Positions 1 to 64,000 of a stretch of DNA of 64,000 nt are shown one piece after another. Under the pieces are notes generated by a model. It saw only the letters and a program-made list of their open reading frames with translations, did not search any database and was not told where the DNA came from. This DNA comes from an uncultured Chthonomonadales bacterium (GTDB taxonomy: Bacteria > Armatimonadota > Chthonomonadetes > Chthonomonadales > CAJBBX01), in contig CALLMM010000016.1 of assembly GCA_938005745.1 (NCBI GenBank), forward strand, positions 12,192-76,191. The letters run 5' to 3'. Made by a program: the position numbers and the translations under genes. The first letter of the stretch is position 1. Each line of letters opens with the position of its first letter.

Positions 1-261
1 TCCAGCGGGGTGAACGTCAGCTACCATCTGAGCGCCGCCGCCAATGTTGAGGTTCGCATCCTCGGCGCCAACGGACAGACGCTGCGACAGGTTACCGGAC
101 GCTCCAGCCGCTCTGCGGGCATCCAGCAGGTGACCTGGGACCAGAAGACTGACCAGGGGGTCGCCGTGCCTTCCGGCTCCTATCTGGTGGAGATACGTGC
201 GGAGACGCCGGACGGAAAGCAGCGCGTCCGAACGGTAACTCCGATCGTGGTAACCCGTTAA
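1..261 (+). CDS. C-terminal fragment of an FlgD-Ig-like tail protein (gene starts upstream of window)
   Basis: Frame open from base 1. YHLSAAANVEVRIL...VTWDQKTDQGVAVPSGSYLVEIRA is the FlgD_ig pattern. Ends PIVVTR like the three downstream paralogous tails. Confidence 0.85.
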   Translation, partial: SSGVNVSYHLSAAANVEVRILGANGQTLRQVTGRSSRSAGIQQVTWDQKTDQGVAVPSGSYLVEIRAETPDGKQRVRTVTPIVVTR

Positions 262-355
262 GCCGTTCGCTCCTCTGCGCGATCCATACCGGGAGAACGC
301 AGAGGAGACCGGGAAACGCATCACCCCGGAGCGGGAGCGGCTTCGAGTGAAGTTC

Positions 356-384
356 TGCCCTCTCCTCCTCTCGAGGAGAGGGCA
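356..384. repeat. 12-bp perfect inverted repeat (stem-loop) in intergenic region
   Basis: TGCCCTCTCCTC-ctctc-GAGGAGAGGGCA; T-run about 10 nt downstream. Confidence 0.55.
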
Positions 385-605
385 TGAATAGCGTTTTTTC
401 GGACATCCGCAGGATGTTTTCTTCCGGATGTCCAACCTAAGGGACACATGAATCGGGCAGTTTCACGATGGTTGGAGGCTTTTCCGGAGGACATGCGCTC
501 CCTCCCCCTCACAAAAGCTTGCCATCGTCCATTTTTCAATTCATCGAGCTGCATCGGCTGTTCCAGCCGGTGAGGTATTGAACCAGACAGGGAGGAACTC
601 TCACA

Positions 606-2519
606 GTGAAACGGATCAGGAAAAGCAGGGCCGCCAGGGTCTTGAGCTGGTTGCTGACCGTTGTGATGATCTTGCCGCTCCTGACGCAGGCTTTCAAGCC
701 GCAGGCGGCGCGCGCTCAGGGCGCGAGCAACGTTCAGACCGTCATCGTCGTTGACTTCGTCAACAAGTCAAACGTACTCGGCAATGCCCTTGCGCGACTA
801 GCTACCGATGCGGTGGCCGTGGAGATGACTAATTCAGCCCGCTTTGAGATCCTGAAGCGCGACGAAGTCCTCCGCACCGCAAACGAACTGGGGCTGCGCC
901 CGCCCTTCGATCAGGTGGCGCTCGCCCGGATCGCCAACGCGCTCGGGGCGACCGCCGTCGTCACGGGCGAGGTCTCTTACGCCAAAGAGGTGCGCGGAGC
1001 GAATCCCAAGGCGGTTCGCGTCGGCTTGAAGGTCCGGGTGCAGGAGGCTTCCTCCGGCGACCTGATCAACGGCGCCGCGCAGATCGGGGAAGCCCGCGCC
1101 AAGCCGGGCGTCTCCGACACCGAATCGCTGGCACAGGAGGCGGTTCGCGACGCCGGCTTCCTGGCGGTCCGGCAGATCCTTGCCAACAACCTGCCGGAGG
1201 GAACCGTCATCCAGTCCACCGGCGGCGATGTCACCGGATCGGTCGTCATCATCAACAAGGGCGAGCGGGACGGACTGGCGGAAGGTCAGCAGATGATCGT
1301 TCTGCGCGGCAGGCAGCGCGTGGGGCGCATTCAGCTGACCCGCGTCTTCCAGACCAACTCCGAAGCCAGAGTGCTGGAGAACACCCTCGGTATCAGCCCG
1401 GAAGACAAGGTGCGCGCCATCTTCCCGATGCCGGACTTCAATGAGCGCACCGGCGAACTCGTGACGCCTCGCCGCGCCGGAAGCAACAACGCTATCGGCA
1501 CGCTGGGCAAGGTGCTGGTCGTGCTGCTGGTCGGCATCGTTATCGTGGCGGCGGTCTCCGGCGGCAATCAGTCGGTCACCGGCGTCACGGCGGAAGCCGA
1601 TATTCAGAACGGCGCGCCGGCGGTTCGTATGATCTGGCGCGACAACATCTTCGGGCAGAACACCATCGAATACCATATCTGGCGGTCTCCCGACGCCTCC
1701 TTCAACTTCCAGGGCATCCCGGTCGGCGCGGTGGGCAACGGCGAGCGCACCTTCACCGACTTCCCGGCTCCGGGCAGCTTCTGGGACGGCGTGCGCGGCT
1801 TCCGACGCCCCAACACCGATAACGGCGGAGGCGGGGGAGGCGGCGGCAACGGCAACGGTCTGGCGGAGGTTGTGACTCCGGCGGCGGCAGCCGTGCTCGG
1901 CTTTGTGATCGGACGCACCTACACCTATCAGGTGGACGCGGTGGTGCGCCGCCCCGTCCCGCAGGCGAATACGGGCGGCGGCGGAGGGGGCGGCGGAACC
2001 GGCGACCAGTTTGAGGATGTTCTGACCAAACTCGTCACCTCCGGTCCCACGACCCCCATCAATCAGCCGCTTCTGGGACCGGCTCCGGCGGATCAGGCTG
2101 CCAACGTTAACCTGGCGTCGTTCAACCCGACCTGGTTCAGCCGCCAGGGAGCGGATGAGTTCGTGCTGGAGGTCTCGACCGACCGCACCTTCTCCAACCG
2201 CAGTCTGATCCAGCAGTTCCAGGTCTTCTCGACCGCACCGAACGCGGACGGCGTCACGCAGTCGCTCTCCGCGCCCGTGGACCTGCGCAACAGCAGCCAG
2301 CTTCGCCGCGACCCGACGTTCCTCAACTTTGTGAACGGCGTGTCGGGCGCGCCCAAGCCGACCATCTACTGGCGCGTCGGGGCGCGCAACGGCGCAGACC
2401 GCCCGGGACCGGTGCACTGGATCACCAGAGACCCGAAAGACAACGACCGGACCTTCCGGTATATCTACTCTCAGTCTCGCAGTTTTACTCCGGCTGACAT
2501 ACCACCGCCTCCCCCTTAG
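606..2519 (+). CDS. Secreted CsgG/FlgT-like protein with FlgT C-terminal-like domain, internal hydrophobic segment, FN3-like domain and C-terminal PPPPP
   Basis: RBS GGGAGG; signal peptide ending ARA-Q. VIVVDFVNKS..RFEILKRDEV..LGATAVVTGEV is CsgG/FlgT-like. VIINKGERDGLAEGQ..VGRIQLTRV..EDKVR is FlgT_C-like. WRD..YHIWRS..FTD..YTYQVDAV is FN3-like. Confidence 0.75.
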   Translation: MKRIRKSRAARVLSWLLTVVMILPLLTQAFKPQAARAQGASNVQTVIVVDFVNKSNVLGNALARLATDAVAVEMTNSARFEILKRDEVLRTANELGLRPPFDQVALARIANALGATAVVTGEVSYAKEVRGANPKAVRVGLKVRVQEASSGDLINGAAQIGEARAKPGVSDTESLAQEAVRDAGFLAVRQILANNLPEGTVIQSTGGDVTGSVVIINKGERDGLAEGQQMIVLRGRQRVGRIQLTRVFQTNSEARVLENTLGISPEDKVRAIFPMPDFNERTGELVTPRRAGSNNAIGTLGKVLVVLLVGIVIVAAVSGGNQSVTGVTAEADIQNGAPAVRMIWRDNIFGQNTIEYHIWRSPDASFNFQGIPVGAVGNGERTFTDFPAPGSFWDGVRGFRRPNTDNGGGGGGGGNGNGLAEVVTPAAAAVLGFVIGRTYTYQVDAVVRRPVPQANTGGGGGGGGTGDQFEDVLTKLVTSGPTTPINQPLLGPAPADQAANVNLASFNPTWFSRQGADEFVLEVSTDRTFSNRSLIQQFQVFSTAPNADGVTQSLSAPVDLRNSSQLRRDPTFLNFVNGVSGAPKPTIYWRVGARNGADRPGPVHWITRDPKDNDRTFRYIYSQSRSFTPADIPPPPP

Positions 2520-2585
2520 GCGCACGGAGCGTTTAGGCGCAATGAGCGTCGGAGAGATCGGAAACGGTGAAAGAGGAGTTGAACC

Positions 2586-5500
2586 ATGCATAATCGGTGG
2601 CGTTCTTTCTGGGCAGTCAGCCTGCTGCTGGCTGTTACGCTCCTCTGCTTCGGCAGAGGAGCCTCCGCCCAGGGGAATCAGAGACCCGCGTTCGTCGCCG
2701 GAGAGCTGCTGATCTCCGTGCCAGCCGGAACGCCGCGCGCAGATGTCCAGACGATGGCTGACCAGGTCCGGGCGGATATCGTCTATGCCTTCGGCGCGGT
2801 GGACTACGAGAAGAAGTTCGAGGCGTACCATCTGCGCCTGCGGGAGGATCGCACGCAGATCAAGACGCTGGAAGCGGTCAATACGCTCAAGCAGAACCCC
2901 CGGATTCACTTTGCCGGACCGAATCCGATCTGCTACTCGCTGCAGGCAGGCGGAGGCTCTGTGCCCAACGACCCGCGCTTCGGCGAGCAGTGGGACAAGA
3001 TACAGATCAATATGCCCCTCGCCTGGTCCATCGAAAAGGGCAAGGCGAATGTGGTGATCATCGTGATCGATTCGGGGGTGGACGTGGGGCATCCGGAGTT
3101 CGCCAATCGAACGCTTCCGGGTCTCAACACCTTCCGCCAGAACAACGATCCCAACCCCGTGGGAACGACCGACGCGCACTCGCACGGGACGCATGTGGCG
3201 GGGATCGCTCTGGCGCAGGCGAACAACGGAGAGGGCATCGCGGGCGTTACATGGGAGAACGTCCGGCTCCTGCCGATCAACGCCGCCGATGACGGCGGTC
3301 TGGCATTTCCGGGAGACTCGCTGCTGCGCGCCTGGCAGTACAGCCTGGCGCAGCGGAACGCCAACCCCAACCTCCAGTATGTGATGAACCTCAGTCTCGG
3401 AGGGGACCGCTCGTCCGCGACCCCCGACCTGACCGATCCGCTGACGCAGGCGCTGATCGCCTGCGCCCAGTCGGGCATGGTGATCGTTGCCGGAGCGGGC
3501 AACGGATTCCAGAACGGCAATCCTCCCTTCTGGCCCGCTCTGCTGTCTCAGGCGCATCCCAACATCCTCTGCGTGACGGCAACCAACCATCTGGGGCTTC
3601 GCGCCTCCTACTCGCAGGTGCATCCGTACACCACCATCGCCGCTCCGGGCGGAGACGAGGAAGCCGGTCGTCTGATCCTCTCCACCTACCCGCGCAACAG
3701 CGCCACCTCCCCCAACTACGGACTGGCGGAGGGAACCTCCATGGCGACGCCGCAGGTGTCGGGAGCGGCGGCTCTGCTGCTCTCCATACCGGGCGTCTCA
3801 GCAGGGGATGTGCGGGGCGTGCTGACCTCAACGGCGCGCCCGGTTCCCGGCTTCAGCGTGCCGAGTCCGGAGTTCGGAGCGGGAATCGTGGATGTCTATG
3901 CCGCGCTGCAGAAGGTCGCCGTCTTCGTGACGATCGCGGAGCCGCAGGGAACCGGCGGCAAAGCGGGCGGAGGAGGCAATCTTGACCCCATCGAGACGCT
4001 GAACCCGGTGGTGCGGATCGAGGTGGGACAGATCCTGCGGGAGAACCTGACCCTTCGCATTGACGGCGGACTGGTGAACATCTCCGACGCCAATATCGAG
4101 AACGTGCGGGTGCGGGACAACCAGAACCGCCCCACTATCTACGACGTGGTGATCCGGGATCGCGAGTTCTCGCCCGGACAGCACCGCATCGAGGTGACCG
4201 GAGTCAAACCGGGATCGCCCGACCTGGTGGTGAGCGACACCCGCAATATCACCATCACCCCCCGCGTGCTCACTGCGGGACGCAGCATGATCTCGATCCC
4301 CTACTTCCAGTCGCTGCCGGGCAGCCCGGACATCCCGGACCCGCAGGTGACGCCGGAGTACTATCTGGGAGCCGATTTCCGTCTGGCGCGCTGGGTTCCG
4401 GAGCTTCAGCAGTACGCCTTCTACACCTCGTTTGGCGTCAAAGATCCGAACGCCTCGTTCGCGCCGCCAGGACCGGCTCCGCGCGTGGACGGAGAGACGA
4501 CCCCGCGCTATCCGTTGGGACTGGCGTTCTGGAGCGATGTCGAGTCGATCAAGCCGATCCTGACTCGCGGAAAGCCGCTGAACGATAAGCCGTTCATCAT
4601 TCCGCTACGCGGAACCCAGTCTACCGGCGGGTTTATCGCCTGGAATATGGTCGGGAACCCGTTTACCTTTGACGTGCCGTTCAACACCCTGATGGTGGAG
4701 ACCCCGGAGGGGCGGCTCTCCATCGCCAACGCGGTGCAGAAGGGCTACCTGCTGCCCAACATCTACACCTATGACGGCGCACTGGGATACGCCTTCCGCA
4801 CCCTGCCGGATGGACTGCTGCGCGCCTGGACCGGTCACTGGATCGGCGTGACAAGCCCGCAGAATATCTCTCTGGTGGTTCCGCCGACGCGGGTGAGCCG
4901 CTCCGGGAGCCTGCCGAATGCGCCGGCGGTCGGAAGCGGGGGCTGGTCTCTGCGGATCAGCGCCAGCGTGCGCGATCTGCGCGACACCTACAACTTCATC
5001 GGCGTCTCCTCCCGCGCTGCAAAGGGCTACGACCTGAGCGATGTCGCCAAGCCGCCGATGGTCGCGCCGTATGTCAGCGTGGGGGTGGACAACTCCGACT
5101 GGGGACGGGCTTCCGGCATCTACGCGCAGGACCTGCGCGCACCGGGCAGTCAGGAGACCTGGAACCTGGTGGTCAATACCGATCAGGCGAACAGCGATGT
5201 GCTGCTCAACTGGAGCGGCACGACGCTTCCGCGCAACCTGAAGCTCACCATCAAGGACGAGGCGACCGGGCAGGTGGTGGATATGCGGACGCGCAACTCG
5301 CTCTCGTTCCGCACGGGACCCGAAGCCGTTAGCCGCAAGTTCACCATCACCGCGCGCCCCTCCAACGAAGGATCGGTAGTGCGGATCAGCAACATCGTGC
5401 TGCGTTCGTCCAGCGGGCGCGCCAGCGCCGCCACCACCATCGGTTTCACGCTCTCCGGCGATGCAACCTATGAGGTGAAGATCCTGGGCGCCTCGGGCAA

Positions 5501-5678
5501 CGTCATCAGCACCGTCGCGACCCGCGCCGCCTCCGCCGGAGATGTGCGGCTGGTCTGGAACGGCAGGGATTCGGGAGGGCGCAACGTCTCCCCGGGAACC
5601 TATCTGGTTCAGATCCGAGCGGTCAGCCCGGACGGCGAGGTTGTGAGGGCAATACAGCCCTTCACGCTGGTTCGGTAA
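2586..5678 (+). CDS. S8 (subtilisin-family) serine peptidase with prodomain and FlgD-Ig C-terminal tail
   Basis: Signal peptide ASA-Q; catalytic IDSG, HGTHVAG, GTSMATP; oxyanion GAGNG; tail WNGRDSGGRNVSPGTYLVQI...PFTLVR. Confidence 0.92.
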   Translation: MHNRWRSFWAVSLLLAVTLLCFGRGASAQGNQRPAFVAGELLISVPAGTPRADVQTMADQVRADIVYAFGAVDYEKKFEAYHLRLREDRTQIKTLEAVNTLKQNPRIHFAGPNPICYSLQAGGGSVPNDPRFGEQWDKIQINMPLAWSIEKGKANVVIIVIDSGVDVGHPEFANRTLPGLNTFRQNNDPNPVGTTDAHSHGTHVAGIALAQANNGEGIAGVTWENVRLLPINAADDGGLAFPGDSLLRAWQYSLAQRNANPNLQYVMNLSLGGDRSSATPDLTDPLTQALIACAQSGMVIVAGAGNGFQNGNPPFWPALLSQAHPNILCVTATNHLGLRASYSQVHPYTTIAAPGGDEEAGRLILSTYPRNSATSPNYGLAEGTSMATPQVSGAAALLLSIPGVSAGDVRGVLTSTARPVPGFSVPSPEFGAGIVDVYAALQKVAVFVTIAEPQGTGGKAGGGGNLDPIETLNPVVRIEVGQILRENLTLRIDGGLVNISDANIENVRVRDNQNRPTIYDVVIRDREFSPGQHRIEVTGVKPGSPDLVVSDTRNITITPRVLTAGRSMISIPYFQSLPGSPDIPDPQVTPEYYLGADFRLARWVPELQQYAFYTSFGVKDPNASFAPPGPAPRVDGETTPRYPLGLAFWSDVESIKPILTRGKPLNDKPFIIPLRGTQSTGGFIAWNMVGNPFTFDVPFNTLMVETPEGRLSIANAVQKGYLLPNIYTYDGALGYAFRTLPDGLLRAWTGHWIGVTSPQNISLVVPPTRVSRSGSLPNAPAVGSGGWSLRISASVRDLRDTYNFIGVSSRAAKGYDLSDVAKPPMVAPYVSVGVDNSDWGRASGIYAQDLRAPGSQETWNLVVNTDQANSDVLLNWSGTTLPRNLKLTIKDEATGQVVDMRTRNSLSFRTGPEAVSRKFTITARPSNEGSVVRISNIVLRSSSGRASAATTIGFTLSGDATYEVKILGASGNVISTVATRAASAGDVRLVWNGRDSGGRNVSPGTYLVQIRAVSPDGEVVRAIQPFTLVR

Positions 5679-5691
5679 CAAAAACAAGCCG

Positions 5692-5718
5692 CAGGGGCAG
5701 GATTCGCGCCTGCCCCTG
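5692..5718. repeat. Intergenic stem-loop after S8 gene
   Basis: CAGGGGCAGG-attcgcg-CCTGCCCCTG; no + strand U-tract. Confidence 0.5.
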
Positions 5719-5901
5719 TCGAATAGGAGGCGCGAGCGAGCGGTTACAAAATAAGCCGTCTCGCTCCCGTCTATCCCTCTGTCGGGCGGATAACAGCCGC
5801 CATCTTCAGCCTTTATATCGTGAGGGCACGCGCGCTCCTTGTCGCCCCCCGGCAAGGGCTACTCCGGCTCTATCCGAGGGCCATGTGGGAGGTAATTCTT
5901 C

Positions 5902-8466
5902 ATGGGGTGGAATCGATTTCGCAGTGCAGCCGGACGCATGGGGCTGGCTCTACTGACGATAACCCTGTTGATCAGTCATGGCGTGGCGGCGTCCGGTCAG
6001 GGCAACCTCCAGGCAGCCATCGCCAATAACAAGATTCGCGTCGAGATGTGGGACGCTTCGCAGTTGCTGCCCGGCAACACCATCTTTACGGGGCTGGCGG
6101 GACGCTTCTTCGCGATCCGCGATACCTCCAACGCGCAGGCGACCAGCCTGATGCGGGATGGGTTCATCACCGTGCGGATGGACGGCACAGATCTGGTTCT
6201 CGGCGGCACCGGGACGACCCGAACCGCTTTTCAGTATTCCGCCTCAACCATCTTCGAACGGTGGGCGATCCTCCCGACCGGGAGCCTGAACCCCGTGGAG
6301 ATCAACCTGACGATCTCGCTGGTGGATGAGCGCGCCTGTTTCGACCTCAGCGTCGTCAATCAGGACAGCGCGCCGCATCAGGTGGGGTTCCGTTTCCTGC
6401 AGGTGATGAACCCTGCGCTGGGAACGATCTCCGCGCCGGGCGTGGGAGGAGTTACCGGAGACCGCACCTTCGTCGGCTCGACCATTCCCCCTTACTGGCG
6501 CATCTCCGGCGCGCAGGGCGATCTGACGTTCGGCGGCACGGTGCTGGCGGAGAACGGCGGGACGACCCCCACCACGCCTTTCAGTCTGGTCTTCGCCAAT
6601 CTGTTCCGCTTCCCGCAGACCTTCCTCTATGATCTGGGACCGCAGGTTCCGATCACCCTCCCGGCTCCCGCTGCGGCGGTCTATTCGACCGTAACCACCG
6701 TCGCGCCGGCGGGAGGCACGAAGCGATTCGTTACCTATGCGGGCAAGCAGCACGCCACCATCACCTTCGGCGAACGGATTGCGGCGGGCGTGGATGCCGT
6801 ATTCGCCCTCAGCTATGACGCTGCCGGAGGCACGGGACAGCGGCTGAAACCCGATCCCTTCAAGGTCTCCGCGTTTCTGAAGAATCAGAACACCCTCTCA
6901 CTCTCCAGCGTACGCGCCACCATCTCGCTGCCGGCAGGGCTGGAACTGGCGACAGGAGAGACGCTCACCAAGACGGCGACCGGGGTCGGACCCGGCGCCA
7001 GCGCCGAGTTTACCTGGGACGTGCGCGGCAACGAAATGGCTTCGGGACGGCTGACCTTTGGGGTCTCCTTCAGCGCCGATCCGGGCGGGCAGGGGATGGC
7101 GGTTACGCGGGATATCGAGGTTCCCGCGCTGCCAGCCCAGACCTTCCCCGACGGCTTGCAGATGGTCTCGTTCCCGTATACGTTCGACGATCCGACTCCC
7201 AACGTCGCACTGGGACTCAGCTCGGTCAGCTTCGACCTTCTGCGCTGGAACTCCGTCCTGAACCTCTACGAGGCGGTCTCCGCCATTCGCGCCGGAGAAG
7301 CCTACTGGCTGCGCGTGAGCGGTCAGACGCCGGTCAATCTGGTCGGCGCGACGCCGGTCCCGACGGGCGCGGCGTTTGAGTTGAAGCTCAATCGCGACTG
7401 GAACCAGATCGGCAATCCCTTCCTGCTGCCGGTAAGCTGGAGCGATATTCAGGTGATCAATACCGATGTCAGCGATCCCGACTTCCTGCGCCCGCTGAGC
7501 GTGGAGGAGGCGAGCAGCGTTCAGCGGCAGTGGATCTCGCCGGTGATCTATCGCTACGACCTCGCGGAGCAGATGTATAAGTTCGATCAGGACTTCGGGA
7601 CGCTGCTCCGACCGTTCACCGGCTACTGGGTGCGCGCCCTGAAGCCGACGATCACGCTGGTCATCCCGGTTCCGACGGGGCGGGCGGCGGCGATCAGCCG
7701 CGCGCAGTCCGCGCGTCAGGGCGTCAACGACTGGTCGCTGAGGATCGTGGCGCGCGGACACAACTCGGTGGACGGCTGGAACTTTATCGGCGTCTCCTCC
7801 TCCTCCAGCGATGGCTATGACCGCCGCGACTATGAGAAGCCGCCGGCGATTCAGGGCAAGGTTCAACTGATGTTCGTGCGCGAAGGCTGGGGCGGACGCT
7901 CCGGAGCCTATGCGCAGGATATTCAGTCCGCCACCGGAACCATCAAGCGGTGGAAGATGGTGGTCAGCAGCCCGAATCCGGGCGAAGAGGTGACCCTCTC
8001 CTGGCCCGAGATCAACGGACTGCCGCGCAGCTACGAGCTGTTCATAACCGATGACGCCTCCGGACATCGCTACATGATGCGCCAGACATCATCGCTGCGC
8101 ATCAATACCGGACGGAGCGGCAGCCGCGCCTTCACGATCACGGCGGAGCCGACCAGCCGCGCAGGAGCCTTCCGTATCGTGAATGCGAACGTAGTTCCGT
8201 CGCGCAGCCGCAGCAGCGCCACGATCGCCTTCACCCCGACCCAGGATGCCAGCATCACCATCCGCATCCTGAACGGGGCGGGCGCACCGCTGCGAACGCT
8301 GACCTCGCGGTCCGCCGCAGCCGGGAATACGGTGACGGTGAACTGGGACTATCGCGATGGCAGAGGAATCGCGCTTCCGACCGGCTCTTACACCATCGAG
8401 ATACGCGGGACGACGCCCGACGGACAGAGCGCGCGCGCCATCCTGCCGCACATCGTTACACGCTAA
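5902..8466 (+). CDS. Secreted protein with NEW3-like Ig domain and shared FlgD-Ig C-terminal region
   Basis: Signal peptide; VSAFLKN..ATISLPAGLEL..FTWDV is NEW3-like; WNQIGNPF, GYWVRA, NFIGVS..DGYD..KPP; tail WDYRDGRGIALPTGSY...PHIVTR. Confidence 0.85.
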   Translation: MGWNRFRSAAGRMGLALLTITLLISHGVAASGQGNLQAAIANNKIRVEMWDASQLLPGNTIFTGLAGRFFAIRDTSNAQATSLMRDGFITVRMDGTDLVLGGTGTTRTAFQYSASTIFERWAILPTGSLNPVEINLTISLVDERACFDLSVVNQDSAPHQVGFRFLQVMNPALGTISAPGVGGVTGDRTFVGSTIPPYWRISGAQGDLTFGGTVLAENGGTTPTTPFSLVFANLFRFPQTFLYDLGPQVPITLPAPAAAVYSTVTTVAPAGGTKRFVTYAGKQHATITFGERIAAGVDAVFALSYDAAGGTGQRLKPDPFKVSAFLKNQNTLSLSSVRATISLPAGLELATGETLTKTATGVGPGASAEFTWDVRGNEMASGRLTFGVSFSADPGGQGMAVTRDIEVPALPAQTFPDGLQMVSFPYTFDDPTPNVALGLSSVSFDLLRWNSVLNLYEAVSAIRAGEAYWLRVSGQTPVNLVGATPVPTGAAFELKLNRDWNQIGNPFLLPVSWSDIQVINTDVSDPDFLRPLSVEEASSVQRQWISPVIYRYDLAEQMYKFDQDFGTLLRPFTGYWVRALKPTITLVIPVPTGRAAAISRAQSARQGVNDWSLRIVARGHNSVDGWNFIGVSSSSSDGYDRRDYEKPPAIQGKVQLMFVREGWGGRSGAYAQDIQSATGTIKRWKMVVSSPNPGEEVTLSWPEINGLPRSYELFITDDASGHRYMMRQTSSLRINTGRSGSRAFTITAEPTSRAGAFRIVNANVVPSRSRSSATIAFTPTQDASITIRILNGAGAPLRTLTSRSAAAGNTVTVNWDYRDGRGIALPTGSYTIEIRGTTPDGQSARAILPHIVTR

Positions 8467-8476
8467 GCTGACTTCC

Positions 8477-8518
8477 CTGTCTCCCGACGGCTGGAGCATT
8501 CCGCCCGTCGGGAGACAG
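8477..8518. repeat. 14-bp perfect inverted repeat (stem-loop) between FlgD-tail genes
   Basis: CTGTCTCCCGACGG ... CCGTCGGGAGACAG. Confidence 0.6.
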
Positions 8519-8706
8519 ATCTCGTAACCTAACACCAGCGTTTTCATTCACGAGAAGTCCTATCCCCCAGGACGCGCCGAACAACCTGAGCAGTTCGGCA
8601 CAGCTATATGCCATGCGGGCATGCAGAGGAGATGCGTTCCCCTGCCCGTTTGTCTCTGAGAAGAACACCAATCTTGTCACGACCAAGGAAGCAAGGGGAG
8701 AGACTG

Positions 8707-11700
8707 ATGAGACGATATTGCAGCGCATTCGGATGGCTGGTGATGACGGCTGTCCTGTGCTTGCTGACCCCTATGATCGCGCTCGGAGCGCCGCAGATCA
8801 CGAATGCCGTCGTTCTGGCGAATAACGTCGGCGGTATCGAGACCGGCACTGAGAACACACAGTTTATCTTCAGAGCCGATATTGTGCCGCAGACGGGTGG
8901 CTTGCGCGCTCTGTCGCAGTTCGGCCTCAATACTCCGGCAGGCGTGGTCATCAACGTTTTCGATCCCGCCAACCCGGAGGCGGGCGGAGCTGCTGTGCTG
9001 GAGATGTTTAATGTGGGCGGCAGCACCTTCGTTGCCTATGTGCCCGGCTACCTCATCTCCAGTCTGGGCGGCGTCAGAACGAACATCACCTGGTCCATTC
9101 TCGGGCGCGATCAGGGCACGGACGGCACATTTCAAGATGGGACTCAGGCGGCTCCCAAGCCTGCGACGGCGACCCTGCGGGTGGTGCCGAGCCAGGCGGT
9201 TGAGATCGTGCCCGTAGATGAGAACTTCCAGCCGGACAAGCGCATGATCCCCGGTCAGCTCGGCAACGGTCTGCGGGTAGACCCCTCGCAGTCCACTGCG
9301 CCCAACGACGGCGGCAGCTCGCACTTCTTCACATGGCGTGTGCGCGTGCGAACGCTGGACGGTCTGCCCCTGCAGTTTTTTGCCCGCAGAAACAACTACC
9401 GATGGCGGGATCCGCGGTTGGAGCAGGGGCAGCCTCTGGTGCGCCAGTACAACAGCGCTCTGCATCTGGTTCTGATTGATCCGGCGGGGAACCGCTACCG
9501 GGTTCCGATGGAGATAGATCCGGATGCGCCAGGACAGGCGGGACTGCATGACGCAACCTATACGACGGATGCGCTCAACCCCGACACGCTGTTCCGCCCG
9601 ACTGGAGGCAACGTCTGGAGCAACGGCGTCTACTATCGCTTCCGCATGCTTCCGACACAGTACGGCTTTAACTGGGGACCGTTCCCCGGCGAAGGACCCT
9701 TCACCGCCTTTGGCGGACCGACCCAGCCGGACAGCATTCCCGCTCTGCCGATCGGGTTTAACTCCACGCCGGAGATCATAGGGCGACCGTTTGCCAATCT
9801 CTATACCGGCTTTGCCGATCCGGACCCGCGCGCATTCGGATTTCCGGGGCAGCCGTTCCCGTTCTATACCAATACGGCGGGACGCGCCGGACAGTGGCAG
9901 TACTACTTCGTGACCACCACCGACCTGCGACCGCCTACCCGTCCCTCCTTCCCGACAAACGGCTCGATCAACACCTATCCCCGAGATCTGTACGGCGCCG
10001 ATCCGGACGCCTACCTGTATAACTACGACAGCGATCTAGGCGCAGCCTCCTACAACATGCTGGGCTTCTCGTTGGGAACACTCGGCACCCCCTACAACCA
10101 TCCGCGCGTGACCCCCATCCTCTCCGACGGCGGCTGGACGGATGACCTGCCGGAGAACGGCTATGCCGGCGGATCCGGGCGCAACGCGCATCGGTCTCGC
10201 CCGACCACCAAGACCCGCGTGCGCTTCCAGGTGCGCGTGACCAAGGACACCACCAGCCCCCTGCCCGCGCAGGCGGTGCGCGTCTGGATAGACGGCACTC
10301 CGCACACCATGCAGCCGCTGCCGGGCACGAGCGATCTGGACTACCTGACAGGGCGCGTCTTCTACTACGACACCACCTTCAGCGCGCCGGGACAGACCGG
10401 GCAGCACTGGATCTACTTCGATGTGGATGACGGCGTCAACCGGGCGATCTGGCCCCGCCGCGACACCTCGGTCAATGGAACGGGAGACACAAGGTACCCC
10501 GATCCGCAGGCGGCGCTTATTCCGCAGTTCAACAACCCGGTGAACTTCGGCACCGGCATTGTCGGCAAGAACTTCCTGAATGAGCCGTTTGTCAACTCCC
10601 GACCGGTGTTGAGCAATCCGACGCTCTCTCCGCCTTCCGGTGTGGAGGCGCAGCCCTACACCTATGAGGTAACCTTTACCGACGCCGATAACGATGAGCC
10701 GGTGGACGCCTGGGTCTACATTGACGGCATGACGGACGCCTTCCGGCACCGCATGACGCCGGTGGACAACACGCCCACCAGCCAGGGACGACGCTACCGC
10801 TTCGTCCTGACCCAGTTGACGCCGGCGCCGAGTCACTACTACTTCTTCAAGTTCCGCGATAACTGGAACAGCGCCATCACCACTCAGCGTTACGGCATCA
10901 GCCCGCTGCGCCGCGAGTATGGCGAGTGGACGACCCTGCCGCAGGGCGATGATGACGGCAATCCGTCGAGCGTTATTCCAGGACCGATCATCACGGGCAA
11001 CCGCCCGTGTGAGCTGACCGACGCAGACTTCACCTTCAGCGATCCGTCGCAGACGTCGGCGACACTCTACGACTTCCTGGTAAAGTACCGGAGCCAGGAC
11101 AACAACCCGCCAACCAGCATCACCTTCTACCTGAGCAACGACGCTGGAGCTACCTATGACGGCGGAACCGCAATGGTGAAGGCGGAGGGCAGCACAAACT
11201 ACACCGCCGGCGTGCTCTATCACCTGCCGGAGCGTATCCGCCTGCCCTACTTCCGCAACAACAATCCGGCACTGGGGGTGGCGCAGTACCGCTTCAAGTT
11301 CCGCGCCTCCGATGGTGTGCAGTCGGTAGACACAACCCTGGTGCGCGTGGGAACCGGCAGCAATGCGTTCGCTAGCCGCACCGCGCAGCAACTGGCGCCG
11401 GTGGGCGGCTCCAACACCGTCTTCGAGAACCCCAAGGGCACCAAACGATGGTCTGTCAGCCCGACGACAACCTTCCTCTGGAAAGCCGTCAACGGCGCTC
11501 CGACCCTGCTGATCCTGGACGATCCCGGACCGCTGGGCTATACGGTGGATGCCGTGAACGGGCTGGTAACCCTCAACACGGCGGTACAGAGCGGCGAGGC
11601 GGTCTTTGCCTCCTACTACTATCTGGAGACGCTGGGACCAGCCATCAACCAGAATGCCGCGCCCACGCTGACGGAGCCGACGCCCAATTCACCGACAACC

Positions 11701-14700
11701 AACAACGGCACGCTGACCCCGCTGCAGGGCGGACCGAATACCCAGTTCACCTACAGCATCATCTACACCGACGCCAACAATCAGGAGCCTGCGCCGGGCT
11801 ATCCGGTCGTGGTGGTGGACAGCAACCGCACCTTCGTCATGACCCGCGATCCCAACACGCCGACGCCCATCAACTATGCCAGCGGCGTCCGCTATAACCT
11901 GGTGCTCGACGGCGCAACCCTGGGCAACGGACCGCATACCTACCACTTCCAGGCTTCGGATGGAGCCGATCTGGTGCGTTTCCCGGTCTCCGGCGATCTG
12001 CTGGGACCGAGCGTCTCCAATATCGGAGACATTCAGCTGCTGCCGGGCAACGCCTCAATCCAGCCGTTCCCGAAGGGCAGATCGAACGATAAGTACACCT
12101 TTACCGTTCGCTACAGCAACAGCCAGGGACTGGCTCCGGTCTTCCCGATAGAGCTTCGCATCCGGGCGGAGAGTCCGTCCAATGATGTGAAGACGGTGCA
12201 GATGCTGCCGATAGATCCGATCGGCGAGAACGAGTTCCGCAACGGCGTGCGCTATCAGGTGCAGCTGCAGGCGCCGGATGCCGCCCGGAACCTGGTTCCC
12301 GGAACCCACGAGATCACCTTCGGCTTCCAGGGACAGGGCGCCAGCACCACGCCGCTGAACCTGATCGTCAACGGACCGCCGCAGCTGACGGACGCGGTCG
12401 CCGCGCCGAACCCGGCAAGTCAGGCGGGAGACATCGTCTTCTCCGTGAAGTATACCGATGTCAACGGCGATCCGCCGGTTCGCAACGGCGAGCGGATGCT
12501 GAAGCTCTTCATCAACGGTCAGGCGCGTCCGGAGCAGCCGACGACGATCCCGGCAAATCCGACAGCCGACGACTTCAAGGGGCTTAACCCGAATCAGGGA
12601 GTCACCTATGTCTGGACCTATCGGGCAGAGGTCTTCCCGGTCGGTACCCACTCCTTCTACTTCACCGCGCAGGACGACCTGGAGCCGGAGCCGCCGCTGA
12701 CGCTGCCGCCGCTTCCGGGCGGAACCTTCGAGATCGTCGCGCCCAACGTGCCGCAGCTTCTGCCGGCGGTAGACGGCGCGCCGAATGAGGGCACCGTCAG
12801 CCCGTTGACCGGACCGCAGAACGGGCAGTACACCTACTCGATCCGGTACCGCCATTCGGACGGCGTACCGCCGGTACGCATTCAGGTCATCATCACTCCC
12901 GACCCGAATCGCTATCCGGGGGCGCAGACGATCACCCGCGACCTGACGCCGGACCCGTCGGAGCCGCAGAACCCGACGCAGTCCGACTTCCAGCGTCCGA
13001 CGGGCGTGCTCTACAGCCTGCAGACGGCGGTCGGAGAGCTGCCTCCGGGACAGCACCGCTACCGCTTCGAGGCGGCAGACCGCCTGACGGTGGTCAACCG
13101 CCCGACGCCTGCCGGAACCGACTACACCGGACCGACGATCAATTCGGCGCCGACTCTCTCCGAAGGAACCGTCTATCTGGAGGGAAGCACGACCATCCCG
13201 ACGGTCAACGCGCAGAATCAGTTGACCCCACCGGTGGCGGGCAACGTACTCAACCGGTTCATCTTCCGGGTGAAGTACACCGATCTGGACAACACCGGAC
13301 CGGCGCCCAATACCATGATCGTCACGATCAATAACTCGCAGACCCTGCCGCTGACCCGGAAGTCGGGAGACTTCACCACCGGCGCGATCTACGAGTCCGA
13401 TCCGACCACGCTGACGGCGGGACAGAAGACCTTCAACTTCACCGTCTCCGACAGCAACTTCCCGGTCCAGGATCGCGGACGGTTCCCGTCCGGATCGGCG
13501 GATATCACCGGTCTGACGGTGCGCAACATCCCGACGCTGGAGGCTCCGGCGGGCGGAACGTTGAGCCCGACCTCCGGACCGATCTCGACGACCTTTACCT
13601 ACCAGGTCGTCTACAAGAACGCCGATAACACCGCGCCGGCTTACGTTCGGGTCTTCATTGACGGCACGCCGTACGATATGACGAAGGTAACGCCGGGTGC
13701 CAACTACGCGGCGGGCGTAACCTACCAGTATCAGTATCGGTTCCCGCAGGACGTGGGACAGCAGAGCCACACCTACTACTTCGAGGCGCAGGACACCCTC
13801 AGCGCCGACTATGTGGCGAAGCTGCCGGTCAGTCCGAACCCGCCGTTTAACGGACCGACGCTCAACGTGCCGGTCTTCCGGGTCTATCGCATCAATCCCA
13901 GCCCGGCAAGCATCGGAAGCCCCGTAACCATCACCGGCGCGCTGATCACCCAGCCGATTATCGGCACGCCCATCTCGCTGCAGTTGATCCGACCGGATGG
14001 AACCGGAATCAACGATACCGCGACTACCAGCGCGACGGATGGTTCGTTCTCCTACACCTTCACGCCGACCCAGACCGGCGACTGGAAACTGCGCCTGAGC
14101 TGGGGCGGCAGCGCGGGAACCTTTGACCCGCTGAGCGCCGAGTTCTCACGGGATGAGCTGGGCAACCCGTTCCGGGTAACCGGCTTCACTCTGAACATCG
14201 GCTCCGGCGAACTGGATATGATCGCGTCGCCGCTGGTTCCGGTGACCCCCGATCCGTCCATCTCCTTCTCGCCGACCCGACCGGGCTCGGGCGATCCGGT
14301 GAGCGTTACCGTGCTCAACATGGTGAAGTGGATGACCACCACGGCTCCGGCAGGACGCTATCTGCTGCTCAACAGCGATGCCAACTTCCCGGGCATCGCG
14401 GGCGGGCAGTCCTACTGGGTGCGTCCGAGCGAGAGCGTGGTTCTCAACCCGCGCGGCAGACTGCATGATCAGACTCAGCCCTACAGCATCCCGCTGAAAG
14501 CCGGCTGGAACATGGTGGGGTCCGTCTATCTGCAGGATATCAACTGGAGCGCGGTGAAGGTGCGCTATCAGGGACAGACTCTCGGCGTGGGCGATGCTCC
14601 CGGCATCGTGCGCTCGATCGCCTGGACCTATGATAAGGCGACAGGCGGCTACTCGGTCATCAGTTCGAACGGCGTGCTGAGACCGGGACGCGGTTACTGG

Positions 14701-15501
14701 GTCCGCGCCTTCGTGGACTGCGAACTGATCCTGTCGCCGCCGGGAACCCGCTCCGCATCGCTCTCCCGCGAGGCGGATATTCGGGACGGCAGCCTGCAGA
14801 TCGTTGCTCGCATGGGCAACCGGATGGATACCGACAACTTCGTGCCGCTGACCGGTCTCGACAAAACACGGATGGCAATGCTGGAGAAGCCGCCGTATGT
14901 CGGCAACTACGTGACGGTGCGCCTGGTTCCGACGGATACCGCACAGCTTCCGGCGGAGACTCGCGCCGCCGCCAGCCAGACCGTCATCATGTTCGACGTG
15001 GAGACCGACCGCAAGGATGCCGACGTGACGGTGCAGTTCCCGAACGTGAGCGCCATGGGACGCAGCTACGAGGTAACGCTCGTAGACCTGGCGAACGGCG
15101 CCCGCCGCGCGCTGGGTTCCAATTCGGGATACGCCTATAACTCCGGAGACAACAGCAAGCCGCGCCGCTTCGCGCTGCTGGTGGACACGGTGTCGAATAA
15201 CTCGCGTCTGATCATCAGCGACGTGAAGGGGACGGGCCGCTCCGCCGGCGCGATGTCCTTCAGCTACAACATCTCCGGAACAGCCAGCGTTCGCGCGCAG
15301 ATCGTCGGCGGCTCCGGGCAGGTCGTTCGCGATCTGCAGCAGGGACGCGCCGTGACCCGCGGCGTCAATTCCCTGCTGTGGGATGGCAAGGACGCCAGGG
15401 GAGTGTCCGTCCCGGCGGGAACTTATCTCCTGAAGCTGACGGCAACGGATGATAAGGGACGCTCCGCGACCGCCGTACTGCCGGTTACCCTGGTTCGCTA
15501 A
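8707..15501 (+). CDS. Giant (~2264 aa) secreted protein with about 9 Ig-like repeats and shared FlgD-Ig C-terminal region (putative adhesin/surface protein)
   Basis: RBS GGGGAG before ATG 8707; signal peptide; repeats of the form P.L..GT[LV]SP..G....[FY]T[YF].V.Y.D.[DN]..P; GWNMVGS, GYWVRA; tail WDGKDARGVSVPAGTY...PVTLVR. Confidence 0.88.
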   Translation: MRRYCSAFGWLVMTAVLCLLTPMIALGAPQITNAVVLANNVGGIETGTENTQFIFRADIVPQTGGLRALSQFGLNTPAGVVINVFDPANPEAGGAAVLEMFNVGGSTFVAYVPGYLISSLGGVRTNITWSILGRDQGTDGTFQDGTQAAPKPATATLRVVPSQAVEIVPVDENFQPDKRMIPGQLGNGLRVDPSQSTAPNDGGSSHFFTWRVRVRTLDGLPLQFFARRNNYRWRDPRLEQGQPLVRQYNSALHLVLIDPAGNRYRVPMEIDPDAPGQAGLHDATYTTDALNPDTLFRPTGGNVWSNGVYYRFRMLPTQYGFNWGPFPGEGPFTAFGGPTQPDSIPALPIGFNSTPEIIGRPFANLYTGFADPDPRAFGFPGQPFPFYTNTAGRAGQWQYYFVTTTDLRPPTRPSFPTNGSINTYPRDLYGADPDAYLYNYDSDLGAASYNMLGFSLGTLGTPYNHPRVTPILSDGGWTDDLPENGYAGGSGRNAHRSRPTTKTRVRFQVRVTKDTTSPLPAQAVRVWIDGTPHTMQPLPGTSDLDYLTGRVFYYDTTFSAPGQTGQHWIYFDVDDGVNRAIWPRRDTSVNGTGDTRYPDPQAALIPQFNNPVNFGTGIVGKNFLNEPFVNSRPVLSNPTLSPPSGVEAQPYTYEVTFTDADNDEPVDAWVYIDGMTDAFRHRMTPVDNTPTSQGRRYRFVLTQLTPAPSHYYFFKFRDNWNSAITTQRYGISPLRREYGEWTTLPQGDDDGNPSSVIPGPIITGNRPCELTDADFTFSDPSQTSATLYDFLVKYRSQDNNPPTSITFYLSNDAGATYDGGTAMVKAEGSTNYTAGVLYHLPERIRLPYFRNNNPALGVAQYRFKFRASDGVQSVDTTLVRVGTGSNAFASRTAQQLAPVGGSNTVFENPKGTKRWSVSPTTTFLWKAVNGAPTLLILDDPGPLGYTVDAVNGLVTLNTAVQSGEAVFASYYYLETLGPAINQNAAPTLTEPTPNSPTTNNGTLTPLQGGPNTQFTYSIIYTDANNQEPAPGYPVVVVDSNRTFVMTRDPNTPTPINYASGVRYNLVLDGATLGNGPHTYHFQASDGADLVRFPVSGDLLGPSVSNIGDIQLLPGNASIQPFPKGRSNDKYTFTVRYSNSQGLAPVFPIELRIRAESPSNDVKTVQMLPIDPIGENEFRNGVRYQVQLQAPDAARNLVPGTHEITFGFQGQGASTTPLNLIVNGPPQLTDAVAAPNPASQAGDIVFSVKYTDVNGDPPVRNGERMLKLFINGQARPEQPTTIPANPTADDFKGLNPNQGVTYVWTYRAEVFPVGTHSFYFTAQDDLEPEPPLTLPPLPGGTFEIVAPNVPQLLPAVDGAPNEGTVSPLTGPQNGQYTYSIRYRHSDGVPPVRIQVIITPDPNRYPGAQTITRDLTPDPSEPQNPTQSDFQRPTGVLYSLQTAVGELPPGQHRYRFEAADRLTVVNRPTPAGTDYTGPTINSAPTLSEGTVYLEGSTTIPTVNAQNQLTPPVAGNVLNRFIFRVKYTDLDNTGPAPNTMIVTINNSQTLPLTRKSGDFTTGAIYESDPTTLTAGQKTFNFTVSDSNFPVQDRGRFPSGSADITGLTVRNIPTLEAPAGGTLSPTSGPISTTFTYQVVYKNADNTAPAYVRVFIDGTPYDMTKVTPGANYAAGVTYQYQYRFPQDVGQQSHTYYFEAQDTLSADYVAKLPVSPNPPFNGPTLNVPVFRVYRINPSPASIGSPVTITGALITQPIIGTPISLQLIRPDGTGINDTATTSATDGSFSYTFTPTQTGDWKLRLSWGGSAGTFDPLSAEFSRDELGNPFRVTGFTLNIGSGELDMIASPLVPVTPDPSISFSPTRPGSGDPVSVTVLNMVKWMTTTAPAGRYLLLNSDANFPGIAGGQSYWVRPSESVVLNPRGRLHDQTQPYSIPLKAGWNMVGSVYLQDINWSAVKVRYQGQTLGVGDAPGIVRSIAWTYDKATGGYSVISSNGVLRPGRGYWVRAFVDCELILSPPGTRSASLSREADIRDGSLQIVARMGNRMDTDNFVPLTGLDKTRMAMLEKPPYVGNYVTVRLVPTDTAQLPAETRAAASQTVIMFDVETDRKDADVTVQFPNVSAMGRSYEVTLVDLANGARRALGSNSGYAYNSGDNSKPRRFALLVDTVSNNSRLIISDVKGTGRSAGAMSFSYNISGTASVRAQIVGGSGQVVRDLQQGRAVTRGVNSLLWDGKDARGVSVPAGTYLLKLTATDDKGRSATAVLPVTLVR

Positions 15502-15563
15502 TAAGACAGCGGGAGGGGCTTCTTCGCAGGAAGAGGCTCCTCCTTCTGGAAGGAGCCCTGTAG

Positions 15564-16367
15564 ATGATGAGAAGAGTGCAGATACGACCGATCACCCTGC
15601 GATCCGTCGTTGCGCTGGCAGCCGCTCTGACGGTGGCGGCAGCCGCCAGCGTGACCGGCGCCTCCGCTGGCGAATCCGGCAAGGGCAATCTGGCGCAGGC
15701 TGTCAAGAAGACGGCGCTTCTGTTCCCGTTCGACAAGACCAATGTCAGCGTCGCCAATGCAGAAGAGATTTCGCAGATGCTGACCGATCAGGCGTACTCG
15801 CGCCTGATCCTGACCAACGCCTACTCCGTCACCCGCTACTTCAAGGCTCTGCCTACGGTTGCGCGCCTGCATAGCGATCAGCAGTTGACCGATGCGGATA
15901 TCGCTCCCCCCTATGCAGAGGATAACCGCAAGCCCGCCAAGATCGTGAAGCTGATCGGCTACGATCAGGCTTTCGTCGGCTCGATTGACAGCTATGAGTA
16001 CAGCAACGGCAGGGCGACCATAACCATCAGCGGACGCCTGCTTGAGGTAACCGACGAGGGAGCGGGATACCGCGTCCTTCGCAACGCGGCGCTGAGCGCG
16101 ACCAGCGGAAGCGGCAGTACCGAAGAGGAGCGCGCTCTCAACGCCGCCCGCGATGCCGGCGAGAAACTGATGTCGCAGCTTGCCCCCAGCGTGGCGGTTC
16201 CCGTAACGCCGGATACCACGAAACCAGCGGAGAAAAAGCCCCGCAAGCGCGCCAATATGGACTGGCTCTGGGGCGTGCTTGCCATCGGTCTGGGACTGGG
16301 AATCGGGCTGTCTACCGGCGGCGGACGCGGAGGCGGCGGATCCGACAGTCCTCCTCCTCCCCCCTAG
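15564..16367 (+). CDS. Secreted CsgG/FlgT-like domain protein with C-terminal hydrophobic Gly-rich segment and PPPPP end
   Basis: Signal peptide; LLFPFDK..IGYDQAFVGSIDSY..ITISGRLLEV alpha/beta pattern; WLWGVLAIGLGLGIGL-STGGG..SPPPPP. Confidence 0.7.
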   Translation: MMRRVQIRPITLRSVVALAAALTVAAAASVTGASAGESGKGNLAQAVKKTALLFPFDKTNVSVANAEEISQMLTDQAYSRLILTNAYSVTRYFKALPTVARLHSDQQLTDADIAPPYAEDNRKPAKIVKLIGYDQAFVGSIDSYEYSNGRATITISGRLLEVTDEGAGYRVLRNAALSATSGSGSTEEERALNAARDAGEKLMSQLAPSVAVPVTPDTTKPAEKKPRKRANMDWLWGVLAIGLGLGIGLSTGGGRGGGGSDSPPPPP

Positions 16368-16472
16368 TGATGTACGATGACTGACCGGCGAACCTGGAAG
16401 CCTCAGAGCGTTAACGTGTCCTCCGCAGGACCCCCGCTTGCTCTGGGGCTTCTCGCCTGACTGAAGATCGCC

Positions 16473-18467
16473 ATGCGAATACGAATTCTATCGGCTCTTC
16501 TCGCTCTGTTACTCCTGATGATCCTCCGCGCGGAGGCGCAGGGTGTGCCGACGATCACCCTCACCGCCTCCCGCTACGCCGTTCTGAACGACGGGCGCGA
16601 CTCCACCGAGATCATCGCGGAGGTGCGCGACAGCAGCGGTCGCTTCGTCCCCGACGGCACGGTGGTAACCTTTACGACCAATGTCGGCGTCTTCAGCCGC
16701 GCCGGAACGACGGCGACCGCCTCCACGCGCAACGGATCCGCGCGCATTCGACTCTCCAGCCCGCAGAAGGGAACCGCGCAGATCACGGCGGCGGTGGCGG
16801 GCGGCGGATTTCAGAAGATGGAGATCGTCTTCACCGACGATCCCGCTGAGACCTTTCAGGGCAACGCCTATATCGTCGTGCAGGGCAGCAGTGCGCTGCT
16901 CTACAGTGCGGTGGAGCGGGTGATCGAGGCAAGAGGCAGACTGCGCGGCGATAATGAAGAGGATCCGGGACTGCCGGGAGCGCATCTCAGTTTCCGCAAT
17001 ATCGAGGTCTTCGCCGATCGTCTGCAGGTGGACTGCTCCGCCAACGCCGTGCGCGCCGACGGCAACGTGACGCTGATACGGGGAACCCGCCGGCTTCAGT
17101 GCTCCCGGCTCTACTACCCGCTTTTCAAGGGAACCGGCTATGCGATCACCGAGGTGGAGGACCGCCTGCGCCCCGTGAAGATCGAGGGCAATGACCTGAC
17201 CATCACCCCGCTGGAGTTCGGGATCAATCCGCGATTTCTGGATATGACCGATCTTTCGGAGGCGCAGCTGGTGATCACCGCCCGCAGCATCCTGCTCTTC
17301 CCCGGCGAGAAGCTGCAGTTCAAGCGTCCCCGCTTCTATCAGGAGGGGCAGCCGCTCTTCTCCATGCAGTTCTATTCGCTGGGACTCTACTCCTCGCAGC
17401 TCTTCAGCGACCAGTTCCTGAGCGTCGGCACGCAGGGACTCGGGGTGGACGTTCCCTACTACTACGATATGAGTCCCTCCTCGACAGGGCAGCTTCGGTT
17501 TCGTTACGGAGAGCGCGCCGGACGCAGTGCGGGCGCAACGCGCCCCGGCGCCTCGATTGACATGATACAGGCGTACAACTCCCTCCGCAGCAGCAGCCGC
17601 TACACCGGTGAGTTCGGTCTGACTGGCATCAATCGCTCGGACTGGGGAATGCGCTGGACGCACAGCCAGGAGTTCTCGCTCGATACGCGCGGTTCGCTCT
17701 TCATTGACCTGCCGCAGCATCGCGGCATCTACGCCTCCTCCAACCTCAGCCATCGGTTCGGCAATATGCAGCTGGGACTGAACCTCTCCGCCAATCGCAG
17801 CATCACCGGATTCCGCAGCAGCGGCATGGAGGGAGACCTCTATCTGGAGACGATCCCGCGACCGGTGGGGAAGACCGGGTATCTGTTCGCGCTGGGAGGA
17901 ACCGCCAGCGCGGGGAGAACGGAGACGGAAGGGTACAGAGCCAGCACGGTATCGCAGGGCGTTCAGGCGCGGTTCTTCAGCAATGCCTTCCGTGTGGACA
18001 GGAACACGACCCTGACCAACTACATCACTGTCGGACAGCTGTGGACGAACCGCGGCAACAGCGGAACCAGCGCGATGGCTTCCGTAACGGCGACCCGCTC
18101 GCTAGGGGGCGGCGGCAATCTGCAGTTAACCTATGACTTCACGCGCCAGCCGACGGTCTTCACGGCGGGCGGCAGCCATCGCCTGACGATGAGCTTCTAC
18201 GCGAGTCGAGACAGCAAGTGGTATATGACGCTCTACGGCAACACCTTCCTAGACGCGCCCAACTCCAGCCTGATCGCCGATTTTCGCTATTCTGTGGTTC
18301 CGCGCTGGTATCTGAGTTTCGGCGCAACCGTGCAGCGTTTCGCCTCCGCCGACTATCGCGACTTCACCTTCGGCATCACGCGCAGCCTCGGCGGGCGCGA
18401 TGTGACCCTCTCCTACTCCACGCTCAGCCACCGGTTCTTCTTCGATATTGACGCCAGCCGGTTCTAG
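16473..18467 (+). CDS. Outer-membrane protein: invasin/Big_1 domain + OstA/LptD-like jellyroll + beta-barrel
   Basis: Signal peptide AEA-Q; NDGRDSTEIIAEVRD..VPDGTVVTFTT is Big_1; ADRLQVD..ADGNVTL is OstA-like; alternating aromatic strands; C-terminal Phe (DIDASRF). Confidence 0.75.
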   Translation: MRIRILSALLALLLLMILRAEAQGVPTITLTASRYAVLNDGRDSTEIIAEVRDSSGRFVPDGTVVTFTTNVGVFSRAGTTATASTRNGSARIRLSSPQKGTAQITAAVAGGGFQKMEIVFTDDPAETFQGNAYIVVQGSSALLYSAVERVIEARGRLRGDNEEDPGLPGAHLSFRNIEVFADRLQVDCSANAVRADGNVTLIRGTRRLQCSRLYYPLFKGTGYAITEVEDRLRPVKIEGNDLTITPLEFGINPRFLDMTDLSEAQLVITARSILLFPGEKLQFKRPRFYQEGQPLFSMQFYSLGLYSSQLFSDQFLSVGTQGLGVDVPYYYDMSPSSTGQLRFRYGERAGRSAGATRPGASIDMIQAYNSLRSSSRYTGEFGLTGINRSDWGMRWTHSQEFSLDTRGSLFIDLPQHRGIYASSNLSHRFGNMQLGLNLSANRSITGFRSSGMEGDLYLETIPRPVGKTGYLFALGGTASAGRTETEGYRASTVSQGVQARFFSNAFRVDRNTTLTNYITVGQLWTNRGNSGTSAMASVTATRSLGGGGNLQLTYDFTRQPTVFTAGGSHRLTMSFYASRDSKWYMTLYGNTFLDAPNSSLIADFRYSVVPRWYLSFGATVQRFASADYRDFTFGITRSLGGRDVTLSYSTLSHRFFFDIDASRF

Positions 18468-18500
18468 CCTCGCCGGCGGATGCCGCGCTGCAGGCGAGGC

Positions 18501-19193
18501 TCAGAGCCTGTATCCCGCCTCCGCGCCCAGCCGATAGAGCGGCAACAGAGACTCCATCGCGGAGAGAGCCGCCTCCTGCATCGCCTTCGGGTCGTGCGCC
18601 GCCGGCTCGCGGCGGTCAATCGGCACGCCGAACTGCACATGCTGCCCCTTCACCCGCTCCAGCCGCTCCGCCAGATGCAGTAGCGTCTTCGCGTTCAGTG
18701 AGTCTCCGCACAGCGGACGCCCGGATCCGTCCCGGAGGTCGTAGCTGCAGATGCAGGGATGCGCGGCGAGATAGCGCGCCAGCGCGTCCGTATTCGCCGC
18801 CAGTCCCGCCGTGAAGGTCGGTCGGTCCTCGTCTGCATAGTCCTCCAGAAAACAGGCGATCCTCAGTCCCTCCGCATGGATCGTAACACGGTAGTGAATG
18901 TACGGCTTGTAGGCGCGCAGAGACCGGCTGAAGGCGACCCACGTCTCTTCAGGAGGATGGACGGTTCGACGAACATGCCGGGCGACATGCGGGTAGAGAT
19001 CGCCGCCGACCAGCCGGCTTAACCCGGGAGTCAGCAGGTCGCCGATCTGCTGCAGCTTCGGGGAGATGCTGGCTTTGATGGCGGACATCCGGCTGGTGAA
19101 GTCGGGCAGGTCGAATATGTGATAGTCGCGGTCGGTAAAGCCGTGGAATTTCGACGCAGAGGTCACGAGGACCCTCCTTTCTGGACGTTTCAT
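18501..19193 (-). CDS. DUF1054 (YktB-like) family protein
   Basis: GFT..DY.IF.LPDF..RM.AIK..ISPKL..YPHVARHVRRTVHPPEETWVAF..RAYK; ATG overlaps the upstream stop (ATGA). Confidence 0.8.
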   Translation of the reverse strand: MKRPERRVLVTSASKFHGFTDRDYHIFDLPDFTSRMSAIKASISPKLQQIGDLLTPGLSRLVGGDLYPHVARHVRRTVHPPEETWVAFSRSLRAYKPYIHYRVTIHAEGLRIACFLEDYADEDRPTFTAGLAANTDALARYLAAHPCICSYDLRDGSGRPLCGDSLNAKTLLHLAERLERVKGQHVQFGVPIDRREPAAHDPKAMQEAALSAMESLLPLYRLGAEAGYRL

Positions 19194-21217
19194 GGCGATA
19201 GAGCGCCCTGCAGCACATAGATGACCAGATAGCCGAGCAGGCTGCACAACAGGAGCGCGCTGAATGCGGACAGGACCGATGAGGAGCAGGAGTGAGACAC
19301 GTCGGTGCGTTTGGGAGCGGAGGGCGTGTTCCAGAACTCATGCCGGGTAACCTTCCGCCGGGAGATAACAATCTCATGTACGCCGTCCGGATGCAGGTCC
19401 GCCTGGCAAGAGAAGCAGATTGCCGCCTCAATCGGGTTGATCTGACGGCAGCGCGCACAGAAGACCTGATAGCCTCGCTGGACCAGGCTGACCCCGCAGT
19501 AGGTGCAGAAGTTGATGTGCTGCTGGTATCCTCGACGGCACTGCGGACACCAGCGCGGAAAAGGCAGCAACGCGGGCTGGGGCTGCGCGGAGCCGGCGTC
19601 GGGAGGAGCGCCGGACGGCGCGGCGACCGGCGGAGCGACCCCCTGAGCGGTCTCTGCCGCGTCCAGACGGGGATAGAGACGTTCCATGACCTGTCCGGTT
19701 CGCATCGGCGCGCTGCAGGCGCGGCAGCGATCGTTGGCGAAGCTGTTGCTCATCTGGCAGACGGGGCAGGCTGCCGTCGCATCAGGAGAGACCAGCGCGA
19801 CATGGCATCTTGTGCAGACGCCCGGCTCCTCGTAGACCCCCATGCAGCGCGGACAGCACCAGGAGCCTGCATCCAGAAGCATCAGCAGCGTCTCGGCGGT
19901 CTGCGGATTGGATATCAGGGCGCGCAGCATCTCCTTCGGCGCGACCAGCCGCGCCTCTTCCTCCGGTGCGGGGGCGGTCGCTGCCGCCATGGAGACGAGA
20001 GAGGGCGCGGAGAGCGGATCTTCCTGTGGGACAGGCGCGCTGATCTCGGTGAAGATCTCTACCCTCCCGCTGTCCAGATCATAGCAGGCGCCGACGAGTT
20101 TCAGCCTCCCGGTGCGAAGCCGCGTCTCCAGCGACTCCTGTTTTGCGAGCCGATCCACCGCGCGCCGGACGTTCTCGCGGATAGCGTTGTCGAGCAGATT
20201 ACCGGGCATCGGGCGCGCGGTCTCCACCGACGGCTGAATGATGGACAAGAGGCGGTTCAGGTAGGGATGGACGGCGTTTCCCTCGACCGCCGCCCGCACC
20301 GCGCTGCACTGCGCGTGCCCCAGAACCATCACCGCCTTTACATCGAACCGCTCCACAGCGTACTCCACGTTGCCGACCGACAGTTCATCCATCGCATTGC
20401 CCGCCTCGCGGATGACGAACAGGTCGCCCAGTCCCTGATCGAAGATGATCTCCGGAGGGACGCGCGAATCGGAGCAGCCGACCACCACCGCATACGGCTC
20501 CTGCGCCTGCGCGATCTCCGCCCGACGCATGGAGTCCTGGCGCGGATGCATGGTTTTGTCTTCCACAAAGCGCCGGTTGCCCTCTCGCAGTCGCTGCAGC
20601 GCCTGATCGGGCGTGGAGACCGGCGGCCCCGGCTTTGCCGGGGTGGCGGCGGGAGGAGACGGCGGGGACACGCGCAGGGTCTGCCGCACAGGGCTAACCG
20701 TTTCCGATGGCGGAGGAGGCGGGGAAGGCTGCGCCGCAGACGCGGGAGGCTCCTCCGGCGGCGTAACGCTCACCGGCTTCTCTGCGGGCGGAGAGAGGAC
20801 GACAGCGGGCGGTTCGGGCGGGGCGACGGCATCGGATCGGGAGATCGTTTCGGCGGCGGACGCAGGGACGGGAGGCGCGGCTTCGGCGATTGCGGCGCGC
20901 TCTCCCGCCTTCAGCCAGATACCCCGGCAGCGGCTGCAGGTCAGCGCCTGACTGTCGGGAGATGCCGGGAGCGGCTCTCGCTCCAGATAGAGGGTGCGGC
21001 AGTCCGGGCAGATCATGCGCAGTCCCTCGTACATGCCTGTGCTGGCGATGCCCGGAAACTCGGCATCCAGTTCGCCCAGACGCGCCAGCGCCGGCGTCAG
21101 CCGTTCGAAATCCTGCGCCATGAACCAGCATCCGCCGCAGCTTCGGCAAGCCCAGAGCACGGCATTCTCCCACGCAACCTGCTCCAGCAGCAGCGCGCAC
21201 TGCGGACACGATTTCAT
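19190..21217 (-). CDS. Beta-class carbonic anhydrase fused to zinc-ribbon domains and C-terminal TM helix
   Basis: GNRRFV, GCSDSRVPPEIIFDQGLGDLFVIREAGN, LGHAQC Zn ligands; 12 CxxC motifs flanking; Pro-rich linker; hydrophobic C-terminus. Confidence 0.88.
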   Translation of the reverse strand: MKSCPQCALLLEQVAWENAVLWACRSCGGCWFMAQDFERLTPALARLGELDAEFPGIASTGMYEGLRMICPDCRTLYLEREPLPASPDSQALTCSRCRGIWLKAGERAAIAEAAPPVPASAAETISRSDAVAPPEPPAVVLSPPAEKPVSVTPPEEPPASAAQPSPPPPPSETVSPVRQTLRVSPPSPPAATPAKPGPPVSTPDQALQRLREGNRRFVEDKTMHPRQDSMRRAEIAQAQEPYAVVVGCSDSRVPPEIIFDQGLGDLFVIREAGNAMDELSVGNVEYAVERFDVKAVMVLGHAQCSAVRAAVEGNAVHPYLNRLLSIIQPSVETARPMPGNLLDNAIRENVRRAVDRLAKQESLETRLRTGRLKLVGACYDLDSGRVEIFTEISAPVPQEDPLSAPSLVSMAAATAPAPEEEARLVAPKEMLRALISNPQTAETLLMLLDAGSWCCPRCMGVYEEPGVCTRCHVALVSPDATAACPVCQMSNSFANDRCRACSAPMRTGQVMERLYPRLDAAETAQGVAPPVAAPSGAPPDAGSAQPQPALLPFPRWCPQCRRGYQQHINFCTYCGVSLVQRGYQVFCARCRQINPIEAAICFSCQADLHPDGVHEIVISRRKVTRHEFWNTPSAPKRTDVSHSCSSSVLSAFSALLLCSLLGYLVIYVLQGALSP

Positions 21218-21319
21218 GGTTCGCCTCCTTATCTGCAGGGAAGGGTCCGCCGTATTGCGATCCTTCTCAGCCTGTCATTGCGAGCGCAGCGAAGCAATCT
21301 CGCCCTGCTGCTGCAAACC

Positions 21320-23728
21320 TCAGCGGTTTGCCGGACGGCTCTTCTCGATCTCCTCACGCCGGGTCAGCATCAGCTTGAAGAAGAACCAGCCCGCCAGTTC
21401 GCGCTGATCGCCGAAGTGCGGCGAGGAGGGATACTCGCTCTGTCCGGGCGGTAGAATGCTCACGCCCCGCAGCAGGGGTTTCGCGCACTCAACGATCTGA
21501 ATATAGGTTCCCCGATCGGTGGAGGGGATGCCGGGCAGGGGACGGAAGTTGATCATGCCCCGCGTATAGCGCCAGTTCGCCATCTCCTCGCCGCGCTGAG
21601 ACTTCAGCTTCTCCACCGCCTTGTTGAGGGCTTCCGCCATCACGCGATCCGGCGTCCTGCCCTTCAGATAGTCAAACTGCGCCGGAACGGAGGAGCGCGA
21701 ACCGCGCAGCACATGCACGATCAGGCTGGGCTGCATTGCGGTGTTGAACAGGTCCTGCCCTTGAAGACGGATGAAGCCGAACGGCTCCAGGAACAGGTCT
21801 TCGCGCACCTGCTGCAGCCAGGCGTCGAAGATCGTCTTCGCGACGCTGCCTTCGGTGGCGTGGTGGTCCCAGGCAGCCAGCAGCCGCGCCGCCGCCCTGC
21901 CGGATTCGGAGAGCAGCGCGGCGTTTTTCCGCAAAGCGGGATTGAGCAGGGGCAGCATCACCTGCGCGTTGTAGTCGTTGGTGCCGATGTCCAGCAGGAC
22001 ATTGCGCAGGTCTTCCGCGCTGATCTGCGGCTTTTCCGCCAGAAGCTGCGCGATGCGTCCGCTGTGGAACACCTCTCCCCAGACCGGCGTGTCGTAGTTA
22101 TCCCACCATACGGCGGGCTTATTATTCCAGTTGGCGATGAAGCCCTGTTTGGGATTGATGATCTGGGGATGCTCGGCGAAGGGCATGATGCCCCTCCACT
22201 CATGATCGCCTTCTCCCGGAGTGGGCAGGCGCGGGTCCACGCGCGGATCGCGGATGGGCGTCCGCCCGCACCACCAGAATCCGATGTCGCCGTCCTGCGT
22301 GGCGCAGAAGAAGTTATGCGACGTGGCGATCAGTTTGCACGCCTCGCCGAACTCCTGCGCGTTTTTCGCGGTATGGAAGCGGAAGATCCCCTCGAACGCG
22401 CCTAACTCCTGTTCCCAGTAGGAGGATTTTCGGCTGTAGGCGAGGTTCTTTGCGCGATCCACCTGCACCACCGGACCGTGCACGGTGCGGAAGACCTCCA
22501 GCGTAACCGGCGCGCCTCCCGCAACCGCGATCGTCTCCACGCGCTTCTCCATCTGCCGCCACTCGCCGTTGAACCGGTAGCGGGTCGGATCGGCGGGATC
22601 GAGGGTCTCCACAAAGATGTCGGTCTGGTCGTTGACGCCGGTGGTGGTGCTCCAGGCAAGCCACCGGTTATGCCCGATCAGAATGCCCGGTATTCCGGCG
22701 AACCCCATGCCGATGCAGTCTATGCCCGCGCCGGAGACGTGAATCTCATGCGCGATCTGCGGGGTGCGAAATCCCATCTGCGGACCGCCGACCAGCATGG
22801 CGTTGCCGGTGGCGGACCTGCTCGCCGTGACCGCAAAGCAGTACGATCCCCATTTCGTCATCAGTCCGTAACGCTCCGCCAGTTCCAGGCGCGCCTTCTG
22901 GTCGAGAATGTCGGCGGCGTGACGGGCGGCGGGGTCGTCAAAGGGTAGCCGGGCGAGGCGTCGGGTCTGCGCGGCGTCGGCGATCACCCTGCCCTGCGGG
23001 TCGGTCCAGTGGGTCTTTCCATGCCATTTGCGCCGGTCTTCCCGCGCCGGGATGGTGGTGGGTGAGAGGGGATCGTTGCGCCATGCCAGATCGTTGAAGA
23101 GGCGGTAGGCGTCTTTCGGATAGCGGTTTTTCAGGAAGGTGAAGAGGAGCATGTTGCGAAGCTCTCCGCCTTCGCCGCCGCCAAATCGTCGCGCCATCAT
23201 CTGCCCGATGGCGATGGTATCGGTTACGCGCCAGGGGCGCAGATCGGCGGGGGTCAGCTTCACGGGGAAGTTAGCGGGCTGATCCGGCAGCGCGGCTTGC
23301 CCGGACTGCAGCGCCTGCAGATAGGCGTTCACGCCGTCCGCGTAGGCGGTGAAGACCGTTTTGATCTCCGGCGAGAGGCGGGCGAACTGCGCCTCCCGTT
23401 CCGCTTCGGTATAGCCGTCCAGACGGGTTTCGCGATCCGCAGCGACCGCGCTGGAGCCGACCAGTTCCGCCATCTCGCCCCGCGCGGTGCGCCGGTAAAG
23501 CTCCATCTGCCCGAGCCGATCCTGCGCGACCGCATAACCGTTGCCGAAGAAGAGTCCGCGCCGGGTGGAGGCGAAGACATGGGGAACGCCGTAGCTGTCC
23601 CGGAGTATGGTGACGGTATCGCCGTCCACGTTCAGCGTTACCGGCTGGTTCTCCGTCTGCGGCTGGCTCACTCCGACCGCGCAGCAGAGCAGGAGAAACG
23701 CGCCGATCCAGCCCATCCATCGTTTCAT
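21320..23728 (-). CDS. Penicillin acylase family (S45 Ntn-hydrolase), secreted
   Basis: Signal peptide; RDSYGVPHV, GYAVAQDRL.QM, WG|SY nucleophile site, RTVHGPV, ANWNNKP, PPGQS. Confidence 0.92.
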   Translation of the reverse strand: MKRWMGWIGAFLLLCCAVGVSQPQTENQPVTLNVDGDTVTILRDSYGVPHVFASTRRGLFFGNGYAVAQDRLGQMELYRRTARGEMAELVGSSAVAADRETRLDGYTEAEREAQFARLSPEIKTVFTAYADGVNAYLQALQSGQAALPDQPANFPVKLTPADLRPWRVTDTIAIGQMMARRFGGGEGGELRNMLLFTFLKNRYPKDAYRLFNDLAWRNDPLSPTTIPAREDRRKWHGKTHWTDPQGRVIADAAQTRRLARLPFDDPAARHAADILDQKARLELAERYGLMTKWGSYCFAVTASRSATGNAMLVGGPQMGFRTPQIAHEIHVSGAGIDCIGMGFAGIPGILIGHNRWLAWSTTTGVNDQTDIFVETLDPADPTRYRFNGEWRQMEKRVETIAVAGGAPVTLEVFRTVHGPVVQVDRAKNLAYSRKSSYWEQELGAFEGIFRFHTAKNAQEFGEACKLIATSHNFFCATQDGDIGFWWCGRTPIRDPRVDPRLPTPGEGDHEWRGIMPFAEHPQIINPKQGFIANWNNKPAVWWDNYDTPVWGEVFHSGRIAQLLAEKPQISAEDLRNVLLDIGTNDYNAQVMLPLLNPALRKNAALLSESGRAAARLLAAWDHHATEGSVAKTIFDAWLQQVREDLFLEPFGFIRLQGQDLFNTAMQPSLIVHVLRGSRSSVPAQFDYLKGRTPDRVMAEALNKAVEKLKSQRGEEMANWRYTRGMINFRPLPGIPSTDRGTYIQIVECAKPLLRGVSILPPGQSEYPSSPHFGDQRELAGWFFFKLMLTRREEIEKSRPANR

Positions 23729-24003
23729 AGGCAGTGCCGGGAGAGCGGCTGCGCGCCTCTCTCCCGGAGTCCTCCTCTCTCAAAAGTGTGGAAATCCGGT
23801 CTCCTGTATGTGCCTATCTGTTCGGCGCGGAGGGGGGCTGGTTCCTGCCGCGGGGCGTCGGTTTTTGCTCTGCCAGAGCGAAATAGAGGAGTTCGTAACG
23901 GCATCGTCGAACAGTAACCGGCAAAAAGATCGTACAGTGTGGGGGGACAGCCAGCCGCATCTTTGATGCGATACGCACTCATCACACCCTAAAGGAGAGA
24001 ACC

Positions 24004-24420
24004 GTGACAAACGAAGAGATTGTGGAGATACTCAACTATCATCTGGAGGAGGAGATTCGCGCCATTCTCCAGTACCTGCAGCATGCCTACATGGCGCGCG
24101 GCGTGGACCGCCTGCCGATCTATGAGTTCATGGAGAAGGCGTCCATCGGCGAGATGAAGCATGTGGAGATCCTTGCCAAGAAGGTGGTGGCTTTCGGAGG
24201 AGTTCCTTCCATGCGCGCCAAGAACATAGACAGTTCGCCGGACATCAAGGATATGCTGCGCGCCGATATCGCGCTGGAGGAGGAGGCGGTCCGGAAGTAC
24301 TCGGAGGATGTCGCGAAGCTGGACGCGGCGGGACAGATTGCGCTGAAGGTGATCTTCGAGAACCTGGTCGAGGATGAGCAGGAGCATCTGGACGAGCTGC
24401 GGATTCTGCTCGGAGAGTAG
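24004..24420 (+). CDS. Ferritin-like/bacterioferritin family protein
   Basis: RBS AAGGAG; ferroxidase motifs E..AILQY, EMKH, LEEEA, EQEH. Confidence 0.85.
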   Translation: MTNEEIVEILNYHLEEEIRAILQYLQHAYMARGVDRLPIYEFMEKASIGEMKHVEILAKKVVAFGGVPSMRAKNIDSSPDIKDMLRADIALEEEAVRKYSEDVAKLDAAGQIALKVIFENLVEDEQEHLDELRILLGE

Positions 24421-24442
24421 GCAGGAGCGCGGAGTGTGCAGG

Positions 24443-24476
24443 GAGGCAGCCTGAGCGGTTTCAGGCTGCCTCTTTT
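24443..24476 (+). terminator. Intrinsic terminator after ferritin-like gene (overlaps Hpt gene end)
   Basis: GAGGCAGCCTGA-gcggtt-TCAGGCTGCCTC-TTTT. Confidence 0.65.
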
Positions 24477-24853
24477 GCCAGATAGGCGGAGAGCTGCGGC
24501 TGAAGGCGATCCCACTCCTGCAGCGCATACCGCAACAGGGTGGGGGTCTCGGAGAGCGTCTCCTGTTTGCCCGCCATCTCCAGCTGCAGGCAGATCTGCG
24601 CCATCGCCTCCGCGCCGATGGTTCGGCTGGAACCCTTCAGGGAGTGGGCGTTCAGCGTCAGATCGGGCGCGCTGCCCGACCCCACCGCCCCGCCAATCTT
24701 CGCCAGAAGGCTCGGTGCGGTCTCCAGGTACTCGGCGATCACCTCCTGCGCGATCTCCAGATCGTAGCCGCACATCTCCTCCAGGCTGGCTGCGTTGAAC
24801 GACTCGCCGTAATGGTCCGGAGCGTTGGAAGCCTGCGAGGACATCATCTGCAA
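24461..24853 (-). CDS. Stand-alone Hpt (histidine phosphotransfer) protein
   Basis: AHSLKGSSRTIGA..CLQLE signature. Confidence 0.9.
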   Translation of the reverse strand: MQMMSSQASNAPDHYGESFNAASLEEMCGYDLEIAQEVIAEYLETAPSLLAKIGGAVGSGSAPDLTLNAHSLKGSSRTIGAEAMAQICLQLEMAGKQETLSETPTLLRYALQEWDRLQPQLSAYLAKEAA

Positions 24854-24932
24854 TTATCTCCCGAATCAGGTAGTATCAATACTAATCATTGGCAGGAACG
24901 CGGGCATTCTTCAGGCAGAGAGGCGGGGGAGG

Positions 24933-25676
24933 ATGTGGAAGAGAGAGAGGCTCGTCTCCGATCTGCAGGCGATGCGCGTGCGGGAGGGGGACTCGCTGAT
25001 CGTTCATGCGTCGCTGCGGGCGATCGGGCGGATGGAGGAGGGAGCGGATACCTTTCTGGACGCGCTGCTGGAGGCGGTCGGCGCGCAGGGAACTGTGCTG
25101 ATTCCGGCGTTTCGTCTGGAGCGGGATCGCGAGTCGGACTTTCCGGCGCCATGTCTGCTGCAGCGTGAGGGAGCCGTCTCCAGCCGCCATCCCCTGCTGC
25201 CCTTTGCCGCGCTCGGAGCCAACGCCGCCTTTCTGACCGCCGGCGCCCCCTTTCACTATCCGCTTGGAACCAACAGCCCGCTGGCGCGCCTGTACCAGTT
25301 GAACGGGGGCGCGCTGCTGATCGGCGTGGGATATGCCGCGCACGCCGCGCTGCATCTGGCGGAGAACTGGGCGGACGCGCCCTATGCGCGGCGGAGACGT
25401 CTGGTGCGCGTGGAGGAGGATGCGTGGCAGGAGATGGAGGGCAGTCCGGAGTGCAGCGCGGGGTTTGGGAAGATCGAGCCGGTGCTGCGGCAGGCGCGTC
25501 TGCTGCGTGAAGGGTATGTCGGCAACGCCCCCGCGCAGTACATGCGCCTTCAGCAGGCGGTCAGCATGGCGCGGGAAATGCTGTGCGGCAACCCAGAGTC
25601 GCTTCTGTGCGACGCACCGGACTGCGAGCCGTGCACGCAGGCGCGCCGGTTCACGCGCCGCCAGGATGTGCGATAG
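24933..25676 (+). CDS. AAC(3)/YokD family N-acetyltransferase
   Basis: LIVHASL, G..GTVLIPAF, SRHPLLPFAALG, LLIGVG..LHLAE; RBS GGGGGAGG. Confidence 0.82.
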   Translation: MWKRERLVSDLQAMRVREGDSLIVHASLRAIGRMEEGADTFLDALLEAVGAQGTVLIPAFRLERDRESDFPAPCLLQREGAVSSRHPLLPFAALGANAAFLTAGAPFHYPLGTNSPLARLYQLNGGALLIGVGYAAHAALHLAENWADAPYARRRRLVRVEEDAWQEMEGSPECSAGFGKIEPVLRQARLLREGYVGNAPAQYMRLQQAVSMAREMLCGNPESLLCDAPDCEPCTQARRFTRRQDVR

Positions 25677-25776
25677 AAGGCGCCTATGCCTCGCACACAA
25701 ACGCGCGGCTCCTCCGCTACCATCAAGCGGAGGAGCCGCTGAACCTTCTGGACAGTCTGTAGTCTCTGCGCTGCCA

Positions 25777-26247
25777 CTACCACGTAGGCGGGAAGATCGA
25801 GATACGTCCCTTGAGCAGAGGTTTCGGCTCATCGGGAACCAGCGCATCGGAGCTCATTCGCACCACGCCGTTAACGGCGATTTTGAAGCTCAGGCAACTA
25901 TTCAGGCCGTCCGAGTTCATGTACATGGTGAGGGTAGCGCGGGACTTGCCGTAAAAGCCATTCGCCTCTACCATAACTTCATGGTTGGAGCTGAAGTTGA
26001 CCTTGCTGACCCAGCCGTAGAAACCGATCGTTCCGCCAAGCTGGCCAACATTCAACCGGTAGGTATTGATTCTTCCGTCAGGATAGACATAGACAGAAGA
26101 GACAACGCGGTAAGTTTTGCCGGCATTGGCAATATAAGCGTCGCTGCTGAAACCCGCCTTGCCCTGCGCGCTTGCGGGGGTTGCATTCGCCATCGCTATC
26201 GCCATCGCGCCAGCCGCAACCAGAAACATAAAGCTCTTGCGAAGCAT
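25777..26247 (-). CDS. Secreted hypothetical protein (paralog of 27492-27956)
   Basis: RBS AAGGAG; signal peptide ASA-Q; shared RVVSSVYV..TYRLN.G.LGGTIGFYGWVS. Confidence 0.85.
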   Translation of the reverse strand: MLRKSFMFLVAAGAMAIAMANATPASAQGKAGFSSDAYIANAGKTYRVVSSVYVYPDGRINTYRLNVGQLGGTIGFYGWVSKVNFSSNHEVMVEANGFYGKSRATLTMYMNSDGLNSCLSFKIAVNGVVRMSSDALVPDEPKPLLKGRISIFPPTW

Positions 26248-26389
26248 GGTATTACTCCTTTAACCGTAACTAGTTCACGCTGCGACGTTGAACTATCAGA
26301 GTTTTCCATTCTGTTCTGGAGGGCGAGCCTACGGGAGATACCGGGTTTTCAGGTGCTGCGCGGTGCCGGTGCGCAATTGTGGCTGCGAT

Positions 26390-26421
26390 AAAAAAGATCC
26401 CCGGTGAGGTCACCGGGGATC
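26390..26421 (-). terminator. Intrinsic terminator after PEP-CTERM gene 1
   Basis: GATCCCCGGTG-aggt-CACCGGGGATC hairpin with T6 on minus strand. Confidence 0.8.
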
Positions 26422-26447
26422 CTGAATGCTTTGGACGAGGAAGCGAT

Positions 26448-27146
26448 CTAGCGCTTGCGTCGGCGGAAGAGGAGGGCGGAGCCTGCGACGCCCATGCCGA
26501 CCAGCATCGCCAGCGTGCCCGGCTCAGGAACGAGCGTGCCGCTGATGTTGCCGCTGATCTGCGTGAACAGCTTGGTCTTCATGAAGCCATTGCCGCCAAT
26601 CACCACGCCGGTGTTGGCCGGGCTGTAGCCGTTGGCGTTGGAGGTGAACGAAGCCGCCTCGTTGGTGTAGGGACCGAGCGCGTAGTCCGAAGTCAGCGTC
26701 AGGTTCACGCCGAAGAACGGATCATCTCCCGTGGAGAGATCAATGTTATTGACAAAGCCCTGCGTATATGCCGCGATATCACCGCCCGGTACATTCGGGA
26801 AGACGGGGGTCGCCACGCCCTTGATGTAGGTCACCGTTCCGGCAGCATTGGTGATCTTAAAGGTGAAGCTGGAAAGACCTTGGAACCCGAAAAAGCCCGG
26901 ATTGGTGGCGGCGCCGCTGAAGGTCAGTTTCGCGGTAGCGTCTAGAAAGCCGGGTACCAGCGAGAGACCGGAGGTGTGAGTGAATTTGCCGGTCTGGGAG
27001 CCGGAGAGAACCTGCGTGGCGTTGTTGAAGGTGACGGTTCCCCCGTTGCCATCCCATCCCAGCTGCAACAGTGTGACAGCCTGACTGGTAACAGACGCTG
27101 TGAAGAGCGCCGTCCCAGCCATCAATATTACCAGTAACTTCCTCAT
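26448..27146 (-). CDS. PEP-CTERM sorting domain protein (copy 1)
   Basis: RBS AAGGAG, ATG 27146; signal peptide SQA; VPEPGTLAMLVGMGVAGSALLFRRRKR. Confidence 0.92.
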   Translation of the reverse strand: MRKLLVILMAGTALFTASVTSQAVTLLQLGWDGNGGTVTFNNATQVLSGSQTGKFTHTSGLSLVPGFLDATAKLTFSGAATNPGFFGFQGLSSFTFKITNAAGTVTYIKGVATPVFPNVPGGDIAAYTQGFVNNIDLSTGDDPFFGVNLTLTSDYALGPYTNEAASFTSNANGYSPANTGVVIGGNGFMKTKLFTQISGNISGTLVPEPGTLAMLVGMGVAGSALLFRRRKR

Positions 27147-27298
27147 GTGCTTCCAACTCCTTGTTCTGTCATCAGTAAATCTATGATTGCGCCGTGTGAA
27201 CGGATAGTCTGCCGAAATCTGGCAGCGCCACTCACTACTTCTGCGCAGGCGCGGAGATCTCCTCTTTGAAATCTTCACGGTGTTCAATGGAAGTAGAA

Positions 27299-27314
27299 TG
27301 CAAGTTCTATGCCA
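27299..27314 (-). promoter_or_regulatory. Sigma54 (-24/-12) promoter of PEP-CTERM copy 1
   Basis: Minus strand TGGCATAGAACTTGCA matches TGGCAC-N5-TTGCW; conserved in copy 2. Confidence 0.8.
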
Positions 27315-27423
27315 AAGGGAGCAGTGATGGTCATGAACAGGAGGAAAATTTCTGACTTTTTTACCGCCTGACGACTCCCTGTGCGTGAGGCTATTTGTTA
27401 TAGTGTACGAATAACCAGACGAC

Positions 27424-27461
27424 AAAAATCCGTATTACCGCGTCCCAGCGGCAATACGGAT
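27424..27461 (-). terminator. Intrinsic terminator after partner gene 27492-27956
   Basis: ATCCGTATTACCGC/GCGGCAATACGGAT hairpin followed by T-run on minus strand. Confidence 0.7.
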
Positions 27462-27491
27462 GAGCATCGGCGGTTTTCAGGATAGGAGAGG

Positions 27492-27956
27492 TCAGGGCGC
27501 GACGACCGTCACCCTGCCGGAGAGGATCGTTACCGGGTCGCCGGCAACCTGATCCAGGGTGTTCAGAACATTCACACCATTGACCACAATACGGAAGCCG
27601 ATCGCGCTGTTGGCGCCGTCCGACCGCAGATACATGTACAGCACTGCGCGGGAGCGACCCCAGAAGCCGTTCGCGGTTGCCTGCACCTCGTTCTCCGACA
27701 GAAAGTTGAGGCCGGAGACCCAGCCGTAAAATCCGATAGTGCCGCCCAGCACGCCGATATTCAGCCGGTAGGTGGAGATGCTGCCGTTAGGATTGACATA
27801 GACGGAAGAGACCACGCGGGCAGTGCCGGAGGGGGTGGGGACCTGTGCGTCGGTTGCGAATCCGGTATACTGCGCCCGGGCGGGAGAACTGAAAGAGAGT
27901 GCGACCAGCAGCGCCGCCAGTAAAGCGCTGCGAGAGATCAACGAAGACCAGTGCAT
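27492..27956 (-). CDS. Secreted hypothetical protein (paralog of 25777-26247)
   Basis: RBS GGAGG; signal peptide ARA-Q; clear similarity to paralog. Confidence 0.85.
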   Translation of the reverse strand: MHWSSLISRSALLAALLVALSFSSPARAQYTGFATDAQVPTPSGTARVVSSVYVNPNGSISTYRLNIGVLGGTIGFYGWVSGLNFLSENEVQATANGFWGRSRAVLYMYLRSDGANSAIGFRIVVNGVNVLNTLDQVAGDPVTILSGRVTVVAP

Positions 27957-28267
27957 GATTTCCTCCAGTTGGTGGCTAAATAGATTGGCTGCTGAAAGGC
28001 ATATCGGATAAGCCCAAAAGGTTTTGACTCTCGCCGTTCGAGCATCTGTGAGATGGATGGTAGGCGGTTACTATTTATAACCATTAACTTCAACAGGGAG
28101 CCTGCTCGGTGGATTTCAGACACAACAGACATGTGGCAAGAGGCGGGGGCGCGCATAGCCTTAATATTTTGTAATATGGCAAGAGAGAGACAAAAATAGT
28201 GTGTGTGAATGATATTCAGAAATCCGTTTGTCTGACGACCGTATCCCGAGAGAGGTTCCCTAATTGC

Positions 28268-28300
28268 GAAAAAATCCCGGAGGAACTCCGGGATTTTTTC
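28268..28300 (-). terminator. Intrinsic (bidirectional-type) terminator after PEP-CTERM gene 2
   Basis: GAAAAAATCCCGGAG-gaa-CTCCGGGATTTTTTC. Confidence 0.8.
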
Positions 28301-28317
28301 GATGGTCATGTAGGGCG

Positions 28318-29007
28318 TTAGCGCTTGCGTCGGCGGAAGAGGAGGGCGGAGCCTGCCACGCCCATGCCGACCAGCATCGCCAGCGTGCCCGGCTCGGGAA
28401 CGACCGTCTCGCCGCTGATATTGCCGCTGATCTGCGAGAACGTCTTGGTCTCCATGAAGCCGTTGGCATCAATCACCACGCCGCCGCCCGGGCTGTAGCC
28501 GTTGGCGTTGGAGGTGAAGGAGGCGGCGTTGGAGGTGTACGGACCGATCGCGTAGTCCGAGGTCAGCGTCAGCATAATCCCGCCGATCGGATCGTCACCG
28601 GTGGAAAGACCGATGCTGTTGGCAAAGCCGGTGGTATATGCTGCGACATCATCGCCCGGGATGGCGGCGGTCGCCACGCCCTTGATGTAGGTCACCGTTC
28701 CGGCGGCGTTCGTGATTTCGAACGTGTAGCTGCTCAGACCCTGAAAGCCCGGAAAGCCGGGGTTGGTCGCGGCGCCGGTGAAGATCAGCTTCGCAGTCAG
28801 ATCCGTGAAGCCCGGCGCCAGGGAGAGGCCGGAGGTGTGGGTGAACTTACCAGTCTGGGTTCCGGACAGAACCTGGGTGGCGTTGTCGAACTTGATGGTG
28901 CCGCCCGTGCCGTCCCAGCCGAGCTGCAGCAGGGTAACGGCCTGGCTAGTGACCGCAAGGGTCGCCAGAGCGGCGCCCGCCAGCAGAGTGCTCAGGAACT
29001 TCTTCAT
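28318..29007 (-). CDS. PEP-CTERM sorting domain protein (copy 2)
   Basis: Signal peptide SQA; VPEPGTLAMLVGMGVAGSALLFRRRKR identical to copy 1. Confidence 0.92.
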   Translation of the reverse strand: MKKFLSTLLAGAALATLAVTSQAVTLLQLGWDGTGGTIKFDNATQVLSGTQTGKFTHTSGLSLAPGFTDLTAKLIFTGAATNPGFPGFQGLSSYTFEITNAAGTVTYIKGVATAAIPGDDVAAYTTGFANSIGLSTGDDPIGGIMLTLTSDYAIGPYTSNAASFTSNANGYSPGGGVVIDANGFMETKTFSQISGNISGETVVPEPGTLAMLVGMGVAGSALLFRRRKR

Positions 29008-29134
29008 CTACAGGTGGTCTCCTTTCTCGAGAAGAGAAGATAAAGGAGCGCTCGGTGATGGTCTCCTCCAGTACGTAGGAGGCTACTTCTCATCAACTAC
29101 AGCGCATGGGTCGAGATCTCCATTGACTTCTGAA

Positions 29135-29150
29135 TGCAAGTTCTGTGCCA
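29135..29150 (-). promoter_or_regulatory. Sigma54 (-24/-12) promoter of PEP-CTERM copy 2
   Basis: Minus strand TGGCACAGAACTTGCA, near-consensus. Confidence 0.85.
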
Positions 29151-29344
29151 AAAGGAGTATGCGGGTCAACTTTTTTTTCCTGCTTTTTTCGCCGCAGTTC
29201 CTTTCGGCTTTGAACTGAGCCTTCTCATGCGTTTTTCAACATGCTACAGTATGATGCGCTCGCGTCTACCATAGATGCAATTTGCGTGCCATATTCCGCA
29301 TGACCGTCTCGGATCGGGGAGTTTTCAGTATTTTTTTGCAGGAT

Positions 29345-30085
29345 TCATTCCCTCTGTTCTCCGCGTCCCGCAAAAATCGCGCGCACGCCCGCCAGATCCT
29401 CGGGCGTATCCACCGACAGAGGCGCCTTCTCGATGCGCACCATGCGGATCGTGTATCCGTGCTCCAGAGCGCGAAGCTGCTCCAGCGACTCGGTCTGCTC
29501 GAGAGGCGTCGGGGGCAGCGCGGCGAAGGCGAGCAGAAACTCCCGGCGGTAGGCGTACAGCCCTACATGCTGCATGACCGGGATCGCCGCCGTCTCGCCC
29601 CGCTGAAAGGGGATGCGCGCGCGAGAGAAGTAGAGCGCGTTGTTCTGCCGGTCGTGCACCACCTTGACGGTTGAAGGGGCGTCCAGTTCCGACTCCGGGC
29701 AGATGCACATCAGCGAACTCATCGGCAGGGCGGGGTCCGCCAGCAGCGGCGCGACCGCCTGCTCGATCACCTGCGGCTCGATCAGCGGCTCGTCGCCCTG
29801 AATGTTGACGATGATCTCAGCATCCAGGCTCGCGGCGGCTTCCGCCAGCCGGTCGGTGCCGGAGCGGTGCCGGGGCGAGGTCATCACGGCTCTCCCCCCG
29901 AACCCTTCGACGGCTTTGCGGATCGCTTCGTCCGGCGTGGCGACGAGCAGATCGTCCAGGCAGGCTGCCTGCCGAGCGCGCTCCCAGACCCACTGAATCA
30001 TCGGCTTGCCCGCGATGTCGAGCAACGGCTTATCCGGCAGGCGCACGGCGGCAAGGCGCGCCGGAATGATCCCGGTAACTTTCAT
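29345..30085 (-). CDS. kdsB: 3-deoxy-manno-octulosonate cytidylyltransferase
   Basis: IIPAR..RLPDKPL, SGTDRLAE, NIQGDEP, ESLEQLRALE, SVDTPEDL. Confidence 0.95.
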   Translation of the reverse strand: MKVTGIIPARLAAVRLPDKPLLDIAGKPMIQWVWERARQAACLDDLLVATPDEAIRKAVEGFGGRAVMTSPRHRSGTDRLAEAAASLDAEIIVNIQGDEPLIEPQVIEQAVAPLLADPALPMSSLMCICPESELDAPSTVKVVHDRQNNALYFSRARIPFQRGETAAIPVMQHVGLYAYRREFLLAFAALPPTPLEQTESLEQLRALEHGYTIRMVRIEKAPLSVDTPEDLAGVRAIFAGRGEQRE

Positions 30086-30121
30086 GCCAGATCTCCTTCC
30101 AGACGGCTCGATGTGGGGGGA

Positions 30122-31201
30122 CTACGCCCCGATCTCTCTCAGAACAGCCAGCGCCGCCTCCCGCACCGGCTCCGGAGGCAGCGCGTCGAGGGCACGCCGG
30201 TTGGCGTGGCGGTCGGCGCGTCCGGGTGAGAAGGGAGCCGTTACGACCCGATGCGGGGCGCCGTAGCCCCATCGGGCGGCGGTCTGCGGTCCCTGCACCG
30301 AGACGGTGGGAGTGTTCAGCGCGGCGGCGGCGTGCACCAGCGCGGTATCGTTGGCGATCAGCAGGTCGGCTTCGGCAAGCAGCGCCAGCGCCTCGCGCAG
30401 GTTCGTGCGTCCCGCCAGGTTTACGAAGGGGGTTCGGCTGAGCGCGGCGACCTGCGCGCAGTCGCCCTCCTCCTCCTTCGCCCCGATCAGCGCGAAGCAG
30501 GCGCGAAGACCGGCGGAGCCGTTCCCTGAAAGATGCTGCGCCAGCCCGTCGGCGACGGCGGCGAACCGCGCCCCCTCCCATCGCTTCTTGTAGGGGTCTT
30601 TTGCGCCCGGTTGAAACAGAATCAGCGGACGGGGCAGAGGCGGCGGCGCGCCCGCCCCGGCGAGCATCTCCCGCGCGCGCCGCCGCTCCTCCTCCGTCAC
30701 CCACAGCTCCGGCAGACGGTATGCCGCCTCCACGCCGACGGCGCGCAGAAGGTCGAGATAGCAGTCAATCTCGCGGGCGTCCCGGCGATAGGGAACGCGG
30801 GTCGTCAGCAGCGGTCCCCGGCACTCCGTGTCGAACCCGATCCGTCGGGGGATGCGGGCGAGGGCGGCGATCCAGGCGGAGTGGAGGGAGCGGTTGAGCA
30901 GAAAGGCGGCGTCGAACCGCGCCGCGCGAATCTGGGAGATCAACTGCCGGTTGGCGCGCCATCCACCAGGATTCTGCGGGTCGAATGTCCAGATTTCGCT
31001 CAGATAGGGGCAGCCCTGCAGCAGGATCGGGAGCGCAGGACCGGTCAGCAGAATGACCGCCGCCTCCGGAGCGACCTCGCGCAGCCGCCGCAGGAACGGG
31101 GTGGCGACGATGGTGTCGCCCAGATAGCGAAACTTGGTGACGACCAGAATGCGCTGTGCCTCCGCAAGCGTGCGCTGCGCATCTTCAGGCAGGGAGGGCA
31201 T
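30122..31201 (-). CDS. Glycosyltransferase family 9 (LPS heptosyltransferase-like)
   Basis: LGDTIVATP, QPGA..KRW..FA, NLAGRTNL, ANDTALVHAAAAL. Confidence 0.88.
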   Translation of the reverse strand: MPSLPEDAQRTLAEAQRILVVTKFRYLGDTIVATPFLRRLREVAPEAAVILLTGPALPILLQGCPYLSEIWTFDPQNPGGWRANRQLISQIRAARFDAAFLLNRSLHSAWIAALARIPRRIGFDTECRGPLLTTRVPYRRDAREIDCYLDLLRAVGVEAAYRLPELWVTEEERRRAREMLAGAGAPPPLPRPLILFQPGAKDPYKKRWEGARFAAVADGLAQHLSGNGSAGLRACFALIGAKEEEGDCAQVAALSRTPFVNLAGRTNLREALALLAEADLLIANDTALVHAAAALNTPTVSVQGPQTAARWGYGAPHRVVTAPFSPGRADRHANRRALDALPPEPVREAALAVLREIGA

Positions 31202-31210
31202 GGGATCTCC

Positions 31211-32044
31211 TCAGAGCGACGGGGCGCGCCGGGCGATCCGGTGGATCTCGACGACGGTCGTCAGCAGCGCGGGAAGCTGCGCCAGCGGGTACATGGTCGC
31301 CGGGTCGGAAAGCCCCTTCTCCGGCTCCGGATGAACCTCCATGAAGAGGGCGTCTATCCCGGCGGCGGCGGCGGCGCGCGCCAGATGCGGGATGAATTCG
31401 CGCCTGCCCCCCGACTGCCTCCCCGCCGCGCCCGGAAGCTGAACGCTGTGCGTGGCGTCAAAACAGACCGGATAGCCCAGCGCGCGCATCTGCGGCAGGG
31501 CGGTCATGTCCACGATGAGCGTGTGGTAGCCGAAAGAGACGCCCCGCTCGGTCAGGATCAGGTTGCGGTTGCCGGTCTGCACGATCTTCTGCGCGACGTT
31601 CGCCATGTCTGCGGGCGCGAGAAACTGTCCCTTCTTGACGTTGACACAGCGTCCGGTCTGCGCGGCGGCGATCAGCAGATCGGTCTGCCGGCACAGAAAG
31701 GCGGGTATCTGCAGCACATCGGCGACCTGCGCGACCGGCTGCGCCTGCCAGGATTCGTGGATGTCGGTCAGAACCGGGACGTCGAACTCACGGCGGATGT
31801 CCGCCAGAACCTGCAGCCCCCTCTCCATCCCCTGACCGCGATAGGCGTCGGCGGCGGTGCGGTTGGCTTTATCGAAGGAGGCTTTGAAGATGTAGTGTAT
31901 CCCGATCTCCGCGCAGATCGTCTTCACGGCGGCGGCGACTTCGCGGCACAGGTCGAGGCTCTCAATCACGCACGGTCCGGCGATGAGCGTCAGGGGATCC
32001 GACTCTCCGCCGATGGTGAAGCCTCCGACAGCAGCAGGGGACAT
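31211..32044 (-). CDS. kdsA: KDO8P synthase
   Basis: [49 protein letters not shown]. Confidence 0.96.
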
Positions 32045-32228
32045 GACAGGCGCTCCCGGAAAGTGGCGTTGAGACGCGGCGCGCGTCCGCGCCCCTCTCC
32101 CATCATTGTACCCGTTCGGGAGGCGGCTGCGGCTGTCTGTGAGTCGGCAGGAGAGCGCGCAGGGCGGGGGATTCGGGAAATCTTTTTCCTTGTTTGACTA
32201 AAAAAGCGTTCGATTTGCGCCGAAATAA

Positions 32229-32258
32229 TTGACGAGCAGGTATAAGTCGTGATATGAT
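32229..32258 (+). promoter_or_regulatory. Sigma70-type promoter for the ilvB leader
   Basis: TTGACG-18 bp-TATGAT with extended -10 TG. Confidence 0.6.
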
Positions 32259-32284
32259 TATGTCCACTGTCCAAATTTTCACAA

Positions 32285-32573
32285 GGCGTGGATGAGGCAA
32301 GTACGCGCAGGCTTCGGTTTCAGAGAGTCGCCGGGTGGTGCGAGGCGATAAGGGTCTGCGCGGAAACTCCCCTCGGAGCTGAACGGTCGAACGGAGGACG
32401 CCTGCGGGCGTCGGGCTTCCTAGTAGCCTGTTACGGGCGCGCCCGTTATCGCGCAGAAAGTGGAGCGGCACTGCGGTTACACAGGGGTAACCGGCATCTT
32501 CGGATGCGCGGCTCTACAAGGGTGGTACCACGTGAGTTCAGCCTCTCGTCCCTTGGGGATGAGGGGCTTTTTT
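32285..32573 (+). ncRNA. T-box leader (tRNA-sensing riboswitch), probable Leu (CUC) specifier, with terminator
   Basis: AGTA motif; AG-box CAGAGAG; GGTG box; specifier GAAA-CTC at 32367; CCGTTA box; T-box AAGGGTGGTACCACG at 32518-32532; terminator AGCCTCTCGTCCC/GGGATGAGGGGC-T6. Confidence 0.9.
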
Positions 32574-32638
32574 GGTCGCAGGGCGCAAGGGCGCGCTCCC
32601 GGCGGATCTATACAGAAGCGAAAGGGTATGAAACGACG

Positions 32639-34447
32639 ATGAAAATGTCCGGCGCGAACATCATGCTGGAGTGCCTGCGGCGCGAAGGCGTGCGGCACAT
32701 CTTCGGCTATCCCGGAGGGGCGGTGCTTCCGATCTACGACGCCCTCTACGGCTACACCGACATCGAGCACGTTCTTGTTCGCCATGAGCAGGGAGCCTCG
32801 CATATGGCGGACGGCTATGCGCGAGCGACCGGTCAGGTGGGCGTCTGCCTGGCGACCAGCGGACCCGGCGCGACCAACCTCGTCACCGGGATCGCCACCG
32901 CCTACATGGACTCCATTCCGATCGTCGCCATCACCGGACAGGTGCGCACCAGCGTCATCGGCAAGGACGCCTTCCAGGAGGCGGACATCACCGGGATCAC
33001 CATGCCGGTCACCAAACATAACTTCCTGGTCAAGCGTCCTGAAGACCTGCCCCGCGTCATCGCCGAGGCGTTCTATATCGCCCGCTCCGGTCGTCCCGGT
33101 CCGGTGCTGGTGGACATCCCGCTGGATGTGAGCCTGACGAAGATCGAGTGGGATCCGGAGACCTATACCACACAGGTCAACATCCCCTCCTACAAGCCCA
33201 CCACGCGCGGGCATGAGATGCAGATTCGCAAAGCCGCGCAGTTGATCGCCGAGGCGAAGCGTCCCGTGCTCTATGTGGGCGGAGGCGCGATCTCCTCCGG
33301 CGCCGCAAAAGAGGTGACCGAACTGGCGGAGCGCACCAACATTCTGGTAACAACCACCCTGCTCGGCAAGGGCGCGATTGACGAGACGCACCGACTCTCG
33401 ATGGGGATGCTGGGAATGCATGGAACCGCTTACGCCAACCATGCCGTCAACAACTGCGACCTGCTGATTGCCGTCGGGGCGCGGTTTGATGACCGCGTGA
33501 CCGGCAAGGTGGACAAGTTCGCCACCGGCGCGAAGATCATTCACATAGATATTGACCCGGCGGAGATCGGGAAGGTAAAGGTGCCGGATGTGCCGATTGT
33601 GGGCGATGTGAAGACGGTGCTGACCGAACTGCTCAAGCATGTGCAGCCACGCCCCTGGACGGAGTGGAACGATCAGATCATGGAGTGGCGGGCGCGCTTC
33701 CCGCTCATCTACCCGCGCGACGGCAAGCTCTACGCGGAGTATGTGATCGAACAGATCGGCGAGGTGACCAACTGGGAAGCGATCATGACCACCGATGTCG
33801 GTCAGCATCAGATGTGGGCGGCGCAGTACTATAAGTGCCGACGCCCGCGCCAGTGGGTTACCTCCGGCGGTCTGGGAACAATGGGCTTCGGACTACCCGC
33901 CGCCATCGGCGTCCAGAAGGCGTTCCCCGACGCCACCGTCGTCTGTCTCTCCGGAGACGGCTCCTTCCAGATGTGCGTGCAGGAGTTGATGACCGCCACC
34001 GTCTACGGTCTTCCCGTGATTACGGCGATCATCAACAACCGCTCGCTGGGCATGGTGCGCCAGTGGCAGGAGATGTTCTACGAAGAGCGGTATAGCCATG
34101 TGGACCTGCAGGCGTCGCCGGACTACGTGAAGCTCGCCGAAGCCTACGGCGGCGTGGGAATGCGCGTGCAGAAGCCGGAGGATCTGCGCGCCGCGCTGGA
34201 AGAGGCGGTGAAGATTCGCAACCGACCGGTCGTGCTGGACTGCGTGATCCCGACGGAGGAGAACGTCTACCCGATGATCCCGTCCGGTCAGAGCATAGAC
34301 GAGATGAAGATCCGCGAAAACCTGGAGGAGCTGAAAGCCACCGTCCATGCCGACAGCGAGACCTGGTCGTTCTCCGATGAGGAGAAGGTGCTGGAGCAGT
34401 ATGTCGAGGCGGTGCGCGCCGCGGAAGCGCGCAAAGAGAAGGAGTAG
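32639..34447 (+). CDS. ilvB: Acetolactate synthase large subunit
   Basis: FGYPGGAVL, RHEQGA, TSGPGATN, TSGGLGTMGFG, GDGSFQM. Confidence 0.96.
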   Translation: MKMSGANIMLECLRREGVRHIFGYPGGAVLPIYDALYGYTDIEHVLVRHEQGASHMADGYARATGQVGVCLATSGPGATNLVTGIATAYMDSIPIVAITGQVRTSVIGKDAFQEADITGITMPVTKHNFLVKRPEDLPRVIAEAFYIARSGRPGPVLVDIPLDVSLTKIEWDPETYTTQVNIPSYKPTTRGHEMQIRKAAQLIAEAKRPVLYVGGGAISSGAAKEVTELAERTNILVTTTLLGKGAIDETHRLSMGMLGMHGTAYANHAVNNCDLLIAVGARFDDRVTGKVDKFATGAKIIHIDIDPAEIGKVKVPDVPIVGDVKTVLTELLKHVQPRPWTEWNDQIMEWRARFPLIYPRDGKLYAEYVIEQIGEVTNWEAIMTTDVGQHQMWAAQYYKCRRPRQWVTSGGLGTMGFGLPAAIGVQKAFPDATVVCLSGDGSFQMCVQELMTATVYGLPVITAIINNRSLGMVRQWQEMFYEERYSHVDLQASPDYVKLAEAYGGVGMRVQKPEDLRAALEEAVKIRNRPVVLDCVIPTEENVYPMIPSGQSIDEMKIRENLEELKATVHADSETWSFSDEEKVLEQYVEAVRAAEARKEKE

Positions 34448-34450
34448 GCA

Positions 34451-34978
34451 GTGGCAACGGCAATCAGCAACACGATCATGGCACAGATGCAGCAGCAGCA
34501 TGTTATCACGGTTCTGGTAGAGAACCATCCGGGCGTTCTGGCGCGTGTGGCGGGTCTGTTTGCGCGGCGCGGCTACAACATCGAATCGCTGACCGTCTCC
34601 GTCACCGACGATCCGCAGGTCTCCCGCATGACGATCGTGGTGGGGGAGGATCACCGCGTGCTGGAGCAGGTCATCAAGCAGCTTCATAAGCTGATCGAGG
34701 TGATCCGCGTCGCCGACTACGCCGAGTTTCCGGCGATAGAGCGGGAGCTGGCGTTGATCAAAGTCAACGCCGATCCGAGGCACCGCCGCGAGATCATGGA
34801 GATCGCGGAGGTCTTTCGCGGACGTATCGTGGATATGAGCGACAAGACCTTCGTGGTCGAGGTGACCGGCGGAACGGAGAAAATAGACAAAATCTACGAA
34901 CTCCTGAGCGCGTATGGTATACGGGAGATGGTGCGAACGGGCGTCATCGCGATGGCGCGCGGCACGAAGACCGCGTAG
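34451..34978 (+). CDS. ilvN: Acetolactate synthase small subunit
   Basis: VENHPGVLARVAGLFARRGYNIESL ACT domain, EMVRTG. Confidence 0.95.
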   Translation: MATAISNTIMAQMQQQHVITVLVENHPGVLARVAGLFARRGYNIESLTVSVTDDPQVSRMTIVVGEDHRVLEQVIKQLHKLIEVIRVADYAEFPAIERELALIKVNADPRHRREIMEIAEVFRGRIVDMSDKTFVVEVTGGTEKIDKIYELLSAYGIREMVRTGVIAMARGTKTA

Positions 34979-35005
34979 AGCGTTCGGCGCAGCAGAGACG
35001 GGCAG

Positions 35006-35272
35006 ATGACGGATGAGATCCGGGCGGATTCCTATCGCGATACGGAAGAGATGGGCTGCGGAGATCTGATGATCGCGCTCCGAAAGGCGATTCGACCTCT
35101 GGAACCCGGACAGGTGCTGGAGATCCGGGCGACCGATGCGGGGGCGTCCGAAGACATTCCGGCATGGTGCCGTCTGACCCGGCATGAACTGCTTGCCGGA
35201 CCGTGCGGACCCGATAACGCGCACTATTTCATTCGGAAGCGGCGGACCGACGCTGCGCCGCAAACAGGATAG
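35006..35272 (+). CDS. TusA/SirA family sulfur carrier
   Basis: MGCGDL..LEPGQVLEIRATD..DIPAWCRLT. Confidence 0.85.
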   Translation: MTDEIRADSYRDTEEMGCGDLMIALRKAIRPLEPGQVLEIRATDAGASEDIPAWCRLTRHELLAGPCGPDNAHYFIRKRRTDAAPQTG

Positions 35273-35284
35273 AAGGAGAGACTC

Positions 35285-35644
35285 GTGGCAAAGCTGCTCA
35301 TCAGTATCACCAACGCCAAAAACGATACCGACCGCGCGACGGTCGGGTTCGTGGTCGCCAACGCCTCGGTGGCTTCCGATGTGGAGACGGTCGTCTTTCT
35401 GAGCACGGAGGGCGTCCGGCTGGCGCAGAAGGGCTACGCCGATGACATCCATGAAGAGGGCTTCAAGCCGCTCCGGGAGCTGATCGGCGACTTCGTGGAG
35501 GCGGGCGGAACGATCTGGGTCTGTTCGCCCTGCTTCAAAAAGCGCGGACTGGATGAGAGTGCGCTGATCGAGGGCGCAACCATCGTGGGAGGCGCGAAGG
35601 CGGTGGAGTTTCTGGCGACCGGCGGAACAAGCATCACCTACTGA
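35285..35644 (+). CDS. DsrE family protein
   Basis: VFLSTEGVRLA..GGTIWVCSPCFKKRG; RBS AAGGAG. Confidence 0.88.
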   Translation: MAKLLISITNAKNDTDRATVGFVVANASVASDVETVVFLSTEGVRLAQKGYADDIHEEGFKPLRELIGDFVEAGGTIWVCSPCFKKRGLDESALIEGATIVGGAKAVEFLATGGTSITY

Positions 35645-36144
35645 GCAAGGCGGTCCGCAAGAGGCTGCGGGCGCGTCTGCGCGGCGAAAGAGGCGGGATA
35701 GAGGGTAATCGGCGCGTGATGCGGCGTCCCGATGCCGTAGACCTTCACCCATTCCGGCACGATCCGGATCCGCACATGCGGCAGACACCCGATGATCGGG
35801 TCGTTGGGGGCGATGCGCGCATAGCGCATCGCCTCCTCGAACAGCGAGGTCGGGGAGAGAAGCTGCGCGTTGGAGATGGGATAGAACCCCTGATGGCGCG
35901 CCAGCTCCCGGTAGACGGCGCGCGCGAAGAAGAGATGAAAGAAGTCGAGGGCGCGATCCCGCTCCGGCGTGAGGCGGTTTCCGAGCGCGCGGCGCACCTC
36001 GCGCGTCAGCCAGGCGGAGACGGCATGCGCCTGCGCCCGGTAGCGTCGGTCCGCGCTGCGATGCAGATACCAGGCGTTGAGCGAAATCCAGAGAGACAAG
36101 AGATACTCCCGCATTTTTTCTGTGTCGTTGTTCCACAATCCCAT
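35638..36144 (-). CDS. Hypothetical protein
   Basis: Fills the gap between dsrE and rhomboid with protein-like composition; no motif recognised. Confidence 0.5.
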   Translation of the reverse strand: MGLWNNDTEKMREYLLSLWISLNAWYLHRSADRRYRAQAHAVSAWLTREVRRALGNRLTPERDRALDFFHLFFARAVYRELARHQGFYPISNAQLLSPTSLFEEAMRYARIAPNDPIIGCLPHVRIRIVPEWVKVYGIGTPHHAPITLYPASFAAQTRPQPLADRLAQ

Positions 36145-36233
36145 TGAAGATTACCATCTCCGCAGAGAGAGTCGCTGCGGGAGTGGAACAGGGCGCAGAT
36201 CGAGAAGAGCCTGAGGACCAGAGACTTCACGTT

Positions 36234-36929
36234 ATGATTCCTCTTTACGATAACGTTCACGCGCGCTCTTTCTCCTTCGTCAACTGGGCGCTGATCGCCG
36301 TCAATGTCGCCATCTTCCTGTTTGAGGTGGCGCTAGGCGCGGGCGCTGAAGAGCTTGTCGCGGTCTTTGGCGTCGTGCCGGCGCGTCTGCTTGACCATCC
36401 CGGACCGGATCAGATCGCCACGCTCTTCACCTCGATGTTTCTTCATGGCGGATGGTCCCATCTGCTCAGTAATATGCTTGCGCTCTACATTTTTGGCGAC
36501 AACGTCGAGGACCGCATGGGGGGCGGTCGCTATCTGGCGTTCTATCTGCTATGCGGACTGGCAGCCGCCCTGACGCATGTCTTCTTTAACCCGGACTCGC
36601 CCGTTCCGACGATCGGCGCGAGCGGCGCTATCAGCGGCGTGCTGGGCGCCTACCTGATCCTCTACCCGACCGCGCGGGTCATCACGCTGATCCCGATCTT
36701 TTTCCTTCCCTGGCTGGTCGAGGTTCCGGCGCTAGTCTATCTGGGGGTCTGGTTTCTTTCGCAGCTGCTCAACGGCGCGCTGGCGATCATCATGGACGCG
36801 CAGGGGTTCGGCGGAGTGGCGTGGTGGGCGCATGCCGGCGGCTTCGTCGCCGGGATTGTGCTGGTGGGGCTGTTTATTCAACGGCGCTATCAGCGGCGCG
36901 TCTATGCGGATGAGTACTGGCCCTGGTGA
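36234..36929 (+). CDS. Rhomboid intramembrane serine protease
   Basis: MIPL.D start, SMFLHGGWSHL..NM, GASGAISG (Ser), WWAHAGG (His). Confidence 0.93.
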   Translation: MIPLYDNVHARSFSFVNWALIAVNVAIFLFEVALGAGAEELVAVFGVVPARLLDHPGPDQIATLFTSMFLHGGWSHLLSNMLALYIFGDNVEDRMGGGRYLAFYLLCGLAAALTHVFFNPDSPVPTIGASGAISGVLGAYLILYPTARVITLIPIFFLPWLVEVPALVYLGVWFLSQLLNGALAIIMDAQGFGGVAWWAHAGGFVAGIVLVGLFIQRRYQRRVYADEYWPW

Positions 36930-36943
36930 GAGCGGAGCGGCAC

Positions 36944-37783
36944 ATGGACCTGATAGGACTGTTCTGGGTTTTTCTGATCATCTCGTCTTTGCAGCCGGTC
37001 ATTCGCCAGAGAATGCTGGAGAGCGGGCGGCTGCGCCTGCTGGAGCGGCTCGAGCAGCAGCGACAGAGCCGGGTGATCGTGCTGATCCACCGTCAGGAGA
37101 CGCTGAGCCTGCTCGGCTTCCCGCTCATGCGCTACATTGATATCAACGATTCGGAAGCCGTGCTGCGTGCGATCAAGATGACCGACAGGGATGTGCCGAT
37201 TGACCTGGTGCTGCATACGCCGGGCGGGCTGGTGCTTGCGGCGGAACAGATCGCCTGCGCGCTGCGCAGGCATCCGGCGAAGGTTACGGTGTTTGTGCCT
37301 CACTACGCGATGTCGGGCGGGACGCTGATTGCGCTGGCGGCGGATGAGATCGTGATGGATGAGAACGCGGTGCTCGGTCCGGTAGACCCGCAGCTGGGGC
37401 AGCAGCCGGCGGCTTCCATCCTGAAGGTGCTGGAGCGCAAGCCGATCAGCGAGATCGAGGACGAGACGCTGATTATGGCGGACATCGCCGAGAAGGCGAT
37501 CCGTCAGGTGAAGACGACGGTCATCGAACTGCTGTCGGATCGGTTGGGCGCGGAGGAAGCCGAGCGGATCGCCAGCGTCTTGGCGACCGGCGTCTGGACG
37601 CACGACTATCCGATCAGCGTGCGCGAAGCGCGCAGCTTCGGGCTGCCGATCAGCACCGAGATGCCGCAGATGGTATATCAGTTGATGGGTCTCTACCCGC
37701 AGACCGCGCAGCGGCGTCCGTCGGTGGAGTACATTCCGATTCCCCGCTCGCGCGAGACGGAGCGTCGCCAGACCCACCGATGA
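36944..37783 (+). CDS. SDH_sah / S49 ClpP-like serine protease family protein
   Basis: LIHRQE, LHTPGG, PHYAMSGGTLIAL, LGPVDPQ, WTHDYPI. Confidence 0.9.
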   Translation: MDLIGLFWVFLIISSLQPVIRQRMLESGRLRLLERLEQQRQSRVIVLIHRQETLSLLGFPLMRYIDINDSEAVLRAIKMTDRDVPIDLVLHTPGGLVLAAEQIACALRRHPAKVTVFVPHYAMSGGTLIALAADEIVMDENAVLGPVDPQLGQQPAASILKVLERKPISEIEDETLIMADIAEKAIRQVKTTVIELLSDRLGAEEAERIASVLATGVWTHDYPISVREARSFGLPISTEMPQMVYQLMGLYPQTAQRRPSVEYIPIPRSRETERRQTHR

Positions 37784-37869
37784 GGAGATGACCCGCCTCT
37801 CCCGAGAAAGCGGATGCACGTTCACAGGGGCAGGCGCGCGCAGATGCGCCGGTCCCCGGGAGCCGAACC

Positions 37870-38613
37870 ATGCCTGAAGAGATCATCCTTGCTCCGGAGA
37901 CGATACAGTCGGACGCCGTCTGCGAAGGGGGCAATCTGGACTGCGGCTCCGGTCTTCTGCTGCTGATCAAGAGAGCGATGAACCCGGTTCCGGCAGGCGG
38001 GGTGCTGGAGATACGCAGCACCGAGATCAGCGTGCGGGAGGACCTGCCCGCCTGGTGCCGCATGACCGGCAACCCCTACCTCGGCTGGAGACCCGCGCCC
38101 GATACCAACCGCTTTTTTGTGCGGCGCGGCGGGGGCGCGGAGCCGGTGGAGGACGACCTGGAGAAAGCCCGCCAGTACCGCTGGCAGTGCCGAGTGCGCT
38201 GGACGGGCGGCATGAAGGCGAAGGTCTTCGCTCGCAACCACTCCTGGGAGGTCGGGCAGCCCGCCAGTTTCGATGTGAAGGATGAGGCGCCCGGTGCGGT
38301 CGAATATCTGCTGGGGGCGCTGGGAGCCTGCCTGGCGATGGGCTTTCAGATCAACGCCTCGCGGCGGGGCGCGCCCGTGGAGGAGATCGAGGTCTCGCTC
38401 TCCGGGCAGATAGATAACATTCTGGTCTTTCTGGGACTGGAACAGACCGGGCACAGCGGCTTTCGCGAGATCACCGGGACGCTCTATGTGCGCTCTGACA
38501 CCGACGAGGAGACGCTGCAGGCGATCTGGGAGCAGACGCTGGCCGCCTCTCCGCTGGCGAACTCCCTGACGCATACGGCTTCCCTGAATATCGCGATGCG
38601 GGCGGTTCCCTGA
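37870..38613 (+). CDS. TusA-OsmC fusion protein
   Basis: N-terminal LDCGSG..LEIRST..DLPAWCRMTG; C-terminal P.AVEYLLGALGACL OsmC-like domain. Confidence 0.85.
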   Translation: MPEEIILAPETIQSDAVCEGGNLDCGSGLLLLIKRAMNPVPAGGVLEIRSTEISVREDLPAWCRMTGNPYLGWRPAPDTNRFFVRRGGGAEPVEDDLEKARQYRWQCRVRWTGGMKAKVFARNHSWEVGQPASFDVKDEAPGAVEYLLGALGACLAMGFQINASRRGAPVEEIEVSLSGQIDNILVFLGLEQTGHSGFREITGTLYVRSDTDEETLQAIWEQTLAASPLANSLTHTASLNIAMRAVP

Positions 38614-38625
38614 AGGAGTATAGAT

Positions 38626-39801
38626 ATGGGTTCTCTTCCGTTGTTTCCCGTGACGGTGGTCGGCAGTCTGCCGCGCTCCAAGCCGATGCAGGACGCGCTG
38701 CGTAAGCGGCAGTCGGGGCGGATGACGGAGGCGGAGTTTCAGGCGGTCGCCGATGTGGCGGTGCGCGAGTGCCTGAACATGCAGATCGCCGCCGGGGTGG
38801 ACATCGTCAGCGACGGCGAACAGCGGCGCGATAACTTCTACTCATTCGTCGCGGAGAAGGTGGAGGGCGTCCGCCTGATGAGCCTGGCGGACATGCTCGA
38901 GTATGTGGAGGACAAAGCCGCCTTTGAGAGGCTGCTCAATGCGCTGGACGTGCCCGCCTTCGCCATCAAAAACCCGGTGGTCGTCGGGAAGCTGCGGCGA
39001 GCCAGACCGCTGGCGCTGGATGACTTCCGGTTTCTGAAGAACCTGACCGACCGGGCGATCAAGGTTGCGCTGCCGGGTCCCTATCTGCTGACCCGCTCCA
39101 TGTGGGTCAAGAGCCTGTCGGCAGACCTCTATCCGACCAAAGAGGCGCTGGGCGAAGATGTAACCCGCATCCTGCGCGAGGAGTTGATCGCCCTGCGGGA
39201 CGCGGGCTGCGACATCGTGCAGTTTGACGAGCCGGTGCTGACTGAGGTCGCCTTTGCCGGACCGCACGCGACCCACACCTTTATGTGCGCCGCGCTCTCC
39301 GAAAAGAGCAGCCCAGAGGCGGAACTGAGCTTTGCGGTGGACCTGCTGAACCGGGTGGTCGAGGGCGTCGAGGGCGTCAAGACCGCGCTGCATGTCTGTC
39401 GGGGCAACTGGAGCCGCAACGAGAGCGTGCTGCTGCAGGGAGCCTACGACCCGCTGATCCCCTACTTCTGTCGGATGAAGGTGCGGCAGTTTGTGCTGGA
39501 GTATGCGACGGAGCGGGCGGGGAGCGTGGAGGCGCTGGCGGCGCTGCCGGAGGATCGGGAGATCGGACTGGGCGTCTGCAACCCGCGCACGTCAGAGATC
39601 GAAACGGCGGAGTTTATCGCCGCAAAGGCGCGGTCGCTGCTGAAGTTTCGTCCGGCGGAGACCCTCTACCTGAACCCCGACTGCGGCTTCGGCACGTTTG
39701 CCGACCGACCGGTCAATACGCTGGAGACGGCGGCGATGAAGCTGCGCGCCCTGCATGACGCCGCGCAGGTCCTGCGGGCGGAGCATGGGCGCGGGGCGTG
39801 A
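38626..39801 (+). CDS. Cobalamin-independent methionine synthase II-like (single-barrel MetE family) Zn enzyme
   Basis: VVGSLPR, DGEQRR, QFDEP, LHVCRGN, LEY, LNPDCGF Zn ligands. Confidence 0.9.
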   Translation: MGSLPLFPVTVVGSLPRSKPMQDALRKRQSGRMTEAEFQAVADVAVRECLNMQIAAGVDIVSDGEQRRDNFYSFVAEKVEGVRLMSLADMLEYVEDKAAFERLLNALDVPAFAIKNPVVVGKLRRARPLALDDFRFLKNLTDRAIKVALPGPYLLTRSMWVKSLSADLYPTKEALGEDVTRILREELIALRDAGCDIVQFDEPVLTEVAFAGPHATHTFMCAALSEKSSPEAELSFAVDLLNRVVEGVEGVKTALHVCRGNWSRNESVLLQGAYDPLIPYFCRMKVRQFVLEYATERAGSVEALAALPEDREIGLGVCNPRTSEIETAEFIAAKARSLLKFRPAETLYLNPDCGFGTFADRPVNTLETAAMKLRALHDAAQVLRAEHGRGA

Positions 39802-39808
39802 GACGGCG

Positions 39809-40168
39809 ATGAACGAGATGCGTGAGATCGTGACCGTCGGACAGGTGAACAGCCTGTTTCTGGCGCTGATCGTGATCGGTCCGGCAGCGGGCGCGCTGAT
39901 CGGCGGAGCGATGGGCAGACGGCGGGGAGGGCTGACACGCGGCGCGCTTACGGGCGCTCTGATCGGTCTGCTCCTTGCGCTGCTGAATTTGGGTCTTTGG
40001 AGGGTCTACAACGCGATTACGGATCGTCTGGGGCTGGACAGCGTGCGCAATCTGGTGGTCAATCTGGCTCTGTTTATCGCGCTGGGAGCGGGAGCGGGAC
40101 TGATCGCGGGGTATCTGTCGCGCCGCCGCGCCGCCGCGCCGGAAGAGACGCCGCCCGATGCCGGATAG
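39809..40168 (+). CDS. Membrane hypothetical protein
   Basis: Three hydrophobic segments; in operon between MetE-like and HAD genes. Confidence 0.7.
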   Translation: MNEMREIVTVGQVNSLFLALIVIGPAAGALIGGAMGRRRGGLTRGALTGALIGLLLALLNLGLWRVYNAITDRLGLDSVRNLVVNLALFIALGAGAGLIAGYLSRRRAAAPEETPPDAG

Positions 40169-40853
40169 ACAGCCCCTGCGCGTCCTGCTGCTCGATCTGG
40201 ACGGGACGGTCGCCGATTCGCATCATCTGATCTATCGCTCTTTGGACCACGCCTTTCAGATGCACCTGGGATGCGCCTATCCTGTGTCGTTATGGGAGCG
40301 TTCGGTGGGAGAGCCGCTTCACAGGCTGTTTGCGGCAGGGTGCGCCGCACAGTCGCTTCCGCCGCCGACCGAGCCGCAGATGGAGCGACTGATCGAGAGC
40401 TACCGGTCGCATCTGATGGCGATAGATCGGAGCGTGCAGCCCTTCCCAGGCATCCCGGAGTCTCTGGAGACCCTGCGCCGTCGGGGTGTCCGGCTGGGGA
40501 TCGTTACGACCAAGCACTCCGCCGCCGCCCACCGCTCACTGCGCTATATGGGGCTTGCCGCTCTGTTTGAGACGGTGGTTGCCAGCGATCAGTGTGCGCG
40601 GCTCAAGCCACATCCGGAGCCGTTCCTGCGGGCATTGAGGGCGATGGAGGCGCAGGCGGAGGAGGCGGCGGGAGTGGGAGACAGCCCGCACGATATTGAG
40701 GCGGCGCGCGCGGCGGGGATGCGGTCTGTCGCGGCGATGTGGGGCGTGAAGCATCGCGACCCGCTGCTGCAGAGGCAGCCCGATGCGCTGCTGGAGCTTC
40801 CCGCCCATCTCCTCCATCTATTCGAGGACGCCGCAGCAGGAGAGCCGCGTTGA
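40158..40853 (+). CDS. HAD family hydrolase (PpaX/Gph-like)
   Basis: DLDGTVADS, VTTK, KPHPEP, VGDSPHD. Confidence 0.88.
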   Translation: MPDRQPLRVLLLDLDGTVADSHHLIYRSLDHAFQMHLGCAYPVSLWERSVGEPLHRLFAAGCAAQSLPPPTEPQMERLIESYRSHLMAIDRSVQPFPGIPESLETLRRRGVRLGIVTTKHSAAAHRSLRYMGLAALFETVVASDQCARLKPHPEPFLRALRAMEAQAEEAAGVGDSPHDIEAARAAGMRSVAAMWGVKHRDPLLQRQPDALLELPAHLLHLFEDAAAGEPR

Positions 40854-40999
40854 CGGCGCCCGAAGACCCTCTCGGTCTCCGTGACGCGGACTGCTGCTGG
40901 GTGCCGTTTGAACTGGCGGCGCTGGCGGGCTGTCGGGAGAGAGAGGGCGCGCCGGCGCGCCTTCCGTAGGTTCAGGAATACACCATCAAGGAGAGATAG

Positions 41000-42076
<1,077 letters not shown>

Positions 42077-42108
42077 CGGGGGCGGCAGGTCGTCGGAGAC
42101 AGAGGATC

Positions 42109-43422
42109 ATGAACAATAGGACCGCCTCCAGCCAGAGGCGACTGGAGCCCAGACAGTGGCGTCTGGAGACGATGGCGCTGCACGGTTTTCCCTCCGAGGA
42201 GAGGCATGTCGGTCCGCACTCCGTTCCGATTGTGCAGTCCGCCGCCTTTCAGTTCGCTTCGGCGGAGGAAGCCGCGGCGCGGTTTGCGCTGGACGACTTC
42301 GGACCGATCTATACACGGGTCGGCAACCCGACGGTCGAGGCGTTCGAGGAGCGGATGGCGGCGATGGAGGGCGGCATCGGGGCGATGGCGACCGCCAGCG
42401 GGCAGGCGGCGGCGTTCTATGCGATTGCGACCATCACGCATCAGGGGCAGAATATCGTCTCCTCGACCTCGCTCTATGGGGGGATCTACTCGCTGCTGCG
42501 CAACATTCTGCCCGGTTTCGGCATCGAGACCCGCTTTGTGCCGGTCGCCGATCTGGACGCCTGGGAGCGCGCCATAGATGGGCGGACGACCTGCCTCTAC
42601 GCGGAGATGGTCGGTAATCCGCTGCTGGATACGCCCGATCTGGAGCGGCTGGCGGGGCTGGCGCGCCGGCATCGGATCCCGCTCATCATAGACAACACCG
42701 TGCCGACCGCCTGCCTCTGCCGACCGTTTGCGTATGGCGCGGATGTGGCGGTCTACAGCGCGACCAAGTATATCGGCGGACACGGCACCACAATCGGGGG
42801 CGCGGTCGTGGACAGCGGGCGGTATGACTGGACGAACGGACGCTTTCCGCAGTTTTCGGAGCCGGACCCGATCTATCACGGCATCCGGCTCGGCGAGAAG
42901 TTCGGGCGGATGGCGTATCTGGTGCGTATGCGCGGTCACTATCTGCGCGATATCGGCGCCTGCATCGGTCCGCACGACGCCTGGAACCTGATACAGGGGA
43001 TCGAAACGCTGCCGGTGCGGATGGAGCGGCACTGCGACAACGCCGAAGGGCTGGCGCAGTGGCTGTCCGACCATCCGAAGGTGGAGCGCGTTCTCTATCC
43101 GGGGCGGGAGGGGCATCCGACGGCGGAGTACGCGCGACGCTATCTGAAGCGGGGCAGCGGTATGCTCGGACTCTACGTGAAAGGCGGGTTCGCGGCGGCG
43201 CGGCGCATGGTGGAGACGACCCGGCTCTTCGCCCATGCGCCGAACCTGGGAGACTGCAAGTCGCTGATCATCCATCCGGCTTCGACGACCCATTCGCAGG
43301 TGGCGCCGGAGGTGCGCCGCGCCATCGGCATCGAGGACAACTTCCTGCGCCTGTCGGTGGGGCTGGAGCATATCGAAGACCTGAAGGACGACCTGGATCG
43401 CGCGCTGGACGGCGCGCAGTAG
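42109..43422 (+). CDS. metY: O-acetylhomoserine aminocarboxypropyltransferase (sulfhydrylase)
   Basis: IYTRVGNPT, ASGQAA, SATKYIGGHG (PLP Lys), IIHPASTTHSQ, RLSVGLE. Confidence 0.85.
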   Translation: MNNRTASSQRRLEPRQWRLETMALHGFPSEERHVGPHSVPIVQSAAFQFASAEEAAARFALDDFGPIYTRVGNPTVEAFEERMAAMEGGIGAMATASGQAAAFYAIATITHQGQNIVSSTSLYGGIYSLLRNILPGFGIETRFVPVADLDAWERAIDGRTTCLYAEMVGNPLLDTPDLERLAGLARRHRIPLIIDNTVPTACLCRPFAYGADVAVYSATKYIGGHGTTIGGAVVDSGRYDWTNGRFPQFSEPDPIYHGIRLGEKFGRMAYLVRMRGHYLRDIGACIGPHDAWNLIQGIETLPVRMERHCDNAEGLAQWLSDHPKVERVLYPGREGHPTAEYARRYLKRGSGMLGLYVKGGFAAARRMVETTRLFAHAPNLGDCKSLIIHPASTTHSQVAPEVRRAIGIEDNFLRLSVGLEHIEDLKDDLDRALDGAQ

Positions 43423-43440
43423 GAAGAAGGAGGAGCAGGC

Positions 43441-44196
43441 ATGAACCGTATGTTCCGGGCGGTAAGAGCGCTTCCGCTCATGCTGATGGTGGCTGCGCTG
43501 GCGGTCGGCGGATCCGCCTGGACGCAACGGCAGTCGAAACCGAAGCCGCCGGAGAGACCGCGCTACGAATATCGCAAGGATCACGACCCCGACGGCATCG
43601 GCAAGTTCTATATGGGGCGCGAGATCGCGCAGGTGATGGGGCATCAGGCGGCGGACTGGCTGGATCGTCCCGAGCGGGAGGCGGAGGAGGCTCCCTCCAT
43701 GCTGCTGCGCGCCCTCAAGATCAAGCCGGGAATGTCGCTGGTGGATCTGGGAGCGGGAAGCGGCTACCTCACCTTCCCGATGGCGCGCCTGACCGGACCG
43801 ACCGGAAAGGTCTACGCGGTGGACATTCAGCCGGAGATGCTGCAGATCATCCGCAGAAAGATGAAGGAGCAGGGCGTCTCCAATATCATCCCGGTGCTGG
43901 GAACCGTGACCGACCCCAAGCTGCCCCCTAGCTCCGCCGATCTGATTTTGCTGGTGGATGTCTATCATGAGTTCGATCATCCCTGGGAGATGACCCGCGC
44001 GATGGTGCGCGCCCTGAAGCCGGGCGGACGGCTGGTGCTGGTGGAGTACCGCAAGGAGGACCCGGACGTTCCCATCAAAGAGCTTCATAAGATGTCGGAG
44101 AAGCAGGTGAAGCGCGAGATGTCGGTACATCCGATCCGATGGGTGGAGACGATCGGCATCCTGCCCCGGCAGCATATCATCGTTTTTCAGAAGTAG
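43441..44196 (+). CDS. Class I SAM-dependent methyltransferase with signal peptide
   Basis: [38 protein letters not shown]. Confidence 0.88.
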
Positions 44197-44248
44197 AGGC
44201 ATTTTACAGACAGACTGCGGGAAGCAGTTGACAGGCGGTGAATCAACC

Positions 44249-45796
44249 ATGGCTACACGAATCTATATTTTCGATACGACCCTGCGCGACGGCGAACAGT
44301 CGCCGGGCGCGTCGCTGAATGTGCTGGAGAAGGTGGAGATCGCGCGGCAGCTGGAGCGGCTGGGCGTGGATGTGATCGAAGCCGGGTTCCCGATCTCCTC
44401 GCCGGGCGACTTTCAGGCGGTGCAGGAGGTCTGCAAGGCGGTCCGGGATGCGACCGTCTGCGGGCTGACCCGCGCGGTGATCAAGGATGTGGATGTCGCG
44501 GCGGAGGCGTTGAAGGGAGCCGTGCGCCCGCGCATCCATACCGGGCTGGGGGTCTCCGACAACCACCTGCAGTACAAGCTGAAGATGACCCGCGAACAGG
44601 CGCTGGAGCGGGGCGTCGCGGCGGTCCGGCATGCCCGCCGGTATGTGGAGGATGTGGAGTACTTCCTGGAGGACTCCGGGCGCGCCGATCCCGACTATCT
44701 GTGCCGGGTGGTGGAGGAGGTGATCAAGGCGGGCGCGACGGTCATCAACATTCCCGACACCACCGGCTTTATGACGCCGGAGGAGTACGGACGCCTGATC
44801 GCGACGGTGGTCAACCGCGTTCCCAATATAGATAGAGCCATCGTCAGCGTGCACTGCCATAACGATCTGGGCATGGCGGTCGCCAACTCGCTGGCAGGCG
44901 TGATGAACGGAGCGCGGCAGGTCGAGTGCACGATCAACGGGATCGGAGAGCGCGCCGGAAATACCAGTCTGGAAGAGGTGGTGATGGCGATGAAGGTGCG
45001 CAACGACTTCTTCCAGACCGAGACGCGGATCGTCACGCAGGAGATCTACAAGACCAGCCGTCTGGTCTCGAACTTGACCGGCATTCTGGTGCAGCCGAAT
45101 AAAGCCGTGGTCGGAGCCAACGCCTTCGCCCACTCCTCCGGCATTCATCAGGATGGAGTACTCAAAGAGCGGACCACGTATGAGATTATAGATCCGCGCG
45201 AGGTCGGCATACCGGAGTCGAAAATCCTGCTGACGGCGCGTTCCGGGCGGCATGCGCTTCAGCATCGCCTGAGCGAACTGGGCTTCCATCTGAATGAGAA
45301 CCAGCTGGACAAGGTCTATGAGCGGTTCCTGAAGGTCGCCGACCAGAAGAAGATGGTCTACGACGAGGATCTGGAGGCGATTGTCGCCGACGAGACCTCT
45401 GCCGTCCATATCACCTATGAACTGCTGCAGGTGCAGGTCTCCTGCGGCGATCACAGCATTCCGACCGCCACCGTCCAGCTGCGCGGACCGGCGGGAGAAA
45501 TCGTCACCGACTCGGATCACGGTACCGGTCCGGTAGACGCCATCTATCGGGCGATCAACCGGATCGTGCAGCAGCCCAACGATCTGATCGAGTTCTCGAT
45601 CCAGGCGGTGACGGAAGGGATAGACGCTCTGGCGGAGGTTACCATCCGGATCCGACAGGGCAACGACATCTATACCGGGCGCGCCTCGCACTCCGATATC
45701 TGCGTCGCCAGCGCCAAAGCCTACATGCACGCGCTCAATCGCCTTCTCGACCGAGTCACCCCCGCCTCGCAGCAGAAGACCCTGGAGCATGTCTGA
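44249..45796 (+). CDS. leuA: 2-isopropylmalate synthase
   Basis: [36 protein letters not shown], regulatory domain GPVDA. Confidence 0.95.
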
Positions 45797-45803
45797 TCTG
45801 CGT

Positions 45804-45835
45804 CGCAGAGGAGAGAGCCTCCTCTCTCCTCTGCG
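45804..45835. terminator. Stem-loop after leuA
   Basis: CGCAGAGGAGAGAG-cctc-CTCTCTCCTCTGCG, 14-bp stem without U-tract. Confidence 0.5.
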
Positions 45836-45861
45836 CGCTCTGCAAGCGGAAGTCAGGTCGA

Positions 45862-46278
45862 ATGCACTGTTTTTGTTGTGAGAAGGACCCTCATCTGCGT
45901 GAGGGCGCGCCCTCCGTTCTGCTGGAGAATGAGAGGGACATACTCCATCACCATCGTCTTGTCTGCAGCGTCTGCGCGATCGAGTACCGAACGCGCGGTT
46001 ACCGGCTGCGCTCCGTCGGCGGGAAAGCCTACCTGATCGCTCCTGAACGGGGAGAGGCGCTTCTCTCGATCCTGAGCCAGCAGGCGGGGATCCGGCAGGC
46101 GCGTATCTTCATGGCGGTCTTCGCCTTTCACGTCTTTGCGTTTCTGCTGGCGCTGATCATCGCCACGTTCGTTCTCCTGCGTCCCGGTCCGCCCGCGCCC
46201 AAAAATCGCTGGCGCGCTACCGGCAGCCTCCTCGCTCCCGTCTCCGAGATCGCCGCTTCCCGTCAGCGGGAGGTCTGA
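45862..46278 (+). CDS. Hypothetical membrane protein with N-terminal CxxC motifs
   Basis: CFCC and CSVC, one hydrophobic helix. Confidence 0.5.
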   Translation: MHCFCCEKDPHLREGAPSVLLENERDILHHHRLVCSVCAIEYRTRGYRLRSVGGKAYLIAPERGEALLSILSQQAGIRQARIFMAVFAFHVFAFLLALIIATFVLLRPGPPAPKNRWRATGSLLAPVSEIAASRQREV

Positions 46279-46514
46279 ATCCGCCCGCGCGGGGCTGTTC
46301 CCTCCCTCTGTGTCTCTCCTTGAAATCACATGGGTAGGAGGGCATAGACCAGAGGCGTTGAGACCATAACAACCCTGTCGGTCACGGAAGATGCACAGAA
46401 GAACCCAGTTTTTCGCTGCTACTTTACCGCTAGACCCGTGACCGCTTTGAGACGATCGCCTATCTGTCCAACGATAGTGATTCAGCCACTATTCAGTCAC
46501 AGGAGGAAAAAGAG

Positions 46515-47842
46515 ATGCGTGTCAAACAGATAACCCTGCTGTTCGGCGCAGCCCTTCTTCTGATGGCGGTTAGTGCGCCAGCGCAGGAGACGCAGGCGGG
46601 CAGTGTGCGTTTTCGGATCCCGAAAGGGTGGAAGCGTGTAGATCAGGCGCAGACGATAGTTCTATTACCGCCAGAAGCGACGGGCGAAAAGAATCTGGGG
46701 ATAGCTATTCTCCCCGGAAGGGAGATCGAAGGCGATCTGCGGGGGGGGCGTTTGAAGCCCTGATTACGGGAGGCGTCGGTAAGGGCGAGAAGCTGGTACA
46801 GTCCAGCGAAACCCGGCAGGAGCGTTCTAACAAAGGCTTTGACTACCTGCTGAAAATCGTGACGGTGGAGGATACGGAGAGCGGAAGATGCACCGTACGT
46901 CTCTATGCCGCAGCGAAGGTCGGCAGCCGCATGGAGACGGTCATCGTCGCGTTCAATGATCGAGAACTGTATGAAAGATATCAGGCAGATGTGGAGGCGT
47001 TTTTCAACAGCTGGTCGTTTGTTCGGAGCGAAAAGAGTGAGCCGGAGGCTGCCCCTCGATCAAGAACAGAGCCGGCGCCCGTCCGCCGCCCCCGAAAGTC
47101 GGGACGAGACGTAGCCCCCTTTCAAATAGGCGAGTTGTACGTCGCCAATATTCTGGTGAACCGCCCGAAGACCTATGGCTTGGGCTATGAATACGTATCC
47201 TGGAACGAGTTCTGGTTGATACTGCCGGGGGGAAGGGTCTATTTCGGAATGCCTCCGGGGGATCCGGGCGATCTGGAATGGGATGCCGTTCGTCGCGAGC
47301 ATCCCGAAAAGATCGCAGCCTGTTCGGTGACGGGGGCAGTACAGGTTCACCTGGCGGAAAAGACCGATAACGCTGCCCCGTGGACTCAGCCGGATAGATC
47401 TGGGGCGCACCTTTGCCAATCAGGTCGGGACTACCGTCTTCGAGCGAGTGGTCCCCGCATCGAACCGGAGACTATCCGGCATCTATGCACGGCGCAGCTT
47501 CGCAGACACCTCGAGCGCGTTGCAGAGCGGCGGAGTGAGCGGCGAGACGAAGTTCGGCTTTAATGAGAAGGGACAGTTCGTCGTCACCAACTTCGTCGCC
47601 TACAGCGCAGCCTCAAAACTGGACCCGGTTCCTGGAGCCTCATCCGCTTTTCCAACCGGTCCTATCAGCGTGTTGACCTGGGAGAGCAATGCCCGGTACG
47701 GAATCGATCGCATTGTTGGGAACACGCTGGAGTTAACCTACTCTGATGGAACGCGGGAGCGTCTCTTCTTCTTTCGCTATCCGGATAGGAGGAGACGGTG
47801 ATCTGCATTGATGGGGCAAACTATCTGCGTCGGAAGCCGTAG
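46515..47842 (+). pseudogene. Secreted hypothetical protein interrupted by three frameshifts
   Basis: RBS AGGAGG and signal peptide APA-Q. Frame breaks at G8 46741-46748, at or after G5 47332-47336 and near 47787. Joined frames give a continuous protein ending ICIDGANYLRRKP*. Confidence 0.72.
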
Positions 47843-47892
47843 CGGTCCCCGCCGTATGGAGAGGGGGCGCCCCTCAACGCACGCAGCAGAGC

Positions 47893-47930
47893 AGACGCCC
47901 CGGCACAGCAGGAGCCGGGGCGTCTTTTCT
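47893..47930 (+). terminator. Intrinsic terminator between convergent genes
   Basis: AGACGCCCCGGC...GCCGGGGCGTCT-TTTCT. Confidence 0.7.
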
Positions 47931-47937
47931 GTTCGGG

Positions 47938-49548
47938 TCAGGCGGGCGTCTGAGCGGAACCCTCCTCCTCCGCTACCGCCCCCGCGCTGTCGCGCAGAAG
48001 CCCGTAGAGCACGCCGTCCAGCAGTGCGTGCCACGAGGCTTCGATCATGTTGGTGGAGACGCCGATCGTGCTCCAGGTGCGGTCGCCGTCGGAGGAGTCG
48101 ATGATCGTGCGGACTTTGGCGGCGGTTCCCTCGCGGACATTGACGACGCGCACCTTGAAGTCGGTCAGCTTGATGTCGGCGAGTTCGGGGTAGAAGTCCC
48201 GCAGCGCTTTGCGCAGAGCAAGGTCGAGCGCATGTACCGGACCGTCTCCCTCCGCCACCACCAGCTGCTCCGAGCCGTTGACCTTCAGCTTGACGGTCGC
48301 CTCGGTGATCGGTTCGCGCTCGCCGCGCTTCTCCACGATGACCCGGAAGCTCTCGACATCGAACAGCTTGCGGTAGGTTCCGACGGTCTGCATCAGCAGC
48401 AGTTCGAACGAGGCTTCAGCGCCCTCGAAGGAGTAGCCGTCGCTCTCCAGCTTCGCCACCTTTTTCAAAAGCTCCCGGGTCTCCGGCGAGTTTTTCGCCA
48501 GATCGAGGGCGTGACTGGCGGCTTTGTTGACGATGGTGCTGCCGCCGGACAGTTCCGAGACCAGCATCCGGCGCGAATTGCCCACGCACTCCGGGTCAAT
48601 ATGCTCGTAGGTGGCGCGGTGCTTGAGCACGGCGTCTACGTGTACCCCTCCTTTATGCGCGAAGGCGCTGCGTCCCACAAAGGGCTGGCGGGTATGCGGG
48701 GTGAGATTGGCGATCTCGTCCACATACTGGGAGAGGGCGGTCAGGTGCTTCAGGGAGTCCGGAAGCAGGCACTGGTAGTCCATCTTCAGCGACAGATTGG
48801 GAATGATGGAGCAGAGATTGGCGTTGCCGCACCGCTCCCCGTATCCGTTGACCGTTCCCTGCACGTGCACCGCGCCGCTGCGCACGGCAAACAGGGCGTT
48901 GGCGACCCCGCAGCCGGCGTCGTTGTGCGTATGGATGCCGATGGGAGCCTCTACCTGGCTGCCTACTGCGCGAACGATCTCCTCGATCTCGTACGGGAGC
49001 GTGCCGCCGTTAGTGTCGCACAGCACCAGCACCGCCGCTCCCGCCGACTGCGCCGCGCGCAGGCATTGGAGGGCGTAGTCCGGATTGTGTTTGTAGCCGT
49101 CGAAGAAGTGTTCGGCGTCGTAGATCACTTCCGGCACGCGCGCCGCCAGATAGGAGACGGTGTCGTGGATCATCGCCAGGTTCTCCTCGTAGGAGACCTT
49201 GAGCGCATGGGTTACGTGGAAGTCCCACGACTTGCCGAAGATCGTAACGACCGGCGTCTCTGCCTGCACGAGCATCTGCACCAGCTCATCCTCGGCGGCG
49301 GCGCGGTGCGGGCGGCGCGTGCTGCCGAAGGCAGCCATCCGCGCATGGTCGAAGCGAACCTTTTTAACCCGCTCAAAGAACTCGATATCCTTGGGATTCG
49401 AGCCGGGCCACCCGCCCTCGATGTAGTCCATGCCGAACTCATCGAGTTTGCGGGCGATCCGCACTTTATCTTCGAGCGAGAAGCTCACTCCTTCGCCCTG
49501 CGAGCCGTCGCGCAGGGTCGTATCGTAGATGGCAATCCGTTGCTGCAT
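47938..49548 (-). CDS. cimA: Citramalate synthase
   Basis: YDTTLRDGSQGEG, EGGWPGSNPKD, IFGKSWDFHV, YDAEHFFDG, GERCGNANL. Confidence 0.92.
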   Translation of the reverse strand: MQQRIAIYDTTLRDGSQGEGVSFSLEDKVRIARKLDEFGMDYIEGGWPGSNPKDIEFFERVKKVRFDHARMAAFGSTRRPHRAAAEDELVQMLVQAETPVVTIFGKSWDFHVTHALKVSYEENLAMIHDTVSYLAARVPEVIYDAEHFFDGYKHNPDYALQCLRAAQSAGAAVLVLCDTNGGTLPYEIEEIVRAVGSQVEAPIGIHTHNDAGCGVANALFAVRSGAVHVQGTVNGYGERCGNANLCSIIPNLSLKMDYQCLLPDSLKHLTALSQYVDEIANLTPHTRQPFVGRSAFAHKGGVHVDAVLKHRATYEHIDPECVGNSRRMLVSELSGGSTIVNKAASHALDLAKNSPETRELLKKVAKLESDGYSFEGAEASFELLLMQTVGTYRKLFDVESFRVIVEKRGEREPITEATVKLKVNGSEQLVVAEGDGPVHALDLALRKALRDFYPELADIKLTDFKVRVVNVREGTAAKVRTIIDSSDGDRTWSTIGVSTNMIEASWHALLDGVLYGLLRDSAGAVAEEEGSAQTPA

Positions 49549-49602
49549 ACGCTCTCTCTTTCGGTATCGGGGGCTTCGGCTCCGCGTTGAGCCGGTCGGG
49601 GA

Positions 49603-49941
49603 CTACAGAGCGGCGTCTCCGCGTTCGCCGGTGCGAATGCGAATCGCCTCTTCGACTTCGGAGAGGAACACCTTCCCGTCTCCGATCTCGCCGGTGCGCG
49701 CCGCCTCCAGAACGACCTCCACCGCCTCTTCCGCGCGGTCATCCGGCACGACGAACTCTAGCTTCACCTTCGGAAGCAGGTTGACGATATAGGTGTTGCC
49801 GCGATACTTCTCCGTGCGTCCGCGCTGCCGACCGTAGCCGCGCACATCCGTCACGGTCATACCGGTGATGCCTATGGAAGAGAGCGCCTCTTTCACGTCG
49901 TCAAATTTGGTGGGGCGCATCACTACTTCGATTCGTTTCAT
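49603..49941 (-). CDS. glnB: P-II nitrogen regulatory protein
   Basis: GYGRQRG.TE.YRG..Y, LLPKVKLE, RTGEIGDGKVF, IRIRTGE. Confidence 0.93.
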   Translation of the reverse strand: MKRIEVVMRPTKFDDVKEALSSIGITGMTVTDVRGYGRQRGRTEKYRGNTYIVNLLPKVKLEFVVPDDRAEEAVEVVLEAARTGEIGDGKVFLSEVEEAIRIRTGERGDAAL

Positions 49942-49969
49942 CGCTTCCCTGAACTCTGTCGGGCGAGAA

Positions 49970-50632
49970 TCACGCCGCAGGCGGCGGCTCCATCGCTTCC
50001 GGCGCCGGCGCGGTCTCTATCTGCTGAGTCGCCGGGGGTGTCTGAGCCTCCTCCGGCGGCGTGCGGTAGCGCAGCACCTTCGCGGGGACGCCCGCCACCA
50101 CGGCGTTGTCCGGCACATCCTTGACGACGACCGCCTGCGCGCCGATAATCACGTTGTTGCCGACGCGCACATATCCGAGCACCTTTGCGCCGACGCCGAT
50201 CTCCACGTTGTCGCCGATGTAGGGCGTGCCGGTGTCGGTCGCGCCGATGATGACTCCCGGCTTGATCCACAGATCTTTGCCGATGTTGGCTTTGCTGTTA
50301 ATGATGATACCGCACAGATGGTCAATTCGCAGTCCGGCGTCAATGGCGGTGGTGCGCGGAATATCTATCTGCAGGCGCGTTCTCACCCAGTTGTAGAGCA
50401 GGAAGTAGTAGAGATCGCATATCTGCCGGATGATCGGTATGCGGCAGCGATACTTCACCCACTGTCCGTAGCGATAGACGACCACTGCGAGCAGGGCGGG
50501 ATGTTCATAGGCGGCGCGCGCCAGTTGTTTCAGGAACTTCCGCGACCAGGGGCGCACCTCCTTGCCCGTGTACCGCTGCATATCCGCCGTAAATGTCGCC
50601 CAGAGGTTTTTGCCGCGATCTTCCCAGCGCAT
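49970..50632 (-). CDS. Serine O-acetyltransferase-like hexapeptide-repeat protein
   Basis: IDAGLRIDH, IGDNVEIGVGAKVLG, DVPDNAVVAGVPAKV. Confidence 0.85.
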   Translation of the reverse strand: MRWEDRGKNLWATFTADMQRYTGKEVRPWSRKFLKQLARAAYEHPALLAVVVYRYGQWVKYRCRIPIIRQICDLYYFLLYNWVRTRLQIDIPRTTAIDAGLRIDHLCGIIINSKANIGKDLWIKPGVIIGATDTGTPYIGDNVEIGVGAKVLGYVRVGNNVIIGAQAVVVKDVPDNAVVAGVPAKVLRYRTPPEEAQTPPATQQIETAPAPEAMEPPPAA

Positions 50633-50655
50633 GGATAGTCCGTCCAGACGTTCGC

Positions 50656-51651
50656 CTACTGCTTGACGCCGGCGTCGCGAGTGGCGGCCGTTACGACGTT
50701 CGCCTGCGTAACCTCCATCCGCGCCGTCTCCGTCTCCATGTAGAGGCGTTTTTCCCGATCTATGGCGAAACGGCTGCTTTCGCGCACTCCAACGCGCAGG
50801 TGGTCGGCGTAGTCGTCCCGGAACCACTTGCGGCGCGTTAGCAGCAGCTTCCACTGCCGGGCGCGGGCGGTCGCCCACTGACGCAGCAGGCAGTAGAGCG
50901 CGTAGGCGTCGCCGCAGCGGACATGCTTCCAGTAGAAGGCTCCGTCGCCGATACCGTAGTTTTTCATGGTGATGGGCCACTGTTCGCGGGTGCGCGTTCC
51001 GTAGTGATCCACTTTCACCAGCGGCTCCAGCAGGATGACGTATCCGGCGCGAAAGACCCGGTAGGCGAAGTCAAAGTCCTGCGAGGAGCGCAGGGGACCG
51101 CCGCCCCCCAGCGCCTCGTCGAAGCCACCCACCTTTTCGATGATCGAGCGGCGGATCGCCATGTTCGCGCCCATGCCGAAGACTTTGAAGCCCAGCCCCT
51201 CGCCCAGACGCTCCCGCCGGGGGATGGGCAGCGCGGGAACGATGATCCCCTGCTTGACCGATTCTTTCAGGCTTTCGGGAACCAGCACCTGCCCGTAGAG
51301 CAGACCGGCTTTCGGGTCGGCGTCCATCGCCTCCCGGATCTGGGTCAGCCAGTCCGCAGGCACGATCACATCGTCGTCGGTGAACGCCATGATCTCGCCT
51401 TCGGTCGCCTTCATGCCCAGATTGTAGGCGCGAGACAGCCCGGCTTTATCCAGGTGATGATAGACGATGGCGCAGCGATCGCGGTACTGGCGCGCGAGGG
51501 TCTCGATGATCTTCTGCGTCGCGTCCGTCGTGCTCTGATCCATGATATGGATATCGAAAGAGGGATAGTCGCACTGCGCGATGCTCTCAATCGCCTGCCC
51601 GATGGTGTCGGGACGGTCGCGGGTACAGACTATTACGGAGATATCTACCAT
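50656..51651 (-). CDS. Glycosyltransferase family 2
   Basis: ISVIVCTRDR, AFTDDD, GANMAIRR..VGGFDE, QDFDFAYR. Confidence 0.9.
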   Translation of the reverse strand: MVDISVIVCTRDRPDTIGQAIESIAQCDYPSFDIHIMDQSTTDATQKIIETLARQYRDRCAIVYHHLDKAGLSRAYNLGMKATEGEIMAFTDDDVIVPADWLTQIREAMDADPKAGLLYGQVLVPESLKESVKQGIIVPALPIPRRERLGEGLGFKVFGMGANMAIRRSIIEKVGGFDEALGGGGPLRSSQDFDFAYRVFRAGYVILLEPLVKVDHYGTRTREQWPITMKNYGIGDGAFYWKHVRCGDAYALYCLLRQWATARARQWKLLLTRRKWFRDDYADHLRVGVRESSRFAIDREKRLYMETETARMEVTQANVVTAATRDAGVKQ

Positions 51652-51719
51652 GAGCACTTCCTCTCCACCGGGCACAGATCAGCTGCCTGACGGCGTCCGA
51701 CGCTCTGCCGCGCAGCTTC

Positions 51720-53126
51720 TCAAGCCCATTTCCCCCAGTTTGCGTTGGCGGTTTCGGCAAATCGAACGGTCAGTTCGGGCACATCCAGCAGCGTCCAGTT
51801 CACCCATTCGACCCCCTGCATGAACGAGTGATCCTGATTGGAGACCTCGTACCGCCACGCTCCGAAACGTCCGCGGGAGGCGATGCCGATCTTTTTCAAC
51901 GCCGGTTCGATCTTCCGGAGCAGTTCGTTGCGCTCCAGAGACGGGGTCGGGTAGCCGTGCTCCGCCACATAGTACCAGGTGTGATAGACCTGGTCCCGGC
52001 TGTGGATCAGACCGGTGTTCAGCAGTCCCTGAATGGTCTCCTCCACCACGGTCTCCCGGTTAACCGGCTTGACGCCCGATTCGCTGGTCTCGGTCATCAG
52101 CGACCAGAACTTTCCGGTCTCCGGCTCCGGCACGTTGTTGGGGGAGTAGTGCGAGAAGACGGTAACCCGATAGAAGGGGCAGTTGCTCTCCGGGAAGTAC
52201 ATCCAGCACTTCTTCTGCAGTTTCGCGGGCATCTCGCCCGTCAATCCCACTCCGATGATGTGCGAATGGGAGTAGAGCAGCTTAGACGCCGGCTCCATCA
52301 CCTCGTCCACGCAGGGGTGCAGCATCCTGCCCAGCACGTCGAGCGGAACGGTGCTCAGCAGGCGGTCATAGGCGATCTGCTCGCCCTCCTCGGTGCGTAT
52401 TCGCTTTGCGGCATGGTCTATCGCCTGAACGCGGGTGTTGTAGCGGAAGTGCTGTGCGCCGATCTGCGACGCCAGCGCGCGCCAGACCGCTCCCGTGCCG
52501 CCGTAGCGGGGGAACTGGAAGGTGTTATTGGGTCCCCAGCTCACATCGTCTTTCTCCAGGATGATGTTCTCCGACACCCGCCCGATATCCACGACCGCCA
52601 CGCGCTCTCCGACCCATCCCGCCCACATGCGCTCGGGCGGATACGCCCAGACCTTGAAGTTGTACGGCTCCATGAAGATTTCGCGCAGCCCCCTGCCGAA
52701 AGTCTGATCAATCCAGGAGCCAAAGTCCTGATTCGGGGAGGGAGTTCGCGGGGGGCGTTCCGCCAGTCCGCGCAGCGCCTTCGCGATCATCTCGCGGGGC
52801 AGATAGCGCAGATTGTTTTGAAAAGGGTAGGGGACGAATCGGTCGGCGATCCAGACCCACGACTCGCGCTCGTGATGGAGCCAGCCGTCCTCGCCCAGAG
52901 CCTCCTTCATCGCCCGGTCGAAGTAATCGTAGTGAGAGAACTGGACATGGCCGCCGACGTCCCAGGTGAAGCCCTTCTCATCCTGGTAGCTGCTGGCGAG
53001 TCCGCCCGCCTGTTCACTGGCTTCGAGGACCTGAAAGTTGGTATATCCCAGTTTTTTAAGACGATACGCCGCCCCGATTCCGGTCGGGCCCGCGCCGATA
53101 ATCACGATCTTGCCGACATCGTTCAA
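51720..53126 (-). CDS. FAD-dependent oxidoreductase, probable eukaryote-type UDP-galactopyranose mutase
   Basis: GAGPTG.GAA, GFTWDVGGHVQFSHY, PYNFKVWA, WVGERVA, WGPNNTF.FP..GGTG, RGRFGAWRYEVSNQDHSFMQGVE. Confidence 0.8.
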   Translation of the reverse strand: MNDVGKIVIIGAGPTGIGAAYRLKKLGYTNFQVLEASEQAGGLASSYQDEKGFTWDVGGHVQFSHYDYFDRAMKEALGEDGWLHHERESWVWIADRFVPYPFQNNLRYLPREMIAKALRGLAERPPRTPSPNQDFGSWIDQTFGRGLREIFMEPYNFKVWAYPPERMWAGWVGERVAVVDIGRVSENIILEKDDVSWGPNNTFQFPRYGGTGAVWRALASQIGAQHFRYNTRVQAIDHAAKRIRTEEGEQIAYDRLLSTVPLDVLGRMLHPCVDEVMEPASKLLYSHSHIIGVGLTGEMPAKLQKKCWMYFPESNCPFYRVTVFSHYSPNNVPEPETGKFWSLMTETSESGVKPVNRETVVEETIQGLLNTGLIHSRDQVYHTWYYVAEHGYPTPSLERNELLRKIEPALKKIGIASRGRFGAWRYEVSNQDHSFMQGVEWVNWTLLDVPELTVRFAETANANWGKWA

Positions 53127-53212
53127 TGCTGCGGTCTCCTGATGCAGGTGTCTGGTAGGTCTCTCTTCTCCGCGCTGCCTCTGCGACGGGTTCCGGGCAG
53201 TCCGTTCGCCGT

Positions 53213-54298
53213 TCAGCGCAGCCGTTCGATCACGCGCTCGCCCATCTCCCGGGTTCCGATCGGCGTGTCGCCCGGACCGGCGATGTCCGCCGTCCGGTAT
53301 CCGGCTTCGATGGCATGCTCGACGGCGCGCTCGACGTCGAGCGCCGCCTCCTCCATGTCCAGCGAGTAGCGCAGCAGCATGGCTGCCGAGAGAATCGCCG
53401 CCAGCGGATTGGCGATGTCCTTGCCGGCGATGTCCGGCGCGGAGCCGTGCACCGGCTCATACAGTCCCCGACTGCCGTTGCCCAGGCTGGCGGAGGGCAG
53501 CATTCCCAGACTGCCCGTCAGCATGGCGGCTTCGTCGCTGAGAATGTCCCCGAACATATTTTCGGTAACAATCACATCAAACTGGCGAGGATTCCGAATC
53601 AATTGCATGGCGCAGTTGTCTACCAGCATGTGCGTCAGTTCGACCTGCGGGTAGTCGGCGGCGACATGGGTCACGATGTCCCGCCACAGGCGCGAGGTCT
53701 CCATCACGTTGGCTTTGTCCACCGAGCAGATGCGCCTCTGCCGGCGCAGCGCCGCCTCGAACCCGACCCGCGCGATCCGCTCGATCTCTTCGCTGAAGTA
53801 GATGCAGGTGTCAATGGCGCGATGCCCGTCTTCGGTGCGCTCTTTGGGCGTGCCGAAGTAGATGCCCCCGGTCAGTTCGCGCACGACCAGGATGTCCAGC
53901 CCTTCGCCCAGAAGCGCGTTCTTCAGCGGCGAGGCGTCGGCAAGCGCGGGATAGAGCCGCGCCGGGCGCAGATTGGCGTAGAGTGAAAGCTCTTTCCGCA
54001 GAGGCAGCAGCGCGCCCAGCTCCGGGCGCATGGTCGGCGGCTCGATTCTGTCCCATTTGGGACCGCCCACCGCGCCGAACAGGATCGCGTCGGCGTGGCG
54101 GCAGAGCGCCAGCGTCTCCGGCGGCAGCGGGTGCCCCGTCTCGTCGTAAGCGATCCCTCCGACCAACCCCTCTTCAAACAAAACAGTGACGCCGTGCCGG
54201 CGCGCCACCGCATTCAACACCTGAACCGCCTGTTCGACCACCTCCGGACCGATGCCGTCACCGGGCAGCACTGCAATCGTCTTCACCATTTCACTCAT
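53213..54298 (-). CDS. leuB: 3-isopropylmalate dehydrogenase
   Basis: [47 protein letters not shown]. Confidence 0.96.
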
Positions 54299-54369
54299 CC
54301 CTCACCTCCCACAGAGTGCGAAGCCACAGGGCGTTATGGAGTGAAACGGCGTGTGAAAAACGCATGGCT

Positions 54370-54858
54370 TCATTCTGCGTTATCGGCGCTCCCTTCCTGT
54401 GATAAGCTCTGTTCCATCACGAACGAGACCTGATGGAATCCGGCGCGCCGCCAGAATCGAACGGCGGCTTCATTGGCGGCGACCACCTGCACCGAAACGC
54501 GCGTGATTCCTTGACGCCGCAGCGCCGCCAGTAGTTCCATCACCAGCCGCGTGCCGAACCCTCGCCCCCGATAGGGAGGCGCGACCGCCAGCAGTTCGAT
54601 GACGGCGCGCTGCTGTGAGCGGCGCGAGACGTCCGGCTCAAAACGCGCCCCGACATAGCCCAGCGTGGTGTGTTCCGCGCGCGCCACCAGCGCGATTGCC
54701 TGCTCCCCCGGCAGATAGGCGCGCAGATGCTCCTCCATCTCCGTGTCGCTCATCCCTTCCCAGAGCCGGGTGTCCGGCTGCGAGGCGAAGGAGAGCGCGT
54801 CGCGAGTCAGAGACGCCATGCTTTTCAGATCCGATTCGGTCGCCGGCTCGATAATCAT
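54370..54858 (-). CDS. GNAT N-acetyltransferase
   Basis: LAV.P.YRGRGFG, N..A.RFW...GF. Confidence 0.85.
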   Translation of the reverse strand: MIIEPATESDLKSMASLTRDALSFASQPDTRLWEGMSDTEMEEHLRAYLPGEQAIALVARAEHTTLGYVGARFEPDVSRRSQQRAVIELLAVAPPYRGRGFGTRLVMELLAALRRQGITRVSVQVVAANEAAVRFWRRAGFHQVSFVMEQSLSQEGSADNAE

Positions 54859-55367
54859 CCCTTCTTTCCCTCCACATCCATCCGCAGCATGCGCAGAAAC
54901 GGGCGAAATCCCATCGCCTCCCAGAACTGCCCCGAGATCGGGTTCGCCTCCGAGATAAACAGTTCGATGGCGGTCACCTCATGCCTGCGAAACCAGAGCA
55001 GCAGGCTCTCCACCAGCGCGCGCCCCACGCCGCGCCGCCGCCACCCCTGCGTTACCGATATATCGGAGATGAAACCGTACTTCCCCATCGGGTAGATCGG
55101 CTTGCGGACGTGCAGTTCGCCCAGAATATAGCCGATGACGCTGCCCGCCGACACCGCGACCAGCACATGCGCGCTGCGCGAACGGATGGCGGCGTGCAGC
55201 TGACGCTGCAGTTCGCGCGCCGCATTCGGGGCGAACCGGAAGCGCGAATCGTAGGCGTGGTGGAAGTCCATCATCTCCTCCCACAACGCCACAATTGCCG
55301 GAATATCCTGTCGCTGCGCTTCTCGCAGGATAAATCCGCCTGCCTGCGCTGGCTGGTCGGTCTGCAT
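54855..55367 (-). CDS. GNAT N-acetyltransferase
   Basis: ISV...WRRRGVG, ANP....FW.AMGF; 4-bp overlap with next GNAT gene. Confidence 0.85.
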   Translation of the reverse strand: MQTDQPAQAGGFILREAQRQDIPAIVALWEEMMDFHHAYDSRFRFAPNAARELQRQLHAAIRSRSAHVLVAVSAGSVIGYILGELHVRKPIYPMGKYGFISDISVTQGWRRRGVGRALVESLLLWFRRHEVTAIELFISEANPISGQFWEAMGFRPFLRMLRMDVEGKKG

Positions 55368-55442
55368 GTTCCTCTGGCTGGTCGGGGAGAGGAGGAGGCA
55401 GCCGCGATCCGTCTCCGGCTGCCTCCTTCGGTTTCGGGCGGG

Positions 55443-56012
55443 CTATTCCAGCGAGCGGACAAAGGCGACTCCGGGCGGCTCCTCGCCGTACTCCGGCAGA
55501 CGGTCGGTGCGCGCGATACACCGCTCCAGGTCCCGCATATCGAAGTAGTTGCGTCCGACCACATTGCGAAGCTCGCGCGCCGTCATATCCGGATGCGCCA
55601 CCACCGCGATTCGTTTTCCGCGTGAGCGCACCAGTTCCAGCGCACGCTCAAAGTCGCCGTCGCCGCTGAGCAGGATGCAGGTGTCGTACAGATTGACGGT
55701 GTTGAACATATCAATCACCAGTTCAATATCGAGATTTGCCTTCTCCACGATCTCGCCGGTGGTGTCGTCCACCATCTGCTTGATGGTCTTGGTGCGAACC
55801 GTGTAGCCGGAGTACATCAGATACTCATGGAATGCGCCGTCGCGTCCTTTGGTCTGCGTATCCGCGCCCGTATAGTAGTAGGCTTCGCTGATGATATTAC
55901 CGGCTTCGCGTCCGAAATAGGAGAGAACCTTGCGAAAGTCAATATACCATCCCAGTTTCTTCTGCGCGTAGTACATATTCGCGCCATCCACAAAGATCGA
56001 AACGCGCTGCAT
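55443..56012 (-). CDS. NYN domain (LabA/DUF88) protein
   Basis: FVDGANM, EKANLDIE..IDM, LLSGDGDF. Confidence 0.92.
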   Translation of the reverse strand: MQRVSIFVDGANMYYAQKKLGWYIDFRKVLSYFGREAGNIISEAYYYTGADTQTKGRDGAFHEYLMYSGYTVRTKTIKQMVDDTTGEIVEKANLDIELVIDMFNTVNLYDTCILLSGDGDFERALELVRSRGKRIAVVAHPDMTARELRNVVGRNYFDMRDLERCIARTDRLPEYGEEPPGVAFVRSLE

Positions 56013-56078
56013 CCGTTACCATTCCTCTCTGTCAGAACAGAAACGACGGGCGAGAGGGGGCAGGATAGCTTTCGCCCC

Positions 56079-56696
56079 TCACGCTTTCGCGCCGACGCCT
56101 CGTTTCCACGCCGGTCGGCGGGATTCGTAGACGCGGATCGCCTCTTCATATTGCAGTGTCAGTCCAATGTCGTCCAGACCGTTCAGCAGGCAGTGTCTGC
56201 GGAACGGGTCTATCTCAAACGCCACAGAGAAGCCCTCCGAGTCGTTGACCGTCTGCGCCTCCAGGTCCACCGTCAGCTGGCAGCCGGGGTGCCTCTGCGC
56301 CCGCTCAATAATCTGCGCGACGGCGTCTTCGGGCAGTACGACCGGGAGTATACCATTTTTGAAGCAGTTATTGTAGAAGATGTCGGCGAAGGAGGGGGCG
56401 AGAATGGCGCGAAAGCCGTAGTCCAGCAGCGCCCAAGGCGCATGTTCCCGGCTGGAGCCGCTGCCGAAGTTCTTGCCTGCGGCGAGGATCGTCGCTCCCT
56501 GGTAGCCCGGCGCGTTCAGTTCGAACTCCGGACTGAGGGAGCCGTCCTCATGGTATCGCCAGTCGAAGAAGAGAAACTCCCCGAACCCGGTGCGCTCCAC
56601 GCGCTTGAGGAACTGCTTGGGGATGATCTGATCGGTGTCCACGTTCGCCCGATCCAGCGGGGCGACGATGCCGGTGTGTCTGACAAAAGGTTCCAA
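56079..56696 (-). CDS. leuD: 3-isopropylmalate dehydratase small subunit
   Basis: [32 protein letters not shown]; TTG start with AAGGAG RBS. Confidence 0.96.
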
Positions 56697-56714
56697 CGAC
56701 GGTTCTCCTTCACA

Positions 56715-56762
56715 AGATGCCGATGCCGGCAGATGCCGATGCCGGCAGATGCCGATGCAGGC
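56715..56762. repeat. Tandem repeat, 3 x 16 bp, in the leuC-leuD spacer
   Basis: AGATGCCGATGCCGGC x2 + AGATGCCGATGCAGGC. Confidence 0.85.
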
Positions 56763-56783
56763 GCCGCCGCGCAGGCAGCGCGC

Positions 56784-58190
56784 CTACTTCTTCCAGCTTC
56801 GCACGTCCACCAGATGCCCGGCGACCGCTGCCGCCGCCGCCATCTCCGGGCTGACCAGGTGGGTTCTGCCGCCCTTGCCCTGCCGCCCCTCGAAGTTGCG
56901 GTTGGAGGTGGAGGCGCAGCGTTCGCCCGGCTGCAGGATGTCGGGGTTCATGCCCAGACACATGGAGCAGCCCGCCTCGCGCCACTCGCAGCCCGCCGCG
57001 ATGAAGATGCGATCCAGCCCCTCCGCCTCCGCCTGCTGCTTGACCAGCGCCGAGCCGGGAACCACCATCGCCTTCACCGTCGGCGCGATCCGTCTGCCCT
57101 CGAGGATGCGCGCCGCCGCCCGCAGGTCTTCCATCCGTCCATTGGTACAGGAGCCGATGAAGACGCGGTCCACGGCGATCTCCTGCATCGGCGTGCCGGG
57201 GCGCAGACCCATATACTCCAGCGCGCGCTCCGCCGCCTTCCGGTCGGCGGGCGACTCAAACGACTCCGGATCGGGAACGACGCCCGTGATCGGGACGACC
57301 TGTCCGGGATTGGTGCCCCAGGTTACATGCGGGATCAGGGTAGTGGCGTCCAGCTCTACCAGACGGTCATAGAGCGCGCCCGGATCGGAGGGAAGCGCGC
57401 GCCACTCCTCCAGCGCCTGCTCCCACTCCGCCCCTTTCGGCGCGTAGGGGCGGTTCTCCAGATAGCGGAAGGTGGTCTCGTCCGGCGCGATCATGCCGGC
57501 GCGCGCGCCCGCCTCGATGGACATGTTGCAGATGGTCATGCGTCCTTCCATCGTCAGGCTGCGGATGGTGTCGCCCGTGTATTCGATCACATAGCCGGTC
57601 GCGCCGTCGGTTCCGATCTTGCCGATGATGCTGAGGATGACATCTTTGGCGGTAACGCCGAGCGGCATCGCGCCAGTCACGCGCACCTCCATCGTGCGGG
57701 GACGAAGCTGCTGCAGGCACTGGGTCGCCAGCACGTGCTCCACTTCGGAGGTTCCGATGCCGAACGCCAGCGCGCCGAAAGCTCCGTGCGTGGCGGTGTG
57801 GCTGTCGCCGCAGACGATGGTCATTCCGGGCTGCGTCAGTCCCAGTTCCGGTCCGATGATGTGGACGATGCCCTGCCGCGGGCTGTGCAGGTCGTAGAGC
57901 GTGATGCCGAACTCCGCGCAGTTTGCCGCCAGCACCTCCATCTGTCTTTTGCTGATCGGGTCGGCGATGGGCAGGCTTCGGTCGGTGGTCGGCACGTTGT
58001 GGTCCATCGTCGCCAGGGTCAGATCGGGGCGGCGCACTCGGCGTCCGTTCATCCGCAGTCCATCGAACGCCTGCGCGGAGGTAACTTCGTGGATCAGGTG
58101 CAGGTCAATATAGAGGATCGCCGGCTTGCCCGCCTCCGCCTGCACGATATGGCTCTCCCATATCTTTTCAAAAAGGGTTTTCGGGGTCAT
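56784..58190 (-). CDS. leuC: 3-isopropylmalate dehydratase large subunit
   Basis: [44 protein letters not shown]. Confidence 0.97.
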
Positions 58191-58318
58191 CGTCTCTTTC
58201 CCATGCTCCTCTCTCGCCGATTTGCAGGAGCGGTCCGTCAATATAGAGAAAGTATACCTTACGCGGCAGGATAGCCGGGTTGATATCCGCAGCCCTGTGC
58301 CGGGCAGGAAAGAGAAGC

Positions 58319-59602
58319 ATGACCGTAGATCCGCCTCCGGAGATACCTCGCTGGCGCAGCTTTGCGCTGGGACTGTTGATGTTTCTGTCGGTTGCCACGT
58401 TCGGGTTTCTGCAGCCGTTTACCCCGCTGTTCATGGAGGCGTCCGGTCTTTCGCGCAGTCAGATCGGGCTGGTGATGGGGATGGCGACCGGCTCGGCGAT
58501 GCTGGCACAGCCGTTGATCGGTCTCTTCTCGGATCGGTTCGATACCCGTCGTCTGCCGATGTTTCTGGCGGCACTTGGCGCCGGCGCCGCCTATGCCAGC
58601 TTCCGCCATGCTGATCAGATGTGGCAGTTTGCCCTGCTGTCCGCGCTGGGATCCAACAGCAGCATGTATCTGGGGGCGGCGGGCGGCGTGCTGGTCGGGC
58701 GGATGGTTACGGCGCGGGCGGAGGGGGGCGCGGCATACGTGCGTTACCGCGTCTGGGGATCGGTCGGCTATATCGTCGTCTCGCTGCTGTCGGGTCTGCT
58801 TCTGGGCGGACAGGCGGCGGATACGGCGCTGGGGCGGGAGAGCCTGGCGCGGGTCTTTCTGTGGGGACCGCAGCTTTTCCTGATGATCGCGCTGGTGGCG
58901 CTGCTGGTTCCCGACGTGAAGAACCCGGCGCGCGCCGCCGACCCGCTGCCGGATCGGCAGGCGAACCGTCTGACCCCGAACCTGCGCTGGTTCCTGCTGG
59001 CGACCTTTTTCTACATGTTCGGGCTGTACGGCGCAACCGCCTATCTGGGGCTGTATCTCAAGGGGCTGGGGGCGACGCCCCTGTGGGTGACGGCGACCTT
59101 TGCGATGGGGGTGCTGTGCGAGGTACTGATCATGATCCAGGTCGGGCGATGGTCGGATCGCTACGGACGGCGTCCCGCCCTGGCGGTCGCCTTTCTCATC
59201 ATGCCCCTGCGCCTGCTCTGCTATATCCCCGCCGCAAGTCCTGCCTGGGTGATGGCGGTGCAGTCGCTGCACGGGTTGAACTACGGCATCATGGGCGCGA
59301 TCTCGGTGGTCTTCATCAACGATCTGGCGACCAACGCCGGGCGCGGCTACGCGCAGTCCCGGCTGGCGGCGACCGGGGCGATGGCGACCTCCATCGGTCC
59401 GATCGTCTGCGGCTGGATCGCGCAGCGGTACGGCATGGGAGCGATGTTTGCCGCCATGTCGGCAGTCGGGGCGGCGGGGGCGTTTGTCTTCATGGTCTTC
59501 GTACAGGAGTCGCATCCCTCGCCGCAGACGCTGGAGGGGCGCGGTCCGGCTATTCTCCGCCCGCTCTGGCGCGCGCTGTCGGCTCCGATCATCAAGAACT
59601 GA
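58319..59602 (+). CDS. MFS transporter
   Basis: About 12 TM segments; [11 protein letters not shown] and [10 protein letters not shown] loops. Confidence 0.9.
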
Positions 59603-59664
59603 CGCGGCAGCGGGGAGAGCCGGAACGCCCTCCCCGCGCCTCCTCCTCTATGTCTCGGAGCCTC

Positions 59665-60540
59665 TTACGCCTCCGCGATAACCGGATTGGTCAGCGTGCC
59701 GAGTCCGGCGATGGTCACGCTCACCGTATCGCCGGGCTGAAGAAAGACCTGCGGCTGCCGGAAGACGCCGACGCCTCCGGGCGTGCCGGTGGTAACGATG
59801 TCGCCCGGCTCCAGCGTGAAGACCTGCGAGAGATAGCTGACCAGATAGTAGACCCCGAAGATCAGGTTCCGCGTGTTGGACTGCTGCATGGTCCTGCCGT
59901 TGAGGGTCAGGCTGATGTCCAGATTGTGCGGATCGGCGATCTCATCGGCGGTAACGAGCATCGGTCCGGTCGGGGCGAAGGTGTCGAAGGTCTTGCCGCG
60001 CACCCACTGCTTGTCGCTGAACTGGATGTCCCGCGCCGATACGTCGTTGAGGCACATGTAGCCCGCGATGTACTCCTTCGCCTGCTCCTCCGGCACATTG
60101 CGTCCGCGCCTGCCGATCACGAAGGCAAGCTCCGCCTCGTAGTCCACCTGCTCGCTCAGTTTCGGCAGCGTGACGGGCGCGCCCGGACCGATCAGGGCGC
60201 TGGGGAACTTGGCGAAGATGATGGCGCGCTCCGGGATGGGCTGTTTCTGCTCGATGCAGTGGTCGCGGTAGTTCTGCCCGATGCAGACGATCTTCTGCGG
60301 GTCGCCGACCGGAGCCAGCAGGGCGGTCTCCGCCAGCGGCGTACAGGCGTCTTTTGTGGGCGAGGCGGCGGCGACGATGCGGCGGGCGGTCTCGACGGCG
60401 TCGGCATCCGCCAGAAAGGCGCGCATGGAGGAGGGAAGCGGCGCGTCTCCCGTCCAGACCGCCGCCAGGTCCAGAACGCTCTCGCCGACGACGGCGCCGA
60501 TTTTCTCTTCGGAACCGCTCCGAAAACGAACGAGTTTCAT
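59665..60540 (-). CDS. Fumarylacetoacetate hydrolase family protein
   Basis: CIGQNY.DH, DYEAEL, NDVSARD, GKTFDTFAP, TGTPGGVG. Confidence 0.92.
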   Translation of the reverse strand: MKLVRFRSGSEEKIGAVVGESVLDLAAVWTGDAPLPSSMRAFLADADAVETARRIVAAASPTKDACTPLAETALLAPVGDPQKIVCIGQNYRDHCIEQKQPIPERAIIFAKFPSALIGPGAPVTLPKLSEQVDYEAELAFVIGRRGRNVPEEQAKEYIAGYMCLNDVSARDIQFSDKQWVRGKTFDTFAPTGPMLVTADEIADPHNLDISLTLNGRTMQQSNTRNLIFGVYYLVSYLSQVFTLEPGDIVTTGTPGGVGVFRQPQVFLQPGDTVSVTIAGLGTLTNPVIAEA

Positions 60541-60587
60541 GCTCTATCTCCGTGTGGTTGTCAACAGATGCCGCCCGGAAACGGCGG

Positions 60588-61115
60588 TTACTCCGCTCCG
60601 GGAAATAGCTGCTGATAGGCTTCCCGGTAGACCCGGAAGTCCGACGATCCGAAACAGACGAAGACGACCTTCTCGATCGTCTGGTTCGACTCCAGAAATC
60701 GCTTCGTCTCGGTCAGCGCGATCTGCGCGGCGCGGGCGATGGGAAAGCCGTAGGCTCCCGTGCTGATCGCCGGAAATGCGATGGAGCGAAGGTGATGCCG
60801 CTCCGCCAGCGTCAGGCTGTTGCGGTAGCAGTCCGCCAGCAGCGCATCCTCCTGCCGGTCGCCGCCCTGCCAGACCGGTCCGACCGTGTGGATCACATAG
60901 TGCGCCGGGAGACGGTAGCCGCGCGTGATCTTTGCCTGTCCCGTCTGGCATCCGCCGAGCGTCCGGCACTCCTCCAGAAGCTCCGGTCCCGCGGCGCGAT
61001 GGATGGCTCCGTCTACGCCGCCCCCTCCCAGAAGCGAGCGGTTGGCGGCGTTGACGATGGCGTCTACCGCCTGCTGCGTGATGTCTCCCTCGACGATCTC
61101 GATTCGGTGATGCAT
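60588..61115 (-). CDS. Macro domain O-acetyl-ADP-ribose deacetylase (YmdB-like)
   Basis: [40 protein letters not shown]. Confidence 0.93.
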
Positions 61116-61161
61116 GATGCGTCTCCTTGCCCGGAGGCGAATGCAAACGACGTTTCGGACC

Positions 61162-61695
61162 TCAAGGCAGCCGATGCTCCGGTCTCTGTCGAATCAGCGC
61201 GGTCAGCGCGAAGAGGCAGCAGGCGACACCCACCAGTTTCAACAGCAGGCGCGCCGACTCGACGATCTGCGGATCCATCGTCATGCCGAGCGTCTTCCCG
61301 AAGAGACTGAGGATCTTGCCTCCCGCCAGTCCGCTGAAGTAGAGCGCGACTCCCGCGATCATGGCGTTCCGGCAGCGGGGGGGCTGGCGCAGCAGGAACC
61401 GCGCAAAGATCAGCGCGAACGCCGCCCCGCCGATCAGAGCCGCCAGCAGGAAGTTGGCGGTCGAGGAGCCTCCCGGATCGAACACGCGCCGCAGCATCCG
61501 GAACGGGCGATGCAGGTTGAACGGCTCGTCCAGCGCCAGAAAGAGCAGAACCGCCGCCAGACCGATCCAGTAGAGCGTCTCGGAGCCGGACGTGCGCGCC
61601 CGGCGCGCCGCCAGTATCGCGCAGAGCAGGCTGCAGGCGCACAGCCCTCCCCCGACGATCCAGGGCGGTACGCCGGTATCGGCGTCCAGGCTCAC
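61162..61695 (-). CDS. Membrane hypothetical protein
   Basis: Several TM segments; FLALDE..LH motif; overlaps PGI stop. Confidence 0.65.
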
Positions 61696-62270
61696 GCCTC
61701 CGGTTCCGGGACGAGGGCGGGTTTGCCGTTGATCTGCCGCACGCGCCCGCTGAAGCCGCGAGCGACGATCTCGCCGTAGTCGTGTCCGGTCTCGCTGGGC
61801 CAGTAGGAGACGAAGACCAGCGGCTCCGTCCCGATATTGGCGACCCGATGGGCAGTGCGCGGCGGAACCGCATGGACGGAGCCGGGACGCATGATCTCGG
61901 CGCGGGTCTGCCGGTTCTCATCCATCAGCACCAGCACTCCCTCGCCGGAGACCGTAACCTCCATCTCCGGTCTGTCCTGCGCCGCATGGTAGTGCCCGCG
62001 CGTCATAAAGTACTCGTCGCCGACCCTGCCCGGCATCAGAAAGGTCGTGGCGCAGCAGATGGCTCCCTCCACCCCCTCCGGCTGCGGCTCATAGGACTGC
62101 ACCCGATAGAGAACCGTCTCCGGATCCATCGCGGCGCGCGCCGCCTCGTCCCGAAAATAGCCGGCAAGCTGCCGGAGGGTCTTCACGCTCTCCGTGACGC
62201 CGGCTCCGCGCAGAACGCCGGTCTGCGGGTCGAGCGTTACCCGGGCGGGGGAAATCTCTGACGCGCTCAT
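61692..62270 (-). CDS. Cupin-type (archaeal PgiA-like) glucose-6-phosphate isomerase family protein
   Basis: PGRVGDEYFMTRGHYH, E...GEG..., HRVANIG.EPL, GHDY. Confidence 0.88.
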   Translation of the reverse strand: MSASEISPARVTLDPQTGVLRGAGVTESVKTLRQLAGYFRDEAARAAMDPETVLYRVQSYEPQPEGVEGAICCATTFLMPGRVGDEYFMTRGHYHAAQDRPEMEVTVSGEGVLVLMDENRQTRAEIMRPGSVHAVPPRTAHRVANIGTEPLVFVSYWPSETGHDYGEIVARGFSGRVRQINGKPALVPEPEA

Positions 62271-62403
62271 CGCCTCTTCTTCTCTCCTCTCTTCGCCGCG
62301 CGTATGATCCATGCCTGTTCATCGCCTGTCAGCAGGCGATATGCCCGGCAGTAGACGCCGCCTGCCGGTCTGCAGACGGAAGCCGCCGGATCGCCGGCGG
62401 GCG

Positions 62404-63558
62404 TCATAAGATCCTGCTCGCTCCTTCCGAAGCCTGGCAGACGTAGAATTTAGCTTCCCGTCCGGTCTCCTTCAGGTAGGCGGCTCCGACGATCTTCTTG
62501 AAATTCTCTACCGCCTTATCGGCAACCAGACTGACCGTGCACCCGCCGAATCCCGCGCCGGTCATTCTCGCGCCGAAGACTCCCTCCACCTGTCGGGCGG
62601 CTTCCACCATGACATCCAGTTCCCTGCAGCTCACTTCGTAGTCGTCGCGCAGGGAGTCGTGCGAGGCGTTCATGAGCTGTCCGAACTGTGCGATGTCGCC
62701 CGCCTTCAGCGCAGCGACGCTTTTGAGCACGCGGGCGTTCTCGGTGATCACGTGGCGGGCGCGTTTGCGAATCGTCTCCGGCATCTGGTCCGCGTATCGC
62801 GCAAACGACTCCTCGTCTACATCGCGCAGGGCGGTGATGCCCGGCAGCGACCGCTTCAGTATCTCGACCGCACTCTCGCACTCCGTGCGCCGCTCATTGT
62901 ATTTAGAGGCGCCCAGTCCGCGCGGCAGCCCGGTGTCCCCGATCACGAGGGAGACCCTTTGCGCGGGCAGGGGTACGGCTTCATACTCTCTGCTGCGCGT
63001 ATCTATCAAGAGCGCGTGCCCCGCCCGTCCCAGGGAAGAGATAAACTGATCCATGATCCCGCACTTGACTTTCGCAAACGCATGTTCGGCGCGCTGGCAG
63101 TACAGGGCGCGCTGCACCGGGTCTATGGCGAAGCCGCCCGCCGTCTCGAACGCCAGGCAGGAGGCGATCTCCATTGCGGCGGAGGAGGAGAGTCCGCTGG
63201 CGATGGGAACCGTGCCGTGGACAACCAGGTTCATGCCCTTCAGCGGGTAGCCTTCGCTGCGCAGGACATGCGCCACGCCGCGAATGAAGTTGCTCCAGTG
63301 ACCCTTTTCCCGTTCTTGAATGTCGGAGAGTGTGAAGGTGTCGGACACCAGGTATCTCGTTGAGTAGGCGCGCACCTGATCGTCCTGTCGCGGCGCGCCG
63401 GCGATGGTGACGTCGAAGTTGATGGCGGCGGGAAAGACAAAGCCGTCGTTGTAGTCGGTATGTTCGCCGATCAGGTTGACGCGCCCCGGAGCGCGCACCA
63501 CAAACACGGGCGGCGTGTCATACAGTTCCGTGAATTTCTGTTGAATATCCGTATCCAT
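62404..63558 (-). CDS. galK: Galactokinase
   Basis: APGRVNLIGEHTDYNDG, GLSSSAA, CGIMDQ, GARMTGAGFGG. Confidence 0.96.
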   Translation of the reverse strand: MDTDIQQKFTELYDTPPVFVVRAPGRVNLIGEHTDYNDGFVFPAAINFDVTIAGAPRQDDQVRAYSTRYLVSDTFTLSDIQEREKGHWSNFIRGVAHVLRSEGYPLKGMNLVVHGTVPIASGLSSSAAMEIASCLAFETAGGFAIDPVQRALYCQRAEHAFAKVKCGIMDQFISSLGRAGHALLIDTRSREYEAVPLPAQRVSLVIGDTGLPRGLGASKYNERRTECESAVEILKRSLPGITALRDVDEESFARYADQMPETIRKRARHVITENARVLKSVAALKAGDIAQFGQLMNASHDSLRDDYEVSCRELDVMVEAARQVEGVFGARMTGAGFGGCTVSLVADKAVENFKKIVGAAYLKETGREAKFYVCQASEGASRIL

Positions 63559-63606
63559 CGTCGTCCATAGGGCAGTACGGCGCGCGAACGCGGCGCACGC
63601 CCGCCT

Positions 63607-64000
63607 TCAGTGATACTCTTCGTCGCCCATCAGGGTCTGAAGATAGTTGATCTGTCCCAGATGATACTGCATATGGCTAGCGGGAACAAGCATTGCCAGC
63701 GCGGACGGCATCCGCTCGCCGTCGGGCAGAATGACCATCTCGGTCAGGCGGTCTGCCGGGATCGCGATCAGGGTGTCGCAGAGGCGGGTGAGACTGCGCT
63801 GAAGATAGGCGCTGGCTTTCGGCAGGGTACTGCATCGTTCTATGGCGGTGTCGCTCTCCGCCTGAGAGCGGAAGGGCAGGGGCGCGTTCGCCAGTACGGC
63901 GGCGTAGACCAGATTGGTGACCGCGCAGTGCCCCATCAGCGACAGCGCATGACGGGAGGCATCGTGCGGCTTCCAGGTCAGCCCCTCCGCCGGCATCGCG
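63607..64000 (-). CDS. DinB family protein (5' end outside window)
   Basis: W.P......AL..MGH...H.QYHLGQINY His triad. Confidence 0.75.
   Translation of the reverse strand, partial: AMPAEGLTWKPHDASRHALSLMGHCAVTNLVYAAVLANAPLPFRSQAESDTAIERCSTLPKASAYLQRSLTRLCDTLIAIPADRLTEMVILPDGERMPSALAMLVPASHMQYHLGQINYLQTLMGDEEYH

Follow-up and report, generated by a model that had tools for sequence, protein, structure and literature searches.

The sulfur carriers TusA and DsrE, a TusA-OsmC fusion and a single-barrel MetE-like zinc enzyme are encoded by four genes of an uncultured Chthonomonadales bacterium, and it is strongly supported that the carriers and the enzyme constitute a conserved functional unit. 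The set probably makes or recycles methionine. The leading explanation, to which we give somewhat less than an even chance, is that the four genes make up a single cassette, horizontally mobile, which encodes a new, partner-dependent methionine-synthase-type enzyme of the ‘core’ kind, that is, single-barrel and B12-independent. No description of such a cassette was found in the literature, and no methionine synthase with TusA, DsrE and TusA-OsmC partners was found there either, including the available portion of PMC7857596, in agreement with the sequence-only reading of this DNA, which had regarded these partners as undescribed.

Organization of the cassette and its operon

The window, i.e. 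the whole stretch of 64,000 nucleotides that was analysed, contains the following features around the cassette.

32229-32258 (+): promoter-like site 5' of the cassette-bearing operon, 10/12 consensus with a TG extension (consensus match only)
32280-32556 (+): T-box leader 5' of ilvB (Rfam RF00230, 101.1 bits against a gathering score of 93)
32540-32568: terminator-like hairpin of the T-box leader (terminator prediction)
35006-35272 (+): TusA-like carrier 1 (TusA1), 88 aa (Pfam TusA, 43.5 bits against a cut-off of 28.6, E 2.8e-11)
35285-35644 (+): DsrE-like carrier, 119 aa, with C80-x-x-C83 (Pfam DsrE, 60.9 bits, E 1.7e-16)
35638-36144 (-): antisense ORF, 168 aa, outside the module; lineage-specific, with a coding-like substitution pattern
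36110-37847 (+): inserted 1.74-kb segment, outside the module; the same-genus relative L010 has 77 bp there instead
36144-36929 (+): rhomboid protease within the insert (Pfam Rhomboid, E 9.5e-36)
36926-37783 (+): SDH-type ClpP-like serine protease within the insert (SDH_protease, E 1.1e-119; NF047768, 438 bits against a cut-off of 250)
37870-38613 (+): TusA-OsmC fusion, 247 aa (Pfam OsmC, 53.6 bits, E 3.1e-14; TusA, E 3.3e-6)
38626-39801 (+): single-barrel MetE-like Zn enzyme, 391 aa (Pfam Meth_synt_2, 119.8 bits, E 2e-34)
42109-43422 (+): metY, O-acetylhomoserine sulfhydrylase (TIGR01326, 528.8 bits against a cut-off of 495.1)

All four cassette ORFs, with the motifs and positions first read from the letters, were verified in the sequence, as were the start codon of the MetE-like gene 12 nt past the TusA-OsmC stop and the nearby metY, which lies on the same strand 2.3 kb 3' of the cassette and belongs to its context rather than to the cassette itself. 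The cassette is located here inside a Leu-T-box ilv/leu operon, adjoining metY; the T-box specifier appears, by eye from the Rfam alignment, to be CUC (Leu).

The sequence-only reading had taken positions 35006-39801 for one module, which is borne out for the four genes but not for their contiguity: the cassette here is split by the antisense ORF and the protease insertion (rhomboid and ClpP-like protease), which had been overlooked. None of these three genes has a Pfam connection to the module. The antisense ORF has no Pfam or NCBIfam match; it is also present in L010 at 80% amino-acid identity, and the substitutions between the two, 18/23/44 by codon position, fit a coding region. The arrangement of the insert is repeated in independent contigs, one of which (X2 record 17) spans the entire stretch and another (X10 record 13) positions 36414-38496.

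Linkage and distribution of the four genes

The linkage elsewhere on which the sequence-only reading had staked its proposal was found: the full trio of TusA, DsrE and TusA-OsmC lies on the same strand upstream of the enzyme gene at 52 of 80 genome loci, in more than ten lineages. Nine further loci carry a partial trio, cut by a contig end in seven and by the 8-kb flank limit in two; at three the upstream sequence is too short, and 16 have no trio gene in the examined stretch, 15 of whose genomes encode a TusA-OsmC orthologue elsewhere (62-66% identity). At the level of whole genomes, 76 of the 77 cases that can be assessed have the cassette genes together, likewise in more than ten lineages. 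The recurrence of this set of four in many phyla places the arrangement far beyond chance; the genes flanking the set vary between phyla. Moreover, an N-terminal TusA domain is fused to the barrel in sister clades, in 8 of 16 scanned relatives of unusual length (e.g. P0127, 524 aa; P0141, 500 aa; P0165, 503 aa), and these fused domains share the DCG(S/N/T)G motif with that of TusA-OsmC. Pairwise identities of the enzyme correlate with those of TusA-OsmC, with a Pearson coefficient of 0.94 (325 pairs from 26 loci, with pairs and kin non-independent).

It is very improbable that the genes are mere neighbours without shared function. The three unrelated genes interrupting the set in the window would suit that view, as would the gaps of 84 to 7561 nt between TusA-OsmC and the enzyme in Poribacteria, where the cluster representatives of the intervening genes are of defence or mobile type (e.g. 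GmrSD, SNF2-Mrr and ParE), but the co-occurrence and fusion data already contradict it, and the TusA-OsmC stop lies at most 50 nt from the enzyme start at 19 of 25 loci outside Poribacteria. The module is scarce in the order of its host, being present in 3 of 41 genomes, including one (G006) with fragments at contig ends only. Its hosts include the anaerobic genus Brocadia as well as aerobes.

Active site of the MetE-like enzyme

The enzyme has the fold of the MetE C-terminal barrel. Its AlphaFold model (pLDDT 83.9, with loop 214-225 below 50) finds 3RPD (MesD) as the best Foldseek match (E 6.4e-25), T. maritima MetE also being matched, and H256/C258 (H-V-C), E292 and C353 align with the Zn ligands of MetE. 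The triad S14/E65/D201, invariant in 22 diverse relatives, aligns with Ser22/Glu73/Asp188 of 3RPD, which are methionine-binding residues (PMC7857596). As in MetE and MesD, homocysteine is thus expected to be bound by the enzyme, with its thiol activated on zinc. In addition, W160 and E207 align with Trp539 and Glu583, the pterin contacts of the C-terminal barrel in T. maritima MetE (PMC539065); the numbering offset was validated by the alignment of Glu642 with E292, and the column joining W160 to Trp539 is of moderate alignment confidence only. The DMV motif of MetE is replaced by N70-F71-Y72, and Arg493 and Arg496 by F112 and K115. The enzyme falls below every NCBIfam cut-off (best model NF003317, 186 bits against 406), and so do 20 of its relatives.

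C258, C353 and a further cysteine, C221 in the motif TFMC221A, are present in 78 of 78 sequences. Cys221 is carried by a family-specific, flexible inserted loop that adjoins the donor-side position of the pterin contacts. In one clade, all 120 clusters (gene calls) stop at TFM, exactly before the codon for Cys221, on contigs of up to 5.5 Mb. This fits an in-frame stop that is probably read as selenocysteine; a selenocysteine at position 221 would point to a residue with a redox or nucleophilic role in catalysis.

Motifs of the carrier proteins

TusA1 contains EEMGCGDLMIAL (Cys18, GCGD) and EDIPAWCRL (Cys55), and both cysteines are kept in 50 of 50 aligned orthologues. The DsrE protein carries a CxxC motif (WVCSPCFKKRG) whose C80 and C83 are kept in 53 of 53 orthologues, C80 aligning with the Cys of PDB 3MC3. 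In TusA-OsmC, characterized by NLDCGSGLLL, EDLPAWCRM, LGALGACLAMGF and AASPLANSL, the TusA domain scores slightly below the Pfam cut-off (27.3 against 28.6 bits) and C18, C25 and C63 are invariant among orthologues, while Cys154 of the OsmC domain is kept in 56 of 58 sequences and replaced by Asp in two. Vicinal cysteine pairs are thus found in both proteins, as CxxC in DsrE and as Cx6C in TusA-OsmC. The SPL of TusA-OsmC presumably stands where the second catalytic Cys of OsmC/Ohr (the ‘CP’ motif) would be, and D[IL]PAWC is what we take to be the ordinary C-terminal motif of TusA. The non-CPxP motifs, which had been singled out as notable, are indeed present, but they are invariants of the whole cassette family.

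Methionine metabolism in cassette genomes

The window genome has a complete MetH with all five domains (1232 aa) and, apart from it, a homocysteine S-methyltransferase of 289 aa, so the cassette is not required for methionine there. Two-barrel MetE was found in none of 12 cassette genomes examined. In seven Brocadia-type genomes, one of them complete, there is no PF02574 match and the sole PF01717 gene is that of the cassette; SAH hydrolase is present in all five tested. As a control, 49 of 61 genomes of the same order lack both PF02574 (E <= 1e-20) and PF01717 (E <= 1e-5, a threshold that might miss divergent core synthases). Since a recognizable synthase is absent from most control genomes of the order, the argument that the cassette holds the only synthase in Brocadia is weak. 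A Cys/Met PLP enzyme follows the cassette at three loci (L043, L054 and L084). No SAM, B12 or other riboswitch lies beside the cassette at 10 other loci, and the only leader at the window locus is the T-box read as Leu.

Possible roles of the cassette

In the leading explanation, homocysteine would be methylated to methionine, possibly from a methyl-pterin, while the carriers would hand over sulfane sulfur or reducing equivalents needed for enzyme turnover. The relay may run from Cys18 of TusA1 to Cys80/Cys83 of DsrE, then to Cys18/Cys25 in the TusA domain of TusA-OsmC and finally to Cys221 on the loop, and this second TusA domain may dock at the position taken by the N-terminal barrel in two-barrel MetE. 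In the window genome, the cassette would be an accessory route beside MetH. The coupling of a persulfide relay to alkyl or methyl transfer, as the sequence-only reading proposed, is a possible chemistry. One point against a methionine synthase is that, to our knowledge, none depends on sulfur carriers; the classical cargo of TusA and DsrE is persulfide or thiosulfonate, which suggests sulfur rather than methyl chemistry. The scores below every NCBIfam cut-off, the replaced DMV motif and arginines, the lack of riboswitches beside the cassette, the MetH of the window genome and the scarcity of the module in the order speak against it as well.

Sulfur insertion, an unlikely alternative although the strongest of those considered, would have the relay bring sulfane sulfur (persulfide) via Cys221 to the zinc site, where it would react with an amino-acid substrate bound at the homocysteine triad, giving homocysteine from activated homoserine in a PLP-free manner, or making or removing homocysteine persulfide; the vicinal cysteines of DsrE and TusA-OsmC would resolve the resulting disulfide. 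No MetE barrel is known to carry out gamma-replacement without PLP, and the conserved counterparts of the pterin contacts would serve no role. The invariance of all active cysteines of the TusA/DsrE carriers and the TusA-enzyme fusions in sister clades favour this possibility, as does the apparent location of Cys221, from model and alignment, on the donor side of the active site; TusA and DsrE domains act as sulfur carriers in every studied system, as far as the accessible parts of PMC4175335 and PMC11094781 extend. Further support comes from nine cassette genomes without a true Cys/Met PLP enzyme (five Brocadia, two Nitrospinota and two Poribacteria, including one complete genome and one chromosome-level assembly), all of which also lack HcyBio and five of which, those of Brocadia, lack MetX and MetA; in a figure legend on a Brocadia genome, methionine synthase is present and the other steps are not identified (PMC5460018, Lawson et al. 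2017). However, within the same order the PLP enzyme is missing from 43 of 56 genomes without the cassette and from 4 of 5 with it, so its absence is not specific to the cassette, and 19 of 23 other cassette genomes, as well as the window genome, do carry it. Sulfur insertion would, moreover, still leave Brocadia without a methionine synthase.

Two other roles are each improbable. Carriers moving selenide or perselenide, with the enzyme acting on a seleno-amino acid or methylating selenium for selenium use or detoxification, would have to be reconciled with the fact that selenocysteine in a protein is a redox-active residue and not a selenium substrate. The window genome does use selenium, its own selD having an in-frame TGA, an entire clade has the probable selenocysteine at 221, and the sole NCBIfam match of the OsmC domain is an ‘OsmC-related (seleno)protein’ model, albeit below cut-off (30.3 bits against 95). 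Moreover, selenium-linked YedF is a TusA(SirA)-DsrE fusion with CGXC (PMC5322559), and DsrE-like (UXXC) and OsmC-like (UXXT) selenoproteins are recorded in the tables of PMC1088965. But at E <= 0.01 the YedF model matches neither TusA1 nor DsrE, and selenium genes are missing from the surroundings of the cassette both in the window and at 18 scanned loci outside Poribacteria. In the order, selD is found in 29 of 41 genomes as against the module in only 3, and there was no selD match in G001 (92% complete), which belongs to the same genus and has the module. The other role is that of a redox guard, in which the enzyme would be an ordinary core methionine synthase and the Cys proteins would only keep Cys221 and the easily oxidized thiolates at zinc in the reduced state, or remove peroxide via a one-Cys OsmC. 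The vicinal pairs in DsrE and TusA-OsmC suit dithiol-disulfide exchange, OsmC proteins are thiol peroxidases (bioRxiv 10.64898/2026.10.01.755906), an oxidized, disulfide-bonded form exists for T. maritima MetE (PMC539065), and a position alternating between Cys and Sec is typical of redox proteins (PMC1088965). Three dedicated proteins and direct TusA fusions are nevertheless much for maintenance, and the cassette also occurs in anaerobic Brocadia. The replacement of the OsmC Cys by Asp in two sequences also tells against a redox guard, as does the absence of the second Cys from what we assume to be its position.

Comparison with known systems

MesD/MesX (Price et al. 2021; PDB 3RPD) likewise consists of one MetE-type barrel, lacks the folate-domain half, has the same Zn ligands and Ser/Glu/Asp methionine-binding triad, and relies on a dedicated partner protein encoded alongside (PMC7857596). 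It is the best structural match, yet only 25-26% identical; the W160 region is deleted and the Cys221 loop is missing in 3RPD, and the partner is DUF1852, which has no match among 11 window proteins scanned, rather than TusA, DsrE and TusA-OsmC. The available text of PMC7857596 places MesD only in aerobes, whereas the cassette is also present in anaerobic Brocadia. MesA, MesB and MesC, too, are single-barrel MetE homologues relying on a separate donor protein, and these families go with methanogens or with the corrinoid protein of the Wood-Ljungdahl pathway (PMC7857596). In contrast, a B12-binding protein lies near only 1 of 18 scanned cassette loci outside Poribacteria (L062) and the hosts include aerobes.

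With two-barrel MetE (TIGR01371; T. maritima 1XDJ/1T7L), the enzyme has in common the catalytic barrel, the zinc site, the homocysteine triad and counterparts of the pterin contacts Trp539 and Glu583. It differs in the lack of the N-terminal barrel, the loss of the DMV motif, a 13-residue insertion carrying Cys221 and obligate cysteine-carrier partners, and scores 99.5 bits against the TIGR01371 cut-off of 929.95.

Among the carriers, YedF (TIGR03527; PMC5322559) likewise has a TusA-type domain followed by a DsrE-type one, with CxxC in the latter, whereas TusA1 and DsrE are separate genes and no selenium genes adjoin the cassette. The thiol peroxidases of the OsmC/Ohr family share the OsmC fold and the first catalytic Cys with TusA-OsmC, in which the OsmC domain sits behind a TusA domain and Asp takes the place of the first Cys in 2 of 58 sequences. 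The second Cys of OsmC/Ohr is presumably replaced there by SP. In TusA-TusBCD/DsrEFH relays and the DsrE3-TusA pair of sulfur oxidizers, TusA and DsrE-family genes are likewise adjacent and their active-site cysteines conserved. The cassette, however, has a single small DsrE protein with an extra Cys (CxxC) instead of a heterotrimer, GCGD and DCGSG instead of CPxP in its TusA domains, and a MetE-like enzyme as the terminal acceptor instead of a tRNA thiolase, DsrC or the sHdr complex.

A four-gene cassette shared between phyla

The genes for TusA1, DsrE, the TusA-OsmC fusion and the 391-aa MetE-like zinc enzyme stand together well beyond the window. With a profile of the enzyme run against one genome per species, 226 relatives were collected, and the best 80 loci of these 226, 50 of them from Poribacteria that are kin of one another, were checked by tblastn with the window's proteins. 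The sequence-only reading had asked whether the set is linked elsewhere, and it is, the carrier trio lying beside the MetE-like gene in 52 of the 80 loci. The motifs which that reading had listed are also, every one of them, present in the window sequence. Its functional idea, a protein-bound thiol or persulfide relay coupled to alkyl or methyl transfer, is partly supported, the carriers and the enzyme being a real and widespread unit and the persulfide/alkyl chemistry a proposal.

Carrier genes near the MetE-like gene in the 80 loci
52/80: TusA, DsrE and TusA-OsmC, all upstream of the enzyme on the same strand
9/80: part of the set (7 truncated where the contig stops, 2 where the 8-kb flank stops)
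3/80: less than 3 kb of upstream DNA, none of the set
16/80: none of the set within the stretch

Of the 30 non-Poribacteria loci, 20 have the full set and 5 a part of it, 2 are too short and 3 are without it; going by their labels, they include Armatimonadota, Entotheonellaceae, Blastocatellia, Brocadia, other Planctomycetota, Nitrospinota, Alpha- and Gammaproteobacteria, Gallionella/Nitrosomonadales and Thermoflexales, along with unclassified entries. When the whole genomes behind the 16 loci with none of the set nearby were searched, a TusA-OsmC orthologue (62–66% identity) was found in 15 of the 16, several of them merely 9–13 kb upstream of the enzyme, and none was found in the remaining genome, G139. 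Of 25 non-Poribacteria loci, 19 have 50 nt or less between the TusA-OsmC stop and the enzyme start; this gap is 84–7561 nt in Poribacteria, where the cluster representatives of the genes filling it are of defence or mobile type (GmrSD, SNF2-Mrr, ParE). Identity of the enzyme and cassette between phyla is 59–73%, the neighbours outside the four genes vary between phyla, and within the window's own order the cassette occurs in 3 of 41 genomes (G000, the window's own, G001, and G006, where it is in fragments at contig ends). The picture is of a self-contained cassette with horizontal spread.

Several neighbours were seen in individual lineages. In Poribacteria loci such as L014, L018, L019 and L027, a conserved string follows the enzyme on its 3' side, encoding first a DUF4432 and a DUF3352-like protein, then a protein of unknown type and a BCCT transporter. 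A transglutaminase-core protein is encoded just upstream of the cassette in L013 (70–786), L069 (5187–6275) and L071 (5089–6204), two loci of Planctomycetota and one labelled Proteobacteria. In a single Nitrosomonadales locus (L062, 11140–11799) the enzyme is followed after 2 kb by a B12-binding two-domain protein, and in a single Gammaproteobacteria locus (L059, 10822–11721) a DinB_2 + FGE-sulfatase protein of EgtB/OvoA-like architecture lies downstream of it.

Layout of the operon in the window

The cassette lies within a string of amino-acid genes, which runs as follows.

32229–32258, + strand: promoter-like site, a consensus match, ahead of ilvB
32280–32556, + strand: T-box leader (Rfam, 101.1 bits), specifier read as CUC (Leu)
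32540–32568, + strand: terminator of the leader, ahead of ilvB
Between T-box leader and TusA1, + strand: ilvB, ilvN
35006–35272, + strand: TusA1
35285–35644, + strand: DsrE
35638–36144, - strand: antisense ORF of 168 aa without family match, between DsrE and the rhomboid gene
36144–36929, + strand: rhomboid protease, inside a 1.74-kb segment (36110–37847)
36926–37783, + strand: SDH-type ClpP-like serine protease, overlapping the rhomboid gene by 4 nt
37870–38613, + strand: TusA-OsmC fusion
38626–39801, + strand: MetE-like enzyme
Between the MetE-like gene and metY, + strand: small glycine-zipper membrane protein, HAD phosphatase and ilvC, in this order
42109–43422, + strand: metY
43441–44196, + strand: 251-aa SAM methyltransferase, weakly matching arsenite and UbiE-type models, between metY and leuA
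After the SAM methyltransferase, + strand: leuA, last gene of the listed string

Because the T-box specifier reads as a leucine codon, the whole ilv-cassette-metY-leuA string may respond to leucyl-tRNA charging. The T-box was the only Rfam match in the window, and no riboswitch was found by Rfam in 10 other cassette loci. The SAM methyltransferase has a hydrophobic N-terminus resembling a signal peptide, and its gene is conserved in the same-genus locus L010. In L060, the cassette is likewise preceded by a methyltransferase gene (Methyltransf_11).

The locus L010, from an uncultured Chthonomonadaceae bacterium, encodes a MetE-like enzyme 95% identical to that of the window and is collinear with it, but has 77 bp where the window has 36110–37847, so the rhomboid/protease pair is either an insertion in the window or a deletion in L010. 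In effect, a biosynthetic operon has acquired in its middle a unit of one membrane and one soluble protease. Independent contigs from hot springs and microbial mats have the same arrangement, insert included, and one of them (record 17 of X2) covers all of the 5 kb and shows 54 differences; the layout is thus no assembly artefact. As regards an insertion polymorphism, no record among the contigs compared bridges 36110–37847, and several contain the insert; at the joints, the short sides of 20–33 letters resemble conserved rhomboid or protease stretches of other organisms. The antisense ORF, which in the window's genus parts DsrE from the rest of the cassette, is common to the window and L010 at 80% amino-acid identity. 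Its substitutions number 18, 23 and 44 by codon position, and this third-position bias fits a real coding gene.

The enzyme has the zinc and homocysteine site of the MetE barrel

The AlphaFold model of the enzyme (mean pLDDT 83.9, pTM 0.88, low confidence at residues 214–225 and 357–360) matches the MetE catalytic barrel in Foldseek, best 3RPD (E 6.4e-25, 25% identity) and then MetE of Thermotoga maritima. In Price et al. 2021 (PMC7857596), 3RPD is identified as a MesD, its methionine-binding residues are given as Ser22, Glu73 and Asp188, and the zinc ligands of the E. coli enzyme as H641, C643, E665 and C726. By phmmer, S14, E65 and D201 align to the three MesD residues, the triad holding the carboxyl and amino groups of homocysteine, and all of 22 diverse relatives keep them, even at identities as low as 27%. 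H256, C258, E292 and C353 align to the zinc ligands of T. maritima MetE; C258 and C353, and likewise C221, are shared by 78 of 78 sequences. According to Pejchal and Ludwig (PMC539065), the C-barrel contacts the pterin through Glu583 and Trp539; with the chain offset for T. maritima set by the alignment of Glu642 to E292, these two residues align to E207 and W160. An acidic residue at 207 is confined to the cassette and fusion clades, and the DMV motif is replaced by N70-F71-Y72.

The enzyme falls far below the models of two-barrel MetE (99.5 bits vs 929.95 for TIGR01371; 97.7 vs 541 for NF003556) and scores just 16.3 bits vs 27 for Meth_synt_1. It is under every NCBIfam cut-off, the best being NF003317 with 186 bits vs 406, as are 20 of its relatives. 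Among representatives at 50% identity, 212 proteins match it with E <= 1e-30, and 1487 do so when E <= 1e-10 is allowed, a large family labelled 'B12-independent methionine synthase' in the sources.

Residue 221, a probable cysteine/selenocysteine position

Cys221 lies within a 13-residue insertion missing from T. maritima MetE; it corresponds to the low-confidence loop of the model, and the alignment with 3RPD breaks over this region. In two fragmentary representatives, P0145 (220 aa) and P0216, the last residue is the one just ahead of the Cys221 column. A search with P0145 listed 120 clusters at 81–100% identity, 118 of 218–224 aa and 2 of 197 aa. The contigs that carry them are as long as 5.5 Mb, and two of the clusters have Desulfofustis or Desulfocapsaceae names (Desulfobacterota-type). 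All 120 (P0145 and P0275–P0393) end in ...TFM. Such a systematic stop at codon 221 resembles a selenocysteine TGA, and the clade is probably an unannotated selenoprotein family split by gene callers. P0135, with Trp in the Cys221 column, and P0217, which stops just before it, may carry the same putative Sec codon as handled by another gene caller. In metagenome contigs, the degenerate pattern HTFM-TGA-AAL gave 3 matches, none encoding a homologue; the pattern was too narrow, because the putative Sec clade has RRTFM. A Cys/Sec position would mark residue 221 as catalytic and would offer a ready residue for mutation.

Cysteines of the carrier proteins

TusA1 matches Pfam TusA (PF01206) with 43.5 bits vs a gathering score of 28.6, and the TusA domain of TusA-OsmC, at 27.3 bits, is slightly below that cut-off; the profile of the TusA-OsmC alignment reaches E. 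coli TusA/YhhP structures at E ~1e-3. In both domains the active-site cysteine is invariant but stands in GCGD (C18 of TusA1) or DCGSG (C25 of the fusion), not in the CPxP expected where helix 1 begins, a motif which a section of PMC5322559 gives as canonical for SirA-like domains. DsrE matches PF02635 (60.9 bits vs 22.7), and its C80 aligns with the cysteine of the DsrE-like protein 3MC3. We take C80 to be Cys78 of DsrE/TusD. The OsmC domain matches PF02566 (53.6 bits vs 27.5) and differs from OsmC/Ohr proteins with two catalytic cysteines: the first, C154, is kept in 56 of 58 sequences, being Asp in two Planctomycetota-like ones, and the second is a Ser in an invariant S-P, presumably at the corresponding position. 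Invariant across orthologues are C18 and C55 of TusA1, C80 and C83 of DsrE, and C18, C25 and C63 of TusA-OsmC. In the protein atlas, TusA-OsmC clusters bear automatic names only.

An N-terminal TusA domain is joined to the MetE-like barrel in 8 of 16 relatives of unusual length that were scanned, with full-length fusions in P0127 (524 aa, 47% identical), P0141 (500 aa) and P0165 (503 aa). These came from the search of representatives (500–524 aa); a homologue search at 686–2000 aa gave only 4 proteins. The fused domains carry GG-x-LDCG-x-GLLL and DLPAWCRL. TusA-OsmC has the same motif in its TusA half, and so it is this TusA domain that acts directly with the enzyme. Prediction of a complex between the enzyme with Zn and residues 1–95 of TusA-OsmC scored 0.00 in two runs, which speaks neither for nor against.

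Methionine synthesis and its alternatives

We tentatively read the cassette enzyme as a fifth, partner-dependent core methionine-synthase-type enzyme, with a cysteine/selenocysteine relay acting at loop residue 221, a reading that has a real chance of being correct yet falls somewhat short of probable. In its favour is a complete zinc and homocysteine-binding apparatus together with counterparts of the pterin contacts. The cassette adjoins metY in the amino-acid operon of the window, and a Cys/Met PLP enzyme is directly downstream in L043, L054 and L084. No two-barrel MetE was found in any of the 12 cassette genomes examined, which fits a B12-independent substitute. In 7 Brocadia-type genomes (G041, which is complete, G046–G050 and G092), no PF02574 domain was found and the lone PF01717 gene is that of the cassette; SAH hydrolase, which yields homocysteine, is encoded in 5 of 5 Brocadia-type genomes tested. 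Against this reading, or limiting it, the window's own genome encodes a complete MetH with all five domains as well as a stand-alone homocysteine S-methyltransferase. The latter, of 289 aa and encoded on contig C1 (L117, 427–1296 and 1293–2099), overlaps the start of a URO-D-like ORF by 4 nt, and the two may be a second methyl-transfer pair for homocysteine. The stronger proposal that the cassette enzyme is the only Brocadia methionine synthase and hence essential was weakened by an order-wide control, in which 49 of 61 sampled genomes have neither PF02574 nor PF01717, the latter at a threshold (E <= 1e-5) that may miss divergent forms; for whatever reason, genomes of this order often show no synthase that can be recognised. 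In the same order, that of G041 with Brocadia and its kin, 47 of 61 genomes are without a true Cys/Met PLP enzyme, which reflects either widespread auxotrophy or a methionine route not yet known.

TusA and DsrE are, to our knowledge, sulfur carriers wherever they have been studied, and the relay might instead insert sulfur, which we consider unlikely. Five Brocadia, 2 Nitrospinota and 2 Poribacteria cassette genomes are without a true Cys/Met PLP enzyme and HcyBio, the 5 Brocadia also without MetX and MetA, and a figure legend in Lawson et al. 2017 (PMC5460018) marks the same methionine-pathway gap in one Brocadia genome. However, the PLP enzyme is also absent from 43 of 56 cassette-less genomes of that order and present in 19 of 23 other cassette genomes. 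The order control leaves sulfur insertion without specific support, and the candidate role of the cassette as a replacement for a missing PLP homocysteine synthase was set aside as unsupported. It is quite unlikely that the cassette is a self-contained homocysteine/methionine route needing neither PLP nor B12, whereby a four-step cysteine relay (selenocysteine in some lineages) would load sulfane sulfur onto residue 221 of the mobile loop, to be incorporated into the amino acid by the zinc centre. If true, such a route would fill the methionine-pathway gap in Brocadia and might do so in the Nitrospinota and Poribacteria genomes without any known homocysteine-forming enzyme. Handling of selenium is very unlikely, even though the putative Sec-type clade of the enzyme exists and the window's own genome has a selD with one in-frame TGA (G000:C12:78050–78985, L090), probably itself a selenoprotein; selD of this form is seen in most relatives of the window's order. 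There are also precedents: YedF is a selenium-linked TusA-DsrE protein according to a passage of PMC5322559, and the tables of PMC1088965 list DsrE-like UXXC and OsmC-like UXXT selenoproteins. Nevertheless, no match to the YedF model (TIGR03527) was found for TusA1 or DsrE at E <= 0.01, no selenium gene flanks the cassette in the window or the scanned loci, and selD occurs in 29 of the order's 41 genomes vs the module in only 3, one of which, G001, has no selD match. Selenium co-occurrence among these 41 genomes is uninformative. That the cassette serves as a redox guard appears just as improbable.

Comparison with known methionine synthases

Methionine synthesis is among the best-mapped pathways, and many genomes are still without a recognisable final step or homocysteine source; knowing the cargo of the relay would help to predict auxotrophy in anammox bacteria, in sponge symbionts and in nitrite oxidisers. 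No described methionine synthase known to us uses the three cysteine carriers. A literature search, whose range left out most subscription journals, found no paper describing the cassette, and the words TusA, DsrE and OsmC do not occur in the text of Price et al. 2021 (PMC7857596).

The enzyme differs from the four known core types in its partners. For MesD, the DUF1852 protein (MesX) was found neither among 11 window proteins (E <= 0.01) nor among 64 flanking ORFs of 18 other loci (E <= 1e-5). The criterion for MesD in the relevant section of PMC7857596 is a BLASTp score of at least 390 bits to ACIAD3523, the families being <30% identical to each other; against the MesD structure 3RPD, which is not ACIAD3523, the enzyme has 25–26% identity and 92 bits in phmmer. 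The corrinoid or Wood-Ljungdahl link of MesA, MesB and MesC is likewise not seen: a B12-binding protein is near 1 of 18 non-Poribacteria loci (L062), and none was found in the window. If the cargo of the relay is found, the cassette would either join MesA to MesD as the fifth core methionine synthase that depends on a partner, or bring to light a new zinc/persulfide (or selenium) chemistry on the MetE barrel.
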